DNA from: Candidatus Latescibacterota bacterium
Lineage (GTDB): Bacteria > Latescibacterota > UBA2968 > GCA-2709665
Length of the DNA: 64,000 nucleotides
Direction of reading: 5' to 3'
Assembly (NCBI GenBank): GCA_963667175.2
Contig: CAXXXF010000006.1
Location: forward strand, 657,851 to 721,850
The notes under the pieces are model-generated. The model made no database searches. It saw only the letters and a program-made list of their open reading frames with translations, and was not told the origin of the DNA. The position numbers and the translations under genes are program-made. The first letter of the stretch is position 1. Each line of letters opens with the position of its first letter. This document shows positions 1 through 64,000 of this stretch, one piece after another.

Positions 1-36
1 CTTCCTCTGCAACTGGGTCACGATCCATTATTCTCC

Positions 37-1746
37 CTAAGGCGGCTTCGCTTTGCTCAGCCGCAACCAAAAAGGTGGTAGTCAAGAGCAGTTTGTTTTG
101 TGGTATGAAAAACGGCGTTCGTCCTTTATGATGGTGGTCCCAACCGCCATCAACCCAAGGAGGAACGCCGTGAACGACTTCGTGGACCAATATAATGAAA
201 AAATCAGTGGCGTGGTATCGTGTTTTGATCGGGTTTTGTTCAAGGGGTACCTGCCGCTGGGATTTGGCAATGCGATGGAGCGTTTCATGGGTAATCAGGG
301 TTTTTTGTTGAAGGACTTCAAGCGTTTTGTGACGTCGCATTCCAAAACGATCAAAGCCCACGCGGAGGCGGTGGCGAGCAGGCACAAGCGCCCGTTCCTC
401 TATCTCGACCGCAACACCGTCAGGAAAGAGGAGGAAGCGCGACGCATCGCCCAACGAGATGGGATCACCCGCGGCCTGGTCTGTGTGTTCCGCGCCGTGG
501 AAGGCTGTCAGAGTTTCAAGCTGGTTCCAGGGGAAGGAAGGCCTCGCCTGCTCAACGCCCGGCGGAAGTGCCTGTGCTACTACTTCTACTATATCGACCG
601 TGAGTTCGGGTTGCTGCATATCCGCATCCAGTCCTGGTTCCCCCTGGTGGTGCAGGTCTGTCTCAATGGCCACGAATACCTGGCGCGCAAGCTCGATAAA
701 AACGGCATTGCCTATGAAAAAGCAGACAACGCGTTTCTATGGATCGACGACGTGGCCCGGGCGCAACGCTTTGCCGATCGTTTTGTCGAGAAGAATTGGC
801 CGCGCATTCTCTCCGGGCTTGCCCGCAGGGTCAACCCCCTGCTCAAAGACCTGCTTTCGGGAATGGACTATTACTGGGTCGTTGACCAGGCTGAGTTCGC
901 CACCGACGTGATGTTCACAAGCCCCCACGCCCTGAAGGTGCTGTATGAAAATCTGCTCAGACATACGGTGCTGTGCTTCTCCCCCCAGGACATCCTGACC
1001 TTCCTGGGACGCAAACTCCACGGCAACTTTCAGGGCGAAGTCCTCACGGACTTCAAAAACAAACGCCAACCCGGCGCACGGGTCAAACACCGGATGTGTG
1101 AGAACTGGATAAAAATGTACGACAAACACGGGCGCGTACTACGCATAGAGACAGTGATCAACCATCCAAGGCAGTTCAAGGTCCGCCGCTGGGGCATACG
1201 CCAAGGACAACGCGTGATGGGCTGGTATCCCATGGCCAAAGGCGTGGCCAACCTCTACCGCTATCGGGAAATCTCATTGAAGGCCAACCAACACTACCTT
1301 CATGCGCTGGCAGCAGCACCAGACACCGCGAAGAGCCGTCACAGCCTCACCACACTTGCCCGACCACGCAGGCACAGGGGGCGTACCTATCGGGGCTTCA
1401 ATCCCGCCGACACCCGCGACCTCGACCTCTTCACCGCCGTCCTGAAAGGCGAACACGCCCTGATGGGCTTCCGCAATCGGGACATCCGAAAACACCTCTT
1501 CAAACAACCCAGAACCCTCGACCAGCGCCGACGGCAGGCCAACGCCGTCAGCCGACTTCTCAAACGCCTACACGTCCGAGGCCTGATCGCCAAAATCCCA
1601 CGGTCCAGAAGATGGCGCGTCACACAGGCCGGACACGTCACACTCGCGACTTCACTGACACTATACCACAAGCACACAAACCCTATCCAAGCAGCATGAA
1701 CAAACTTCTACGCATCTTGCGTTGAAGTCTTACTGTAAGACTCTAA
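37..1746 (+). mobile_element. Putative TIR-less insertion element with hairpin ends
   Basis: Single large ORF. Left hairpin GCGGCT..AGCCGC (42-64). Right hairpins at 1705-1727 and AGTCTTAC-T-GTAAGACT (1726-1742). CTAA at 37-40 and 1743-1746. No terminal inverted repeats seen. Confidence 0.55.
170..1699 (+). CDS. Unclassified putative transposase with probable C-terminal winged-helix domain
   Basis: GTG start after AGGAGG RBS. Motifs SCFDRVLFKGYL, QAEFATDVMF and IKMYDK..LRIET. Basic wHTH-like tail VSRLLKRLHVRGLIAKIPRSRRWRVT. No DDE or HUH motif recognised. Confidence 0.6.
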   Translation: MNDFVDQYNEKISGVVSCFDRVLFKGYLPLGFGNAMERFMGNQGFLLKDFKRFVTSHSKTIKAHAEAVASRHKRPFLYLDRNTVRKEEEARRIAQRDGITRGLVCVFRAVEGCQSFKLVPGEGRPRLLNARRKCLCYYFYYIDREFGLLHIRIQSWFPLVVQVCLNGHEYLARKLDKNGIAYEKADNAFLWIDDVARAQRFADRFVEKNWPRILSGLARRVNPLLKDLLSGMDYYWVVDQAEFATDVMFTSPHALKVLYENLLRHTVLCFSPQDILTFLGRKLHGNFQGEVLTDFKNKRQPGARVKHRMCENWIKMYDKHGRVLRIETVINHPRQFKVRRWGIRQGQRVMGWYPMAKGVANLYRYREISLKANQHYLHALAAAPDTAKSRHSLTTLARPRRHRGRTYRGFNPADTRDLDLFTAVLKGEHALMGFRNRDIRKHLFKQPRTLDQRRRQANAVSRLLKRLHVRGLIAKIPRSRRWRVTQAGHVTLATSLTLYHKHTNPIQAA

Positions 1747-1925
1747 CAGTCCGTTGAAAAAGTCGCTCTGCAGGCGAGGCCAAGTCATTGAGGCCGAAGA
1801 GAAGGCGCGCGACCGACTCGAATCCTCGGACTCGGTGAGGGAGCGCCTGCCTGCTGCAGGCAGGCAACGGCGTAGTTCGGTCACAAGGGCCGGACCCAGC
1901 CCGGATTGACTTGTCCAACGGGCTG
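1747..1925. mobile_element. MITE-like non-autonomous element (179 bp)
   Basis: Imperfect 18-bp TIRs CAGTCCGTTGAAAAAGTC / GACTTGTCCAACGGGCTG (15/18), similar to IS5/IS1182-type ends. No credible coding capacity. Confidence 0.65.
1845..1865. repeat. GCCTGCCTGC mini-palindrome, copy 1
   Basis: GCCTGCCTGC-T-GCAGGCAGGC, perfect 10-bp arms, inside the MITE. Confidence 0.85.
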
Positions 1926-1966
1926 CCAAGGCTGTTCCGGGGGTTCCTCCGACCTGGACAGGCGGG

Positions 1967-2173
1967 TCAGAGTTTCACGAGAATCAGCGTACCAAGGGCA
2001 ATCAGCGTGGTAAACTGGATGCCGATAATCCATCGAAATCCGCTATCCAGGCGCGATTCGAGGTTCGCAAGGCGCGATTCAATGGCCGTGAGGCGGGCGT
2101 TCATCTGATCGACCGTGCCCTCGAGGCGGGAAATTCGGGCATCGAAATCGGCTTGTTGCGTTGCGGCGTTCAC
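1967..2173 (-). CDS. Small coiled-coil protein with C-terminal TM anchor (DUF1640/CCDC90-like)
   Basis: Heptads ISRLEGTVDQMNARLTAIESRLANLESRLD followed by hydrophobic FRWIIGIQFTTLIALGTLILVKL. Start is estimated. Confidence 0.7.
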   Translation of the reverse strand: MNAATQQADFDARISRLEGTVDQMNARLTAIESRLANLESRLDSGFRWIIGIQFTTLIALGTLILVKL

Positions 2174-2413
2174 GTATGGGTTCCCTTCGGTCTGGGTTGT
2201 CGGTTGGCCCGTCACTGTGTGTATGGACAAAATACGTCAAGTTCTTCCTGAAACAAAATCGTGCTGATTCATTGCCGTTACAAACCGACTGTACGTGCGG
2301 ATACCGCCGAATTCGAAGCGGCGAGAACGCAATCCGGCGAACCGCCGAGCGCTTTGAGCACGTCAACGGCCTTGCCTTCGGTGGACCCGGCATGTCTTGT
2401 CTGGAATGCGCTG

Positions 2414-2698
2414 CTACGATGTGAAACGAAGCTTGATGCCGCAAGCCGCAGACACTTTCGCTAGTGTATCGAGCCGTGGATTTCTTCGGCCGGACAGAAC
2501 TCGGGAAAGGGCCACACGATCCAGATTCGCCTGGCGTGCGAGCGCGGACACGCCGCCCCGTGCCTCGGCAACGTTACGAAACGCCTTCATAAGAAAGCGC
2601 GGATCGTCGCCCATTTCCTCAATCGCCGCGTTCAGATAGGCAGCCGCGTCCTCTGGCGTCTTGAGATAGTCGCTGGCTTTATGTTCTCTAGCGGGCAT
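2414..2698 (-). CDS. Addiction-module antidote protein (HTH antitoxin)
   Basis: DYLKTPEDAAAYLNAAIEE..VAEARGGVSALARQANLDRVALSRVLSGRRNPRLDTL is typical of this family. Confidence 0.85.
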   Translation of the reverse strand: MPAREHKASDYLKTPEDAAAYLNAAIEEMGDDPRFLMKAFRNVAEARGGVSALARQANLDRVALSRVLSGRRNPRLDTLAKVSAACGIKLRFTS

Positions 2699-2772
2699 CC
2701 CATTGATCCTGTTTGATGGCATTCCAGCGCTTACGCGCGTTTGCAAAGCCACGAACTCAATTCATACACGAA

Positions 2773-2801
2773 AGCGTAGCCAATTGACTACGCAGTGTCA
2801 A
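2773..2801 (-). promoter_or_regulatory. Sigma70-like promoter overlapped by a palindromic operator
   Basis: Minus strand TTGACA-17bp-TACGCT. Near-perfect palindrome GCGTAGCCAATTGACTACGC at 2774-2793. Confidence 0.6.
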
Positions 2802-2921
2802 GTGTTTTACAGTAGATCGAAAAGTAGAAACGGGTTGGGCTCCCGATTAGTGCGGGGGCCTGTCCACCGCGTCGTGCTTGCACGTACAGTGTCACGTCAT
2901 TGTGCCGCGTTTCATTTCCTT

Positions 2922-3130
2922 TCATTCAGCCGGTATCGTCTCCAAATCCTTCTCGACGTCGGGATAGACAGTATCGAGCTCTTTCTGTATCTCCATGGTC
3001 TTCCCCTAGCCGTTACGATCTTGCAGTAGGTTCGGGAGTCGTCGAATGGACGATCTCTACGATCCTTCGACCACTTCTCGCAAACCTCGTAGCCGAGGAT
3101 CTGATATGGGCACACACACCCCCCCGAATC
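2922..3130 (-). pseudogene. Degenerate copy of the 3' end of the restriction-modification gene at 6058-9183
   Basis: YQILGYEVCEKWSKDRRDR..YCKIVTA aligns with YRIGGYQVCDKWLKDRKER..FCRIVTA. Shared DNA ATCCTTCTCGACGTCGGGATAGA..GTATCGAGCTCTTTCTGTATCTC. Contains a frameshift. Confidence 0.85.
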
Positions 3131-3139
3131 TGCACCTGG

Positions 3140-3523
3140 TCAGGTTATCGCAATCCGTCCCGTTCGAAATTCAACGGTCAGGCTCGATCCGCGAAAAAAA
3201 TCTAGCCCAAGAAGACCATCTACACCTGCACTGGGCGGCAACGTATGACCCAGCACTGGAAAACGAGTAGTCCTTCGACCCAGGGCCATAATTGCGTCGA
3301 GTGTGACGAGGGGCGCGAATTCGACCCCGCTGCCCGTAGTCACCTGCACACGGTTCGGTGACAACGCCGGATCGTACCCAAGAGCAACCATCATCCCCAC
3401 GTTCACCAATGTTCCGGTCGCACCAGTATCAAGCGCCAAACGGAGAACGGCACTACCGTTCGGCCCCCACAGTTCGGCAGACACGATGATCAAGCCCTGA
3501 TGTGGATGGAATGGCAAACTCAT
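3140..3523 (-). CDS. Retropepsin-like (clan AA) aspartyl protease
   Basis: LALDTGATGT catalytic motif and GLLGLDFF C-terminal motif. Confidence 0.85.
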   Translation of the reverse strand: MSLPFHPHQGLIIVSAELWGPNGSAVLRLALDTGATGTLVNVGMMVALGYDPALSPNRVQVTTGSGVEFAPLVTLDAIMALGRRTTRFPVLGHTLPPSAGVDGLLGLDFFRGSSLTVEFRTGRIAIT

Positions 3524-3747
3524 AGGACGATCGCGGTGTCCTCAGGCATCTGCCCGGTGTACAAAATGGCAAACCGGTCAGGGTGCAACGCCACTGCCTG
3601 GCGATAGACCTCGTCCCGATCCTTACTGTGGAAGCGAACTTTGCCGCTCTTCACTTCCAGGGCATCGTCAGTCCGCGGGGCTTCAACGAGCACCCACTCT
3701 GAGGAGTACTTCGTGTGTATCTGGGAAATTGTCAGAACTTCGTCCAT
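3520..3747 (-). CDS. Small DUF5678-like protein coupled to the aspartyl protease
   Basis: AGGAGG RBS. KYSSEWVLV..GKVRFHSKDRDEVY pattern. ATGA overlap with the protease gene. Confidence 0.65.
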   Translation of the reverse strand: MDEVLTISQIHTKYSSEWVLVEAPRTDDALEVKSGKVRFHSKDRDEVYRQAVALHPDRFAILYTGQMPEDTAIVL

Positions 3748-4048
3748 CTCTCTGATCCTCCTGTCGGTCAATGCGAGTACAAATTGGACCCTTTTCGAAC
3801 AGTGAGCTGAGGATACCTGCAGCATTCGCAATGGCATTCGTTTTCGGAAACCTATACCAATCCAGTCGTGCGTAATCTGCTGATGTACCTCTGCGATGGG
3901 GTTCCGCGTGGGCGTCCTGCCATCTGGCATTTTGATATATGGAATCAGGCTTTGGATACCCCGCCCAAACCCTACGTGCCAATATAGAGTGAGACAACTC
4001 CCCCTTCGAGATTAATGTCGTATTAATGGGCGGAGAGGAGAGCACGAG

Positions 4049-4522
4049 ATGCGGTCAAGAACCGATGTTGGAGACAACGGCAGCAGCAGCAAGGGGTCTC
4101 TGGTTGTGGAGGTCCCGCGCGGGACCTCCACAACCACGAAGCCGGATCCGGAAGTGCCGGCGCGTGCGCAGCGTCGCCGTTTCACGGCAAAGTACAAGCT
4201 TCGCATCCTGGAAGCGGCGGATGCTTGTCGCGCTCCTGGTGAAGTCGGCGCGCTGCTGCGCCGCGAGGGACTGTATTCCTCGCAGTTGACGCAGTGGCGT
4301 CGTGCGCGTCGCGAGGGGTCGCTCAAGGCGCTGTCGAAGCTGCGGGGACCGAAAGGGCGTCGCCGCGACGAGGTGGCCGTCGAGAACGAGCAACTGCGCA
4401 AGGAGATCGCCCGTTTGCGACGACGATTGGAACAGGCGAACACGATCCTCGAGATCCAAAAAAAAGCCTCCGAGATCCTGGGCATCCCCCTGAACCCGCC
4501 AGCAGGCGACGACGACGTATGA
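4049..4522 (+). CDS. IS3 transposase OrfA (HTH)
   Basis: RRRFTAKYKLRIL..GALLRREGLYSSQLTQWRR followed by a coiled coil. Confidence 0.9.
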   Translation: MRSRTDVGDNGSSSKGSLVVEVPRGTSTTTKPDPEVPARAQRRRFTAKYKLRILEAADACRAPGEVGALLRREGLYSSQLTQWRRARREGSLKALSKLRGPKGRRRDEVAVENEQLRKEIARLRRRLEQANTILEIQKKASEILGIPLNPPAGDDDV

Positions 4523-5565
4523 TCCGTGCCTGCCTGCGCCGAGCCCCGCGCGGCAGGCAGGCGGCAGAACAACTGGCCCCGAAGGTCGGGTTGGCTTCCG
4601 CGTGCCGGGCGCTGGGTGTGGCGCGGGCATCGGTCTACCGTGCGCGTCAGCCAGCCCAACGCGGGCCTCGTGGCGCCCGGTCCTCGTCGCCACGTGCGCT
4701 TTCCCAAAACGAGCGCGCTACCGTGCTGGACATCCTGCACGAGGACCGCTTCGTAGACCAGGCGCCACCGGCAGTCTACGCCGCGTTGCTCGAGGAAGGG
4801 CGGTATGTCTGCTCGATCCGGACCATGTACCGTCTGCTGCACGATGCAGGAGAGGTGCCCCAGCGGCGACACCAGCGGCGTCATCCACGTCTGGAACCGC
4901 CCCGCTTGATGGCGGATGCGCCCAACCAGGTCTGGACATGGGATATCACGCGGCTGCCAGGAACCCGCAAGTGGGAAACCTATCCCCTCTACGTCGTACT
5001 GGATCTGTTCTCACGCTATGTCGTGGCCTGGATGGTCGCCACAAGGGAGAGCGCCACATACGCCAAGCGCCTGATCACCAACGCCTGCACCAAGCAGGGC
5101 ATTCAACCCCGACAACTGACGCTGCACCAGGACCGCGGCGCACCCATGACGGCCAAGACCTTTTCGCAGTTGCTGATGGACCTCGACATCCTGGCCAGCT
5201 ACTCTCGACCCCGTGTGTCCGATGACAACCCGTATTCCGAAAGCCAATTCAAGACGCTCAAATACGCGCCTTCATACCCCGGGCGCTTCACCAACCCGCA
5301 AGAAGCACGCACCTATTTACAGGCCTTCTTTCCCTGGTACAACACACAACACCGGCACAGCGGACTGGGCTTACTCACGCCCGACACCGTCCACCATGGG
5401 CTGACACAGCAGTTTCAAGCCGCCAGACAATCGGTGCTGGACCAGGCCTATCACAACCACCCTGAACGATTTGTTAAGGGGCATCCTCGTCCACCACGCG
5501 TTCCAGACCAAGTCTGGATTAACCAACCACAGAACACCATCGAATGCCATCAGTTGCTTCACTAA
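4519..5565 (+). CDS. IS3 transposase OrfB (rve DDE integrase core)
   Basis: WTWDITRL, LHQDRG and NPYSESQFKTLK form the DDE triad. Confidence 0.92.
   Translation: MIRACLRRAPRGRQAAEQLAPKVGLASACRALGVARASVYRARQPAQRGPRGARSSSPRALSQNERATVLDILHEDRFVDQAPPAVYAALLEEGRYVCSIRTMYRLLHDAGEVPQRRHQRRHPRLEPPRLMADAPNQVWTWDITRLPGTRKWETYPLYVVLDLFSRYVVAWMVATRESATYAKRLITNACTKQGIQPRQLTLHQDRGAPMTAKTFSQLLMDLDILASYSRPRVSDDNPYSESQFKTLKYAPSYPGRFTNPQEARTYLQAFFPWYNTQHRHSGLGLLTPDTVHHGLTQQFQAARQSVLDQAYHNHPERFVKGHPRPPRVPDQVWINQPQNTIECHQLLH
4528..4562. repeat. GCCTGCCTGC mini-palindrome, copy 2 (in-frame within IS3 OrfB)
   Basis: GCCTGCCTGC-GCCGAGCCCCGCGCG-GCAGGCAGGC, 35 bp. Confidence 0.85.
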
Positions 5566-5605
5566 ATTCCAACGGGAGGTGTCTCATTTCTATTGACACG
5601 TTCCG

Positions 5606-5821
5606 AATCGTCAATTTGTAATCCACGAAGCCACTACCGGCTTGTTCTTCAGTACTTATCTCCGCTAAGGGCCATCCCAGAACTCTTGTTAGAATTGGGT
5701 CAATAACCTTTAGACGTGTGTCCTGTTCTGTGACTATAGTTCCCTTGGCGCTGTCCACCTGTTCGAGAATTCGCTGAAAGCTCTCGAATGCGGTGTCAAT
5801 ATTCACGTCATTCCGCCCCAT
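5606..5821 (-). pseudogene. 5' fragment of an HsdR-N-like nuclease gene truncated by IS3
   Basis: TEQDTRLKVIDPILTRVLGW..EEQAGSGFVDYKL resembles type I restriction HsdR N-terminal PD-(D/E)xK domains. The frame runs straight into the IS end. Confidence 0.65.
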
Positions 5822-6057
5822 CGCGATATCTCCGTGTTTTTGTTTGCGATATCTCCATGATTCGCGAGTCAATATAGGCTAGCTGAGTTCGTCAAGGAAC
5901 GGGTTGAATAGATGTAAGAGACGATCAGCAAAGCATTTAAATCCAAACTCAAAAGCTACAGTTCATCTCGAACTCTGTCGAGATCTGCTGTGTTTTTTCC
6001 TGAGTATAGATACTACTCCACCGCATTGATTCGGATCTGGATACGTCTCGCCTTCGC

Positions 6058-9000
6058 TCACTCAGGCTGGATCGACACCAGATCCTTCTCGACGTCGGGA
6101 TAGAGGGTATCGAGCTCTTTCTGTATCTCGATAGTTCTTCCAATAGCAGTCACGATTCGGCAAAATGTCTGGAGCTCTTCAAGTTCCAGTCGTCGCTCTT
6201 TGCGATCTTTCAGCCATTTGTCGCAAACCTGGTAGCCGCCAATGCGATATTCGAACACATCCCTGGGAATTGGGCCGAAATACTGCGTTTTGTTGATGTA
6301 CATTCGTTGTGTCTCTGATTCATAGCGAAAGCCCTTTGCCTTCGTGTTTGCGACGTCCGATTCTCCTCTACCCTCGAATCGACAGGTGGGTTCGGCAAGT
6401 TCCTGCGACTTGAGGAGATGCAGAGCGGCCAATCGCGCACCCAGAACGGCAAGTTTAGTGAACAGCTCACGATCCGCCGAAAATGGAACGCGCGGAAACT
6501 CCATTCGAAGGAATTCGGCGTATTTCTCGCGGTAGGCGGGAGTTTGTAGAATTGCATATAAATAGTCAAAGATGCCCCTTGGGGACGGGCAACTGGCATA
6601 CGCTTGAGTTAAATACTCGACCAGTTCACGCTTCAGATTTGAACGGCGGTCGTTGGCGGTGAGATAAGTGTAGAGTGGAAAGTGGTAATTGATGTCGTAG
6701 GCCGCAACAGACTTGTGGGCGCTGATCGACGTCGTTGCCAGGACACCGAATTCATCCTTATGCTGTTTGGGCATCAATAGAGCGACGTTTTCACCAGCCA
6801 GCATGTGTCGCATTACGTCTTGGCGAGGCCTACAGATGAATCCACGCGACTGACCGGTGTAATACGTGTATCGTACGTCAAACGGCCGGTAGAGAATTGG
6901 AACAACGTTCCCCCGAGTGAGACGACCCTCCAGCAAGTCCAATTGAGCCATTCTGACCTGCCAGTCCCGCGCATCCTTGCCGAGATCGTATGCAATCCTG
7001 GCCTGTTCAGGTTCCATCCCGGAAAATGAACGCACAGTATGCCACACCTCATCATCCGACCAACGGATGGTCAGTCGATCGCGCGCCGTTACAATGCCCA
7101 CGCTCTTCACCGGGAAAATTTCGGCAATGGAGGTGAACAGACGATACTCGTCTTCGAGAGTTTCATCGCGCGGCGCGAACAGATAGAAGGGTGAGACCGG
7201 TCTAATCTCTTGCCTTGTCGTGGAACCGTGATCGTGGGAGTCTAACCACGCGTATTTGTGCTCACGGCTTCCATACGCTTCGGCATGATGAACCTGACAA
7301 TCACAATCTTCTTTGCTACCGGTCTTTACGAAAAAGGCAATAGCCACACCCTGCCGGATATCAAAGACGTTCCCGTCAGGTCTTCCGTCCTTGGGGTTGG
7401 TCTCCCCAGCGAGTGAATTGCCGTGTAAGTCGAGTATATAGATGTCGTCAAAGGTGTCCATCAGGCTCCGGCGCATGCCGCGAAACGTAGGGCTCTCGAG
7501 ATAGCTGTGGTCAGTAATCATGCCGACGATGCCTCGTCCGGCCTGTTCGATCTTCCACTGTGCAAAACGCAGGAACTTCACGTAGTCATTCTGAAGCCAT
7601 TTGGGGTTTTTCTCACCCAGAGGCTTACCGTCCACCTGTTTATAATCCTCGATTAACCCACGTATCCACTTGCCTCTGTTGCTGGAATGTCCGGAATAGG
7701 GCGGATTGCCCAGAATGAGCAGGATCGGGCTCTCCCTCTTGACGTCACCGGCAAGGCGAGATTCCTCTGCCAGCGCCGAGAGGCCAGGAATTCGGGTCTG
7801 TTCCAGCTTCTGCCAGTCCAGCGTATTGGTGAGATAGAAGGCCATCCGCTCATCGTCGGTGATTCGGTGGCCAAGTTCCTGAAGCAGGAAGCTCATCTTC
7901 AGGTGCCCGACAGTATACGGCGCCATCATCAGTTCGAATGCGTAAAAGTTCTTCAAAATATGGGTGCGTATGAAGTCCCTTGTGCCGCCGGCGCCGTATT
8001 TCGCTTCGAACTCCGAAACTGCCTGTTGGGCGGCACGAGCCACAAAGGTCATGGTTCCGGCGGCAGGGTCCAATAGGGTCACGCCCTCAGACGCCAGACC
8101 GTCACCCTTCTCGAACTCCCTCTTGAGAAGACCGTGCAGCGATCGAACGATATACCCGACCACCGGTTCCGGCGTGTAGTACACCCCGCGGCGTTCACGC
8201 TCTTCGGGGTCATATTGCGCCAAAAAGGTCTCGTAGAAATGCACAATCGGGTCGCTGCCTTTGCCGTCTCGGTAGTATTCATCGAGAATACCGGCCGCGT
8301 CTGCCACCGCCAGGACCTCGGCAATGTCATCCACGCACCAGGCGAGTTGATCCGGCATATCGCCAAGAGAGATATAACGGAAGAGATCCCTCAGGACGCC
8401 GATGGTGTGGGGTATGTTGTCAAACGCGGCCGCCCGATTGAAGCTGTCCCCGGCGCGGATGCGGGCGGCAAACAGCCCGTACGTGATGGTCTGCGCGAAC
8501 AGATCGGCAAACGCTTCAGGCGTTAACGACCCTATCAGGTAGGTTCGGAAGGCCTCATAGAAACCGGTGAGATCGTCGCCGGAATCACGATCCGCCCTTA
8601 TCTCTTCGCTTATTACGTCGCGGAGGTGGCGGGTCCGTTTGGCCAATTCAACCGCGAGGGATTCGGCGTCGGCGGTAAAGTCGGCGGGCAGCGTGAAATC
8701 CATGAAGCGATCGAGAAGATCGTAGAGTTCACTTTGTTTTTCGAGTGGAGGCATCGTCCCCAACGTGTTGAGCACAAAGGGTTGACCCGCACAGATCTCT
8801 GCGACCTGCCTGCCTCTTCGGTAGAGACGAAACTCGAGAAAGTTGGTCAGGATGAGATTCGGAAAGGTCTCGCGATAGCGTTGAAGTTGCTCGGTCTCTT
8901 GGATCCGACTTAGGTCCACTTCTGTCGGCTTTTTCGCCTCGATATAGCCGATCACCTGACCCTTACCGTTCCAGAGTCGGAAGTCCGGGTTGCCACCCTC

Positions 9001-9183
9001 CGTTGGCTTGGGGAGCGCGGTGACATCTACATGTGGTCGACCGGTGGCCGTGGCGAACTCCTCAAGCATCTGCTTCAGCGCTGGATAGAAACTCTCCTCC
9101 GTCGCGTCTCCGTGAGCCGCTGCGGAGGAGAGTTCTTTCAGGTACTTTGAAAAGATGGTTTTGGGGGTCATGGGATTGTCCAT
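6058..9183 (-). CDS. Fused restriction endonuclease / N6-adenine methyltransferase with Type ISP-like C-terminal specificity domain (Type IIG-like, no helicase)
   Basis: N-terminal PD..EAK (GNPDF..YIEAKK). GVYYTPEPVV, motif I LLDPAAGT, motif IV GNPPY. YRPFD and IGGYQV..KWLKDRK in the C-terminal domain. Confidence 0.9.
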   Translation of the reverse strand: MDNPMTPKTIFSKYLKELSSAAAHGDATEESFYPALKQMLEEFATATGRPHVDVTALPKPTEGGNPDFRLWNGKGQVIGYIEAKKPTEVDLSRIQETEQLQRYRETFPNLILTNFLEFRLYRRGRQVAEICAGQPFVLNTLGTMPPLEKQSELYDLLDRFMDFTLPADFTADAESLAVELAKRTRHLRDVISEEIRADRDSGDDLTGFYEAFRTYLIGSLTPEAFADLFAQTITYGLFAARIRAGDSFNRAAAFDNIPHTIGVLRDLFRYISLGDMPDQLAWCVDDIAEVLAVADAAGILDEYYRDGKGSDPIVHFYETFLAQYDPEERERRGVYYTPEPVVGYIVRSLHGLLKREFEKGDGLASEGVTLLDPAAGTMTFVARAAQQAVSEFEAKYGAGGTRDFIRTHILKNFYAFELMMAPYTVGHLKMSFLLQELGHRITDDERMAFYLTNTLDWQKLEQTRIPGLSALAEESRLAGDVKRESPILLILGNPPYSGHSSNRGKWIRGLIEDYKQVDGKPLGEKNPKWLQNDYVKFLRFAQWKIEQAGRGIVGMITDHSYLESPTFRGMRRSLMDTFDDIYILDLHGNSLAGETNPKDGRPDGNVFDIRQGVAIAFFVKTGSKEDCDCQVHHAEAYGSREHKYAWLDSHDHGSTTRQEIRPVSPFYLFAPRDETLEDEYRLFTSIAEIFPVKSVGIVTARDRLTIRWSDDEVWHTVRSFSGMEPEQARIAYDLGKDARDWQVRMAQLDLLEGRLTRGNVVPILYRPFDVRYTYYTGQSRGFICRPRQDVMRHMLAGENVALLMPKQHKDEFGVLATTSISAHKSVAAYDINYHFPLYTYLTANDRRSNLKRELVEYLTQAYASCPSPRGIFDYLYAILQTPAYREKYAEFLRMEFPRVPFSADRELFTKLAVLGARLAALHLLKSQELAEPTCRFEGRGESDVANTKAKGFRYESETQRMYINKTQYFGPIPRDVFEYRIGGYQVCDKWLKDRKERRLELEELQTFCRIVTAIGRTIEIQKELDTLYPDVEKDLVSIQPE

Positions 9184-9253
9184 GCGGTTGAAAACGCCTG
9201 TGTATTACCGACGGATATCATGATCAATAACTAACAACGAATGGTTACGATTT

Positions 9254-10009
9254 CTACCTCGGGCATTGAGACAGATCTCGTGCGAAGTAATATTCTGAAC
9301 TGTTGCGTATTGCCTGCGCGTTTATTCTCGCCAATTCAGCATCTTCTATTTTTCTATCCTCGCTCTCGGCGAGCAGACAGATTTGCGGAGCCACCGGTAA
9401 TATTAAGCACTTACGCGAATTATCAGGTACTAAAAACTCGCCCCTTTTGCTCTTCAATATTCCCCAGATTGTGCCGTGCAACTGCTTACGGACTCGCATC
9501 AGATTTCGTTGAATTTGGACGCCCGTAAGGTGCCTCCCACTGATTTTCAAGTCTGGACGAACTGGCGTAATACCTGTCTTCTCCAGCAATTCCTGGTCAT
9601 CCTGCGTCAGTTCAGTTCGCACGCCAATCGCACCTTCTAACCGCTGATCGTCCACCGGTTGTCGACTCCTATGCCATCGGATATTCCACAAGGCGTACAT
9701 ATCGGTTATCTTCGTATGATCAGCTTTATACAGGCTCGATACAGTTCCTTCGACTATGCGGTCAGCTAATTCTTGATAAACATCCTCAACGTCTTTCATA
9801 AATACAGATTCCGCTCTTTGGTCCCAGGATCTCCGAGCACAAAAAAGGGGGTTGTCTGGCTTGGGTCGAAAATTCTTCGCGTTCCCCAAACGCCAAACAT
9901 CGACTGTTCCGTCCGGTTGCCCAAAACGCACAATTGAGCGCGCCGGAAAATAGTGTTGCATGATTGTAAGTTGGTGCGGATTACCTTTTTGTGTTTTCTC
10001 GTATTTCAC
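9254..10009 (-). CDS. DUF4238-like protein
   Basis: N-terminal QHYFPARSIVRF motif. Lower GC. Co-oriented upstream of the RM gene. Confidence 0.55.
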   Translation of the reverse strand: MKYEKTQKGNPHQLTIMQHYFPARSIVRFGQPDGTVDVWRLGNAKNFRPKPDNPLFCARRSWDQRAESVFMKDVEDVYQELADRIVEGTVSSLYKADHTKITDMYALWNIRWHRSRQPVDDQRLEGAIGVRTELTQDDQELLEKTGITPVRPDLKISGRHLTGVQIQRNLMRVRKQLHGTIWGILKSKRGEFLVPDNSRKCLILPVAPQICLLAESEDRKIEDAELARINAQAIRNSSEYYFARDLSQCPR

Positions 10010-10166
10010 GCCATGTCCAGTTTTCTGGGATTCAAAACGCCATTCTCTTTAAACCTCATCATAAACTATAGTCATCCCGCTGTCGATGTCAAGAAAAAGG
10101 CCGGATTCGATGATGAATCCAGCCGTTTACGTATCACGATGTTTGCAAACGGTATGGGGTCGAGAT

Positions 10167-10294
10167 CCCCCCACCGCATCAGCCGTCGCCGGTCCGTCGA
10201 CACTTCGACAAGCTAAGGGACCGGCTCGGCTTCTGCCTGCCTGCCGCGCTCCGCTTGGCGCAGGCAGGCGACTCCCCCTCAAGGGGGGAGTGAT
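10167..10294. repeat. Composite palindromic intergenic repeat with nested inserts
   Basis: Hairpin ACTCCCCCT-CAA-GGGGGGAGT (10271-10291). Inner CCGGTCC..GGACCGG arms (10189-10224) around CTTCGACAAGCT. GCCTGCCTGC palindrome copy 3 at 10235-10269. Confidence 0.75.
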
Positions 10295-10340
10295 ACGTAT
10301 GTGCTGCCCGGTCAGCCTGGACGACTGACAGACCGCCAGA

Positions 10341-10523
10341 TCACCATCCGACGTGAGCAAGAGTTGGTTCGCCATCTTCCAGAAGCATCTCGACCACTTC
10401 CGTCAGGTTTGTATTCAACTCGTCCAAGGTCGCGCCCTGGGAGTGTGCGCCGGCGAAGCCGGGGACGTAACCGACGTATAGCCCGGAGTCCTTACAATGT
10501 TCCACAACAGCCGTATAGCGCAT
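10341..10523 (-). CDS. hicB: HicB-family antitoxin, C-terminally degenerate, no hicA nearby
   Basis: YTAVVE..GLYVGYVPGFAGAHSQGATLDELNTNLTEVVEMLLE. Confidence 0.75.
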   Translation of the reverse strand: MRYTAVVEHCKDSGLYVGYVPGFAGAHSQGATLDELNTNLTEVVEMLLEDGEPTLAHVGW

Positions 10524-10726
10524 ATCGTCCCTCACCTGATGACGGAGACTTACAACCTGAATTATCCGTGAAAACCGGTGGATGTTTCGTATAATCGGTT
10601 GATTTTCAATAACATGAGTGGATAATGTAACGAAAACCTTGATTCGTCCAAAATCGAGTTAGCAGACGTAAGATTGAGGTGTCATGCTGACGTGCAGCAT
10701 TGTGGTATTGCGCCTTGTGTGACAAC

Positions 10727-10844
10727 TAATTTCAGCTACGGATTTTTCGTTTTTTTCGCGTGTTTCGTAGTTTCTGATGTTCGTGTTCTCGTGCCTTTGT
10801 CGCGCTTTTTGGTTTTCATCCTGTCCATCCTGTCCATCCATGTT
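10727..10844 (+). repeat. Cluster of 3x9-bp pyrimidine-rich direct-repeat motifs
   Basis: TTTCGTTTT-TTTCGCGTG-TTTCGTAGT (10745-10771) and ATCCTGTCC-ATCCTGTCC-ATCCATGTT (10818-10844). 10727-10773 recurs at 34592-34639. Confidence 0.75.
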
Positions 10845-10961
10845 TGTTCCGTTTGCATGAATTAATGGGCTTGACAAGACGTGACGCTTTGGTGTTCTTT
10901 TGGTGTAACGTTCCCAGGAAAGTGCCAGGAGCAAACTCAATAACAAACCGGTAAGTACACT

Positions 10962-11273
10962 ATGGAAACCGGAATCCTCAGTCTGGTAATATCCAGTTTG
11001 GGAACCATCGTGGCCGTTGTTGGCATCGGATGGCTCGGTCTGGATAGAATGGAACAAAGAATAAAGGCCGATGCCCAAAAAGCCCACGATCTTATAGGCG
11101 AAAACATAAGAGGCGTGCGAACAGATATAGACACGCTACGATCAGATATAGACACGCTACGATCTGAAGTAAGCGGTATGCGCTCTGAAATGACGGGTCT
11201 AACGGGTCGAGTAGGACACATCGAAGGCATGCTCGAAGTCATGCGGGGTGCCGAAAAACCCACTAAACGCTAA
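10962..11273 (+). CDS. Small N-terminally anchored coiled-coil protein
   Basis: TM segment followed by heptads. Perfect 21-bp tandem duplication at 11122-11163 (DIDTLRS x2). Confidence 0.75.
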   Translation: METGILSLVISSLGTIVAVVGIGWLGLDRMEQRIKADAQKAHDLIGENIRGVRTDIDTLRSDIDTLRSEVSGMRSEMTGLTGRVGHIEGMLEVMRGAEKPTKR

Positions 11274-11377
11274 TCTCCAGCCGCCGCGCCGTAAATTTCC
11301 GCAAGTTTGACGTTCACCCTTGACAGGATAGGCAGACCCACGTCATCTTTCATCAGGCGCCACCGGAGGAGTACGCC

Positions 11378-11614
11378 ATGATGGGCAAAATCCTTAACGC
11401 AGATAACGTCCGTTTTTTTGTCCTTATTCTGGTACTGTGGAGTACCATGTGGAGATTTGACGGCAAGATAGACGCACGTTTTGAGAAAATGGGAAAAAGA
11501 ATCGAAGCACGCTTTGAGAAAATCGAAACTCGCCTGGACAGGATCGACGCCCGCCTGAATTCCTTCGGTGAACGTATTGCCAGGAACGAAGCACGCCTGG
11601 ACGCCTCCGAGTAA
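11378..11614 (+). CDS. Small N-terminally anchored coiled-coil protein
   Basis: GGAG RBS. TM FFVLILVLW. 33-bp-period repeat IDARFEKMGKR/IEARFEKIETR. Confidence 0.75.
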   Translation: MMGKILNADNVRFFVLILVLWSTMWRFDGKIDARFEKMGKRIEARFEKIETRLDRIDARLNSFGERIARNEARLDASE

Positions 11615-11751
11615 ACTCCCGCCTGCGCCTGCTCCCTCAATCCACGCCACGAAATCCCTGCTGCTTTCGTCGCTTCGGAACTACGGTCTTCAACTCCATG
11701 TCCCTGACCACCGCCCGCGCCAACGCCTCCGGCGAGGGAAAGATTCTCCGT

Positions 11752-14304
11752 TCACCCCCCCGCGGCCATCCCGAAGACCGCGGCGAAGAGAATGAAATCC
11801 GCGAAGCTGATCCGTTCATCGCCGTTCAGGTCCAGATTCGCGTCGAAATTCGGATCGCTGGAACTCGCGCCGAAACCGCTGGCGAACAGCACGAAGTCGC
11901 CGAAGCCGACGTACCCGTCGCGGTCGAAGTCGGCGCGTCGCGGGTCGGTCACGGGCGCATCTACGTAAACCGGACGCCCTCGCACGGCGATCCCCCGGGG
12001 CCCGTCTTCCAGCGTGAGTGTTTTCCGGACGAATCCCGATGCCGCGTCGATAAACAGCAGTTCGTTCGAATCCTGGTTGGCCGCGTAAACGGTTTTTCCA
12101 TCGGCCGAAACGGCCACGTCGCGCGTTTCCCGCCCGCGCGCCGCCCACTTCAGAATCACGCGATTCAGTTCCGTATTGATCACCAGTACCCTGGCGTTGG
12201 TCCGGTCCGTGGCGTACAGACGCTTCCCGTCGGGCGAAAGCGCCAGGCGGAAGACGCTCGCGGACGGCTGGTCGATTTCACTGATCACCTCGTATGATTC
12301 GGTGTCGATGACCGAAACGCCGGCCCCGTTCCCGCTGCGTCCGAACCGGGATACGTAGAGCCGGTCTCCCGAATGGGAGAGCAGCAGGGACCGCGGCGAG
12401 TCCGGCACGTCGATCCGCTGGACGACCTGACCGCTTTCGATATCCACCACCATCACCTGGTTCCCGTCGATATCCGCCGCGTACAGCCACTTCTCGTCCG
12501 GCCCCACGGCGATGCCGAACGGTCCTCGTGTATTTTCCCCTTCGCCGGCGACAGGCGTGGAGATGCGTCGACTCTCTCTAAGGCTGCCCACCTCCACAAC
12601 GGATACGGTCTGCTCCGCGGCGTTGCTCACGTACACACGCGACCCGTTTCGAGACATCGCCAGGTCCAGCGGTTCGCGCCCCACCCGGGTCACCAGGACC
12701 TCGTGCGTGGACGTGTCGATCGCCATCAGCTTGTTTTCCGTGCCATCGGTGTCGGCGCCGTTGTTGGCAACGTACACAAATCGCTCGTCGGGTGTCAGCA
12801 GAACGCTCAATGGATCGCCGCCCAGCGGTATCCGGGCCACCTCGCGGTCCAGGCCCGTATCAAACACGGCCAACTGCCGGGAGCGGCGCAGCGCCACGTA
12901 CACCATCGGCTCTCCGGAAAGCGAGAGCACTTCGAACCGGAGTTCCGGCAGTTCCTCAGCCGGATAGATCGTCTCATTGCCCTCGCTGTCCTGCGCCCTG
13001 AACCGGTAGCTAAACACCGTACCCCGTTCTCTGCCTGGAAACTCGACGGAATAAAACCGCCCGTGTTCACGCTGCAACACCAGCGTCCGGACGGGTCCGC
13101 CGTCGGTCCGGTAGTCCACCTCCACTAAGGAAATCGGATCCTCATCCAGAATGCGCACGTGTAGCCGGTAGGGACCGTCGGGACTCGGCGTGTTGTTCGG
13201 AAGAACGGTCGTTTGGATATCCGGAAAACCCGGAAGAGCCGTTCCCAGGGTAAAGTCGACCTCCGACACGCTCCTGCCTGGGGCGACGCGAACCGCGTCG
13301 GCGACGTCCCGAATCGCGCGGTTGTCGTAATACTCCTCCGGGAAGCCGGATTCGAACTCCCTGTAGATGCCGCTGAAATTCCGCGTGGTGACCGATCCGC
13401 CCACCGGCTCGATGCCCACGTGGTACTCACCCGGCGGCAGGCCCTTGATTTCATACTCACCGTCTCCACCGATCCCCCGGACTTCTCCTGCCGTACCGGA
13501 AAGGACGCCCGCGGCGAACTCACCCGTATCGGCGCGGTACGCCACAACGTGCACGCCGAATGCCCCCGCGCCGTCCCGGTGTGTCACCCGGCCCGAAATC
13601 GAGCCCGTGGAAATTCTCGCCTCGGTCGATGGATAAAGCGCCGCAATCCCGGCCCGGTCGTCCGTCGTCAGGGTGCGCTCCTCTCCGAAGTAGAAGGGAT
13701 ACATCGACGGACGAACGGACCGGTCTCCAGCCAGCGGCGAATGTGCGAGCCCCAGCAGGTGGCCGATCTCGTGGACCAGCACGTCCTGCATATCCACCAG
13801 ACCGCTCTCCTGGCCGGGATTCCCCACTGAATAGGAATAGTCACGCCCATTGAAGACGATATCCACGTCCGTAATGTGTCCCTGGACGTCCCAATTCATT
13901 CGTGCGAACGCGATCACTCCGCCGCCGCGGTCCGGGAAATTCCGGGCGCTCCGGTCGAAGGTAATCACGTTCTTTCCATCTGTTGTCGACACGTCCAGAT
14001 CGGCGACGCCGCGGCTCCTGAACGCAACGACTGAAATGGGAACCTCCTCCCAGGCGACGAAACTGTCCCGCACCAGGCGTTTCACGTGGTCGTCGAAAAA
14101 AGGAAACTGGTCGATCTCCAGCCAGAATTCGATCGCCCGCGCTTTACCGGCCGGCCAGCGCACCGTAACAATCTGGCGCTGGCTGTTCCGGTGCATCTGA
14201 AACACGTAGGAAGAAACGGGCGCCGCCAGGAAGCACCCCGCCAGCGCGGACGCGACAAGCCAGAGGACAAATCGTCGCGTTCTGGTCCCGAAATTACGGT
14301 TCAC
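11752..14304 (-). CDS. Secreted matrixin (M10-like) metalloprotease with YVTN beta-propeller and EF-hand/dockerin-like tail
   Basis: Signal peptide. HEIGHLLGLAH plus Met-turn SMYP. YVAN/YVSN propeller repeats. DFDRDGYVGFGDFVLFA and DLNGDERISFADF. Confidence 0.85.
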   Translation of the reverse strand: MNRNFGTRTRRFVLWLVASALAGCFLAAPVSSYVFQMHRNSQRQIVTVRWPAGKARAIEFWLEIDQFPFFDDHVKRLVRDSFVAWEEVPISVVAFRSRGVADLDVSTTDGKNVITFDRSARNFPDRGGGVIAFARMNWDVQGHITDVDIVFNGRDYSYSVGNPGQESGLVDMQDVLVHEIGHLLGLAHSPLAGDRSVRPSMYPFYFGEERTLTTDDRAGIAALYPSTEARISTGSISGRVTHRDGAGAFGVHVVAYRADTGEFAAGVLSGTAGEVRGIGGDGEYEIKGLPPGEYHVGIEPVGGSVTTRNFSGIYREFESGFPEEYYDNRAIRDVADAVRVAPGRSVSEVDFTLGTALPGFPDIQTTVLPNNTPSPDGPYRLHVRILDEDPISLVEVDYRTDGGPVRTLVLQREHGRFYSVEFPGRERGTVFSYRFRAQDSEGNETIYPAEELPELRFEVLSLSGEPMVYVALRRSRQLAVFDTGLDREVARIPLGGDPLSVLLTPDERFVYVANNGADTDGTENKLMAIDTSTHEVLVTRVGREPLDLAMSRNGSRVYVSNAAEQTVSVVEVGSLRESRRISTPVAGEGENTRGPFGIAVGPDEKWLYAADIDGNQVMVVDIESGQVVQRIDVPDSPRSLLLSHSGDRLYVSRFGRSGNGAGVSVIDTESYEVISEIDQPSASVFRLALSPDGKRLYATDRTNARVLVINTELNRVILKWAARGRETRDVAVSADGKTVYAANQDSNELLFIDAASGFVRKTLTLEDGPRGIAVRGRPVYVDAPVTDPRRADFDRDGYVGFGDFVLFASGFGASSSDPNFDANLDLNGDERISFADFILFAAVFGMAAGG

Positions 14305-14307
14305 GAC

Positions 14308-14700
14308 TCAGTCCGATTGAATTAGCACGGGATCGGGCGATTCATGGTCCACGTACCATACCTCATGCCGGCCGTCCCCGTTAAGGTCCGCCCGCGCTTC
14401 CGCAACGAACGTGGATCCTTCCACCGTCACCTGGTAACGGAATCTGCCCGGCGCCTCGTTCAATTTAAGGATCTTTCCGTTTTTTTCACTGTCAATAGGC
14501 AGATAAGTTCCGAATTCCTTCAAGTGAGCGCTTTCCAGACGATAGATCAACTCAAGGTGCATCCGGGCGCGCGTGCGTTCGCTGTCCTCAGGAGACTGAG
14601 CCGTGAGGCGGTAGATCATCAGGCCGCAGAACAGGATAAGCAGCATGACCGGTACGAGATGCTTCCCTACGGAGAGACCGCGTTCCGCTGTCTCAGCCAC
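14308..14700 (-). CDS. Pilin-like small membrane protein
   Basis: N-terminal TM, then ARMHLELIYRLESAHLKEFGTY..FVAEARADLNGDG..W, resembling a type IV pilin head. No prepilin cleavage motif. Confidence 0.55.
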   Translation of the reverse strand: MAETAERGLSVGKHLVPVMLLILFCGLMIYRLTAQSPEDSERTRARMHLELIYRLESAHLKEFGTYLPIDSEKNGKILKLNEAPGRFRYQVTVEGSTFVAEARADLNGDGRHEVWYVDHESPDPVLIQSD

Positions 14701-14702
14701 GG

Positions 14703-16451
14703 CTAATTCTCCCTGGCGAGTCCTGTTTCCATCCGGATTTGAACGTTCAGACGCGCCTCGGCGGCCGTCTCCCACCGGGGGACGACCTCAATCGTATCCT
14801 GAAGCGCGTCCATGGGTTCGGCCGGGACGAAGGGTCTGGCCACGCCACGGCTCCACGTACGGTTGCCGTCGACGTCTCCGAAGGCCAACACCCGGTAACG
14901 CCCGGGCCGGAGCGCGTCGATATGGTAGGAAGAATCGCCGGGCGCAACCACGACCGCCCGCGTCCGTTCAGGCCCTGAAAGGGATTGCGCTCGCACCACG
15001 ATCCGCGTTTCAGAGGGTACAACGGCGCCACTTACGGCGCCCTGATCCTCCGGCGACGCAATCGTAAACCGAAACCCAATCTCGCCTTCCGCGGGGTTTC
15101 CGGAGACGTCCGTTAGCCTGGGGGCCTGCCCGCGAAGAACGTAGGTCTTCCCCGCGACCCAGGCATCGGCCGGCCGAAACGCAAAACGGTTGGGCCGCGG
15201 CCACGAAACCCTTCCTTCAGGGGCGTCCGTACTGTCGGACCGCACCCAGAACTCAGGGTTCGCAACGGGCGCCATCGCCTCGCTGAAATCGATATGCAAC
15301 ACGGCGTCTTGCGAGATATCCCGCGCACCAACTTCAGGATGGACGCGAACCGGATCGGGGGCGCGCCGGTCGGGCTGTCCCTCGCCGCGCACCGTCGCCG
15401 CTTCGCCGGGCGGGATCCGATTCCCGAAACGGTCGGCAATCCCGCCCAAGTCCACGCGGTATTCCATTCCGGCAGCCTGTGGCGCGGTAACCAGCCATAC
15501 CCTGCTGGAATCCCTCGCGTCCGGATAGAGCCCTTCCACCTCCAGACGCCCGTCGCCGCCGGAAATTCCGGGCGGCAAGGCCAGATGCACGGGTTCATCG
15601 AACCGGAGGGCGAGCCGTCTCCGATCGGGCGTCCGCGCCGAAACAAAACGGGGCGGTACGCTGTCGCGCACCGCCATCTTCAGCAGACCCAATCGCACCC
15701 GGCGATCCCCCGATCCGAGGGTGACGTCGCCCGGGGGCACCGCGAGCGATTCGCCCGAGGTATACGCCTGGTCGCGGTCGCCGTCGCGGAATGCGAATAC
15801 GCGGTACCGCCCCGCCCCCAATCGGACAAGCCGATAGGTTCCGTCCGCGCCGGGCTGTGTCACGTAAGCAGGAGGGTCGGCTACCGGATCGGGGTCGTCG
15901 TCTCCGGTCAGATCATACGCCCATACGAAGACGTGCCCACGTTGTCCGCCGAACAGGAGGACGCGTCCATCGATCTCACCGCCATCCAGCCGTTCACCGG
16001 TGGAGAACGCGAAGCTGTAGGACGCTTCCATGCGGTTGTACGACTCGTCTGAACTGCCGGCCCCCACGGACACCACGTAGGTCCGTTCCTCGCGGAGTCC
16101 TTCGTTCGGACGGATTTCAAGCTCCCGACCGCGCCATTTGAATTCCGGATCGGCCGAAAAGCGCGGAGAGATGAAAATCGCACGCGTCACCGATCGACGG
16201 TCCATGTGTTCGCTGAACCGGATGCGGATGCGGGTCTCCGTGCCCACGCCCACGGAATCGGCGGCCGGCATCGTGCGGACAACCCGCGGCGGGATGACGT
16301 CCTTTGGCCCGCCGGGAGGCGGCAAGGGGCTGGCGCACGCTCCCGCGAAGATCGGGGCGAGCCCGATCAGAACGCGCGTCGCCCTTTCCAGGATGGAAGA
16401 AGGAACCCGTACCCCGTCGGGCAATCGGCCGCCTCGCGTGTCCGGTCTCAC
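14703..16451 (-). CDS. Ig-like (Big_5) domain lipoprotein
   Basis: Lipobox FAGAC, then CASPLPPPGGPKD..PP and repeated I.I.FSE.M Ig-like motifs. Confidence 0.8.
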   Translation of the reverse strand: MRPDTRGGRLPDGVRVPSSILERATRVLIGLAPIFAGACASPLPPPGGPKDVIPPRVVRTMPAADSVGVGTETRIRIRFSEHMDRRSVTRAIFISPRFSADPEFKWRGRELEIRPNEGLREERTYVVSVGAGSSDESYNRMEASYSFAFSTGERLDGGEIDGRVLLFGGQRGHVFVWAYDLTGDDDPDPVADPPAYVTQPGADGTYRLVRLGAGRYRVFAFRDGDRDQAYTSGESLAVPPGDVTLGSGDRRVRLGLLKMAVRDSVPPRFVSARTPDRRRLALRFDEPVHLALPPGISGGDGRLEVEGLYPDARDSSRVWLVTAPQAAGMEYRVDLGGIADRFGNRIPPGEAATVRGEGQPDRRAPDPVRVHPEVGARDISQDAVLHIDFSEAMAPVANPEFWVRSDSTDAPEGRVSWPRPNRFAFRPADAWVAGKTYVLRGQAPRLTDVSGNPAEGEIGFRFTIASPEDQGAVSGAVVPSETRIVVRAQSLSGPERTRAVVVAPGDSSYHIDALRPGRYRVLAFGDVDGNRTWSRGVARPFVPAEPMDALQDTIEVVPRWETAAEARLNVQIRMETGLAREN

Positions 16452-16455
16452 GTCG

Positions 16456-17361
16456 CTATGCTCTCGGATGCGCCTGCCGATAGGCCTTCTTCAACCGTTC
16501 CACGCTCACGTGGGTATAAACCTGCGTCGTGGACAGGCTTGCGTGTCCAAGCATCTCCTTCACCGCATTCAGATCGGCGCCCCTGTCCAGAAGATGGGTG
16601 GCAAACGTATGCCGCAGGGTATGCGGCCCCAGACGGCCCCTGCCCGTCGCGTTTTCGAGATGCCCCACGACCCGGTCCTGAACCCCGCTGGCGCTCAACG
16701 CCCTGCCGGTACGGGTGAGAAAAAAATGCCGCCGGTCAGCCTCTCGCGCATCGGCTGGCAGCAGTTCGGACCGGCGGGCGAGGTACCTGCGCAGGGCTTC
16801 CCGGGCCGGCGCTCCCACGGGCACGAGTCGCTCCCTGCCGCCCTTTCCGGTCACACGCACGGTCCCGCTGTCCAGATCCAGACTATCCAACCTGATCTCC
16901 GCCAGTTCACGCAGCCGGATGCCGGAACTGTAAAACAACTCCAGAATCGCCCGGTCCCGCAGACCCAATGTGGTATCCGGCGACGGATTCTCCAGCACCC
17001 GATGCACTTCCGAATGATCCAGATGGACCGGCAGGGTCTTCTCCTGCCGGGGCGGGCGAACCTGCAGCGCCGGGTTCTTTTTCAGATGGTCCAGGCGGCA
17101 GAGCCAGGCAAAAAACGTGCGCAAGGACGCCAGTTTCCGTGCGATTGAACGTCTGCCGAATCCGGCGCCGTTCAGATGACCCAGGAACGCCCGAATGTCC
17201 TCACGCGCGACCGGTCTGACGTCCGGTTGTTCAACGCCCCGGCGGATCTGCATGAAAGAAACGAACCGTTCGAGGTCCGTCCGGTAGGCCCTGCAGGTGT
17301 GCGGCGACAATCGACGCTCGTTGGCGAGATGACGGAGAAATCCGGCGATCAGTTGCTGCAC
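16456..17361 (-). CDS. xerC: Tyrosine recombinase XerC
   Basis: RDRAILELFYSSGIR, GKGGRER, HTLRHTFATHLL, LGHASLSTTQVYTH. Downstream of topA. Confidence 0.9.
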   Translation of the reverse strand: MQQLIAGFLRHLANERRLSPHTCRAYRTDLERFVSFMQIRRGVEQPDVRPVAREDIRAFLGHLNGAGFGRRSIARKLASLRTFFAWLCRLDHLKKNPALQVRPPRQEKTLPVHLDHSEVHRVLENPSPDTTLGLRDRAILELFYSSGIRLRELAEIRLDSLDLDSGTVRVTGKGGRERLVPVGAPAREALRRYLARRSELLPADAREADRRHFFLTRTGRALSASGVQDRVVGHLENATGRGRLGPHTLRHTFATHLLDRGADLNAVKEMLGHASLSTTQVYTHVSVERLKKAYRQAHPRA

Positions 17362-17476
17362 GTTATGACACCTTCCGCGGGGACTTCCGCGTTTCCGTTG
17401 AAACTTCCTGGTTCGGTCGGACGTCCGGGGCGTTCATCGGCCGCCGTCGGTGATTCGTGACGAAGCGGCGGCGCGG

Positions 17477-19780
17477 CTACGCTTTTTCCTCTTCCGGCGC
17501 ACGCATCGTATGCCTGCAACTGAGACAACTCAGCGACGTCCGCCCATTTCGACCGGTACGTTCCGCGAGAAAAGGTCCTTCGCACACGGGACAAGGCCGG
17601 TTCAACGGGCGGTCCCAGCTCGCGAACGTGCATTCAGGGTAATTGCCGCAACTGTAAAACGTCCTCCCCCGCCGGCTGCTGCGTTCCAGGAGCTTACCGT
17701 CGCAATCTTTCTTCGGGCAGGGCACACCCGTCGAAATCGAACGGGTATTCCTGCACTTCGGGTATCCCGAGCAGGCCAGAAACCGTCCATTGCGACCTGT
17801 GCGGATTGCCATATCCGAACCGCATTTCTCGCAAGTCTCGCCCGAGGGTTCGGGTTCGGACGCTTCGAGCGGTTGCGTGTTGCGACATTCCGGAAACCCG
17901 GAACACGCCATAAATTTACCGTTTCGCCCCCATTTGATCACCATGGTCTTGCCGCACTTCTCGCAAATCCGGTCCGTCTCTTCCTGAAGGGAGGCTTTCA
18001 GTTCTCCCCGCCGCCCTTCCGCACGGTCGAGATCCCTGGCGAAGGGCCCGTAGAAGTCCTCCACGACCTTCACCCAGCCCACCTCACCATTTTCGACCTG
18101 GTCGAGTTCATCCTCCATGCGGGCTGTGAAGTCCACGTTAAAGACGTCGGGAAACGCCTCAGCCAGTATACGGTTGACAGTGCGGCCCAGGTCCGTCGGT
18201 GTAAACCGCCCTCTCTCTTTCTCCGTATAGTCCCTGTCCTGGAGCGTGCTGATGATCTGGGCATAGGTGCTGGGGCGTCCGATTTCACGCGACTCCAGCT
18301 CCTTGACGAGTGTCGCCTCCGAAAACCTCGGGGGCGGCTTCGTAAAATGCTGCTCAGGAATCAGCCCCATCATGATGAGCGCGTCGCCACTTTTCAATCC
18401 ATCCGGCAGCCGCGCCTCGGCTTCCGCGTCCTCTTCGTCCTTCCCTTCGGTATAAAGCGCCGTAAAGCCGGCAAACTTGAGCACCGATCCGGTTGCCCGC
18501 AGACCATACTGCCCGGCGTGAATGTCTACCGTGGTCCGGTTGTATACGGCAGGGGCCATCTGGCACGCGATAAACCGGTCCCAGATCAGTCGATACAGTC
18601 TCGCCTGATCGGCGGTCAGTTGTGCCTGGATCACCTCCGGCGGGCGCTCCGTATCCGTGGGGCGTATCGCCTCATGCGCATCCTGGGCGCCCTTCCCCTT
18701 GCGGTACGTCCTGGCACGGGGCGGGAGATAGGCTTCCCCGAATCGCTGTCGAATGTAATCCCTTGCCGCGGATACGGCTTCGCCAGCCAACCGCGTGGAG
18801 TCGGTCCGCATATACGTGATCAAGCCGGTTGTTTCCGCCGACCCGGCCTCGTCACCCTGGACCTCAACGCCTTCGTAGAGTTGCTGGGCGACCCGCATCG
18901 TCCTGCGAGCCGTAAAACGCAGCCTGCGAGACGCCTCCTGCTGCAGCGTGCTCGTAATGAAGGGAGGCGCCGGATTGCGACGCTGTTCCCGTTTTTTTAC
19001 GTCCGCGATCCGATATCCGTATTGCCGGGGTGTATCCGAGGCGCTCCTGTCGGCGAGTTTTTCCTTGGGATCCGACGCCAACTCCCGGAGGTCGGACAAA
19101 ATCGCGTCCACTTCATCCCGGTTTTTCACCTCCAGCTTTTCACCCCTCAATCGGATCAACCGCGCTTTGAACGGGACCGTATCCTCACGCCTCAACTTCA
19201 CGTCGACGGTCCAGTATTCTTCCGGAACGAACGCGTCGATGGCCGCCTCCCGCTCGCAAATCAGACGAAGCGCCACCGATTGGACCCGCCCGGCGCTCAG
19301 ACCGCCGTGAACCGTCTTCCACAACAGCGGGCTGACCTTGTACCCCACCAGGCGGTCAAGGACCCTGCGGGCCTGCTGTGCGTCCACCTTCCTCAAATCG
19401 ATGCTTGAGGGGTTGGCCACCGCATCCATTACCGCCCGTTCCGTAATCTCGTTGAACATCACCCTCTGGGCTTCGCCGACCCGCTTCAGCGCCTCGGCCA
19501 CGTGCCAGGCAATGGCTTCTCCCTCGCGATCCGGATCGGTCGCCAGAATCAGCCGCCCCGCCTTACGGGACGCCGCGCGAAGCTCTTTGACGAATTTGTT
19601 CCGGTCCCGGATCGTTCGGTACGTCGGCCTGAAACCATTCGCCACGTCGATGCCCAGTTCCTTCTGCGGCAGATCCCTTACGTGGCCCATACTGGCCATC
19701 ACCGTAAAGTCTCTACCGAGTATCTTGTTGATCGTTTTCGCCTTTGCGGGCGACTCGACGACCACCAGCGCATCCGGCAT
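17477..19780 (-). CDS. topA: DNA topoisomerase I
   Basis: VVESPAKAKTI, ATDPDREGEAI, SAGRVQSVAL, ITYMRTDS and C-terminal C4 zinc ribbons. Confidence 0.97.
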   Translation of the reverse strand: MPDALVVVESPAKAKTINKILGRDFTVMASMGHVRDLPQKELGIDVANGFRPTYRTIRDRNKFVKELRAASRKAGRLILATDPDREGEAIAWHVAEALKRVGEAQRVMFNEITERAVMDAVANPSSIDLRKVDAQQARRVLDRLVGYKVSPLLWKTVHGGLSAGRVQSVALRLICEREAAIDAFVPEEYWTVDVKLRREDTVPFKARLIRLRGEKLEVKNRDEVDAILSDLRELASDPKEKLADRSASDTPRQYGYRIADVKKREQRRNPAPPFITSTLQQEASRRLRFTARRTMRVAQQLYEGVEVQGDEAGSAETTGLITYMRTDSTRLAGEAVSAARDYIRQRFGEAYLPPRARTYRKGKGAQDAHEAIRPTDTERPPEVIQAQLTADQARLYRLIWDRFIACQMAPAVYNRTTVDIHAGQYGLRATGSVLKFAGFTALYTEGKDEEDAEAEARLPDGLKSGDALIMMGLIPEQHFTKPPPRFSEATLVKELESREIGRPSTYAQIISTLQDRDYTEKERGRFTPTDLGRTVNRILAEAFPDVFNVDFTARMEDELDQVENGEVGWVKVVEDFYGPFARDLDRAEGRRGELKASLQEETDRICEKCGKTMVIKWGRNGKFMACSGFPECRNTQPLEASEPEPSGETCEKCGSDMAIRTGRNGRFLACSGYPKCRNTRSISTGVPCPKKDCDGKLLERSSRRGRTFYSCGNYPECTFASWDRPLNRPCPVCEGPFLAERTGRNGRTSLSCLSCRHTMRAPEEEKA

Positions 19781-20129
19781 ACAGTCTCCCAAAAGAACGA
19801 GCCACTTCGATAGACGTCATCGAGTGACTCACCACGGTTCTGACGCGTTGTCCATCGCCGGAAGATTGGTTCGCAGGGCTCCGGAAGCGTTGCCTCACGA
19901 TCTCCCCGGGCACATCGATCGACATACGCGGCACGTCCAATTCAAAAATACGCGCGACCCAATCAAAAGTCAAGACTAAACTAATAACTTATTGTAAATC
20001 AGTTATTAAGACTATACGGCGTGAAACTGATGGATTCGATCCGCCGACGTACAGCGCTCCGCCGGACAGACCGAACGTCGGCTGTAGAGACCATAGTCGA
20101 ACGGTGGCGTCGCGCACCGATGCCAGGCG

Positions 20130-22229
20130 TCAGTCGCGCCGCCGGTCGGGTCTCGCACCGGTTCGCCGGCCCTGTCTCTCCGATCGCACGACGATGGCCT
20201 CAACGATCATCAGGATGAACGCCAGCCCCAGCGCATGCCGCCACAGTTCCGTTCCCCCGCGCGCTTCCCTGATCGCGTCTGCCGGAGAAGCACCCGGTTC
20301 CACAATTCGCAGACGGGCGCCGTCGAACACCCGTTTCAGCCGCTCCTGTGAGGCGGGCGTCGGATCCCCTTCATCGGGGTCGATACGAACGGCGAACCGG
20401 TCCGCCAGCCGATCCCTGGCATAAATCTCCCACACACCGGGGACGTCCACCTCCCCGACCGGCCAAACCGACTGAACGCCGCGCTGTTCGGGCCAGATCG
20501 TCCTCGGCTCACCCGTGGGAGGCTTCAGCAGGGCCTCCCGGGCCCGAACGTCGGAACGGTTGCGGTATACCACGTCGCCGACGGAATAATCGGACTGACC
20601 GGGAGCGCCCGCGGCGAGATATTGGCTCAGCCGATGGATGAACGGAACGAAGAACCCCGTAAGGGGCAGGTCGGTCCATCGCCGATCTGTATTCAAACCG
20701 GCGGCAAACAGCATCACTCGACCGGCGCCGACGTCGGTTTCGACCAGGGCGGGGTCGCCGTTGCGGAAGATCAGGACGGGCATTGCCGGTTCCCCCGGTC
20801 GTATCCGTATGTACGCGTAAAACCGGGGGCTTCGCAGCCCCTCCGCTGAAGCGATGGCTTCGAATATCGAATGATCAGACGGCGGCTCACGCAGCCTGTG
20901 ATAGGTGGTTTCCTGGCCTGGAGAGCCTTCAACACCCACGAGCGACCCCGGAAACAGGCCTGGTAGCAGCGTGGAATTGTAAAACCGGAAGTCCACCCGA
21001 TCCCCAAGGAGAATCATCAGGCCCATACCGTTCCGAACCCGATATTCCATGACCTTCGAAGTACCGGCGGGCAGCCGCGACACATTAAACAGCATGGCAG
21101 CATCGGTCCGGTTCAGAAGATCAGCGTTCAATTCGTCCGGCCGGACCTTCCGAACCGATACCGTCTGCGCCGACCCGGCGTCGAGGGCCTTCGAGACAAA
21201 ATAGGTCTCGTCCTCGTTCTCTGCCACCAGCAGCACCCGGATCCTTTCGGGGACATTAAGGACCGACGTGTAGACGTTGTCCGCCGCAAGGTCGTCGTCA
21301 CCCAGTTCCACGCGCAGGGGTACCTGTCCTCCCCTCTCCGGGGCGAAGCGGAAGTGGAGACGACGGGAGGCGCCGGGCTCGGTACGTACCACCTGCTGAC
21401 CGATCCGGCGCCCGTCAAGGTAAACCTGTACCGGCGCCCGCAGCCGGACGGGGCCACCGTAGTCCGTCAGCGATACCCTCAGTGTCGAAGCGCTTCCGGC
21501 GGCAAGAATCCCTTCGATCGGAAACGCGTCGCGGATCCCCACGTTATTCGCCTCGGATTGCCGTACCGGAATGCAAAACACGGAAATATCACGTCCTCTG
21601 AAGAGCGTGTCCGGGACCGCGGCCCAGCCGTTTCGCGAAAAATCCGAAATGACGTAGAGCTCTCTGTTCTGAATCGCCGATCGGGAGACATGCGACAGCG
21701 CAGCCTCAAGTGCGGAACGAAAGTTTGTTCCTCTGTGTGTGGACTTCAGGACCTCAAGCCGCGCCGCAAGTCGGTCGGGGCGGCCCGGCCGGATTTCCTC
21801 CACCCGGTCATCCACCTGAAAGAGGCGCACGTCGTCCTGGGTATCGAACAGTTGCAGGACCTCTTTCGCCCGGTTCCGAGCGCGGCCAAACAGGGTTCCT
21901 TCGGGTACCCTGTAGCTCATGCTCAGAGACCGGTCGAGCAGAAGCACGGCCGACGTTCGCAGGGCGCCATTGCCCGGTACACCTTTCAACGTGGGACGGG
22001 CAAACCCGAGTACCAGGAACAAAATGACCAGCGTGCGGAGAATCAGGAGCAGGATCTGCTTTAATCTGACCCGCCGCATTCGATCCTGCTGAAGGGTCTG
22101 CAGGAGAGCCACGTTACTGAACGCAACGGTTACGGTCCGCCGACGGTTGAGAAGGTGAATCGCCAGCGGCAGCAGCGCGGCCCATAACCCGTGCAGCATG
22201 GCCGGTGATGAAAAGGAGAGACCAAACAT
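20130..22229 (-). CDS. BatA-domain / VWA membrane protein
   Basis: LPLAIHLLNRRR N-terminal BatA motif. MIDAS DRSLSM. C-terminal TM. Confidence 0.85.
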   Translation of the reverse strand: MFGLSFSSPAMLHGLWAALLPLAIHLLNRRRTVTVAFSNVALLQTLQQDRMRRVRLKQILLLILRTLVILFLVLGFARPTLKGVPGNGALRTSAVLLLDRSLSMSYRVPEGTLFGRARNRAKEVLQLFDTQDDVRLFQVDDRVEEIRPGRPDRLAARLEVLKSTHRGTNFRSALEAALSHVSRSAIQNRELYVISDFSRNGWAAVPDTLFRGRDISVFCIPVRQSEANNVGIRDAFPIEGILAAGSASTLRVSLTDYGGPVRLRAPVQVYLDGRRIGQQVVRTEPGASRRLHFRFAPERGGQVPLRVELGDDDLAADNVYTSVLNVPERIRVLLVAENEDETYFVSKALDAGSAQTVSVRKVRPDELNADLLNRTDAAMLFNVSRLPAGTSKVMEYRVRNGMGLMILLGDRVDFRFYNSTLLPGLFPGSLVGVEGSPGQETTYHRLREPPSDHSIFEAIASAEGLRSPRFYAYIRIRPGEPAMPVLIFRNGDPALVETDVGAGRVMLFAAGLNTDRRWTDLPLTGFFVPFIHRLSQYLAAGAPGQSDYSVGDVVYRNRSDVRAREALLKPPTGEPRTIWPEQRGVQSVWPVGEVDVPGVWEIYARDRLADRFAVRIDPDEGDPTPASQERLKRVFDGARLRIVEPGASPADAIREARGGTELWRHALGLAFILMIVEAIVVRSERQGRRTGARPDRRRD

Positions 22230-22440
22230 GCCGATCAGAACTTGAAACGTGGAATCAGGCGTTCGCGTTACCCCATCTGCCGGGCGGCGAGGAGACTCGT
22301 GCTCCGGTCTGTCGTCTGCGTTCAGTCCGCCCGGTTCGACGGACGCCGGGAGGGTTCCCGGGATTCCGCGCCACGCACAAAAAAAACCTGCTTCTCAAGC
22401 GATCGCAGGCAGTTGCGCTTCGGGACGGGTTCGATCCGGA

Positions 22441-22902
22441 TCAGGAATGGTGTTTCTCTTCTTCTTCGATACAGGCAATGAGCGACTCCCGGTCCTCGGA
22501 TTCGATGAGATGCCGGCGAAACGCCTCGCCTTTGAGCACGCGGGAGATGCGCGCGAGCGCCTTGATGTGCGGTCCGGAAACATCCATTGGCGAAACCAGA
22601 AGAAAGAAGATGAACGTCGGCTGGTCGTCCAGCGCGTCGAAGTCGACGCCATCCCGCTTAATCCCCAGTACGCCGCCCAGTTCGCTCACGTATTCGGATT
22701 TGCCGTGCGGAATGGCGATCCCGTGTCCGATACCGGTACTCATGATTTCCTCGCGCAGAAGCACGGCGTCCAGGACCCTCCCGCGATCGGTTATCTTGTC
22801 ACCGTCTACGGCATCGACCAGCTCCTCGAGTATTTCCCGTTTGTTCCGGCCCCTCAACCCGGCAATGACCGACCTGCCAGAAAGAATCTCCATAAGGGTC
22901 AT
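22441..22902 (-). CDS. PTS IIA (Ntr/fructose-type) domain protein
   Basis: REEIMSTGIGHGIAIPHGK phospho-His motif and HIKALARISR. Confidence 0.9.
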   Translation of the reverse strand: MTLMEILSGRSVIAGLRGRNKREILEELVDAVDGDKITDRGRVLDAVLLREEIMSTGIGHGIAIPHGKSEYVSELGGVLGIKRDGVDFDALDDQPTFIFFLLVSPMDVSGPHIKALARISRVLKGEAFRRHLIESEDRESLIACIEEEEKHHS

Positions 22903-23093
22903 GAAAACGTCTCCCGCGAACACCCCCAAAACGCCGTCAACATCCTGTTCCCGCGCCACCTGGTCAAGCGAGGCGAAAAATAACCCATACCTGGTTCGTA
23001 GTCAAGGGAAATGGCGCAGAAGAACGCGGGGATGCGCCAATGCCGTCACCGGAGATCCCCGTACCGGGATCAGCGACGCCGCGGCGCCGGAAG

Positions 23094-24887
23094 TCACGGT
23101 TCCGCACGGCCCCGAATCAGCAGTTCCCGTTCATAGCTGCGCAGCAGGTCCGAACGAGTGATGATCCCTTCCAGCTCTGCCGGCGAACCGGTACGAAGTA
23201 CCGGCAGCGTATCCGCATCCACGTTCGAAAACTGAACAAGCGCGTCGGCCAGTGAACTCGAGAGCTCGAGGGCGGCCGGCGGTTGGCTCATCACGTCCTC
23301 GGCGATGAGCAACGCGTGCATATCGTACTCGAGCATCACTTCCCGTATGTCGTGAAACCAGATCATCCCCTTGAACCCGCCCTTGTCGTCCACGACGGGG
23401 AAATCGTTCAAATTGCTGCGGCCGATCAGGTCGACGATTTCACGCAACGGCGTGTGTTCCCTGATGAAGTCGAAATCCGGACGGACGATTCGCGAGACCG
23501 GGAGTCGTTCCAATACCGACAGGTCCCGTCCCTGGTGTATATTCAACCCCCTGCGCCTGAGCTTGAGCGAATAGATGGACTCGCGCTCGATGACGCGCGC
23601 CATCGCCACCGCGAGAACCGTGGCGAACATCAACGGCAGGATGAGGCGGTAGTTTCCCGTCATCTCCACAATAATCAGCGAAGACGTCAGGGGGGCGTGC
23701 GTGGTGGCCGCCACGAAGGCGCTCATGCCAACCACGGCATATGCGCCGGAGGGGCTGACGACGCCGGGCAGCCAGGTCGCCGCGAGGCGGCCGAAAGCCC
23801 CGCCGAGGGTGGCCCCCATGAAGAGCGACGGCGCGAACAGGCCGCCCGATGCGCCGGAGCCGACCGTCAAAGAGGTACTGAGCAGTTTCAACCCCAGCAA
23901 CAGACCCAGCATAGGCAGCAGGATCTGACCGTGAAGCGCGGCGCCGATGATCTCGTAACCCACGCCCAGGGCGGGCGGACACCCGAGACCGATAATTCCG
24001 ACCAGCGCGCCGCCGACGGCCGGTTTCAGCCATACGGGCATCCCATGCGCGCGGCGGTTGAAGAGATCCTCCGTCGCGTACAGCAGGCGTATGAACGCAA
24101 CGCCCGCGATGCCCGCGAGAACGGCCAGTATAACGTACCATCCCAACTCGTGGAGATTGACGAACTGATAGTCCGGCACCTCGAAGACCTGTCGTTCTCC
24201 CATGTAGGCCTTTGCAACGACGGCCGACATCACGGAAGCGATTACCACGGGGGTAAAGGCGGCAATCGTAAAGTCTCCGAGGATGATCTCCAGGGAAAAA
24301 AGCACACCCGCGATCGGCGCGTTGAAAATGGCCGAGATACCGGCCGAAGCGCCACAGGCAATCAGTGTCTTCAGGTTCGCTTCCGAGAATCTGAAGAGTC
24401 GCCCGACAGTGGATCCCCACGCGGCGCCGATCTGGATGATCGGCCCTTCGCTTCCGGCCGACCCGCCGGATCCGAGTGTGAACGCAGACGCAAACGCCTT
24501 GGCGACCATCACGCGTGCGCGAATGACCCCGCGCCTGGTGATGATTGCGTTCATCACTTCCGCAACGCCTGGCCCGCGCGCCTCTACCGCGTAGAAGCAT
24601 GCGATCAGACCGGCGGCCAGACCACCCACGGCCGGAATGAGGGGAAACAGGAAGGATTTGCCCAGCAATGCGGGCGCGTCTACAAGCAACAACCCGTGCA
24701 CCGCGTCCAGCAGCCACTGAAACAGCACGGAACCGGCCCCGCAACCGACCCCGATCAGAATGGCCAGCCCGATCAGGAAGGTCTGTTCGCTAAGGTTTAA
24801 CCTCGGGAAGAACCGAACGATGCGGTTCCGGAAGCGGTTCGTCGGGTTGGGGGAAGTCAAAATCGATGGCGCGGGATCGACATCCAC
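23094..24887 (-). CDS. CLC-family chloride channel/antiporter with CBS domains
   Basis: GPGVAEV, GGSAGSEGPIIQIG, GGLFAPSL and C-terminal CBS pair. Confidence 0.92.
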   Translation of the reverse strand: MDVDPAPSILTSPNPTNRFRNRIVRFFPRLNLSEQTFLIGLAILIGVGCGAGSVLFQWLLDAVHGLLLVDAPALLGKSFLFPLIPAVGGLAAGLIACFYAVEARGPGVAEVMNAIITRRGVIRARVMVAKAFASAFTLGSGGSAGSEGPIIQIGAAWGSTVGRLFRFSEANLKTLIACGASAGISAIFNAPIAGVLFSLEIILGDFTIAAFTPVVIASVMSAVVAKAYMGERQVFEVPDYQFVNLHELGWYVILAVLAGIAGVAFIRLLYATEDLFNRRAHGMPVWLKPAVGGALVGIIGLGCPPALGVGYEIIGAALHGQILLPMLGLLLGLKLLSTSLTVGSGASGGLFAPSLFMGATLGGAFGRLAATWLPGVVSPSGAYAVVGMSAFVAATTHAPLTSSLIIVEMTGNYRLILPLMFATVLAVAMARVIERESIYSLKLRRRGLNIHQGRDLSVLERLPVSRIVRPDFDFIREHTPLREIVDLIGRSNLNDFPVVDDKGGFKGMIWFHDIREVMLEYDMHALLIAEDVMSQPPAALELSSSLADALVQFSNVDADTLPVLRTGSPAELEGIITRSDLLRSYERELLIRGRAEP

Positions 24888-25129
24888 CGTATAATCCCTT
24901 TGTTGCGGTTGGTGGTCGGCGTACGCGAAGCCGATTTCGACAGATGAGTATACCCGCCGCCACGCGCACTGTCAAGCGGAAAGCGGAAATTTCGTGCCAC
25001 GTGAAAACTTGAAACATTTGGGATGAATCGGCGTAAAACGGGGGAACTCTGCGCCTTCGGCCTGGAAACATGCCGATTCCCCGGTCGTTTGCGCCCGGAT
25101 CCGCCCTGCTTGAAACCGAAAGGAACGTC

Positions 25130-27538
25130 ATGCGACCTGTTGGACCCGTACCGAAATCTGTCTCCACCGTGTGCTTGATCTGTTTGTTGGCGCCGTCGAA
25201 CGTTTTCTCGCTGCCGCCGTCAACCGCGGACTCCCTCTACGCTCAGGGTCAATCGGCACAACGACTGGACGACGTGCGTGAAATCGTCTCCCGGCTCAAC
25301 GCCGCCCTCCCCGCGGCCGGCCATCCCGCGGGACTGCTGGTTCGCATCGGCAACCTGTACTTGCGGCTTCAGGAGGCGGACAGCGCGAACGTCGCCTTCA
25401 ATGCCGCCGTTGACCGTGACTCCACGCTGGCGGGCGCCTTTCTTGGCCTGGGCGAGGTCCTGCTGGAACTCCGGAACAGGCCCCGATCCGCGCTTGTGCC
25501 GCTGCAGCGGGCCGTCGATCTGGATTCCACGTACGCGGAAGCCCATTTCATGTTGGCCCGCGCGTATCTGCGATCCAGAAAAACCACGGCCGCACGGCGT
25601 GCTGCAGACAAGAGCATCCAGGCGGATCCGAAGTTCGCGGCGCCGTACCTGTTTCTGGCAAAGCTCTACCAGCGGGAAAACAACAACCGGGTAGCCCATA
25701 CGTTTTACAAACAGTATCTCGATCAGCGCCCGAACGACCAGACCGCAGCCTACGAATTCGCCGTAGAACTGCTCAAGCAGAAAGAACTCGACAGGGCCAG
25801 GGAAATCGCCGAACGTCTGGGCGGGCTGCGCGGTTTGCCGATTGTCGCCCAGGCACTGATGGCCGATCGGGACTACGAAGGCGCGCTGGCGGCTTTCTCG
25901 CGGTACATCGACGGCCTCGTTCCGGAGGAACAGGCCCTCTTCGAAGACATTTCGCTGGTGGGCCTGCCCCGGGAAGTGAAGGCCTTTCGAACGACGACGC
26001 CGGAAACCCGCGAGGCGTTCCTCCGGAACTTCTGGCTCAGAAAAGACCCCTTCAAGTCGTCTGCCGGCGCCATGCGACGGGCCGAGCATTACCGCCGGGT
26101 GTGGTACGCGCGCGCCTTCTTCGGAAGGAAGAAATTCCCGTATGACCGGAGGGGCCAGATCTATATTCGATACGGAGAGCCGGACTTCCGCTCCAGCTGG
26201 CGTGAACTCAACGCCCAGATGCCGCTTGACGTCCAGCGGGTGCAGGAGAGGATGGCGCACCAGCTGTACGGGAACAAGGCCCTGGCCCTGACGTTCGTGG
26301 GACCGGTCTATCCCATTCGCTCCGCCCAGGCCGCGGAAAACACCTGGCGCAACTCGGAGGTGCGGGCAACCTCACAACCGATTCAGACCATAGACGAAGC
26401 CGCGGTCGGCCTGGAACGCTACAAGCCCATAACCTCCAGCGGAGACTGGTCCGCCGTTCCCTGGGCGGTCTGGATATACGCGGACATCGACGGCGGCGTA
26501 GAAATCGCCTTCACGGACGAGTTCAACACGGGTAACTTCGACTACGCGCCGGAACCGGTCCTCGGCCCGGAAGACATCAATGAATACAACATGCAGAGCC
26601 GCGGCGGCCCGTTCCGCAACATGATCAACCGGCTGAACACCCTGTCGCCCGCGGCCCGGATGTCCAGGGTCGCCAGTAAGGAACCCGAACGATTCGCCTT
26701 CGAAGCGCTGGAACCCTTGGACTTCTATTACGAGGCCCTGTCCTTCAGAGGGCAGGACGGCAAAACCGAACTTCAACTCAACCTGGGACTGCCCATTGAC
26801 AACGTCGCCCGGCCCGAAGACATCGACACGACCGTCGTCGTCAATCGCCGCGTCGCGCTCGTCGACAGCCGCCGCGCCCGGCTCCACAAACGGAAAGACG
26901 ACCTCGCCGTCCCGGTTACGGACGCAAACCTGGGCCGGAGCCTGCTGGCGCTGGACCGCGTTGACATGGCCGCGGCACCCGGCGTGTACCAGCTTGCCGT
27001 GGAAGCATGGCGGACAAACACGGACATGCTCCAGGTCTACCAGCAGACCCTGAACCTGCCCGATTACAGCGGCGACGAACTCATGATGAGCGATATCCAG
27101 ATCGCACAGAGCGTACGGGAAGCCAGTGACGGGGCCGATCCGAAATTCGTGCGCCAGGGCTGGAATATCCTTCCGGCGCCATCCCGCGCCTTCTACGTTG
27201 GCAACTCCGTTTTTGTCTATTTCGAAGTCTATAACCTCGAAAAGGACGCCTTCGGAAATACCCGCTACGAAGTGACGTTCGAGGTCGTCTCCAAGTCCAC
27301 GAGCAACACGTCCCCCAGAACCTTCCTGCCCAGAATCCGCAAGGACGGCGAAGCCATTGAAGTTCGATACGAGCAGGTCGGTACCGATATCCGGGTCTCG
27401 GACTTTGTGGAACTGGATCTGGGACAGGCGGATCAGGGTCGTTACTCGCTCCACATGACGGTCAAGGACCTGAACGCCGACCGGACCATCAAACGCGACA
27501 GTCTCTTCCGGATTGCATCGCCCCCGCGCCGGCGATAG
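25130..27538 (+). CDS. TPR + GWxTD-like domain protein
   Basis: Signal peptide, TPRs, FWLRKDP..EHYRRVWYA..DRRGQIYIRYGEPD. Confidence 0.8.
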   Translation: MRPVGPVPKSVSTVCLICLLAPSNVFSLPPSTADSLYAQGQSAQRLDDVREIVSRLNAALPAAGHPAGLLVRIGNLYLRLQEADSANVAFNAAVDRDSTLAGAFLGLGEVLLELRNRPRSALVPLQRAVDLDSTYAEAHFMLARAYLRSRKTTAARRAADKSIQADPKFAAPYLFLAKLYQRENNNRVAHTFYKQYLDQRPNDQTAAYEFAVELLKQKELDRAREIAERLGGLRGLPIVAQALMADRDYEGALAAFSRYIDGLVPEEQALFEDISLVGLPREVKAFRTTTPETREAFLRNFWLRKDPFKSSAGAMRRAEHYRRVWYARAFFGRKKFPYDRRGQIYIRYGEPDFRSSWRELNAQMPLDVQRVQERMAHQLYGNKALALTFVGPVYPIRSAQAAENTWRNSEVRATSQPIQTIDEAAVGLERYKPITSSGDWSAVPWAVWIYADIDGGVEIAFTDEFNTGNFDYAPEPVLGPEDINEYNMQSRGGPFRNMINRLNTLSPAARMSRVASKEPERFAFEALEPLDFYYEALSFRGQDGKTELQLNLGLPIDNVARPEDIDTTVVVNRRVALVDSRRARLHKRKDDLAVPVTDANLGRSLLALDRVDMAAAPGVYQLAVEAWRTNTDMLQVYQQTLNLPDYSGDELMMSDIQIAQSVREASDGADPKFVRQGWNILPAPSRAFYVGNSVFVYFEVYNLEKDAFGNTRYEVTFEVVSKSTSNTSPRTFLPRIRKDGEAIEVRYEQVGTDIRVSDFVELDLGQADQGRYSLHMTVKDLNADRTIKRDSLFRIASPPRRR

Positions 27539-27583
27539 CGGCCCGCGCGGGCCAGGCATCGGGATACACGGCGGTCCGGACGA

Positions 27584-28132
27584 TCATCCCACCCGCGTCA
27601 CCAGGGCGCCGGCCACACGATCGTGCAGCGCCTGCCGGTCCGGATGGCGGCGCGTGATCCAGACAAGCACGAAGCCCAGCAGCCAGCCCGAATAGAAGAC
27701 GATTGACCAGGCATAAAGGCTCTCGGCATCGAAATCCTCCGGCGGCGTCAGGACACGCCCCGCGTCCAGAGCCACCTGATGCGGATCCGCATACGGGTTC
27801 AGCGCGGACAGGGCAATGACAAACCCGAAAATCGGCGTCCACTTCACCGCCGAACGAACCCATGCCCGTGTACGCCCGATCGCGCCGCCGTCCACGGAGA
27901 TGACCTTCAGGCTCATCATGATCTTGCCCGGCGTCTGTCCCCTGCGTGCAAGAAATACGGTACCGTAGACCAGCGTTATCCCATATACCAGAACAAGCGC
28001 CGCAATGGGAGAGGGCGTGATTTCTCTCAATGCGCGGGAAAGCGGCAGATCCAGAAGCTTCAGCATCAGCACGTCGATCACCAGCGCGAGAAACCGTTTC
28101 CCCAGCCCGGCCATCTCATCATGCATCAGCAT
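27584..28132 (-). CDS. RDD-family membrane protein
   Basis: KRFLALVID, GQTPGK..LKV, QALHDRVAG. Confidence 0.9.
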   Translation of the reverse strand: MLMHDEMAGLGKRFLALVIDVLMLKLLDLPLSRALREITPSPIAALVLVYGITLVYGTVFLARRGQTPGKIMMSLKVISVDGGAIGRTRAWVRSAVKWTPIFGFVIALSALNPYADPHQVALDAGRVLTPPEDFDAESLYAWSIVFYSGWLLGFVLVWITRRHPDRQALHDRVAGALVTRVG

Positions 28133-28556
28133 CGTCTTGATCCCCTGCGTCCGACCTCGGCGCGTGAAGCTCTATCGGCAGATACTCCCTGAAACGCCGA
28201 AAATCGCCGTCGGTGGTAAAGATCGGCATCCGGTACCGATGGGAGACCGCGCAGATCAGAAAATCGGTGTTTGAGCCTTGAATACCCCGCCGCCGGCTCA
28301 GGTTGAAAAAATCGGCCGCGCATTCGTAGTCCGCAGCTTCGAGCGGCAGGTCGGGAAACGCACGCAGGCGGCTTCGGAGTTTCTCAAATTGACCCTGTAT
28401 TCGGATTCCGGAGAGGATTTCCTGTCGGATGGGCCCGATCAGCTGGACGCGGAGCTCGCGGACCAGTTCCCCGAACTCTTCAGCGACCGGATGTTCGGAA
28501 ACCGCCTTGCGCCGCAGAGAAAGGGACCAGACACTCGTATCCACCACGACCTTCAT
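28119..28556 (-). CDS. vapC: PIN-domain toxin VapC
   Basis: VVVDTSVWS..QEILSG..TDFLICA..IFTTDGDF. Confidence 0.9.
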   Translation of the reverse strand: MKVVVDTSVWSLSLRRKAVSEHPVAEEFGELVRELRVQLIGPIRQEILSGIRIQGQFEKLRSRLRAFPDLPLEAADYECAADFFNLSRRRGIQGSNTDFLICAVSHRYRMPIFTTDGDFRRFREYLPIELHAPRSDAGDQDDADA

Positions 28557-28753
28557 TGCCGTTTCCGCTGTTTCTTATCGTCGAAATCCGGATCGTAGTC
28601 GATCGTATGAAGCAGGTCCAGTATCCGGAGTTGCGTCCGACGCTGGACGTATTCTTTCAGAGCCTCGGTGACAACGGCCTTTTTCGTTCTGTGCCCCCCG
28701 ATGCGACGGGCTTCCTCGATCAACCCGTCATCGAGCGCGAGATTGGTCGCCAT
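28553..28753 (-). CDS. vapB: VapB-type antitoxin
   Basis: MATNLALDDGLIEEARRIGGHRTKKAVVTEALKEYV. ATGA overlap with vapC. Confidence 0.88.
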   Translation of the reverse strand: MATNLALDDGLIEEARRIGGHRTKKAVVTEALKEYVQRRTQLRILDLLHTIDYDPDFDDKKQRKRQ

Positions 28754-28768
28754 CTTTCACCTCCACGT

Positions 28769-28800
28769 TTACACATAAACTTACACAATGTAATGTGTAA
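28769..28800. promoter_or_regulatory. Probable vapBC operator
   Basis: TTACACAT (28769), TTACACAA (28781) and inverted ATGTGTAA (28793) just upstream of vapB. Confidence 0.6.
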
Positions 28801-28883
28801 GAGCAAGCGAGTTTCCGAAGACCGGTCTTCCATCCCTGTTGTCGCGTCAGAAAATCATCGAATGATCGAAGGAGGTGTAAGCC

Positions 28884-30002
28884 TTGCGACTCCTGCAGTT
28901 TCACGATCCATCCGCGCGGAGTCCTTCGCGTCTCGGGCTAGTCGAGGACGACGTGGTCCGGGACCTCACGTCGTGCGAGCCGTACCCCGTCTCGATATAC
29001 GACCTGTACTATGCGCATGGAGGCGACGCCCGCGGGTTGGACAGGGTGGTCGCGGACGTCGACGCCGCGAACGCCCGTGCCCGCAGCCTGGCGGAACTGT
29101 TGAACAACGATCCGCACGCCGGACGGCCGCACCTGATCTCTCCCGTCACGCCGCCGCCCGGCCAACCCCAGAAGTTGCGTGTCTGGCTGGCCGGCGTCAC
29201 CCACGCCGACAGCGCCAGGCTGCGGGAGACGGAAGCGAAAGAGGCCACCGGCGGCGCCGTAAACGTGTACGACCAGAAATACCGCGAGTGCGCGGGCGGC
29301 GGTATACCGGAACTCTTCGCGAAGACCGGCGCGGACGCGCTGGCCGGACATCGCGGGCGCATCGCCAGGCCCTGCGACACCCGGCGCCTCGTGCCGGAAA
29401 CCGAACTGGTCACCGTGTACGGGCTGGACTCCCGGGGTCAGATCGAACGTCTGGGCTATACCGGCGGCAACGACTACACCGACAACGGTATTGAAGCCGA
29501 AAATCCGCTGAATCTTCCCCAGGCCAAGAACTGGGCCGGCGGTTGCGCGAGCCTGGGGCCCGTTCTGGTCACGGATTCCGAATTCGACGACGCCGGCGTC
29601 GCCGTCTCGTGCGAAATCCTGAGAGACGACGTTCGAATCGCCCGCAAGGCCGGCCATACCGGGCAGAATCACCTCAATATGCCCGATCGCCTCTTCCACC
29701 TGGAGCGGTCTCTCTTCAGCCGCCTGCCCCTGCCGGAGAAGACTCTGCAGTTGTTGTACTGGGGCACGCCCATCGTCTTTTCGGAAGCCGACCTGCCCAA
29801 CGGCCTTCAGGTTGACGACGTCGTCCGGATGTCGTTCAGCGGTATCGGCGACCTGGAGAATACGATCGGGCCATTCAGCGGAAACCGCCAGTTGTCCTGG
29901 CTGGAAACGAACCGGCGGCAGGGTGGCGGTTTCAACGTCACCGCGCAAGGCGACGGATCCGTGCCTACAAGACCCGATCGTGTCCCCACGGATCCTGTTT
30001 GA
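28884..30002 (+). CDS. Fumarylacetoacetate-hydrolase-family protein (2-keto-3-deoxy sugar-acid dehydratase-like)
   Basis: VWLAGVT..SA, PELFAK, VPETEL, GYTGGND, IEAENPLNLPQAK. Confidence 0.75.
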   Translation: MRLLQFHDPSARSPSRLGLVEDDVVRDLTSCEPYPVSIYDLYYAHGGDARGLDRVVADVDAANARARSLAELLNNDPHAGRPHLISPVTPPPGQPQKLRVWLAGVTHADSARLRETEAKEATGGAVNVYDQKYRECAGGGIPELFAKTGADALAGHRGRIARPCDTRRLVPETELVTVYGLDSRGQIERLGYTGGNDYTDNGIEAENPLNLPQAKNWAGGCASLGPVLVTDSEFDDAGVAVSCEILRDDVRIARKAGHTGQNHLNMPDRLFHLERSLFSRLPLPEKTLQLLYWGTPIVFSEADLPNGLQVDDVVRMSFSGIGDLENTIGPFSGNRQLSWLETNRRQGGGFNVTAQGDGSVPTRPDRVPTDPV

Positions 30003-30276
30003 CAATCTCGAATTCCTTGACCGGGCTCCGGCCGTGCGGCGGGTCATGCAGCGTCGTCGGGTTGTAGGAGGCCCCGGCCAGCTTCAGCAGCGAATCCAGC
30101 TGGGACTGACCCAGCGTGAGTCCGCCAAGAAACATCTCGTCGCCGTTGATATCCTTCACGGTTGTGCCGTCCGGCCCCACGAACACCCGGCGCAACGCCC
30201 GCAAGTCCGCACGGTGTTCCCGGAAATACGTCAGCGCGCGGGCGGGGTCATTGCCGTCGTACCTGAGGTCGGGCAT
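29965..30276 (-). CDS. Hypothetical protein
   Basis: 103-aa ORF with AGGAGG RBS and host-like codon usage. No recognised motif. Confidence 0.6.
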   Translation of the reverse strand: MPDLRYDGNDPARALTYFREHRADLRALRRVFVGPDGTTVKDINGDEMFLGGLTLGQSQLDSLLKLAGASYNPTTLHDPPHGRSPVKEFEIVKQDPWGHDRVL

Positions 30277-30612
30277 CGTTAACCTCCTCGTTTCATGACG
30301 TATTCAGGCATCGTTAAGAGAGTCCGCAGATAAGACGGGAATATGGAGGAACCACCGGAATCGGGCAAGCGGATTCAACGACCGCCATCGGCAATTCGCC
30401 ACCCGCTGCTGGCGTTCCGGCGAGGGAACCGGTCAAAACAGCCCTTGCAGACCGGATGCGATTGCGTTATATTTAGTCTGTTCTATTCCATAGAATTTAG
30501 TTTTTCTAATTGAATACATAAACGAAGATACAACACGTCCGATCGTGAATCGGGCTGGTAGACCGGCGTCCGGATCGACCACGCCGTGCGCCAATTGAAG
30601 AGGAGAACCGCT

Positions 30613-32634
30613 ATGGCCGAAAGCGCCAGAATACGGATCGACGGGCGGCCGGGTGAAGTTCCGTTTCCGGGCATCCCCGACGTGGGCGACGGTGGCGATG
30701 CCGCCATCTGGGTGGAAAAACACATCAGCCAGGGCGCCTGCGCCTACCCCATCACGTCGTCCTCCATTCTGGGCGAAAAATACAGCGCGGTGGTGGCCAA
30801 TGGCGGGGTCAACCTGTGGGGCGATACCCTGATCTTCATAGAGCCCGAGTCCGAGCACAGTTCGGCTTCGGCGGCCGAAGGCTTTTCCGTGGCTGGCGGA
30901 CGCGTCACCAACTTCACGTCCGGCCAGGGTCTGGTCCTGATGAAAGAGGTGCTCTATACCATCTCGGGCAAACGCCTGCCCGCCGTCTTCCACATCGGCG
31001 CGCGCGCGCTCACCTCGCAATCGCTCAACGTCCACGCCGGCCACGACGACATCATGGCCGTGGCCGACTGCGGCTGGGGCATCGTATTTGCCCGGAACAC
31101 CCAGGAGGTCATGGACGTGACGCTCATCGCGCGACGCGCGGCGGAAGCCTCCCAGACACCGTTCATGGTCGTGCAGGACGGATTCCTCACAACCCATACG
31201 GTCCAGAACGTCATGGCCATCGAGCCCGAACTGATGAAGCTCTTCGTCGGACGCCCGGAAGACAAGATCCAGAATCTCATGGACGTCGACAATCCGATGA
31301 TGAGCGGCGTGGTACAGAACCAGGACAGCTATATGAAGGGCAAGATCGCCCAGAGGTACTTCTACGACCGCGTGCCCGACGACCTGCTGGAGGCCATGCA
31401 TGAATTCTACAGGATGACCGGAAGGCGTTACGACATGCTCGACGGATACCGGCTCGAAGACGCCGAATACGTCATCGTGGGTATGGGCAGTATGCTCGAG
31501 ACCGCCCTCACGGCCGTCGATTGGTTGCGGGATACCGAAGACCTGAAAGTCGGCGCTCTTCACGTCACGTCGTTCCGCCCGTTCCCGGGCGTGGAGATTG
31601 TGGAAGCCCTGAAGAACGCGAAGGCCATTTCCGTTGTGGAACGCATGGACAACCCACTCGCGCAGTCCAATCCGCTTACCGCCGAAATCAAGGCCGCCTT
31701 CGCCGATGCCGCGGGGGGCATGAACGCATATCCACGAATCGAACGCATTCCCCGGATACTGTCCGGAATGGCCGGTCTGGGAAGCCGCGACGTCCGGCCG
31801 GGCGACTTCATATCCACGGTCAGAAACATGCAGGCGGCGGCGCCCGGGCAGAAGGAGCTTTTCGTTCTCAATATCGAACACGAACTTGCCCTCGACAGGC
31901 AGCCCGATCCGGCCATCAGGGAGATCGGCGCTTTCGCGATGCGCGGTCACTCGGTGGGCGGGTACGGGTCGGTTACGACCAATAAAGTCATTGCCACGCT
32001 GCTGGCGAACCTGGGGCTTCACGTCCAGGCCTATCCGAAATACGGATCGGAAAAGAAGGGCCTGCCCACCACCTATTATCTCACCGCGGCCAATGAACAC
32101 ATCCGGACCCACTCCGAACTGGAAGTCGTGGACTTCGTGCCGCTCAACGACGTCAACGCCTTCAATACCGCCAATCCCCTGGCAGGCGTTGTCGACGGCG
32201 GCATGGTCTTCATCCAGAGCCCCCACGTCGAAGCCGAAACGGTATGGGCCAATATCCCGGGATGGGCGAAAAAGGCGTTCCGCACCAAACGTATCAAACC
32301 CCTCGCCCTGGACGCCGTTAAAATCGCCCTGGAAGAGGCGCCCTCACCGGACCTGATGCAGCGTTTCCAGGGGATCGTGCTACTCGGGATCTTCCTGAAA
32401 CACACGCCTTTTCAGAAAGACCTGAACCTGACGGAAGACGAGCTGTTCGTCAACGTGGAGAACGCGGTCAACAAATACTGGGGCAATAAGGGCAGGGGGG
32501 TCGTGGACGCCAATATGAGCGCAATCATGAGAGGATACCGGGAAGTGTTCGAAGTCCCGAGGGAACTGATCGAAAGCACAATCGATCAGGAGACGGACGA
32601 ACTTCCGGCGGGCCTGGTCACCATCGGATGCTGA
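30613..32634 (+). CDS. Pyruvate:ferredoxin/flavodoxin oxidoreductase, alpha+gamma-like subunit (N-terminal half of NifJ-type POR)
   Basis: YPITSS, ESEHSSAS, FTSGQGL, HAGHDD, RPFP, SVGGYGSVT, YGSEKKG. Confidence 0.9.
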   Translation: MAESARIRIDGRPGEVPFPGIPDVGDGGDAAIWVEKHISQGACAYPITSSSILGEKYSAVVANGGVNLWGDTLIFIEPESEHSSASAAEGFSVAGGRVTNFTSGQGLVLMKEVLYTISGKRLPAVFHIGARALTSQSLNVHAGHDDIMAVADCGWGIVFARNTQEVMDVTLIARRAAEASQTPFMVVQDGFLTTHTVQNVMAIEPELMKLFVGRPEDKIQNLMDVDNPMMSGVVQNQDSYMKGKIAQRYFYDRVPDDLLEAMHEFYRMTGRRYDMLDGYRLEDAEYVIVGMGSMLETALTAVDWLRDTEDLKVGALHVTSFRPFPGVEIVEALKNAKAISVVERMDNPLAQSNPLTAEIKAAFADAAGGMNAYPRIERIPRILSGMAGLGSRDVRPGDFISTVRNMQAAAPGQKELFVLNIEHELALDRQPDPAIREIGAFAMRGHSVGGYGSVTTNKVIATLLANLGLHVQAYPKYGSEKKGLPTTYYLTAANEHIRTHSELEVVDFVPLNDVNAFNTANPLAGVVDGGMVFIQSPHVEAETVWANIPGWAKKAFRTKRIKPLALDAVKIALEEAPSPDLMQRFQGIVLLGIFLKHTPFQKDLNLTEDELFVNVENAVNKYWGNKGRGVVDANMSAIMRGYREVFEVPRELIESTIDQETDELPAGLVTIGC

Positions 32635-32774
32635 CCTGCGGTTCCGACTTCTTCAACGGCGCAGTGCCTTCCGATATCGCGTTTCAGGCGCGCATCGGCG
32701 TCACCGCGCCACGCTCCGAACCCGCAACGATGACGTCAATTCCGAACGTACAAGTCGAATCGGGAGTATAAACC

Positions 32775-34418
32775 ATGTCGACCAACGGCAAGAACGATCC
32801 CGCCACCCTGCTGAGCGTCAGTTCCCTGGAGGATATGGACGAGGCGCCGGTCTCCTCGTCGCCGCTCAACCTGCATACCCTGCTGGATATCGAAGACTTC
32901 AACGGGAGGGTCGTGGCGGGGTACAATACGGGCATTGCCGAACAGGGCCTGCCCGCGGACGTCGGCGTTGCGCGCAGCCTGGTGGGACCGGGTACCGGCG
33001 CCCTTCGCGACTTCAGCTACATCGCCCCCGAGATCCCGGAGTTCATCCAGGAAAACTGCGTCGGCTGCATGGACTGTGTAACGGAATGCCCGGATACGGC
33101 CATACTCGGCAAAATCACCACCCGTGAGGAACTTGACGCCGCCCTGGCCAAAACCACCGATCCGGAAACGAGAGAATTCCTGCGCAACCAGTTTTCCGAG
33201 ACCTCGAAGTACTACAAAAACTTCGAGAAGAAAGGAAAAGAGGGCGCCTATTTCGGCATCTTCATAGACCCCACCAAGTGCAAGGGGTGCGCCGAGTGCG
33301 TCGAGGTCTGCGCAGATAAAGACGCCCTGAAAATGGTCACCAAGACGGAAGAAAACCTGGAGGAATTCCGGGCCGCCTGGGACTTCTACAACGACCTCCC
33401 TGAATCTCCGAGCGAATACATCCTCGAAAAATCCGTTCAGGACATGATGCTTGCCGAGAGCTCTCTCCTCTACGTGGGCGGCGCCGGATCCTGCATGGGC
33501 TGCGGAGAAGCCACGGCCCTGCGCATGATGCTGGCCTCCACGGGTTATCTGCACGGCCCCGAAAACATCGGTCTCGTCGCCTCCACCGGCTGCAACACCG
33601 TCTACACCTCCACTTACCCGTACAACCCTTACACGGTGCCCTGGACCAATTCGCTCTTCGAAAACGGGCCCACCGACGCCATGGGGGTTCGCGCCCGCTG
33701 GGACCAGATGGGCTGGGGGGACAAGAAGATCTGGGTGATCGGCGGCGACGGGGCCATGCTCGATATCGGATTCCAGGCGCTCTCGCGAATGCTCATGTCG
33801 GGCATGAACATCAACGTCCTGGTCCTTGATACCCAGGTCTACTCCAATACCGGAGGACAGGCCTCCACCTCCAGTTACATGGGTCAGAACACCAAGATGT
33901 CCGTCCACGGCTCCGCGGTGCCCGGAAAAACCGAGCGCAGGAAGGAACTCGGCCAGATCTGCATGATGCATCCGGACACCTTCGTTGCGCAGACCATCTG
34001 CAGCCTTCAGAACCACTTCTACCGGGCAATCGCCGCGGCCAACGAATTCGACGGACCGGCCGTAATCAACGTCTTCACCACGTGCCAGCCCGAACACGGG
34101 GTGGGAGACCACCTGGCCGGACACCAGGCCAAACTCGCCATGGAATCCAGGGCGTTCCCCATCTTCATCTACGACCCGCGCAAGGGAGAACGCATCAAGG
34201 AACGGCTGGATCTCCGGGGCAACCCCGCAGTCAAGGAAGACTGGTATACCATCCGAAAAACCGGCGAAACCGTCGACTTCGTTACGTTCGCCCGGACCGA
34301 AGGGCGTTTCGCCAAGCACTTCGACAGAGACGGAAACCCGTCCGAAACCCTTTTGGCCGCCCAGGAAGACCGCCGGCAGAACTGGCGCATGCTCCAGGAG
34401 ATGGCCGGCATCATCTGA
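32775..34418 (+). CDS. Pyruvate:ferredoxin oxidoreductase, 2x[4Fe-4S] + TPP-binding beta subunit
   Basis: CVGCMDCVTECP, CKGCAECVEVC, SCMGCGE, GGDGAMLDIG..YSNTGGQ. Confidence 0.9.
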   Translation: MSTNGKNDPATLLSVSSLEDMDEAPVSSSPLNLHTLLDIEDFNGRVVAGYNTGIAEQGLPADVGVARSLVGPGTGALRDFSYIAPEIPEFIQENCVGCMDCVTECPDTAILGKITTREELDAALAKTTDPETREFLRNQFSETSKYYKNFEKKGKEGAYFGIFIDPTKCKGCAECVEVCADKDALKMVTKTEENLEEFRAAWDFYNDLPESPSEYILEKSVQDMMLAESSLLYVGGAGSCMGCGEATALRMMLASTGYLHGPENIGLVASTGCNTVYTSTYPYNPYTVPWTNSLFENGPTDAMGVRARWDQMGWGDKKIWVIGGDGAMLDIGFQALSRMLMSGMNINVLVLDTQVYSNTGGQASTSSYMGQNTKMSVHGSAVPGKTERRKELGQICMMHPDTFVAQTICSLQNHFYRAIAAANEFDGPAVINVFTTCQPEHGVGDHLAGHQAKLAMESRAFPIFIYDPRKGERIKERLDLRGNPAVKEDWYTIRKTGETVDFVTFARTEGRFAKHFDRDGNPSETLLAAQEDRRQNWRMLQEMAGII

Positions 34419-34451
34419 AAACGCAGCAGACGTCGCCGCGGATCGACACGT

Positions 34452-34488
34452 GAAAAGCCTCCGGAGGCGTGCCTCCCGGGGCTTTTTC
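34452..34488 (+). terminator. Rho-independent terminator
   Basis: GAAAAGCC..GGCTTTTTC GC-rich stem with a U-tract after the POR genes. Confidence 0.7.
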
Positions 34489-34591
34489 CATTTTGGTCCC
34501 GCTCAGACCGCGACCGCGCCAAAGGGCAACAAATTTGACTTTTCGGGCGTCTACCGGTAAATTCAGGGGCCGATCGGCGGATGATGGAGTT

Positions 34592-34639
34592 TAATTTCAG
34601 CCACGATTTTTTTCGTTTTTTTCGCGTGTTTTGTCGTTT
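34592..34639 (+). repeat. Second copy of the 10727-10773 repeat
   Basis: TAATTTCAGCCACGATTTTTTTCGTTTTTTTCGCGTGTTTTGTCGTTT. Confidence 0.75.
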
Positions 34640-34678
34640 ATGACGTCATTATCCAGGTAGCTTCCAGCGAGGCCGTTC

Positions 34679-37381
34679 ATGTCAGATAAAGTCGTCCGAA
34701 TCCCCTCCCGTGACGTCGACCCCGCCGAAACCCAGGACTGGATTGAATCGCTCGACTACGCCCTGAAAAACTACGGTCCCGACCGGGTGCGCTTCCTGTT
34801 CAAGAAAATCGAAGAGTGGGCGCACCGCGCCGAGGTGGTCATCCCCTTCAGCGCGAATACGCCCTACATCAACACCATCCCGGTGGACCAGCAGCACCCG
34901 TATCCCGGCAACCGGGAAATCGAACGCCGCATCAAGAGCATCATCCGCTGGAACGCCATGGCCATGGTGGTCCGCGCCAACCGCGAATACGACGGCATCG
35001 GCGGCCACATTTCCACGTACGCGTCCGCCGCCACGCTGCTCGAGGTGGGGTTCGACCACTTCTTTCACGGCCGCGGAAACGGCTTCGTGGGCGACCAGGT
35101 GTACTTCCAGGGGCACGCCGCGCCGGGCGTCTACGCGCGGGCCTTCCTCGAAGGCCGGATCGACGAGCAGGCCCTTGAGAATTTCCGCAGGGACCTCCGC
35201 CGCCCCGGCGGGCTGTCCTCCTACCCGCACCCCTGGCTGATGCCCGACTTCTGGGAATACCCCACGGTCTCGATGGGCCTGGCGCCCATCATGGGCATCT
35301 ATCACGCGCGGTTCAACCGCTACCTGGAAGATCGCGGCCTCAAAGACACGTCCGGGTCCCACGTGTGGGTATTCATGGGCGACGGTGAAACGGACGAGCC
35401 CGAATCGCTCGGCGCAATCACCCTGGCCTCCAGGGAAAAGCTGGACAACCTCATCTTCGTGATCAACTGCAACCTCCAGCGCCTGGACGGCCCGGTACGC
35501 GGCAACGGCAAAATCGTCCAGGAATTGGAAGCCGCGTTCCGCGGCGCCGGCTGGAACGTCATCAAGGTGATCTGGGGCGACGACTGGGACCCGTTGCTGG
35601 CCCGGGACGACGACGGGATTCTCGCCCAGCGCATGAACGACGTGGTAGACGGCCAATACCAGAAATACACGGTAGAATCGGGCGACTACATCCGCAGAGA
35701 CTTCTTCGGCGTCCATCCGGATCTGCTGGATATGGTCGACCACCTTTCCGACGAACAGCTTCAGAAAATGCGCCGGGGCGGGCACGACCCGGAAAAAGTC
35801 TACGCCGCGTACAGGTCGGCCGTGGAGCACCGGGGTTCGCCCACCGTCATCCTGGCGAAGACGATCAAGGGATACGGCGTCGGCGAGTCCGGTGAAGGCC
35901 GGAACGTCACCCACCAGCAGAAGAAGCTGAACGAAGACGAACTGCGGGAATTCCGGTCCCGCTTCGGGATTCCCATTTCGGACGACGAAGTCGCTGCCGC
36001 GCCTTTCTACCGGCCTCCCGAAGACAGTCCGGAAATCAGATATATGAAGCGGCGCCGGGAGGAACTGGGCGGCTACCTCCCCTGCCGGCAGGTCAACACG
36101 GAGCCACTCGCCGTTCCCGGGCTGGACCTGTTCGACGAATTCCTGAAGGGCACGCAGGGGCGGCAGGCCTCCACGACGATGGCCTTCGTCCGGATGTTCT
36201 CGATGCTCCTGCGCGATCCCGAAATCGGCAAACTCATCGTGCCCATCATTCCGGACGAAGCCCGCACGTTCGGCATGGAACCGCTCTTCCGGCAATGCGG
36301 CATCTACTCGCGCGTCGGCCAACTCTACGAGCCCGTAGACGCGGATCGACTTCTGTATTACCGGGAGGTCCGGGAAGGCCAGATCCTGGAGGAAGGCATC
36401 AACGAAGCCGGCTCCATGTGCTCGTTCATCGCCGCCGGCACCGCCTATGCCACTTGCGGCGTGAACACCATCCCGTTCTTCATCTACTACTCCATGTTCG
36501 GCTTTCAGCGCATCGGCGACCTGATCTGGGCCGCCGCGGATATGCGCTGCAAGGGTTTCCTCCTGGGAGGAACGGCGGGCAGGACCACGTTGAACGGCGA
36601 GGGTCTCCAGCACCAGGACGGCCACAGCCACGTGCTGGCCAATACCGTCCCCAACCTGCTCACCTACGATCCGGCGTACGCTTACGAAATCGCGGTCATC
36701 GTTCAGGACGGGATCCGGCGTATGTACGGTGATCAGGAAGACGTCTTCTATTATCTCACGCTGGGCAACGAACCCTACGACATGCCGGCCATGCCCGACG
36801 GCGCCGAGGAAGGCATTATCAAAGGCATTTATAAACTCAAGCCGGAATCTCTTGCAGACGCGGCGCATCACGTTCAACTCCTGGGCAGCGGCGCCATTCT
36901 GAGAGAAGCCATTCGCGCCCGGAGCATTCTGGCTGAACGATACGGCGTCTCCGCGCAGGTCTGGAGCGTTACCAGCTACAAGGAACTTCGGAGAGACGCC
37001 CTCGAAACCGAGCGCTGGAACCGGCTGCACCCCGCGGAACCGGCGCGCAAACCCTACGTCACGGAAGTGCTCGAAGACGCCCGGGGCCCGGTCGTGGCCG
37101 CTTCCGATTACATGAAAATCCTGCCCGACATGATCCGCCCCTGGGCGCCGCAGGATCTTGTCGCGCTCGGTACCGACGGCTTCGGAAGAAGCGATACCCG
37201 AGAAGCGCTTCGCAGGCACTTCGAAGTCGATGCCGAATCCATCGTCGTCGCCGCGCTCCACGCGCTCTCGAAACAGGGCCGGATCGGGAGCGACCGGGTC
37301 GCAAACGCCATCCGGGATCTTCGCGTCGACCCCGAAAAAGCCAATCCGGTCGCGGCCGGGCCGACGTTGAGTTACGGATAG
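34679..37381 (+). CDS. aceE: Pyruvate dehydrogenase E1 (homodimeric type)
   Basis: YFQGHAAPGVY, SSYPHPWLMP, PTVSMGL, GDGETDEPE..NCNLQRLDGPV. Confidence 0.97.
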   Translation: MSDKVVRIPSRDVDPAETQDWIESLDYALKNYGPDRVRFLFKKIEEWAHRAEVVIPFSANTPYINTIPVDQQHPYPGNREIERRIKSIIRWNAMAMVVRANREYDGIGGHISTYASAATLLEVGFDHFFHGRGNGFVGDQVYFQGHAAPGVYARAFLEGRIDEQALENFRRDLRRPGGLSSYPHPWLMPDFWEYPTVSMGLAPIMGIYHARFNRYLEDRGLKDTSGSHVWVFMGDGETDEPESLGAITLASREKLDNLIFVINCNLQRLDGPVRGNGKIVQELEAAFRGAGWNVIKVIWGDDWDPLLARDDDGILAQRMNDVVDGQYQKYTVESGDYIRRDFFGVHPDLLDMVDHLSDEQLQKMRRGGHDPEKVYAAYRSAVEHRGSPTVILAKTIKGYGVGESGEGRNVTHQQKKLNEDELREFRSRFGIPISDDEVAAAPFYRPPEDSPEIRYMKRRREELGGYLPCRQVNTEPLAVPGLDLFDEFLKGTQGRQASTTMAFVRMFSMLLRDPEIGKLIVPIIPDEARTFGMEPLFRQCGIYSRVGQLYEPVDADRLLYYREVREGQILEEGINEAGSMCSFIAAGTAYATCGVNTIPFFIYYSMFGFQRIGDLIWAAADMRCKGFLLGGTAGRTTLNGEGLQHQDGHSHVLANTVPNLLTYDPAYAYEIAVIVQDGIRRMYGDQEDVFYYLTLGNEPYDMPAMPDGAEEGIIKGIYKLKPESLADAAHHVQLLGSGAILREAIRARSILAERYGVSAQVWSVTSYKELRRDALETERWNRLHPAEPARKPYVTEVLEDARGPVVAASDYMKILPDMIRPWAPQDLVALGTDGFGRSDTREALRRHFEVDAESIVVAALHALSKQGRIGSDRVANAIRDLRVDPEKANPVAAGPTLSYG

Positions 37382-37423
37382 TCGTGTGGCGCCGCCGTCT
37401 GGGCCGCCCGCAAAGGAGGAGCC

Positions 37424-38716
37424 GTGGCTGAGGAATTCAGACTTCCGGACCTGGGCGAAGGCATCGATCGGGGCGACGTGGTGCGCGTCATGGTCTCCGA
37501 AGGAGATTCGATCGAGGTCGATCAGCCCGTGATCGAGCTGGAGACCGACAAGGCGCTGGTTGAAGTCCCGTCTTCAGTCGCCGGAACGGTCGCGTCGGTC
37601 AACGTCAGGAACGGCGACAGCGTCTCGCCCGGAACCGTGCTCATTTCCGTCGAAACGGCCCGGGGATCCGACGCGCGGAACGCCGAACGGGAATCACAGA
37701 GCGTCGAACGGAAAGCCAAGCCGCCTCCGCCGGAATCGCCCGAAGAGCGACAGACGCCGCCCGCGCCCGTCAACGCCAACCTGGACGAAGAACCGGCCGG
37801 GCCGGCGGCAACCGAACAGGTCACCGTGCCGGCCGCGCCATCCGTACGCCGATTCGCGCGCGAACTCGGCGTCGACCTGCGCCAGGTCCCCGGCAGCGGC
37901 GCCGGCGGCCGGATCACGCGGGACGACGTAAAGAGCTACGTGCAGATCTCACTGAACGACGCTGCGACGGCCGGTCCCGTCGTCGCGCCCGACCTGCCCG
38001 ACTTCACACGGTGGGGCCGCGTCGAGCGCGAGCCCCTGCCGGGCGTCCGAAGGACCATTGCGCAGAACGTTGCCATTTCGTGGGCGCAGGTCCCGCACGT
38101 CACGCAGTTCGATCGGGCCGACGTGACGGACCTGGAGGCGTTCCGGCAGCGGCACAAGGCCGGCGGCGAGGCCCGGCGCGGCAGGCTCACGCCCACGGCA
38201 TTTGTGCTCAAAGCCGTCGTCAACGCCCTGAAAGCCTTTCCGCGATTCAACGCCAGCCTGGACCTTGCCGCCGGTCAGCTCATCCTCAAGCACTACTACC
38301 ACGTCGGCGTGGCCGTCGACACGGAGCGCGGCCTCCTCGTGCCGGTGATCCGCGACGTCGAACGCAAAGACGTCTTCGAACTGGCCGCTGAACTCGACGA
38401 CCTCGCCACGCGCGCACGTGAGGGACGGGCCGACGTCGAAGAGCTTCAGGGCGGGACGTTTACCGTCACCAATCTGGGCGGCATCGGCGGCGGCGCCTTC
38501 ACGCCCATCGTCAACTTCCCCGAAGTCGCCATCCTCGGCATGGGGCGGTCCCGACCCGAACCGGCCGTACACGGCGGGCGCATCGAGTCCCGGCTCATCA
38601 TGCCGATCTGCCTGTCGTACGACCACCGGGTGGTCGACGGCGCCGACGGCGCGCGATTTACCAGACGTCTGGTCGCGTCCCTCGAAGACCCGGAACGCAT
38701 GCTGCTCGGTGGATAG
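37424..38716 (+). CDS. aceF: Dihydrolipoamide acetyltransferase E2
   Basis: Lipoyl ETDKA, E3-binding PSVRRFARE, catalytic DHRVVDG. Confidence 0.95.
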   Translation: MAEEFRLPDLGEGIDRGDVVRVMVSEGDSIEVDQPVIELETDKALVEVPSSVAGTVASVNVRNGDSVSPGTVLISVETARGSDARNAERESQSVERKAKPPPPESPEERQTPPAPVNANLDEEPAGPAATEQVTVPAAPSVRRFARELGVDLRQVPGSGAGGRITRDDVKSYVQISLNDAATAGPVVAPDLPDFTRWGRVEREPLPGVRRTIAQNVAISWAQVPHVTQFDRADVTDLEAFRQRHKAGGEARRGRLTPTAFVLKAVVNALKAFPRFNASLDLAAGQLILKHYYHVGVAVDTERGLLVPVIRDVERKDVFELAAELDDLATRAREGRADVEELQGGTFTVTNLGGIGGGAFTPIVNFPEVAILGMGRSRPEPAVHGGRIESRLIMPICLSYDHRVVDGADGARFTRRLVASLEDPERMLLGG

Positions 38717-38779
38717 CGGGCATCAGGAAACGCGGCGGCCCGCGTCATGGCCACGCGGGTACACCTGTCCGGAGCGATC

Positions 38780-40200
38780 ATGCCGGAAGTAACCCACAAG
38801 ACCGACCTCCTCGTGATCGGCGGCGGGCCCGGCGGCTACGCCGCCGCATTCAGAGCGGCGGACCTCGGCGTTCCCGTAACCCTGGTGGAGGCCGACGACC
38901 GCCTCGGGGGCACGTGCCTGCTCCGGGGTTGCATCCCGTCCAAGGCCCTGCTTCACGTCGCGAGTCTGATCGCCGAATCGCGAGAAGCGGCGGCGTGCGG
39001 ATTGACGTTTGCGGAACCGGAGATCGATCTGGTCAAAATGCGGAAGTGGAAAGACGGAATCCTCACGAAGCTCTCGCGCGGCCTCGACGCCCTTTGCAAA
39101 CGCCGCAGGGTTACGCGGATCCGCGGCCGCGCCGCCTTCGAGGCTTCCAGCCGGGTCCGCGTTTCCGGGAATGACGACGTCTCTCATATTGACTTCGTCC
39201 ATGCCGTCGTCGCCACGGGCTCCCGGCCGGCGGCGCCTCCGGTCTTCGCCATTGACAGTCCGAAGATCCTGGATTCGAACAGAGCGCTCGAACTGGAGAA
39301 CGTCCCGGATCGTCTGCTGGCCGTCGGCGGCGGGATCATCGGTCTGGAGCTGAGCACCGTCTACGCGCAACTCGGAAGCCGGGTGACGCTCGTCGAGATC
39401 ACCGGCGGCCTCCTGCCCGGGGTGGACCGGGATCTGGTCAAGCCCCTGCAAAAACGCCTCGAAGGCATGTTCGACGGCATCCATTGCAACACCGCCGTGG
39501 CCTCCCTGGAAGAAGACGGTCGCGAGATTGCCGCGAATTTCGAGGGGGACTACCGGGACGGCCCACAAACCTTCGACAGCGTCCTGGTCTCGGCCGGCCG
39601 GGTCCCAAACACCGAAACCCTGGGCCTGGAGAAGACTGGCGCGGGGCTCTCGGATGCCGGATTCATCATCGTCGACGACCATTTGCGAACGGCCGACAGC
39701 CGCATCTTTGCCATCGGCGACGTGGTGGACGGTCCCGGGCTCGCCCACAAAGCCGCCCACCAGGGAAAGGTTGCCGCGGAAGTCATCGCGGGGCAGCCCG
39801 CGGCCTTTGACGGCGTCGTCCCTTCCGTTGTGTACACGGACCCCGAAATCGCGTGGTGCGGCCTGACGGAAACCGAAGCGCGGGCGCAGGACCGCCCCGT
39901 CAAAACCGCCCGCTATCCCTGGGCCGCCTCGGGCAGGGCCGCCACGCTGGGCCGTACCGAGGGGCTCACGAAACTGATATTCGACCCCGAGACCCGCCGA
40001 ATCCTGGGGGCGGGGATCGTGGGTCCCAACGCCGGCGAGCTCATCGCGGAAGCCGTGCTCGGCATCGAGATGGGCAGCCGTCGCCGAAGACCTCGCGCAC
40101 ACGATCCACCCCCCATCCCTCCCTCGCGGAATCCCTGGGCATCGCCGCGGAGATCCACCTGGGTACCGCAACCGACCTGTACGTCCCGCGAAGGCGGTAG
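38780..40200 (+). CDS. lpdA: Dihydrolipoamide dehydrogenase E3 (two +1 indels near the 3' end)
   Basis: GGGPGGY and GGTCLLRGCIPSK. The C-terminal TIHPHPSLAE is restored by removing single bases at ~40076 and in the C-run at 40089-40094. Confidence 0.92.
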
Positions 40201-40392
40201 GTGAACCCTCTGCGGGAAACGCTACTCGCACCTGCGCTGCGGGCAGGTCGAAACACCATCTTCACTCCCTTGAATGCACCTCGACAACCTGCCTCATCCC
40301 TCTCTCGCTCTCACTCCAATCCGGATCTTATTTCCTGGAGCCGCGCACACAGCGCTTGAGGCGATTCGACGCACCGGTCCTCATACGTCCTA

Positions 40393-40430
40393 TTGCAAAA
40401 TGTCAGTTTATATGATATATTTCTGACATT
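40393..40430 (+). promoter_or_regulatory. Promoter with inverted-repeat operator of the AbiE-type operon
   Basis: TTGCAA-17bp-TATATT with extended -10 TG. Inverted repeat AATGTCAG (40399-40406) / CTGACATT (40423-40430). Confidence 0.7.
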
Positions 40431-40443
40431 CAGGAGGTGGATC

Positions 40444-41042
40444 ATGTCCAGCCTGCCTAAACGGATTGTGAAACTCGCCGCGGAGTTACCGGAAGGCGCA
40501 CTGCTGTCCCCAGGTGCTCTTCTTCACCTGGGAACCCGCGCTGCAATCGATCAGGCGCTGTCCCGTCTTGCCCGCAAGGGGGACCTTCTGCGGGTCTGCC
40601 AGGGCCTCTATGTCCGGCCCATTCAGACCCGCTTCGGTCCTCGTCCGCCTGCCGTTGAGAAAGTGATCGCATCGCTCTCCGACCTCTGGGGCGAGACGAT
40701 TGTGCCCTGTGGGGGGCGTAGCGGCGAATGCCCTTGGACTCACCACACAGGTGCCGGTGCGGTCGGTTTATCTGACCTCGGGCCCCGCTCGCAGGCTGTA
40801 CCCTGGGTAAGTTGGCAGTTGTACTGCGCCATGCTCCGCGTTGGCAGTTGGCAGCGCCGTACCGACCAGCAGGCGACGTGGTTCGCGCCATGTCATGGCT
40901 GGGTCCGTACGAAGTTGAGGCGGCCCTGGACGTGATTGGGCGCAGGCTCTCAGCCGAAGACCTTGGCGAGTTGGCCGCATCGCGTGCTGTAATGCCGGCA
41001 TGGATGGCAGAACCCGTGAGCGCAATGGTTGCCAATGGCTGA
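40444..41042 (+). CDS. AbiEi-like (DUF6088) type IV antitoxin, frameshifted
   Basis: RAAIDQALSRL..GLYVRPIQTRFG; AANALGLTTQVP in a second frame; LRHAPRWQL in a third. Shifts at ~40710-40717 (G-run) and ~40800. Confidence 0.8.
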
Positions 41043-42060
41043 CACACCGTTTCAATCCCTCTCGCCCGACGACCAGCGGGATGCCCTGAACGTGGCCTCC
41101 AGCCTCAGTGGAAGGCGTACCCATCTCCTGGAGAAGGACATATGGGTAGTGTATACGTTACGCGCCCTGATGGAGAGTCCCTACGGTCGGGACCTGACCT
41201 TCAAGGGAGGTACCTCTCTGGCCAAGGCGTATCATGCCATCCGTCGATTTTCGGAAGACCTTGACGTCACCTATGGCATCCGAGCCATCGCTGCCGACCT
41301 CGTGGAAGACAATGGGATTGACGCACTGCCATCCACGCGCAGTCAGGAGCGGAAGTGGACACGGGAAATCAGGCGACGCCTGGCCAATTGGGTGGAATTT
41401 CATGCGCGGCCTACGATTGAGGCGAACCTGTCTGAATCTGGACTTTCCGCATGGATACGTGCCGACGGAGACCGGATATTCGTCAGCTATGAGCCCCTGT
41501 TCCCGGATTACGGATTCGTAAGGCCGGAAGTATCGGTGGAGTTTGGGGGTCGTTCGACGGGGGAGCCTCGGGAAAAACGTCCTATAGCGTGCGATGCCGC
41601 GCCATACCTATCGGAAATTGCATTCCCCCTCGACCCATACGCTTGTCATGTTGCCGGAACGTACCTTCTGGGAGAAGGCCACGGCGGTGCATGTTTTTTG
41701 CCTTCAACAACGAAGGCGGGGGGAGCGACTGTCCCGGCACTGGCATGACATCTTCCACCTGGACGACGCGGGTTTCGTCGAAAGGTCGCTCGTCGACCGT
41801 GACCTGGCGATGTCGGTAGCACGACACAAGGCGACGTTCTTCCGCGAGAGGGGACGCCGATGGGAACTGGATCGACTACGAAGCTGCGGTAATCCGGGGC
41901 TATGCAGTTGGTGCCGCATGGTTTGGCATATGCAGCGTTGGCTGACGACTACGAAAAGATGCTCAGCGATGGGATGTTGCTCGAAGACGAAGAGTGTTTC
42001 GAGACCATAATGGACAGATGCGCCGAAATTGAGACGAAGGCGAATCGAAGAAGAGTATAA
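41035..42060 (+). CDS. AbiEii-family nucleotidyltransferase toxin, frameshifted
   Basis: LEKDIWVV, FKGGTSLAKAY..IRRFSEDLD, PERTFWEKAT, SRHWHD. Shifts near 41625 and 41850. Confidence 0.85.
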
Positions 42061-42257
42061 CTGTTGTTCAGACAGATCTCGGCCCAAATGCCTCGTCCTG
42101 TTCTTCGGTTGCAGACGTCGCAGCCCTGGAAAGGCAAGAGATTGGCGCATCCGCGAGTTCTGGATAAAATAAGCGGAATGCTCGGTGAATACAGGTGACG
42201 GGCTGGGAACCTGCTCCCGAATCTCTTATTGTCGACCTGGCAGGATTTCAAGACACA

Positions 42258-43493
42258 ATGGCCTCAACCTTTACCTGGCTCGATTATTCAGAACAAGAAC
42301 GGCGTCGTGCCCTCGATGCCATCTCACTCTTCAAGCTTCAGGAAACTCGTGACGAACTGGGTCTTGCGTCGATTCGCGACGCCTTCGCCGATCGTTTCTT
42401 TCCCGGGACGAGCACGATCCAGACCCGCGCCCGCTATTTCCTGCTTGTGCCTTGGTTGTGTAAGGAACTCGAAGAGAAACGCGTTGCGAGCGCCGCTGCG
42501 CCAGAGCGCCTGCGCCGGATGGAAGAAGAACTGGCTATACACCTTAGGCACAGCGAGGATGCTGACGGTGCAATTGGGAGAGATGCAGGCAAGGCTGTTA
42601 AACGTATGCCCAGCAGCATTTTTTGGGGCGGGCTGGGGCGCTGGCAGATCCTGACGTTTGAAGGGTCACTGACCCAATACCTCCGAAGCCTCGATCGCTT
42701 CTACCGCAACGAGAAACACCATCCGTCAATGATGGATGCGGATACTGAAAACGGACCCAGGCCGAAGAACTGGCACTCACATCTTCCGCGATCACCTCTG
42801 GGATTCCGCAAATGCGCGTCATTGACGGTCGATGTCCATGAGGCGGTATACCTGAAGGAGCGGATTCTAAACGCGTGCCCCGGTACACTGCTCGCCTATC
42901 TTGCAGATTGCGGAGAGAGATGGGAGCGGACTGACTTCGTTTGGTTTCACGACCTGGCCGCGGATTTTCCGAATGACGTCATCCGTGACCTCGCACACGC
43001 CCGGCTTTTTTCCGAAGTGATGCACGGAGCGACCCGCCTTTACAACGTGATGCTTTCCGACGCGCTGGGCTTGGAAGAGCGCCTGGAACACCATCGAGTG
43101 GCTTATGAGAAGTGGGCAGACGAAAGACACGTGCAGGCTGGGCGCCTGGGCGACTGGGACCTTCGGGATTTCTGGATGCTTTTGAATGTCCAAGGCGCGC
43201 GAGTCACGCACCGGACGCGCGAATTTGTGAATGAATGGATAGAACTGACTCGTGAGTCCCAACACCCCATTCTCTTGCTTGAAAGTCCGGCTGCACGAGA
43301 GCTGATTCTCCGCCGCGAGAAGTGGTTGAAAAGGGGCCGATCTCGATTCTCGAACCGGCGGCACCTCGAATTGTGGAAGGGCGATTCGGGTACGAGACAG
43401 CTGGATTTTCGATGGACTGCGAGTCAACGGCTCCTTATGGACATTGTCGAAGGTCTCAACTCAACTCGTAAAGGCGTGAGCGCACATGCTTAA
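42258..43493 (+). CDS. DUF6361-like defence-associated protein
   Basis: FTWLDYSE..RDELGLASIRDAFADRFFPGTSTIQTRARYFLLVPW. Confidence 0.75.
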   Translation: MASTFTWLDYSEQERRRALDAISLFKLQETRDELGLASIRDAFADRFFPGTSTIQTRARYFLLVPWLCKELEEKRVASAAAPERLRRMEEELAIHLRHSEDADGAIGRDAGKAVKRMPSSIFWGGLGRWQILTFEGSLTQYLRSLDRFYRNEKHHPSMMDADTENGPRPKNWHSHLPRSPLGFRKCASLTVDVHEAVYLKERILNACPGTLLAYLADCGERWERTDFVWFHDLAADFPNDVIRDLAHARLFSEVMHGATRLYNVMLSDALGLEERLEHHRVAYEKWADERHVQAGRLGDWDLRDFWMLLNVQGARVTHRTREFVNEWIELTRESQHPILLLESPAARELILRREKWLKRGRSRFSNRRHLELWKGDSGTRQLDFRWTASQRLLMDIVEGLNSTRKGVSAHA

Positions 43494-45348
43494 GCCGGAA
43501 GAAAGGCTACTGTTGCTTGATACCCTGCGTCCCCCGGATGGGTACCGCTTCGATCGTGCCATCGGAACAACCTTCACACTCGACCTTGAGTCGTTGCTAA
43601 CCGTACCACTTGCATTTACGTTCCTTGACTGGGAAGACACAAATGGCCTACCGTCAACCGATCCACTGGCGCTGCTGGAAGCAATGCGCCGGCACGCTGG
43701 GCGGATTCACCTTTTTTGCCAGGCGGGGCAGATCAACATTCCGACAGCGAATCAACCATTACTGGCATACATCGAAGACACTGTCGTTCAGGTTCGGCCG
43801 CCACACCACAACGGGTCGTTCCATCCCAAGATCTGGTTCGTCCGCTTCGAGTCACGTTCCAGGCAGGAACCGGTGAGGTATCGACTATTGTGCATGTCCA
43901 GGAATCTCACGCATTCGCGGTCTTGGGATACAACACTCGTTCTGGATGGAGTGCTGAAGGATCGTAAGTTGCCGATTGGTCGAAATCACCCATTGAGTGA
44001 TTTCATCAGAGCGTTGCCCCAAATGGCTATTCAGTCGCTTGACCGCGATGTGACAAAAACGATGAACACCGTTCAGAGTGAAATACGCCGTGTGGATTTC
44101 AAGTTGCCAGAAGGTTTCAAGGACATACGGTTCCATCCCATGGGCCACTATGGTGCAGGCCATTGGCCATTTCCGGACAACCCGAGAGACTTCCTGGTCA
44201 TGTCACCTTTTGTGAGTTCAACGTTTGTGCGGCGTCTGGCACAGACGCACTGCATTCAGCACCTGATATCCCGACCGGACTCTATCGCAAGCCTTTCCCC
44301 CGATGCACTTGAGTTGTTAAAGCGGGCTTGGACGATGAGCCCTCATGCGGAGTTCGATAGCCACGAAGGCGCCGACGCTGATGGACCGGATGCGACGACA
44401 AGAGTGGTTGCGTCCGAGGAAGACGAACTCGTGGGATTACACGCAAAGCTGTTTGTGATGGACGACGGCTGGAACGCACGTGTTTGGACAGGCTCAGCAA
44501 ACGCCACAGATGCTGCTTTCCAGCGGAATGTGGAATTCATGGTCGAACTGACTGGACGCAAGTCGCACTGCGGTATCGCGGCATTTCTGGGTGACGAAGA
44601 AAGCGAAGTCGGTTTGCTTCCGATACTGCAAGAATACACTGCCGACACAACGGAGGAAGAAGATCCTGAGAGAAACACGCTCCGATGCCGCCTGGAGGAA
44701 GCGGTCATCACTCTTCTGGATGCACGCCTGTCTATTTCGATTTCCGAAGTCGATGACCAGTGTTTCAGTCTTGTGATTGCGGCCAATCAAGCTCTGAAGC
44801 TCCGAACGGACGTACAAGTGGAGCTCTGGCCAGTCACGTTACCTTCAGGCACAGCGCAGACTTTCGAGAACGAAAGACCCTCAATAAGGTTTCCGCAACT
44901 GTCAATTGGCGCGATTACTGCTTTCATTGCGTTCCATCTGAAAACCGGAACCGGCGACAAAGTCATGGAGAACCGATTTGTATTGCGGTTGCCCATCCGC
45001 GGCGCCCCGTCAGACCGGCGTGAGCGCGTCCTGCAACAACTGCTGACGGATGCCGATCAGGTGATGCGGTTGTTGTTGCTTATGCTCAGTGATGAAGGCT
45101 TGAATGCCCACACCTTTATGAAGTCTGGGACCGACGTTGGCACGAGAATCGACCTTGGGTTGCCAGGTGGTTCGACACTCCTGGAAGCAATGTTGTGTGC
45201 TCTGCACAGGAATCCGGAATTGCTGGATCATGTAGACAATCTCGTGCGAGACTTGCGGAAAACTACAGGAGGCAAAGTTCTTCTGCCCCCCGATTTCGAT
45301 CAGGTGTGGGAACCTATCCTGCGAGTGCGACGGGAGATGCGCTCATGA
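43486..45348 (+). CDS. Phospholipase D-family (HKD) nuclease-like protein
   Basis: SFHPKIW..SRNLT and LHAKLFV..GSANAT motifs. Confidence 0.8.
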   Translation: MLKPEERLLLLDTLRPPDGYRFDRAIGTTFTLDLESLLTVPLAFTFLDWEDTNGLPSTDPLALLEAMRRHAGRIHLFCQAGQINIPTANQPLLAYIEDTVVQVRPPHHNGSFHPKIWFVRFESRSRQEPVRYRLLCMSRNLTHSRSWDTTLVLDGVLKDRKLPIGRNHPLSDFIRALPQMAIQSLDRDVTKTMNTVQSEIRRVDFKLPEGFKDIRFHPMGHYGAGHWPFPDNPRDFLVMSPFVSSTFVRRLAQTHCIQHLISRPDSIASLSPDALELLKRAWTMSPHAEFDSHEGADADGPDATTRVVASEEDELVGLHAKLFVMDDGWNARVWTGSANATDAAFQRNVEFMVELTGRKSHCGIAAFLGDEESEVGLLPILQEYTADTTEEEDPERNTLRCRLEEAVITLLDARLSISISEVDDQCFSLVIAANQALKLRTDVQVELWPVTLPSGTAQTFENERPSIRFPQLSIGAITAFIAFHLKTGTGDKVMENRFVLRLPIRGAPSDRRERVLQQLLTDADQVMRLLLLMLSDEGLNAHTFMKSGTDVGTRIDLGLPGGSTLLEAMLCALHRNPELLDHVDNLVRDLRKTTGGKVLLPPDFDQVWEPILRVRREMRS

Positions 45349-48300
45349 ACGCCCGCCCACAGCTTGAACACGAACTCTCAAAACTCAAGGGATTCCAACG
45401 ACGAACGGTTGACTACGCCTTCGATCGCCTGTTCATGAAGAGAGACTCCAGCCATCGTTTTCTCGTCGCCGACGAAGTCGGGTTGGGGAAGACACTGGTT
45501 GCCCGAGGCGTGATTGCCAGGGCAATTGACCATCTGTGGGACAAAGTGCCGCGAATCGACATCGTCTACATCTGTTCGAACAGCTCGATTGCTCGGCAGA
45601 ATGTCCGAAGGCTAACCCTTTTTCCAGACGAAGACACACATCGGATCGATCGACTGACTCGGCTTCCGAGCGCTGTTCAAGGACTTCGCAATCGCAAGAT
45701 CAACTTTATCGCATTCACACCGAGAACGTCCTTTGATTTGAAGTCGAGAGGAGGCCGTTGGGAAGAACGAGTGGTGCTCTATTGGATGCTCCAGAGTCTC
45801 TGGCCAGATACCCGGACCGGACCAAAGAACCTGATGCAAGGAACAGTTCGAAACGTTATACGATTCCGGGATCAGCTCCTGAGGTTTCGTGACGAAGAGA
45901 AAATCGATTCGGACCTACAGAAGGCCTTCAAGCGCGCCGTGTACCGACGAATTCGGGAGGAACGCCAGCAAGGCGTGCAAACGTTACTGCAGCGATATCA
46001 GGATCTCTGTCAACGGTTTCGCAGAGCCAGGAAGCACGTCTCATGGCCTGATCGTGACGAACAGTTTCGCTTCCTCGGTGAGATGCGCACTATTCTGGCG
46101 GCTACGTGTATTGAGGCGCTCGAGCCGGACCTGGTGATCCTAGACGAGTTTCAGCGTTTTCGGGATCTGCTGCAGCCCAACGACGAGGCAGGGAGGCTGG
46201 CCCAAAGGATGTTCGAGTATTCTGACGAGGTCTCCTCTGCTCGTATCCTGCTACTTTCTGCGACACCTTACAAGATGTACACACTGCAGCACGAGCAAGC
46301 TGAAGACGACCACTATCAAGACTTTCTAAAGACCTTTGATTTCGTCAGTGGCGGCGGTGAAAACCGTGAAACGCTGCGATGCGCCTTGCACGAGTACCGG
46401 CAGGAGCTTTATCGGCTTGGCAACGGTGGTGTGTCAGGTCGTCTGGAACAATTAAAGGCGCAGACAGAAACCCATCTCCGTCGATATATGTGCCGTACCG
46501 AACGCATCCACCCTACCGAACAAATGGATGGTATGCTACGGGACATTCCGGCAGAAAAAATCGACATCCAGCCGGTTGACGTCAGGGCATTCCTGAGTCT
46601 TGAGGCAATCGCCGATTCCGTCGGCCAGCCTGGTGTATTGGAATATTGGAGATCGGCGCCTTACCTGCTCAACTTCATGGGCCAATATCAATTTAAACAG
46701 GAAATACTTCGGAAGATGGCGTCTCTGAGGGGTGACCTTCCGCAGCAGTTGGTAGCAGCTCCCGAGCTCTTTATTGACTGGAAGAGAGTCGAACGATACG
46801 ACCGCATTGATCCGCAGAACGCCAAGCTCCGCTGGCTCGAACGCTGGATCGACGTGACGGGTGCATGGAAACTGCTATGGATGCCACCCACACTTCCTTA
46901 CTGGAAACTCTCTGGACCGTTTGCGCGGGCAGGAGACCGGAACCTGACCAAGCAGTTGATCTTTTCGTCGTGGCATGTCGTGCCCAGGGCGATTGCCTCG
47001 TTGGTCAGCTACGAAGTCGAGCGCCGAGTGTTCCGTCGTTTCGAATCGAGACCTCGCAACAGTGCTCGATCTCGAAAACGACGGCGCCCGTTGTTGCGAT
47101 TTGCTCGAAGGGCAGGACGCCTGACTGGAATGCCTGTTCTGGCACTGATGTACCCAAGCGTCTCGCTGGCTCGGCTGGCCGATCCGCTTCAGCTTAATAC
47201 GGGAGACACACTCCGGCCAGAATTCGCCGACACGCTTGCGAAAGCGGTAGACACTTTGCGTCCGCAAATAGAGAAGCTTGTGAGGAGACAGCCTGTGAAG
47301 AACGGGCGCGAAGACGAAAGTTGGTACTGGGCAGCACCTATTCTGCTCGACCTGGAGGAAGCAGGCAGATTGACGCGGGAGTGGTTTGAGAACCCGAATC
47401 TACCATGGCTACGGTCGACGGAAGAGGATGGCGACGACGAAGCCAACTTGGGGTTGGTGGAACACGTTGAGCGCGCTCTTGAACTCGTTCGAGGGGATCT
47501 AGAACTGGGCGCCCCGCCAGCCGATCTTGTCGAGACGGTAGCGAAACTGGCGCTTGCCTCTCCCGGCGTCACGGCAGCCAGAGCGCTGGCTCGGCGAGGG
47601 CTTGGAGATGGCGCTATTGAGTCTGTCAATCTTCGCAACGCGGCCGCTTCGATCGGATGGGCGTTCCGCTCTATGTTCAACCAGCCGGAGGCAATGGCTC
47701 TGATCCGTACGGGTCGGGACGCGTCTCCGTATTGGCGCATGGTCCTGGACTACTCGGTAGAGGGATGCCTTCAAGCCGTCCTTGACGAATTTGCCCATCT
47801 CGTACGGGACCTCGAGGGACTTATAGACAAGCCACCCAACGAGACGATCGGCGATGTTTGTGATGCGATAAGGGGGGCGGTGGCGCTTCGCACTTCGACA
47901 GCACAAGCAGATGAACTACATCTCGACGCCACCTCAGATGACGAAATTCTCAGCCACCGCCGGATGCGCAATCACTTCGCGCTTCGATTCGCTACCCAAG
48001 AATCTGAAGAGGGCGCGGTTGGAACCAGGATCGAGAGTGTTCGTGCTGCTTTCAATTCTCCCTTCTGGCCGTTCGTCTTGACCACGACTTCAGTTGGCCA
48101 GGAAGGCCTCGACTTTCACGCCTACGCCCACGCTGTTGTACACTGGAATCTTCCGTCAAACCCTGTTGATCTGGAACAGCGAGAGGGGCGTGTACACCGG
48201 TATAAGGGACATGCCATTCGCAAAAACGTCGCTGCTGTATACGGTTCAAGAGCTCTCGCCGATGCCCGGAGTGACGTTTGGGAGCGATTGTTTGAAATTG

Positions 48301-48569
48301 CGGCGGAACAGGATACCCACAACGGCGATGGTCTGGTTCCATATTGGCTATATCCGGGCGAGTCTGCGATTGAACGCCACGTACCAGGTTTGCCTCTCAG
48401 CCGAGAGGTTGTGCATCTGAACTCGCTGAAGCGTTCTCTAGCCGTTTACCGGATGGTTTTCGGCCAACCGCGTCAAGATGACCTTATGGCGTATCTGTTG
48501 GATCGAATCGACACCGAAATTCTCGATGAGTTAGCGCCGCGTCTTCAGATTGACCTCAGCCCTCGATGA
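45345..48569 (+). CDS. SF2 (SNF2-like) helicase/ATPase
   Basis: ADEVGLGKT, LDEFQRF, LLSATPY, QEGLDFH, LEQREGRVHRY. ATGA overlap with the PLD gene. Confidence 0.9.
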   Translation: MNARPQLEHELSKLKGFQRRTVDYAFDRLFMKRDSSHRFLVADEVGLGKTLVARGVIARAIDHLWDKVPRIDIVYICSNSSIARQNVRRLTLFPDEDTHRIDRLTRLPSAVQGLRNRKINFIAFTPRTSFDLKSRGGRWEERVVLYWMLQSLWPDTRTGPKNLMQGTVRNVIRFRDQLLRFRDEEKIDSDLQKAFKRAVYRRIREERQQGVQTLLQRYQDLCQRFRRARKHVSWPDRDEQFRFLGEMRTILAATCIEALEPDLVILDEFQRFRDLLQPNDEAGRLAQRMFEYSDEVSSARILLLSATPYKMYTLQHEQAEDDHYQDFLKTFDFVSGGGENRETLRCALHEYRQELYRLGNGGVSGRLEQLKAQTETHLRRYMCRTERIHPTEQMDGMLRDIPAEKIDIQPVDVRAFLSLEAIADSVGQPGVLEYWRSAPYLLNFMGQYQFKQEILRKMASLRGDLPQQLVAAPELFIDWKRVERYDRIDPQNAKLRWLERWIDVTGAWKLLWMPPTLPYWKLSGPFARAGDRNLTKQLIFSSWHVVPRAIASLVSYEVERRVFRRFESRPRNSARSRKRRRPLLRFARRAGRLTGMPVLALMYPSVSLARLADPLQLNTGDTLRPEFADTLAKAVDTLRPQIEKLVRRQPVKNGREDESWYWAAPILLDLEEAGRLTREWFENPNLPWLRSTEEDGDDEANLGLVEHVERALELVRGDLELGAPPADLVETVAKLALASPGVTAARALARRGLGDGAIESVNLRNAAASIGWAFRSMFNQPEAMALIRTGRDASPYWRMVLDYSVEGCLQAVLDEFAHLVRDLEGLIDKPPNETIGDVCDAIRGAVALRTSTAQADELHLDATSDDEILSHRRMRNHFALRFATQESEEGAVGTRIESVRAAFNSPFWPFVLTTTSVGQEGLDFHAYAHAVVHWNLPSNPVDLEQREGRVHRYKGHAIRKNVAAVYGSRALADARSDVWERLFEIAAEQDTHNGDGLVPYWLYPGESAIERHVPGLPLSREVVHLNSLKRSLAVYRMVFGQPRQDDLMAYLLDRIDTEILDELAPRLQIDLSPR

Positions 48570-48788
48570 GGTAACTCCCATGTGTAAGTCGGATCGGTTG
48601 ATGGAAATCTGACTTTTGTTCTGTGATCGACAGCAAGCGTTGTTTTTGATTGAAATACCTGATTGGTCTTTCAGCTCTGTAAGCACCTTGCTCTTAAGGA
48701 TAAGCCTCGAATTTTGTCCAACGCATAGACCTGAGGGTATCGAGGTATCGGATGCTTGTGAACCTTTGCTATCCGTGCCGTTGCGCCG

Positions 48789-51700
48789 TCATTTCAGCAG
48801 CACCATCTTCCTGACCGCCGTGAACCTGTCGTCGCCCGCCACAAGACGGACGCAGTAGATCCCGCTGGAAACTTCCCTCCCCGAGTCGTCCCTCCCGTCC
48901 CAGCTCACCTGGTAATATCCGGCCTGCCGGTTTCCATCGGCCAGCACGCGGACCCGCTGTCCGAGAAGATTGTAGACGATCAGCGAGATATCGCCGGTCT
49001 GGGGTAGCTGGTAAGCGATCTGGCATTCGATATTGAACGGGTTCGGGAAATTCTGATACAGGGCATATTCCCCGGGTTCGGCCGGCGCTTCCCCCAGGAA
49101 GCGACCGCCCACCTTCCATCCCGTCACTTCGCCCCTGTCCGTACCGACCACCACGCCTTCACCGATTCTCACGATATGGGTCGGCCGTCCTGACGTCTTT
49201 CCAACAGCGCCGATCTCACCGGCGCCGTCCAGGACGAGGATGCTCCCGTCCTCGGAGCCGGTCACGACAAAGGACGCGTCATTGGCGCGCAGGAACGCCA
49301 GCACGGTGGGCGGGCTGTGCAGCCGGCGGGTCCAGACCCGATTGCATCGCGCATCCAGCGCGACGACGAATCCCTTCGACGTCGCCGCAAGGATTTCCTT
49401 CTTCCCGTCTCCGTCCAGATCCCCGACGTCCAGGTCGCGCATGTTCTGCGAGGGAATGCGGTTCCCCGGGCCGAAATTCGCGTTATAAAGGGCGGCGCCG
49501 TTCTCATCCCAGACGGTCACCCGGTTCCACGTGCCGTTGATCTCGCTGATCACCTCTCTCGTCCCGTCGGCGTCCAGATCTTCGTAGAAAATGTGTTTCC
49601 GGCTCATCGAGGCCCATCCGCCAATATAGGTGTGGCCTGCCGGAACCCCGGCGAACCGGCCCCGGATGACCTGCGTCGATCGACTGTTCACCACGGACAG
49701 CGCATGCGAATCCGTGGGCTGCCTCGCGATCAGAAGATCGACGCCGCCCCGCGGGCTCTCGACGAGCGCGAACCGGGCACCGGGCCCCCAGAACACGGGC
49801 AGCCTCTCCTCCAGCTCTCCCCGGCCGTTCAGGATCTCCAGCGTACACGCGCTTCCGACGAACGCCTGGCTCCGGCCGTTTCGAAAGATGCCCGTATGAA
49901 GTCCATGGATCCCCCCGTGCCCCGGCGCGGTCTTGAACCAGTAGGTCTTCCCGGCCTGATAGACCGCCGGGTGCATTTCAGAAACGAACGTCCACCGGCG
50001 TCTTCCCTCCAGGTCGAACGCGATCACCTGCTCATCTTTGCATCCGACCAGCAACAACTGGAAAGCATCCCACCAGCGCAGCACCCGAACCGGGCCGTCG
50101 GTCCCGAAGAACCGACCCTCCCGGCCATCCGAAGTGAGCAGATGCACCCCTTTGTCCATACCCACGCCGAGCCACGTCCTGCCTCCGGCATCGAAGGAAA
50201 TCATGTCCGTTACGGCGCCGCCGACCCGTGTTCGCAAAAACAAAGGCGCGGGCGGACCATCCGGAACCGCCGGAACGACAGGATTCTCAGCCTCCCGCCG
50301 GCGCGCCGCCAGAGCCTGAGACAACAGCCCGCTGAGGCGATCGACCGTTCCGGAAAGCACTTCCGGTTCCGGCGCCGCGCCGGTCAACTCATGCCGGCCC
50401 TCCGGCACGTGAAATACGGCGCCGCTATCGGAATCGGCGCGGATCGAGAGCGGAACGCCATCCATCCTGACCGTCGACGGTTCCGCGAACGCCGCGCGGA
50501 CCCGGGTTTCCTCTGATGTTGTGAGGACGGCGGATCCCGATTGAAAGTCCCAGTCCAGATCCACCGGCGCATCCGCCGCGAACAGAACGCTGCCGTGCCC
50601 GGCCGTCTTCAGATCTTTCCCGAAGAGGTGATCGGCGGCCAGCACGACGACGTCGCCCTGAGTGCCGGCGTATTCGCCGGAAACGGCAATCACCGGCTCG
50701 GGAAGACCCAGTATCGCCGCGCGTGGATTCAGCCGCAGGCAGGCGACCGGCGCTCCCGCCGCGGCGTTCCCGGAAATCAGCGAAAAGAACGCGCGCTCCT
50801 CACCGGACGATACCGCGCCTGTCCACACCATGGAAGCCGTTCTGCCGTTGATCATCACCTCCACGGGGTCCGAGGCACGGATTCCAAAGCGGGTTCCGCC
50901 GCTTTCGACGCGGGGCTGGCCGTCTGCCGAAGACAGACGCCATCGCCCTGGCGCCATCCATTCGGTCCGTACTTCGAGATTCGCGCTATCCACCCGGAAT
51001 CCGAGTCGATCCACAAACAGCGCAAACCTGCCGGAGCGTTGCACCAGAGCGCGGCGCCAGCTGCAGAACGACGCATCGGGCACCTCGGCGACGGCCACTG
51101 CCGTCTGGCCCAACACGTCGTGGAAGCGAAGCGCCGCGTCCATCGGGCTCCGCGGCGCCACCAGCCCGTCTGCGCCTGTCAGCACCTGATTTCGGTACCC
51201 CTGGAGTACCGTTTCTCCATCCATGCGGAGCTCCAGGACAGCAAACGCGTGGTAGGGATTTCGGGATGCGCCGTTCAATCCGTCGATCAGGATGAAATCC
51301 CCGGTCGCGTCGGTGGTGTTTCGAAAGCTCCCGAACTGAAACGAGTCCGACAGCGGCAGCCCGCTCGCACGTCGTTTCCACAGGGGCTCCGGCAGGGCCA
51401 ATACGCTCCATTTCCCGATAAGGTCGGTCGGCTGGACCGGAACGAGGTCGGATGCCGGCCAGAACGACTGGCCCAGCCGGAACCTGTCCACGTCCACGCC
51501 GGTCCTGCGCGCGTATTCCAGATACCGCCCGTCACCCGTGAGATGCGCGGCCTTGTGGAGGTACCCGATGGAGGCGTAGCGAAGCGCCCAGTCGGGCTCG
51601 CGGCCTGAGATCAGCATCTCCTGCCCGCGCAGCAGCGTCTCCAGAACGCCGTTGTGCAGCGCGGCCCGATCCCCCGAAACCAGCATGTAGGTGAAGATTG

Positions 51701-52934
51701 GAGCGATGCCGGTACTGTACCAGTACAGATTGTCGGCTTCGCCCATCACCCACGCGTGGTGACGCAGCGGAGAGAACTGCCATTCAGCCGCCCACATGCA
51801 GTGCTGCCAGAGCGGGTGGGGGTAGTCCTTCTGAAAGTACCGGCCGAGACAGTAGAGCGCAACGGCCGCCCACTGGTGGTGCCGCGTACCGACGCCCGCG
51901 GGCGGCGCGTCATAGGCCTCTCTGCCCATGTCCAGGTTTCGCGCGATCATAGCCGTACGGCTCTGCCCGTAGGGATCGTGTGTAAACTGTTTCGCGAACG
52001 CGTTGGTGATCCGGCGGCGCTGCTGGTCCGTGAAGACCGGGCTCTCCTCGATCAGGTCCCAGTACAGGATCAACATATGTGCGGTATAATGGTACGGGCC
52101 AGTGAGGGGCTCATCCTTGTTCTCGATCCGTTCGCCGTCTATCGCCGCAATCTGCGCCTTCGCCCCGGCGTCGGGGAACGCCAGCCGGAGAAACTCCCGC
52201 GCATGGTGTTCCTTACCGGTCATATAGTACATCGCCATATGCTTGCTGATGCTGTTCCACCCGAAATAGCCCACGGACCGGTAACCCGCCGAGGCCTCCC
52301 AGGTCTCGAAATCCTCAAGCTCTTCGGGCGCCTTTGTGCCGTTTCCAAGCCGGATTTCCATCAGCCGGCCGACCGTCAGGCCGGTCCCGTTTCCGGAATC
52401 GCCGGCCAGCTTTTGAATGAACACGTCCGCCGCCTGAGCCACACCGCCTGCATCGCTCCCGCCCACCAGTATCACGTTGCGGCCGTTTCCGAAGGGATTG
52501 TGGAGCGATCGCACGACGTAGCCGCCGGGACCCGGGTATTTCAGGTCCAGCAGCGTGTAATACAGATCATACAGCGCCGAAATGGCGCGATTCGTGGACC
52601 TGTTGCCCAACACGATCAGGTTTTCGGTGATCGGAACCGAACCGGCTGGAGAATCGTCCCGCACGACAGGGAGCTCTACTCCGGTCCGTTCAAGAACGGC
52701 CTGCCGGATACGCGCTGCGGCGGCGGCGTAGATTCCGCTTGATGGGGTCACGATGGTCGCGGCCGTCCGCCCGTTCTCGACCAGTCGGGTAGTCAGGTGA
52801 AGGTCCTTCAGGCTGCCGTATACGGGAGGGATCGAGGCGGGGTCCGCAAACAGGGGGGTTGCAGGTGCGAAGAGTAATAGAAGGGAAAGCGCGTGGGCGG
52901 ACAGGGCTTGAATGTTGCGCGGGCGTCTATCCAT
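48789..52934 (-). CDS. Large secreted protein with beta-propeller/FG-GAP-like region and FlgD-Ig (T9SS-like) C-terminal domain
   Basis: Signal peptide. DLDADG/DLDGDG repeats. Tail YALYQNFPNPFN..WDGRDDSG..SSGIY..RKMVLLK. Confidence 0.8.
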   Translation of the reverse strand: MDRRPRNIQALSAHALSLLLLFAPATPLFADPASIPPVYGSLKDLHLTTRLVENGRTAATIVTPSSGIYAAAAARIRQAVLERTGVELPVVRDDSPAGSVPITENLIVLGNRSTNRAISALYDLYYTLLDLKYPGPGGYVVRSLHNPFGNGRNVILVGGSDAGGVAQAADVFIQKLAGDSGNGTGLTVGRLMEIRLGNGTKAPEELEDFETWEASAGYRSVGYFGWNSISKHMAMYYMTGKEHHAREFLRLAFPDAGAKAQIAAIDGERIENKDEPLTGPYHYTAHMLILYWDLIEESPVFTDQQRRRITNAFAKQFTHDPYGQSRTAMIARNLDMGREAYDAPPAGVGTRHHQWAAVALYCLGRYFQKDYPHPLWQHCMWAAEWQFSPLRHHAWVMGEADNLYWYSTGIAPIFTYMLVSGDRAALHNGVLETLLRGQEMLISGREPDWALRYASIGYLHKAAHLTGDGRYLEYARRTGVDVDRFRLGQSFWPASDLVPVQPTDLIGKWSVLALPEPLWKRRASGLPLSDSFQFGSFRNTTDATGDFILIDGLNGASRNPYHAFAVLELRMDGETVLQGYRNQVLTGADGLVAPRSPMDAALRFHDVLGQTAVAVAEVPDASFCSWRRALVQRSGRFALFVDRLGFRVDSANLEVRTEWMAPGRWRLSSADGQPRVESGGTRFGIRASDPVEVMINGRTASMVWTGAVSSGEERAFFSLISGNAAAGAPVACLRLNPRAAILGLPEPVIAVSGEYAGTQGDVVVLAADHLFGKDLKTAGHGSVLFAADAPVDLDWDFQSGSAVLTTSEETRVRAAFAEPSTVRMDGVPLSIRADSDSGAVFHVPEGRHELTGAAPEPEVLSGTVDRLSGLLSQALAARRREAENPVVPAVPDGPPAPLFLRTRVGGAVTDMISFDAGGRTWLGVGMDKGVHLLTSDGREGRFFGTDGPVRVLRWWDAFQLLLVGCKDEQVIAFDLEGRRRWTFVSEMHPAVYQAGKTYWFKTAPGHGGIHGLHTGIFRNGRSQAFVGSACTLEILNGRGELEERLPVFWGPGARFALVESPRGGVDLLIARQPTDSHALSVVNSRSTQVIRGRFAGVPAGHTYIGGWASMSRKHIFYEDLDADGTREVISEINGTWNRVTVWDENGAALYNANFGPGNRIPSQNMRDLDVGDLDGDGKKEILAATSKGFVVALDARCNRVWTRRLHSPPTVLAFLRANDASFVVTGSEDGSILVLDGAGEIGAVGKTSGRPTHIVRIGEGVVVGTDRGEVTGWKVGGRFLGEAPAEPGEYALYQNFPNPFNIECQIAYQLPQTGDISLIVYNLLGQRVRVLADGNRQAGYYQVSWDGRDDSGREVSSGIYCVRLVAGDDRFTAVRKMVLLK

Positions 52935-53080
52935 TGAGACCCCCTCCGGCCGATCGTGCCTCCGCGAGATCAGACGGCCCATCCTGTCGACGGGCATCGG
53001 GCCGGTTGTGCGCGCCGAACCGGCCCCGTGTTCCGATCGGTGCGGCTTCCGCGACACGAGAATCGCGCTTGAATACGGGT

Positions 53081-53863
53081 TCAAGGCAGCCACGACAGCG
53101 ATTTGTGCGGACGTTCAACCGACGTTACCTTCAGAAAAATATCCTTCAATGAAGCTCTCGTCCCGCTGTCGCCCAGCGCCTTCAACCGTGACTCCAGCTG
53201 GTCCATCCGGCTCTGGAACACGACCTTCCCCTTGTGGATGATCGCGCACTCCGTGCACAACGATTCAATCCATTCCAGAACGTGGGTGGTAATGACAACG
53301 GTCGCACCCTTTCGGTTCATCCGCAGAAGAATCTGCCTGATCTCTTCCGTCGACGTCGGGTCGATGCCGTCAAACGGTTCGTCCAGGATCAACAGATCGG
53401 GCTCGTGAATGATGGCCGCGGCCAGAGACACCTTCTGCTTCATCCCCTTGGAATAGGTGTCAATCGTCCGATCTTCCACGTCCGAGAGATCGAAGAACCG
53501 CAGGAGTTCCGCCACCCTGCTTTGCAGTCGCTCCCCGGGTACCTCGTACATGGTTCCGGCAAACTTGAGGAATTCCTTCCCGGTCAATCTGTCAACGTAT
53601 GCAGCGTGATCAAGAACAAACCCCATGCGCCGCCTGTGTGCGAACGAACCGGGTCGGATTTCCTCTTCGAACAGCCGGATCCGTCCGCGGTCATGCCTGG
53701 TCAGCCCGGCAAGTACGCGGATCACGCTCGACTTGCCGGCGCCGTTCGGTCCGCAAAGCCCCACGAAACTGCCACGGTCTACCTCCAGATGAAGGTCGTC
53801 CAGAGCCGTGACCCTGCCTCTTCGGTAGGTCAGCCTCAGGTTATCGAGCTGGATACATTTCAT
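53081..53863 (-). CDS. ABC transporter ATP-binding protein (exporter type)
   Basis: GPNGAGKS, YSKGMKQK, LILDEPFDGID. Confidence 0.93.
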   Translation of the reverse strand: MKCIQLDNLRLTYRRGRVTALDDLHLEVDRGSFVGLCGPNGAGKSSVIRVLAGLTRHDRGRIRLFEEEIRPGSFAHRRRMGFVLDHAAYVDRLTGKEFLKFAGTMYEVPGERLQSRVAELLRFFDLSDVEDRTIDTYSKGMKQKVSLAAAIIHEPDLLILDEPFDGIDPTSTEEIRQILLRMNRKGATVVITTHVLEWIESLCTECAIIHKGKVVFQSRMDQLESRLKALGDSGTRASLKDIFLKVTSVERPHKSLSWLP

Positions 53864-54545
53864 TGCCAATCTCGACGATCTCCGCGCTCTTGCGATGCGC
53901 AAGCGGGGCGATATGGCGAAACAGCGCCAGAACGTACAGGAGGACTTCCAATAGAACGACCAGCAGACACAGCAGGTAGGATTCAAGATACATCCAGCAG
54001 ATCAGATATGGAACCGAGGCGAGGAATAACACGGCAGAGAACACGAACATTTGAAGCAGCGCCGCGCGGAAGAAACGCCGGAATACGGCGACGTAGTTGA
54101 ACGCAATGAGAAGTGGAAAGATGATGATCATGAAATACGTGAAAACTGAAATACTATGCCTCAGCGTAGTCGAAGGCGCCCATTGACAGCCGAATCCGCA
54201 TACCAGGGCGCCAAAGCACACGAGCAGAAACAGGCTTAGATTCTGTGCCATGAGAACTTCCCTGAGAGGGGTCCCGGAAACAACGTAGAATTCGAAGACC
54301 CGAGGATAGACCAGCAGCGAACCGAATGACGGCGCCGTTATGCTGAGCATGACGAAGAAAGGGACGATATGGAAGACTTCGACCGGCAACCGCGGCGCTA
54401 TGAAGACATAATATCCGAAACCTGCAAGACCGATAAGAGGAACGATAAGAAGCAGAATAACGGGATGACGGCCCGCGATGCCCAGTCTCAGGCGCGCGTC
54501 GACCCGGAACATGGCGACGAAACGCTGCAGATTCAGGCCGGTCAT
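53841..54545 (-). CDS. Multi-pass membrane protein, putative ABC permease
   Basis: About 6 hydrophobic segments. Overlaps the ATPase start. Confidence 0.7.
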   Translation of the reverse strand: MTGLNLQRFVAMFRVDARLRLGIAGRHPVILLLIVPLIGLAGFGYYVFIAPRLPVEVFHIVPFFVMLSITAPSFGSLLVYPRVFEFYVVSGTPLREVLMAQNLSLFLLVCFGALVCGFGCQWAPSTTLRHSISVFTYFMIIIFPLLIAFNYVAVFRRFFRAALLQMFVFSAVLFLASVPYLICWMYLESYLLCLLVVLLEVLLYVLALFRHIAPLAHRKSAEIVEIGNEMYPAR

Positions 54546-55198
54546 CTGGAATATCTGGAGACCAGAACCGTGCCGGTCGTGCAGAGCGTGATCAGAATGA
54601 AAACCGCAGACAGCATGATCGGGAATCTCCAATACGACACGAACTCGTAGGCGACGTTAGAGGGAAACACCCTGCTGACTAACAGCCACGCAGGCACAAA
54701 GGCCATAGACAATATCGCGGCGGCCCACTGGAAGACGTTGAAGGATCGAGAAAAAACCGATCTCAGAAGTTTAAAGTTTATAGCGACCGCCGTCATCAAG
54801 ACATAGCTCATTACCAGGCAGGTCAGATAGAAGAAAATGACGGAATATTTCGGATACAACAACAGTACCAGCCACAAAGAACAGGCAACCAGTATCGGGA
54901 GGCTGTCGTTGACGAACTCGGTCGCCCAGAGAAGGACGAAAACCATCCGGTCTGACAGGGGGTATATTTTCACGTGGGACAATCGGATGACATCGGCAGC
55001 CAAACCAAACGAGAAGAAATGGGCGCACGCAAGCAAAACAACGCAAAACCCTTTCCCGTGCGCCGACTCCATGACGTAGCCGAGAAGAAGCGTACTGATC
55101 GCCAACGCGCAAAGCATCAACAACGTCGACGGACGCTGCATGGTGTTGCGTTTGAGAATCGTCCATCGGACGCAAAGTATCGCTACGATCTTCTTCAT
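54542..55198 (-). CDS. Multi-pass membrane protein, putative ABC permease
   Basis: About 6 hydrophobic segments. ATGA overlap with the next gene. Confidence 0.7.
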   Translation of the reverse strand: MKKIVAILCVRWTILKRNTMQRPSTLLMLCALAISTLLLGYVMESAHGKGFCVVLLACAHFFSFGLAADVIRLSHVKIYPLSDRMVFVLLWATEFVNDSLPILVACSLWLVLLLYPKYSVIFFYLTCLVMSYVLMTAVAINFKLLRSVFSRSFNVFQWAAAILSMAFVPAWLLVSRVFPSNVAYEFVSYWRFPIMLSAVFILITLCTTGTVLVSRYSR

Positions 55199-55255
55199 CC
55201 GTGAATTTTCGAGAGATGCGGACGCCCTTGCATGGTCAATTCGCGGCGACGCCTA

Positions 55256-55537
55256 CTATGCCTTTTCATCGCTCCCGTCGCGCCCCCCGAACAGCCTCGC
55301 CATCACCCTGTCCGCCCAATCCCAATACGGCCTCAATGCTTTTTGTGACGTGGCGATCAGACCACCTAACAAGCCGCCAATGACGCCGTGACTGATGCCC
55401 ACGTTCAAATCCGGGAAGGCATATTCAATCACCTGCACAAATGGAGGCGACACAAAGATTGCCACACATAGCACCAGAAGGACAAAGCCGAACAGGGTGC
55501 CCTGCCACGTATTCGAGAAATAATACCTGCGGTTCAC
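55256..55537 (-). CDS. Small two-TM protein
   Basis: GAGGAGG RBS before GTG. Hydrophobic helices including GVIGGLLGGLIA. Confidence 0.65.
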   Translation of the reverse strand: MNRRYYFSNTWQGTLFGFVLLVLCVAIFVSPPFVQVIEYAFPDLNVGISHGVIGGLLGGLIATSQKALRPYWDWADRVMARLFGGRDGSDEKA

Positions 55538-55920
55538 TCAGGGCCTCCTCGACGCGGGATAAGTAATCACGAAAACCTCGACGAGTTGTCTTGCGATTCG
55601 CATGCCAACACACGTCGCGGACATTTCGAGAGTATTCTTGCAGCAGGAAGGTCAACAGTCCGGCGGTCAGACGACTCTTCGATGAATCACACTGATTCGT
55701 GTATTTCCGTCGAAGACCGGCCGCAGATATTCATCTCACCATGATAACTGGCTCAGCCGTTACTTTCACGTGTTTTCTCAACCGCTTCGGCGACACACAT
55801 GCACGACCCGCTCACGCGTTGCACCGACGTCACACAGGCGACCGGCGCAAACCGTGAACTTTCGGATAGCGATGAATGTTGCCATTCTCCGATATTCACA
55901 GGTCCGTTATCTTCCATTCC

Positions 55921-55948
55921 TTCTGTGCCCTTTGTGCTTTTTGTGGCT
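55921..55948 (+). repeat. 3x9-bp pyrimidine-rich motif
   Basis: TTCTGTGCC-CTTTGTGCT-TTTTGTGGC. Confidence 0.55.
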
Positions 55949-56344
55949 GTTGACCTTAAAAACAACGTCGTCAGAGTTCGAATTTGAATCACTATAAATC
56001 CTGCAGGGCTCAGGCTGCCTATGTGACGTTCGCTCGATGATTTTTTCCTTTTGACATTGAATGGCGCTATATGTAGTATCACTTTGAGGCCACCATCAAT
56101 GCCATCCTCGTTACGAAATGCGGGCTTGTACTCCTCGTATGGCGCTTCGTATCAGGCTCTATAACGGGGAGCGTTAAATAGATTACACTATTAGAGGGCG
56201 GCGTACCGTACGAATGGGATCTGGAAGTAACGCTCTATTACCGGATGCGACAAATGGTTGACGTCAATTCCCGGTTACGCCAGAGCAGGATGATGTAGTC
56301 TTTAAAATGCTCCCCGTATCAGGACGCATCTCAAACCCAAATTC

Positions 56345-56601
56345 GTAGGGGCAGGTTTCAAACCTGCCCGCGCATTCACTGACGGTCATGCAAACCCACC
56401 TGAGCGTAGTAAGTCTACGCAACGTAAGGAGCGCCCAATCGTTGGTCAATCGATGCACACCGGCAACCTGTCCGCGCCCCACCTGCGGAATATACGCCTG
56501 AAGGGTTTTGATTACAGCCGTCCTGGAGCGCATTTTTTCATAACGCGCACCCGGATTCGTGTGTGTGAGCGGGTAGGGGCAGGTTTGAAACCTGCCCCTA
56601 C
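56345..56601 (+). repeat. Pair of GTAG-type REP palindromes
   Basis: GTAGGGGCAGGTTTCAAACCTGCCC at 56345 and perfect GTAGGGGCAGGTTT-G-AAACCTGCCCCTAC at 56573-56601. Confidence 0.85.
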
Positions 56602-56617
56602 ATCCAAGAACGGTTGA
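56453..56617 (+). pseudogene. N-terminal remnant of a REP-associated tyrosine transposase (RAYT)
   Basis: 54-aa ORF HLRNIRLKGFDYSRPGAHFFIT matches the RAYT N-terminus pattern (R.SIRLKGYDYS.PGAYF.T), then reads through the REP as VGAGLKPAPT. Confidence 0.75.
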
Positions 56618-56755
56618 CGTCAACGCCCGGCTACGCCAGAGCAGGTCGAGCAAAGAGGGGGCTCTCAAGAGTATCCTGGATCAGGTGCCTGACCGACCTC
56701 CTCTACCGGAAGACAAGCTCTAACCTTGCCATACCTCCGGCCGGAAGGAAGCGAA

Positions 56756-57619
56756 ATGCGATACCGTCCGTTCGGCAAAACGGGCGTCCGTGTCAGCGAG
56801 GTCAGCCTGGGCGGCGCGTACATCGGCGGAACCGATCCCGAACGCGAGAAAGAAAACGCGGTGGAGATCGTCCGCCGCGCGGAAGCGCGCGGAATCAACT
56901 ATATCGACACCGCGCCACTGTACCGCGGAAGCGAAGCGCTGTTCGGGTACGCCCTCGAAGCCGCGAAGGCGCGTATGCACGTCGCAACGAAGGTCGGCTT
57001 CGACCCCGAAGACTTCGATTATCGCCGCGACAGCGTCCTGCGCAGTCTGGAAAGAAGCCTCGAGCGGCTGCGAATACCGAAGCTCTTCTCGGCCCAGATT
57101 CACCAGGTGAGCGAAGCCGGCTGGGAACGCATTATGGAACCCGGCGGCACCCTCGAGGGGCTTCGGGAAGCGCAGAAGCGCGGCCTGTGCGACCATGTCG
57201 GCATTACGGACCGGGCTATCCCCCTTCTGGCGGAACTCGCCCGTACAGGGGAATTCGACGCCCTGCTCGTCTTCCTCGATTACCACCCGCTTTCGCAAAA
57301 AGCCGCCGAAGAGGTCATACCGGCCGCCGCCGCAGGCGGGATGGGCATTGTCGTCGCCACCGTGCTCGCCGGCGGGCTGTTTTCCGATGCACCCCGCCGG
57401 AAGGCCGCGCTTGAAAACCTGGGAGACCGCGCGGAACGCGACAGGGCGGAAGGCATCATCGGACGACTGTGCGACGGACCCGGAACCGTACCCCGGAATG
57501 CCTTCCGGTACGTCCTCGCCGACGCGAGGGTCAGCACGGTTTCGAGCGGCGCGGCGACCGCGGCTGAGCTGGACGACGTGTCGCGCGCTTCGGAAGCGGG
57601 GCCGCTTGCGTGGCGATGA
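56756..57619 (+). CDS. Aldo/keto reductase
   Basis: YRPFGKTGVRVSEVSLGG, GINYIDTAPLY, VATKVG, SLERSLERL. Confidence 0.9.
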   Translation: MRYRPFGKTGVRVSEVSLGGAYIGGTDPEREKENAVEIVRRAEARGINYIDTAPLYRGSEALFGYALEAAKARMHVATKVGFDPEDFDYRRDSVLRSLERSLERLRIPKLFSAQIHQVSEAGWERIMEPGGTLEGLREAQKRGLCDHVGITDRAIPLLAELARTGEFDALLVFLDYHPLSQKAAEEVIPAAAAGGMGIVVATVLAGGLFSDAPRRKAALENLGDRAERDRAEGIIGRLCDGPGTVPRNAFRYVLADARVSTVSSGAATAAELDDVSRASEAGPLAWR

Positions 57620-57804
57620 GCCGGGCGCGCTAACACAGCACGGCCCCCTTCTGGTATTGCAGGGAACCATAGTCGGAAATTCCGTGTCTTTCCTGGGTGT
57701 GGGAGTCCCTGTCAGCGCCCCAGGCGTCCCGTTGAATTCCATGGCCGGAATCGATCCGGCCGCCGAACGGCGATCCCCGGCGATTACGCGCGAAGGATTG
57801 GAAG

Positions 57805-60252
57805 ATGGGATACTTTCTGGCTTTCTCAATGGCGGTTCTCCTGGGCGCCGCCGGCGAAATCCGCGCCGCCCAAACGCCTGTAGAAGCTCTGTACAGCGAG
57901 GGCATGCGGCTCCTCGACGCGGGAGAGCCGGATGCCGCGCTGATGAAATTCACGGAAGCGCTGGCGATCGACAGGAAGCATGCGCCCTCGCTGGTCGGCA
58001 TGGGTCACGTGTTTCTGACGCGCGGCGACCTGGATGCGGCCGAAGACGCGTTTATGGACGCCAGGCGCAGGAAGAGGAAGTTCGGTCCCGCCCACAACGG
58101 GCTGGGACTGGTGTACATGCGGAAGGAAAAGGGGCTGCAGTGGGCGATCCGGTACTTCCAGGATGCGATTTCCGTGGATCGAACCTACGCCGAGGCTTAC
58201 TACAATCTGGCCGAGGCGTACAGGGCGATTGGCGATACCAAAGAGCTGACGGCCTACAAGCGCCTGGCGAAAATCGCGCCGGAACACCGGGACGTCTGGT
58301 TTCGTATCGGACGCATCTACAAGAATGGAGACGCGGGACAATACGTTCGGAATGAAGAAGCCGAAGCTGCGTTTCGGAGGCAACTCGAGGTCAACCCGGA
58401 TCACGCGGAAGCGCGGCTGAGCCTGGGGGAGGTATTGACGGAACAGGAAAGAGCCGAAGAGGCCGAACCGATTCTGACACCGCTTGTGGAATCGCCCAAT
58501 CCCCACCAGCAGCGGTCGATCCTGGCGATGGCCGAGGTCTACCTGAAACAGCGCGAATACGACCGCGCCGATCTCCTGTTCGACCGGTATCTTGAAGGCC
58601 TGGGCGCCGATACCCAGGCGGTATACTACGACTTGCGCAACGTGGCGAAGGAGGAGGAGGCGACGTTCGATTCGGCGCCGGTTGCGGAGTGGAAGGCGCT
58701 TTCCGAAGCCTACTGGTCGGCGCGGGACCCGGCTCCCGTGACGGCCGCGAACGAGCGAAAACTGGAGCACTACCGGCGCGTGGCCTACTCGCTGGAGCAT
58801 TTCGGAAAGGATCGGTTCCCCTGGGACGTGCGCGGCGACGTCTACGTCCGCTACGGCGCGCCCGCCCACGTGAGCAGTTCCGAGGATATCCGATACGAAA
58901 TGGACCCGAAGGCGATTCGGATCAAGGAACGGATCGCGCTTCAGGCCGGCGATGCGGTCTCCCAGATGCTCAGGGTGCGAAACAGCGAAACGACGTCCCA
59001 CGGAGGAAGGGTCGGAGACCTGGGCGAGGCCAGTGTTCTGGGGCCCGTCAGCGAGAGCCAACGCGAGATGGAGGAGGCGGGCGTCACCCGGAGGGCGACC
59101 GGCGGCTACAGGGCGGTCCCGTTGAGCGACGGCTCGGGGGACCTGTCCGGAAAGCTGCGTATGACGTCCGGCATTCTGGGCTGGCCCGTCTATCCGGTTT
59201 ACGGAAAGGTATGGGAATACTGGATTTATACGGACGTGGGACCGGGGATCGAGATTACGTTCACCCGCACGCTGGGAAAGACGCCCTTCAAATTCGCGGA
59301 TATGCCCAGCGGGAAGGGCGGGCACTCCCGCCACCTGTTTACGTGGCAGCGTATGAATCCGAAATTGCAGCTCGATCACGTGGGCCGCCGCGTACCCGCG
59401 CTCTACCGGCCCTCGTTCGCTACGGGGCCGCTGGCCTATTTCTTCGACTCCGCGGGCTTCAAGGGGGCGCAGGACGCCTCGAATCTCGAGGTATACTACG
59501 GGATTCCGGTTTGGGAACTGTCCTTCTCGCCGGGGACCGACGGCAAACCGACGTCCAGACTGAAAAAGGGCGTGGCGCTTTACAACGAGTCCAACGAGCG
59601 GGTGCTAAGGAGAGACGGGGAGTTCGAGTTGTTTTCGGAGGCGGTGGCGGACACGGCCCGGCAAGCGTACGTGCCGGAGATGTTTCGGGTTACGGCGCCG
59701 CCCGGCAGATACCGGATGTCCGTCCAGGTACTGGAAGAAGGAACGGGCAGATCGCAGGTCTACGAGCAGCATGTCGTGCTGCCGGCGTATCCCCGCGGGT
59801 ATTTGCGGCTGAGCGGCATTCAGCTGGCCGCGTCTATCCGACCCGCGGAGGGGGATCGATTCCGCAAGGGAGACGTCCAGGTCGTCCCCAATCCCACGCG
59901 GACGTACGGACGCGGGCAGTCGGTGTACATATACTATGAAGTCTACAATCTGACGCGGGACGAGTTCGGAACCACACGGTACCGGGTGTCCTACGAAATG
60001 CGATCGGCGCTCAGCGAGTCGATTGGCGCCCGCATCCTGGGTGGAATCGGAAGGCTGCTGGCCGTTCGACAGAACAACCGCGCGTCGATTTCAATCGAGT
60101 ATGCCCATATTGGCGGACGTGAAGACGACCAGGGATACGTGGAACTGGACATGGCCGCTTCCGACCCGGGAGAAAAATTCCTGACGGTGACGGTAACCGA
60201 CCAAGTGTCCGGACAGACGACGACGGGAACCACGAGATTGACCATCAGATAG
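57805..60252 (+). CDS. TPR + GWxTD-like domain protein (paralog of 25130-27538)
   Basis: Signal peptide, TPRs, YWSARDP..EHYRRVAYS..DVRGDVYVRYGAP, C-terminal YYEVYNL..RY.V. Confidence 0.8.
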   Translation: MGYFLAFSMAVLLGAAGEIRAAQTPVEALYSEGMRLLDAGEPDAALMKFTEALAIDRKHAPSLVGMGHVFLTRGDLDAAEDAFMDARRRKRKFGPAHNGLGLVYMRKEKGLQWAIRYFQDAISVDRTYAEAYYNLAEAYRAIGDTKELTAYKRLAKIAPEHRDVWFRIGRIYKNGDAGQYVRNEEAEAAFRRQLEVNPDHAEARLSLGEVLTEQERAEEAEPILTPLVESPNPHQQRSILAMAEVYLKQREYDRADLLFDRYLEGLGADTQAVYYDLRNVAKEEEATFDSAPVAEWKALSEAYWSARDPAPVTAANERKLEHYRRVAYSLEHFGKDRFPWDVRGDVYVRYGAPAHVSSSEDIRYEMDPKAIRIKERIALQAGDAVSQMLRVRNSETTSHGGRVGDLGEASVLGPVSESQREMEEAGVTRRATGGYRAVPLSDGSGDLSGKLRMTSGILGWPVYPVYGKVWEYWIYTDVGPGIEITFTRTLGKTPFKFADMPSGKGGHSRHLFTWQRMNPKLQLDHVGRRVPALYRPSFATGPLAYFFDSAGFKGAQDASNLEVYYGIPVWELSFSPGTDGKPTSRLKKGVALYNESNERVLRRDGEFELFSEAVADTARQAYVPEMFRVTAPPGRYRMSVQVLEEGTGRSQVYEQHVVLPAYPRGYLRLSGIQLAASIRPAEGDRFRKGDVQVVPNPTRTYGRGQSVYIYYEVYNLTRDEFGTTRYRVSYEMRSALSESIGARILGGIGRLLAVRQNNRASISIEYAHIGGREDDQGYVELDMAASDPGEKFLTVTVTDQVSGQTTTGTTRLTIR

Positions 60253-60332
60253 GTACGTCAGCCCAGGGTCGACCCAATCACAGAAGGCGCCGAGGGCAAG
60301 ATGCCCTCGCTCCCGGGGTCGCGGAAGGACTT

Positions 60333-62618
60333 ATGAAGAGAAACCCTTCAATCTGGCTCGGCCTGGCATTTGTCCTGGGGGCCTGCGGGGGCGAAGAGGC
60401 CGAGGTTACCCTTTCCGGGGCCGTGGCGCGCCCCGGGAAGTACGCGCACCGGCCGGAATGGGCCGTGGCCGATTACGTAAAGGCCGCCGGCGGATATACC
60501 GAGGAAGCCGTCGTGAACGAAGGCAGGCTGATCCGGGTACTGCGGGATCCCGTGACGAACGAGGAAGTGAACCGGTCGTGGCGGCCCCTGGCATCGTCGC
60601 CCCGGGTCATGGAAGGGGACGTGATCCACGTCCCGTTTCGAACGTACGCGATAGCAATGGATACCGTACGGGCCATCGAAGACCTGGCCATTCAGTGGCG
60701 GGAAAGGGAATACCGGGTTCCGAAAGGCTGGATGGCCGAAGGCCGGACTCGCGCGGGCGTGATGGTGGTCTCGGTGATAGGAGAAGGCAGGGTCATCGGA
60801 AGCGAAAACGGCGATGCGCTGGGCAGGTTTCAGTATCTGTACCTCCATCTGCACCCCGGCGTATATGGACAATTGGCATTCCTCGTCGAAAGCCCCTCTG
60901 AAAACCGTCTGGTTCTTGAAGATGCCGTCGGGGTTCACCAGAGCCTCTTTCCCAGACTCCGTCACCGTTCCGGACAACGCGCCGAGATGCCGCCCGAGGG
61001 GCACCTTCGTGTACTCGCTGGGGTTTGGCCGAATCCCAGAAGCAAGACGGCGCCCGGAGCCGGCATGCGGAAGCGGAAATACAAGGACGGGCGTGAGTGG
61101 ACCACGTTTCCCGACGGCAGGCAACGAACGGTGTTCCCGGACGGACGCGTGGAAGTGGAATTTCCCGACGGATCGCGTAAAATACACCATGCCGACGGCG
61201 GCGTCGAGGCGACGGATGCGGTGGGAAACGTGCGGGTCACACATCCCGACGGAAGGATTAGCGCCACGTTTGCGGACGGCAACCGGGAAGAGCGGCTGAT
61301 CGACGGACGTATCGTGCAACGTTTCAAGACAGGAACGCGGCGGACGATCCTTCCGGACGGCACGGAGGAGACGCAATTTGCGGACGGCGCCGTGCACGTC
61401 AAACGCAGAGACGGAACCGTGGAGACGACCTTCCCCGAGGGCATGACCGAAACGCGGCACGTGGACGGCAGGATCGTCGCGGTCACCGGAGACGGGCACA
61501 GAGTGACCGTGTTTCCGGACGGCCGGCGGCTGACACGCGCCGCGGACGGGACGGTGCTCGAGGAATTCGCGGACGGGCGGCGCGTGCAGTCGGGCCCGGA
61601 CGGCGAGCGGGTGGAGGTGTTTATAGACGGGACCCGGCGAGCAGTCTTGAAAGACGGCGCCACGGTACTCGAAAAGCCCGACGGCAGCCGGGTCGAACGC
61701 CATGCGGACGGGACGATCATGGAAATTCATCCGGACGGCCGAAAGGTGCAAACCGACGTCGACGGAATCCGGTTGGAGACGCGTCCCGATGGAAGGGAGA
61801 CACAGACCGATACGGCGGGGAACCGGCTGGAGACGTTTCCGGACGGCCGGCGGACTCAGACGGACGCCGAAGGCAATCGCGTTGAGGAATTCCCGGACGG
61901 GACGCGGATCAAGACGTTCGCCAACGCCTACAGGTACTGGGGACCGTTAAGGGACGATCTCGTGGCGGTCGACGAAGCACCCCAGCAATTGGCCCCAGGA
62001 GGCCATTTGCATGTGTCCGGCGTTGTACACTCCGAACCGGAGGACCTGATGGCGGCGGTCTTCCGGCTGCCCGACGGCAACGTATTTGAAATTCCCGCCG
62101 AGCGGGAACAAGGACGTTTTTCCTTTGTGTTTCCCGAAAGCGTTTTCACAACACCCGGGAATTACCGATTACAGGTTCGGGCGCTCCTCGCCGGCGAGTC
62201 CGTGGTCGTGGCCGACCGGGCGCTGGTCGTGGGAGACCCGCCGCCGCTCGGGAAGATGATCCTCACGGTCCCGCCATTTCGTGGCGCGGACGATGCCCGG
62301 GACCGGATCGAAAAAATGGTTCACCGGGTACGCGGCCGTCTCCGATTGCCGGAGCTGGAGACCCATGCCCGGTTGGCCGAATTCGCCGGCATGAAGATAT
62401 GGGACGTGATGGCGCGCGGCGCCTTGACGCCCGAGCCGGCGCACGAGGGCGCGCTGAGTTTCGCGCGGGGTCCGTCCGTTGAGGAGGCATTTACCTTCAT
62501 GATGTTGAGTGGGGCTCACAGACAGGGCATGCTGAGCACGGAATGGGCGCGCTGGGGCGTGGCCGTACAGCAGGATGGAGATGACGTCCTGGTGGTGCTG
62601 GCTTTTGGCGCCGATTGA
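60333..62618 (+). CDS. Lipoprotein: SLBB domain + 31 tandem 9-aa repeats + CAP-like C-terminus
   Basis: Lipobox VLGAC. SLBB motifs [20 protein letters not shown]. xxxxxxPDG-type repeats at 61065-61901. [18 protein letters not shown]. Confidence 0.75.
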
Positions 62619-62640
62619 AGCGGAGGGGCAGGCACGGAAG

Positions 62641-62669
62641 AGGCCGCCGGGAATCCGGCGGCCTTTTTT
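62641..62669. terminator. Intrinsic terminator between convergent genes
   Basis: AGGCCGCCGG-GAAT-CCGGCGGCCT-TTTTT. Confidence 0.8.
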
Positions 62670-62714
62670 GTCTTCCTGAACGACCATTGCCCTCGGACGA
62701 CGGCGACGGACCCG

Positions 62715-63798
62715 TCACTTCCACCCGTATTGCAGAATGAAATCTTCCACCATCTCCCGGGCCTCGTCGTCGCTGAACTGCTCGGGCGGGGTCTTCATAA
62801 AGTAGGAGGAAGGACCCATCAGCGGTCCCTTGAGGCCGTGTTCGAGGCCGAGTTTGCAGCAACGGACCGCGTCGATCACCACCCCCCGCGGAATTGGGGG
62901 AATCCCAGACTTCGAGTTTCAGCTCGAGGTTGAGCGGCACGCCGCCGAAGGTTTCGCCTTCCATCCGAATGTGGCACCACTTCCTGTCTTCCAACCACGG
63001 CACATGATCGCTGGGGCCGACGTGCACGTTATCCTCACCCAGGTCGTAATCGAGTTGGGACGTAACGGCGTTGGTCTTGCTGACCTTCTTGGATTCCAGC
63101 CTTGATCGTTCCAGCATGTTGTAGAAGTCCGTATTCCCGCCAAAGTTCAACTGGTAGGTACGGGTAAGCTTAACGCCTCGTTCCCGGAACAGCCGGGTGA
63201 GCACCCGGTGGGCGATGGTCGCGCCGACCTGTGATTTGATATCGTCTCCGATGATGGGAAGGCCGCGTTTTTCAAAGCGCTCGGGCCAGTGCCCCGCGCT
63301 CGCAATGAAGACGGGCACGCAGTTGACAAAGCCGCAGCCGGCTTGAAGCACCTGCTCGACGTACCACTTCGTGGCTTCTTCGCTGCCGACGGGCAGATAG
63401 TTGACAACCACGTCGGTTCCGGTGGCTTTGAGTGTCTCTGCCACGTCCACGGTGTTCCCGTCCGCCTTTTCGATGACTTCGCTGAGATAGCGGCCCAGGC
63501 CGTCGTGGGTCATGCCGCGCTGAACGGACACGTCCAGATGAGGAACATCCGAGAATCTGACGGTATTATTGGGTTCGGTGAAGATTGCCTCGCTGAGGTC
63601 CTTCCCCACCTTGTTCCTGTCGACGTCGAACGCGGCGGAGAATTCGACGTCGCTGACGTGATATCCGCCCAGTTCGGGATGCATAAGGCCGGGTATAAAG
63701 GTGTCTTTCCGTGCATCTTTGTAATAGTGGACGCCCTGAACGAGAGAAGATGCGCAGTTGCCGACGCCGACGATTGCAACCCGGACTTTTCTGGCCAT
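62715..63798 (-). CDS. ino1: Myo-inositol-1-phosphate synthase (one extra base in a homopolymer near 62885)
   Basis: [42 protein letters not shown]. The expected [17 protein letters not shown] continues in the shifted frame. Confidence 0.93.
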
Positions 63799-64000
63799 TG
63801 GGAAACTCCTTTGAAGAGTAAAGATCTGCTGATATTGACACGAACCGGCTGAAAAGATAGGCACTTTTATGTATTTGACAAATGAATAATTACTATATTA
63901 TTTATAGAAATTTTCTATGGAAAAGCAGCTTTCAGCGGACAGCATTCAGCCGTCAGCTTGGAGCAAGATCGAAAATCGACTCACACGAAGACGCCAAGAC

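Follow-up and report, generated by a model that had tools for sequence, protein, structure and literature searches.

The window, a stretch of 64,000 nucleotides of Candidatus Latescibacterota DNA, contains at positions 37-1746 one complete, autonomous insertion sequence (IS) that belongs to an unclassified family. Its 509-residue open reading frame, already described in the first-pass annotation, occupies 170-1699 on the + strand; this is the putative transposase gene P0001, which begins with a GTG codon 6 nt after an AGGAGG sequence (158-163). Structure matches and conservation delimit a predicted two-lobed TBP-like/Rep_trans-like domain in residues 1-385 (170-1324, + strand). Residues 386-509 (1325-1696, + strand) are modeled as a MarR-like winged helix-turn-helix (wHTH) that resembles the winged helices of HxlR, MarR and Rio2 proteins (Z 8-9), and the earlier proposal of a wHTH downstream of the candidate nuclease motifs therefore holds. 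The 5' leader is also structured: a long hairpin (112-171, + strand) takes both the AGGAGG and the GTG start into pairing, and the RNA fold of 37-175 reaches -58.1 kcal/mol (z = -5.5), a value that none of 200 shuffles reaches. Rfam returned no match in positions 1-2400 of the window.

Copies, distribution and sequence relatives

The element is mobile. The source genome holds 12 copies or fragments of the 1.7-kb unit that are 91-100% identical and have the same boundaries in every case, eight with an intact transposase gene, so P0001 is not a single-copy gene and the multiplicity anticipated earlier is real. Two relatives within the genus carry 11 copies and 1 copy, respectively. The orthologous site in the related genome G009 is empty and consists of a single CCTAA, and the architecture of the ends is kept in eight independent multi-copy sets from other phyla; conserved ends and an empty CTAA site, both predicted in the first-pass annotation, were thus recovered. 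Short derivatives of 210-300 bp occur across the genus. These MITE-like elements keep both ends and lack the transposase gene, and consequently depend on a transposase supplied in trans. The source genome also contains a head-to-tail pair of truncated copies. No circle junction or excision joint was found in the Logan contigs of four runs, a result that decides neither way.

Relatives of the protein number 7377 representatives at the 50%-cluster level (E <= 1e-3), nearly all of them unnamed, and these thousands of 50%-identity clusters are spread over Planctomycetota, Latescibacterota, Acidobacteriota, Proteobacteria and Actinomycetota. A search with a profile built from an 11-sequence alignment of the family retrieved 520 related genome stretches from many phyla. 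Apart from the transposase, the element has no conserved gene, even where it is multi-copy in unrelated phyla. Metagenome assemblies are interrupted at these family genes and fall into pieces of about 1.7-2 kb.

Searches of P0001 against Pfam, NCBIfam, PHROGs and PDB sequences gave nothing but a weak C-terminal wHTH, in agreement with the initial impression that the protein has no recombinase or transposase signature, and the ESM Atlas gave unnamed clusters only. In Pfam and NCBIfam there was no match to the HUH Y1 transposases of IS200/IS605 (Y1_Tnp), the HUH Y2 transposases of IS91/ISCR, the DEDD (RuvC-like) and Transposase_20 domains of IS110/IS1111, or any DEDD, serine or tyrosine-recombinase domain; the protein has no HUH motif, and the IS-family models of NCBIfam, including that of IS91, did not match it. 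The Rep_trans family PF02486 was matched neither by P0001 (E <= 1), nor by 88 family members (E <= 0.01), nor anywhere in the whole genome. Some databases label relatives as ArsR-type or as a 'predicted transcriptional regulator'.

Ends of the element and junction tetramers

The two ends are not inverted repeats of each other, as had been noted from the sequence. When the first 60 nt are compared with the last 60 in reverse complement, the best local match scores 8, which 114 of 500 shuffles also reach, and in register 11 of the 30 terminal bases agree. Each end carries instead a hairpin of its own. On the left, GCGGCT (42-47) pairs with AGCCGC (59-64) and is followed by a conserved AACCAA (65-70), the whole feature spanning 42-70 on the + strand. 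This hairpin was found in 30 of the 44 loci examined, with stem variants GCGGC, GCGGCC, GCGGGC and the compensatory pair GTGGCC/GGCCAC, and only one base lies between its foot and the pentamer at the left junction. On the right, a conserved subterminal hairpin (1704-1728, + strand) pairs ACTTC-T-ACGCA with TGCGT-T-GAAGT. Here 65% of the cells in the alignment of relatives pair, against 32-46% when the partners are slid, and in 500 shuffles neither this pairing nor the covariation was reached; the structure that was counted came from folding the window sequence itself, which biases the count somewhat. RNAalifold returned no consensus structure for the right-end alignment. Judged by folding energy alone, the end hairpins stand out little (left, z = -0.67; right, z = -2.4); the case for them comes from comparison with relatives, in which the left and the 1704-1728 hairpins are conserved with compensatory changes. 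A second right-end hairpin at the very terminus (1726-1742) also folds and is not conserved among relatives. The first-pass annotation had placed a hairpin at each end; the left one stands, and on the right the conserved structure is the subterminal one and not the terminal hairpin that was probably meant.

The tetramer CTAA is present at 37-40 and at 1743-1746, as reported earlier. In the source genome it flanks all 10 distinct left ends and all 11 right ends, and the base that precedes the left tetramer is C in nine of ten copies and T in one. The left tetramer is fixed inside a lineage and varies between lineages, among CTAA, CTAG, CCAA and TTAA. Nine of the ten copies shown for an Isosphaeraceae set have CCCAA at the left end (the tenth, L134, has CCAA), six of six copies in another set have CTTAA, and in a third (G007) CCTAG and CCTAA are split by sub-lineage. 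The right end is TCTAA throughout these sets, whatever the left tetramer, and family-wide the right terminus reads AAGA-N-TCTAA, with a variable last base in only 3 of 49 copies, the near-identical L142, L109 and L110. Since the left tetramer is unlike the right one in some sets, the two CTAA words are not a target duplication; judged from these junctions, they are a shared tetramer of putative nick and target. Comparison across copies and lineages further suggests how the letters are apportioned. In the left junction pentamer C/CTAA (36-40, + strand; the slash marks the proposed nick), C36 is probably derived from the target and CTAA (37-40) probably represents the first four bases of the element itself. 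At the conserved right terminus, AAGACT followed by CTAA (1737-1746, + strand, from comparison of family termini), the last four bases, CTAA (1743-1746), are probably those of the target.

Empty sites for copies with other left tetramers were sought as well. No usable one was obtained for L071, where the related genome G000 is too diverged, or for L070, whose left flank has no orthologue, and the Isosphaeraceae region matched nothing but other repeats in 20 relatives. Copy L073 sits in a tandem family of paralogous genes, and the paralogues read CCCAC at the insertion site. At one MITE site (G006 compared with G000), the empty genome has CTAT, which favors neither nick position.

Predicted fold and conserved residues of the putative transposase

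AlphaFold models of high confidence (pLDDT 92.1 and 95.5) show a two-lobed TBP-like domain joined to a MarR-like winged helix. In a structure search of the N-terminal domain against 48,161 chains, the best six were four TBP-containing entries (Z 8.7, 8.5, 8.5 and 7.7) together with RepDE (4cwc_A, Z 7.1, 180 residues aligned) and RepSTK1 (4cij_A, Z 7.0, 192 aligned), and the TBPs at Z 8.5-8.7 aligned over 175-180 residues. A further TBP-containing entry (6cnb_R, Z 6.9) ranked eighth, and most other later matches cover about half of the domain. Foldseek searches of the PDB at a probability of at least 0.7 gave only 4cij, 4cwe and TBPs (0.77-0.89), and BFVD gave viral TBPs and Inoviridae proteins of about 300 residues, with inovirus Reps at 0.95-0.99. 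One of these, A0A345MNV4 (0.95), is named as a PF02486 protein in PMC13107129. TBPs and Rep_trans initiators (RepDE, RepSTK1 and inovirus Reps) are thus the only matches to span the full modeled domain, and the fold searches support the earlier suggestion of a Rep_trans-related protein with putative catalytic activity. Note however that Z values of about 7-9 lie in the middling range of the tool's own scale and that the non-enzymatic TBPs score equal to or above Rep_trans. No RNase H-like or DDE chain appears among the top 50 structural matches, and absence from such a list is weak evidence; with the lack of any match to a defined IS-family HMM, it accords with the earlier placement of the element outside the standard IS families.

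Conservation within the N-terminal domain falls on D20, E111, Y138, Y140, R152, E242, D246, K315, Y317 (codon 1118-1120), K319, R325 and E327. Of these, D20, E242/D246, K315-x-Y317-x-K319 and R325-x-E327 follow one another as motifs N', I, III and IV do in the Rep_trans active site (Carr 2016). They are invariant or nearly so, with i/i+2 spacing on predicted strands, and D20 is invariant in both 88 and 94 sequences. Structural alignments that begin at model residue 13 with RepDE 39, and at model residue 12 with RepSTK1 1, place D20 on the metal ligands D46 of RepDE and D9 of RepSTK1. The first-pass annotation had proposed QAEFATDVMF and IKMYDK..LRIET as the Rep_trans motifs, and hhalign aligned them to RepC in that way: F19-D20 with F45-D46, the acidic strand QAEFATDV with RLDLAFD (D246 opposite D142), IKMYDK with IRIYNK, and LRIET with WRVEI. 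These alignments are local and not significant (P 0.046-0.6), and the templates (RepC alone, 116 RepC-like proteins, or 14 sequences, of which six were diverse plasmid Reps) were of low diversity (Neff 1.0-3.0).

The correspondence is also partial. In the RxD/AxD region of motif I (Q240-A-E242-F-A244-T-D246) the acids are conserved and the Arg is absent. For motif II (T/S-x-Y/E-x-G) there is only an E-G-x-R-x-K-H consensus upstream of the Tyr, with spacing unlike that of the published motif, and motif III (Y-x-K-x-x-E) is represented by K315-M-Y317-D-K319 on a predicted strand (312-319) and lacks the downstream Glu. The motif I Arg, motif II and the motif III Glu therefore have no clear counterpart in P0001. 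Motif IV (W/L-x-R-x-E) corresponds to the near-invariant V-L324-R325-I-E327, which lies opposite WRVE of RepC in the same non-significant alignment. Finally, lobe 1 contains a second strongly conserved set (E111, Y138, Y140, R152, W156, N166 and N187) for which the Rep_trans template gives no explanation.

Proposed mechanism, alternatives and known systems

We consider it probable that the element founds a new IS family and that its transposase has the Rep_trans fold and works as a tyrosine nickase at Y/CTAA, with a catalytic role suggested by fold and motif order. We infer the nuclease chemistry, the nick position (from comparative junction data) and the single-strand or rolling-circle intermediates. 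The winged helix and the saddle would bind the GC-rich hairpin of the left end and the subterminal hairpin of the right end on the ORF-bearing strand, and a putative metal site (D20, E242/D246 and E327) with the beta-strand Y317 (K-x-Y-x-K) would nick Y/CTAA at both junctions, leaving the nickase in a 5'-phosphotyrosyl linkage. The element strand CTAA...AAGACT could then peel out, or be displaced by rolling-circle copying that starts from the 3'-OH of the flank; it would be closed into a circle and inserted directly 5' of CTAA where the target reads (C)CTAA. Nothing would be duplicated, and of the two flanking tetramers one would be the element's own and the other the target's.

The same class of enzyme could operate by an IS608-like 'peel and paste', in which each end is cleaved 3' of its pentamer, the left pentamer is target read by an element-borne guide, and the right TCTAA constitutes the last five bases of the element. 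In anatomy the element agrees with IS200/IS605: it lacks TIRs and a duplication, its subterminal hairpins lie on one strand, and its left end abuts a fixed short word. Left pentamers that are lineage-specific yet constant are expected of a guide-programmed target. However, no other position in the 1.7 kb covaries with CCTAG/CCTAA in the G007 set, which leaves no candidate guide; the left pentamer and the foot of the hairpin are a single base apart; and the variable last base of L142, L109 and L110 is more easily explained by a target-derived tetramer. We regard this version as unlikely. Double-strand site-specific recombination, in which the TBP-like protein would be a new recombinase joining a double-stranded circle to the target at a CTAA core in the manner of IS110 or IS607, would account for the missing TIRs and for a short identical core that each junction carries and the empty site has once. 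Exchange of a staggered-cut core poorly tolerates the left and right cores that are stably unlike in several lineages, no DEDD, serine or tyrosine-recombinase domain is present, and the fold matches a family of single-strand nickases, all of which make this reading quite improbable.

P0001 might otherwise be a DNA-binding factor only, a TBP-like saddle with a wHTH, with cleavage hydrolytic or carried out by an enzyme of the host or of another element and the motif likeness a coincidence. No structure matches better than TBP, the sequence likeness to Rep_trans falls short of significance, and the regulator labels of some relatives point in this direction. Yet the element multiplies in unrelated phyla with no other conserved gene, its gene-less derivatives need a protein in trans, and the concave face of the sheet is predicted to present invariant acidic residues, Tyr, Lys and Arg in Rep_trans order; we find a purely binding role very unlikely. 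Least credible, and close to dismissed, is a diverged IS5-type DDE element that would have degenerate TIRs and a 4-bp CTAA target duplication. Elements of the IS5 group do duplicate CTAA/CTAG-type tetramers, but this reading is contradicted by the missing TIRs, the unequal left and right tetramers of relatives, and the lack of an IS-family HMM match or of an RNase H-like structure among the top 50.

Returning to the favored Rep_trans-fold nickase, the chances seem to us about even that with P0001 a mechanistically new class of prokaryotic transposases begins, that of an entirely unannotated Rep_trans/TBP-fold tyrosine nickase in which Y138/Y140, E111 and R152 of lobe 1 may provide a second nucleophile. 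Such a pseudo-symmetric lobe may be a structural analogue of the Y2 rolling-circle transposases. To our knowledge, transposases use a small number of chemistries (DDE, DEDD, HUH, serine and tyrosine recombinases, Cas1 and reverse transcriptase). One with a Rep_trans fold would lengthen this list and, in parallel with the HUH fold that serves both Rep proteins and IS91/IS200 transposases, would show a second family of rolling-circle nickases also recruited for transposition. A literature search, with most subscription journals and ISfinder outside its reach, found no paper on a Rep_trans- or TBP-fold transposase. The family may represent a widespread and undescribed class of bacterial transposon. 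If so, thousands of 'hypothetical proteins' would gain a name and a testable function, and a compact nickase reading hairpins and a 4-5-nt word could become a tool protein. Genome annotation at present overlooks both the IS and its MITEs.

Several known systems share parts of this anatomy. IS200/IS605 elements (IS608, ISDra2) have neither TIRs nor duplications, carry unlike subterminal hairpins on one strand, give rise to many MITE-like derivatives, and insert beside a fixed word of 4-5 nt by means of an HUH Y1 enzyme of about 150 residues. The element resembles them in all of these features of its ends, insertion and derivatives and differs in its protein, which has neither HUH motif nor Y1_Tnp match and is predicted to have a different, TBP-like fold. 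IS91, ISCR and Helitron elements combine asymmetric ends and a junction tetranucleotide with a Rep-like HUH Y2 tyrosine nuclease as transposase. Here too the ends are asymmetric, a tetranucleotide lies at the junction, the protein is a Rep-like putative tyrosine nuclease, and the head-to-tail truncated pair resembles read-through products, whereas the IS91 model of NCBIfam finds no match. The terminal ACTCTAA of the family has the same letters as the loop of the ICRII nick hairpin of pT181. In pT181 the nick is TCT/AA, two bases from the position favored for the element.

The Rep_trans initiators and MOBT relaxases (PF02486: pT181 RepC, pC221 RepD and pSTK1 Rep; PDB 4CWC, 4CWE and 4CIJ) share with the modeled P0001 a two-lobed TBP-like beta-saddle, an order that runs from an N-terminal Asp through an acidic strand and a [KR]-x-Y-x-K strand to hydrophobic-R-x-E, a separate C-terminal DNA-binding domain, and probably a hairpin-containing DNA substrate. 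In contrast to these proteins of about 310 residues, P0001 has 509, no detectable sequence homology to them, a true wHTH as its DNA-binding domain, a much elaborated lobe 1 with invariant residues of its own, and no clear counterpart of motif II or of parts of motifs I and III, and it resides in a 1.7-kb multi-copy chromosomal element instead of a replicon or an ICE. Similar in architecture is Rep-Arvir (RepSNJ2, DUF7845), a group of archaeal virus and plasmid replication initiators in which, according to PMC13107129, a MarR-like wHTH comes after a TBP-like catalytic domain, and which are recognizable by structure only and depend on a DNA hairpin nearby. P0001 had no Pfam match to DUF7845 at E <= 1, in a copy of Pfam that may lack that model. 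These initiators serve archaeal viral and plasmid replication, whereas P0001 belongs to a two-ended transposable element of a bacterium; they share with it both the domain architecture and a Foldseek pattern of viral TBPs and an Inoviridae PF02486 protein.

Copies of the element and their relatives

A search of its own genome recovered 12 copies or fragments of the IS (91-100% identity) with common boundaries, starting at position 35-37 of the query and ending at 1746; an intact frame of 508/509 aa is kept in eight. CTAA adjoins all 10 distinct left ends and all 11 right ends, and the base 5' of the left CTAA is C in nine of those left ends and T in one. The occupied site at C15:294800 reads ...CACAGCA CCTAA (element) ...GACTCTAA GAGTCC..., and its orthologue in the genome G009 is uninterrupted (...CACAGCA CCTAA GAGTCC...); three more distant genomes have CCGAA at the orthologous position. 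The element at window 37-1746 is mobile, and the multiple copies, conserved ends and empty CTAA site, here a single CCTAA, bear out the transposon proposed in the first-pass annotation.

Matches to the IS occur in 7 of 40 other genomes of the order, one genus member having 11 copies (83-85% protein identity) and another a single copy (90%). Pairs of a ~43 bp left end and a ~67 bp right end, 210-300 bp apart, are scattered in all 15 genus genomes searched. These pairs lack the gene and are non-autonomous derivatives of the IS, many of them decayed; in most, the left pentamer is CCTAG and the right one TCTAA. They lie at C3:428466-428699, C4:141733-142021, C4:389560-389767, C5:14009-14240 and C5:16481-16714 in the window's genome and at loci L053-L066 in genus relatives. 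At C15:527095-530190 of the window's genome, two truncated copies stand head to tail, with IS positions 36-1446 fused directly to ~72-1748, a pair that could have arisen by deletion within a tandem dimer or by read-through.

Of 8000 proteins scored in a word-indexed search, 3591 matched at E<=1e-3. None of the 120 relatives listed carries a Pfam domain, those with names are nearly all 'hypothetical protein', and many lie on contigs of 1.7-2.1 kb, which we read as a repeat breaking assemblies. Of 7377 50%-identity representatives returned by an exhaustive search, 3490 reach E<=1e-10 and 783 reach E<=1e-30. Scanning a single genome from each species confirmed at least 520 genome stretches. Labelled hosts are Latescibacterota (the window's genus), Planctomycetota, Acidobacteriota, Verrucomicrobiota/Lentisphaeria, Desulfobacterales, Gemmatimonadota, Gammaproteobacteria, Mycobacterium and others, and relatives with 24-36% identity, annotated as hypothetical or 'ArsR family', are encoded on 14 plasmids of Burkholderia, Rhodococcus and Mycobacterium. 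That a new, widespread IS family exists is near certain.

A second, distant subfamily (31% identity, ~534 aa) is present in the window's genome at C2:20616-21797 and C4:390071-391249. Its motif pattern is that of the IS (IDR..., YFY, QAEFA, K-x-x-x-Y-x-K, LRTETTIN), and its two copies have a common right end, ...GGCTAGAG; the copy on C2 is broken close to its N-terminus.

Directly after the IS, at window 1747-1930, lies a different repeat of ~185 bp with imperfect terminal inverted repeats (CAGTCCGTTG... / ...CAACGGGCTG) and 31 matches listed elsewhere in the genome (78-97% identity), which appears to be a MITE of the TIR type without relation to the IS. Two overlapping ORFs of 157 and 423 aa at 4049-5565, + strand, have translations that look like an IS3-type orfA/orfB pair with an integrase-core-like C-terminal part. 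In the Isosphaeraceae genome G041, one IS copy (L159, L160; C5:2704506-2709166) is split by a 2.7-kb insertion, presumably another, duplication-making transposon, with an 8-bp overlap of IS coordinates; near a second copy (L165; C3:18000-32000), a separate repeat of 1765 bp, present in that genome in five or more identical copies, ends ~19 bp upstream and is absent from the segmental duplicate on contig C1. Copy L073 (flanks at G007 C1:4388000-4415000) lies within a long tandem array of paralogous ~2-kb gene segments, whose units are 70-87% identical and which is kept as an array across the genus (syntenic in G001, G008, G010, G012 and G013).

Element ends and the exchange point

The single long ORF of the IS, at window 170-1699 on the + strand, starts with GTG six bases after AGGAGG and encodes the 509 aa first described, and the CTAA noted on both sides marks the junctions at 37-40 and 1743-1746. 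TIRs are lacking, as had been claimed: the best local match between the left 60 nt and the reverse complement of the right 60 nt was equalled in 114 of 500 shuffles, and 11 of 30 terminal bases are identical in register between the two ends. A left hairpin (GCGGCT/AGCCGC, 42-64) directly follows the left CTAA, and folding gives a subterminal (1704-1728) and a terminal (1726-1742) hairpin on the right; by folding alone, the end hairpins are no better than chance (left z -0.67, right z -2.4). The 5' leader folds strongly (z -5.5, equalled by 0 of 200 shuffles), with a long predicted hairpin at 112-171 that would sequester the ribosome-binding site. Comparable devices guard other insertion sequences against read-through expression.

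Boundaries were read independently in eight further multi-copy sets with 45-85% protein identity to the window's protein. All share a left architecture of C, tetramer, one base, a GC-rich hairpin (GCGGC..GCCGC, with extensions) and AACCAA, and a right architecture of a hairpin 25-30 nt from the terminus followed by AAGA-N-T-CTAA. The left hairpin, with a compensatory stem variant GTGGCC/GGCCAC, was present in 30 of 44 loci examined; 12 of the others gave no candidate (some lack upstream sequence) and two apparently spurious ones. In 26 terminus-aligned sequences, 65% of right-hairpin cells were paired, against 32-46% with partners slid by 1-3 columns, and pairing, double changes and covariation score were equalled by 0 of 500 shuffles, the structure tested being derived from the window's fold and hence somewhat favoured; RNAalifold predicted no structure on the right-end alignment. 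Of the end hairpins, the left one and that at 1704-1728 are kept across the family, but the terminal one at 1726-1742, probably the right-hand hairpin meant in the first-pass annotation, lacks conservation in the other sets.

Of the 10 Isosphaeraceae copies shown, nine have CCCAA as left pentamer and L134 has CCAA; the right end is TCTAA in nine and TCTAT in one, and two of the copies represent one segmental duplication. In another set, all six copies pair a left CTTAA with a right TCTAA. Where the right end could be read (49 copies: 38 from family sets, 11 from the window's genome), the final tetramer is CTAA in 46, the three exceptions differing in the last base alone and being near-identical to sibling copies. 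C precedes the left tetramer in 47 of 48. Since the empty site in G009 keeps the left C and not the right T, the exchange point lies to the right of that base.

Judged from these sequences, CTAA is not a target duplication, and Y|CTAA at both junctions is plausibly the sole cut position that fits all of them, if target preference is equal across lineages. The element would then span its own heritable tetramer through ...AAGACT, the right CTAA being the target's. It seems unlikely that cleavage instead follows the pentamer, at a target programmed by the element as in IS608: in the set from G007, left ends are CCTAG in five copies and CCTAA in five, split by sub-lineage, right ends are TCTAA in all eight copies with a complete end, and no other position over the 1.7 kb scanned covaries with the left A/G. 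An empty site able to decide between Y|CTAA and IS608-like cutting was sought and not found.

The pT181 origin hairpin ICRII reads AACCGGCTA-CTCTAA-TAGCCGGTT, with the heptamer that ends the IS, ACTCTAA, in its loop. This word has two matches in plasmid pT181 against 0.9 expected, a count that is not significant; the weight of the likeness lies in its location in the ICRII loop. RepC, the pT181 initiator, nicks ICRII at TCT|AA; a corresponding cut in the IS would lie two bases rightward of the junction-favoured Y|CTAA. The adduct of ~11 nt described by Carr et al. (PMC4797284) fits a TCT|AA nick. The nick position in the IS, a single-stranded circle and copy-out are each plausible at most.

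Fold and candidate active site of the putative transposase

Thirteen residues are invariant in an 88-sequence alignment (D20, R21, G26, G102, E111, Y138, Y140, G147, P158, N166, N187, R325 and E327), and the near-invariant ones include K86, R152, W156, E242, D246, K315, Y317 and K319. AlphaFold2 on this alignment gave a pLDDT of 92.1, and residues 1-385 modelled alone a pLDDT of 95.5 and a pTM of 0.92. The C-terminal residues 386-509 fold as a MarR/HxlR-type winged helix (structure match Z 8-9, weak profile matches), in agreement with the wHTH originally placed after the motifs.

The model gives residues 1-385 two beta-sheet lobes plus helices. Among 48,161 PDB representatives, their six best chains were four TBP-containing entries (Z 8.7, 8.5, 8.5 and 7.7; 174-180 of ~180-219 residues aligned) and two structures of Rep_trans rolling-circle initiators, RepDE 4cwc_A (Z 7.1, 180 aligned) and RepSTK1 4cij_A (Z 7.0, 192 of 267 aligned), all scores being 'middling' by the tool's own warning; lower rows mostly cover about half of the domain, apart from the TBP-containing 6cnb_R (Z 6.9, rank 8). 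The argument for a Rep_trans fold is built on the identity of the families with full-domain matches, not on the magnitude of Z. At probability >=0.7, Foldseek matched in the PDB solely 4cij (0.80-0.89), 4cwe/4cwc (0.75-0.85) and TBPs, with weak E-values (0.003-0.05). Nine viral models matched at E<=1e-3, TBP-like viral proteins and ~300-aa Inoviridae or unnamed proteins (probability 0.95-0.99), among them A0A345MNV4, a PF02486 protein according to the Rep-Arvir paper (PMC13107129). The TBP sheet is, in the account of Carr et al. (PMC4797284), the only structural neighbour of Rep_trans. The suspected relation to Rep_trans has gained full-domain matches to 4cij and 4cwc/4cwe, but at middling Z-scores and with TBPs scoring as high or higher.

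Rep_trans motifs are given as N' (Asp), I (RxD), II (T/SxY/ExG), III (YxKxxE) and IV (W/LxRxE) (PMC5714925), with metal ligands D46, D142 and E214 and the nucleophile Y191 on a strand (PMC4797284). Matching this order, the IS protein carries F19-D20, Q240-x-E242-x-A244-x-D246, K315-x-Y317-x-K319 and L324-R325-x-E327, with i/i+2 spacing on predicted strands; it lacks clear counterparts of the motif I Arg, motif II and the motif III Glu. Structural alignments start at model residue 13 on RepDE 39 and at 12 on RepSTK1 1, and D20 would fall on D46/D9 if the first strand is ungapped. Local hhalign paired F19-D20 with RepC F45-D46, D246 with D142, IKMYDK with IRIYNK and LRIET with WRVEI, without significance (P 0.13-0.6 against RepC-like templates, 0.046-0.09 with six diverse plasmid Reps added). 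The reading of QAEFATDVMF and IKMYDK..LRIET as Rep_trans motifs in the first-pass annotation thus holds in order and in pairing with RepC, but some motif parts lack clear counterparts and hhalign is not significant. On balance, Rep_trans-like tyrosine-nickase chemistry is probable. Lobe 1 has an invariant set of its own (E111, Y138, Y140, R152), unexplained by the Rep_trans template, whose pseudo-symmetric position in the model suggests, speculatively, a second catalytic centre.

Comparison with known systems

Tests for DDE, DEDD, serine- and tyrosine-recombinase elements (Pfam, NCBIfam, fold search, TIR test) were negative, consistent with the initial report of no DDE, HUH, serine- or tyrosine-recombinase signature. 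The literature searched, with subscription journals and ISfinder outside its scope, describes no Rep_trans- or TBP-fold transposase. The IS appears to work like the single-strand or rolling-circle transposons IS200/IS605 and IS91, but their defining HUH enzyme was not found in it. The IS protein shares its fold class and a good part of its motif pattern with Rep_trans, whereas the family HMM does not match it, and its domain plan is that of the recently described archaeal Rep-Arvir initiators, as presented in PMC13107129.
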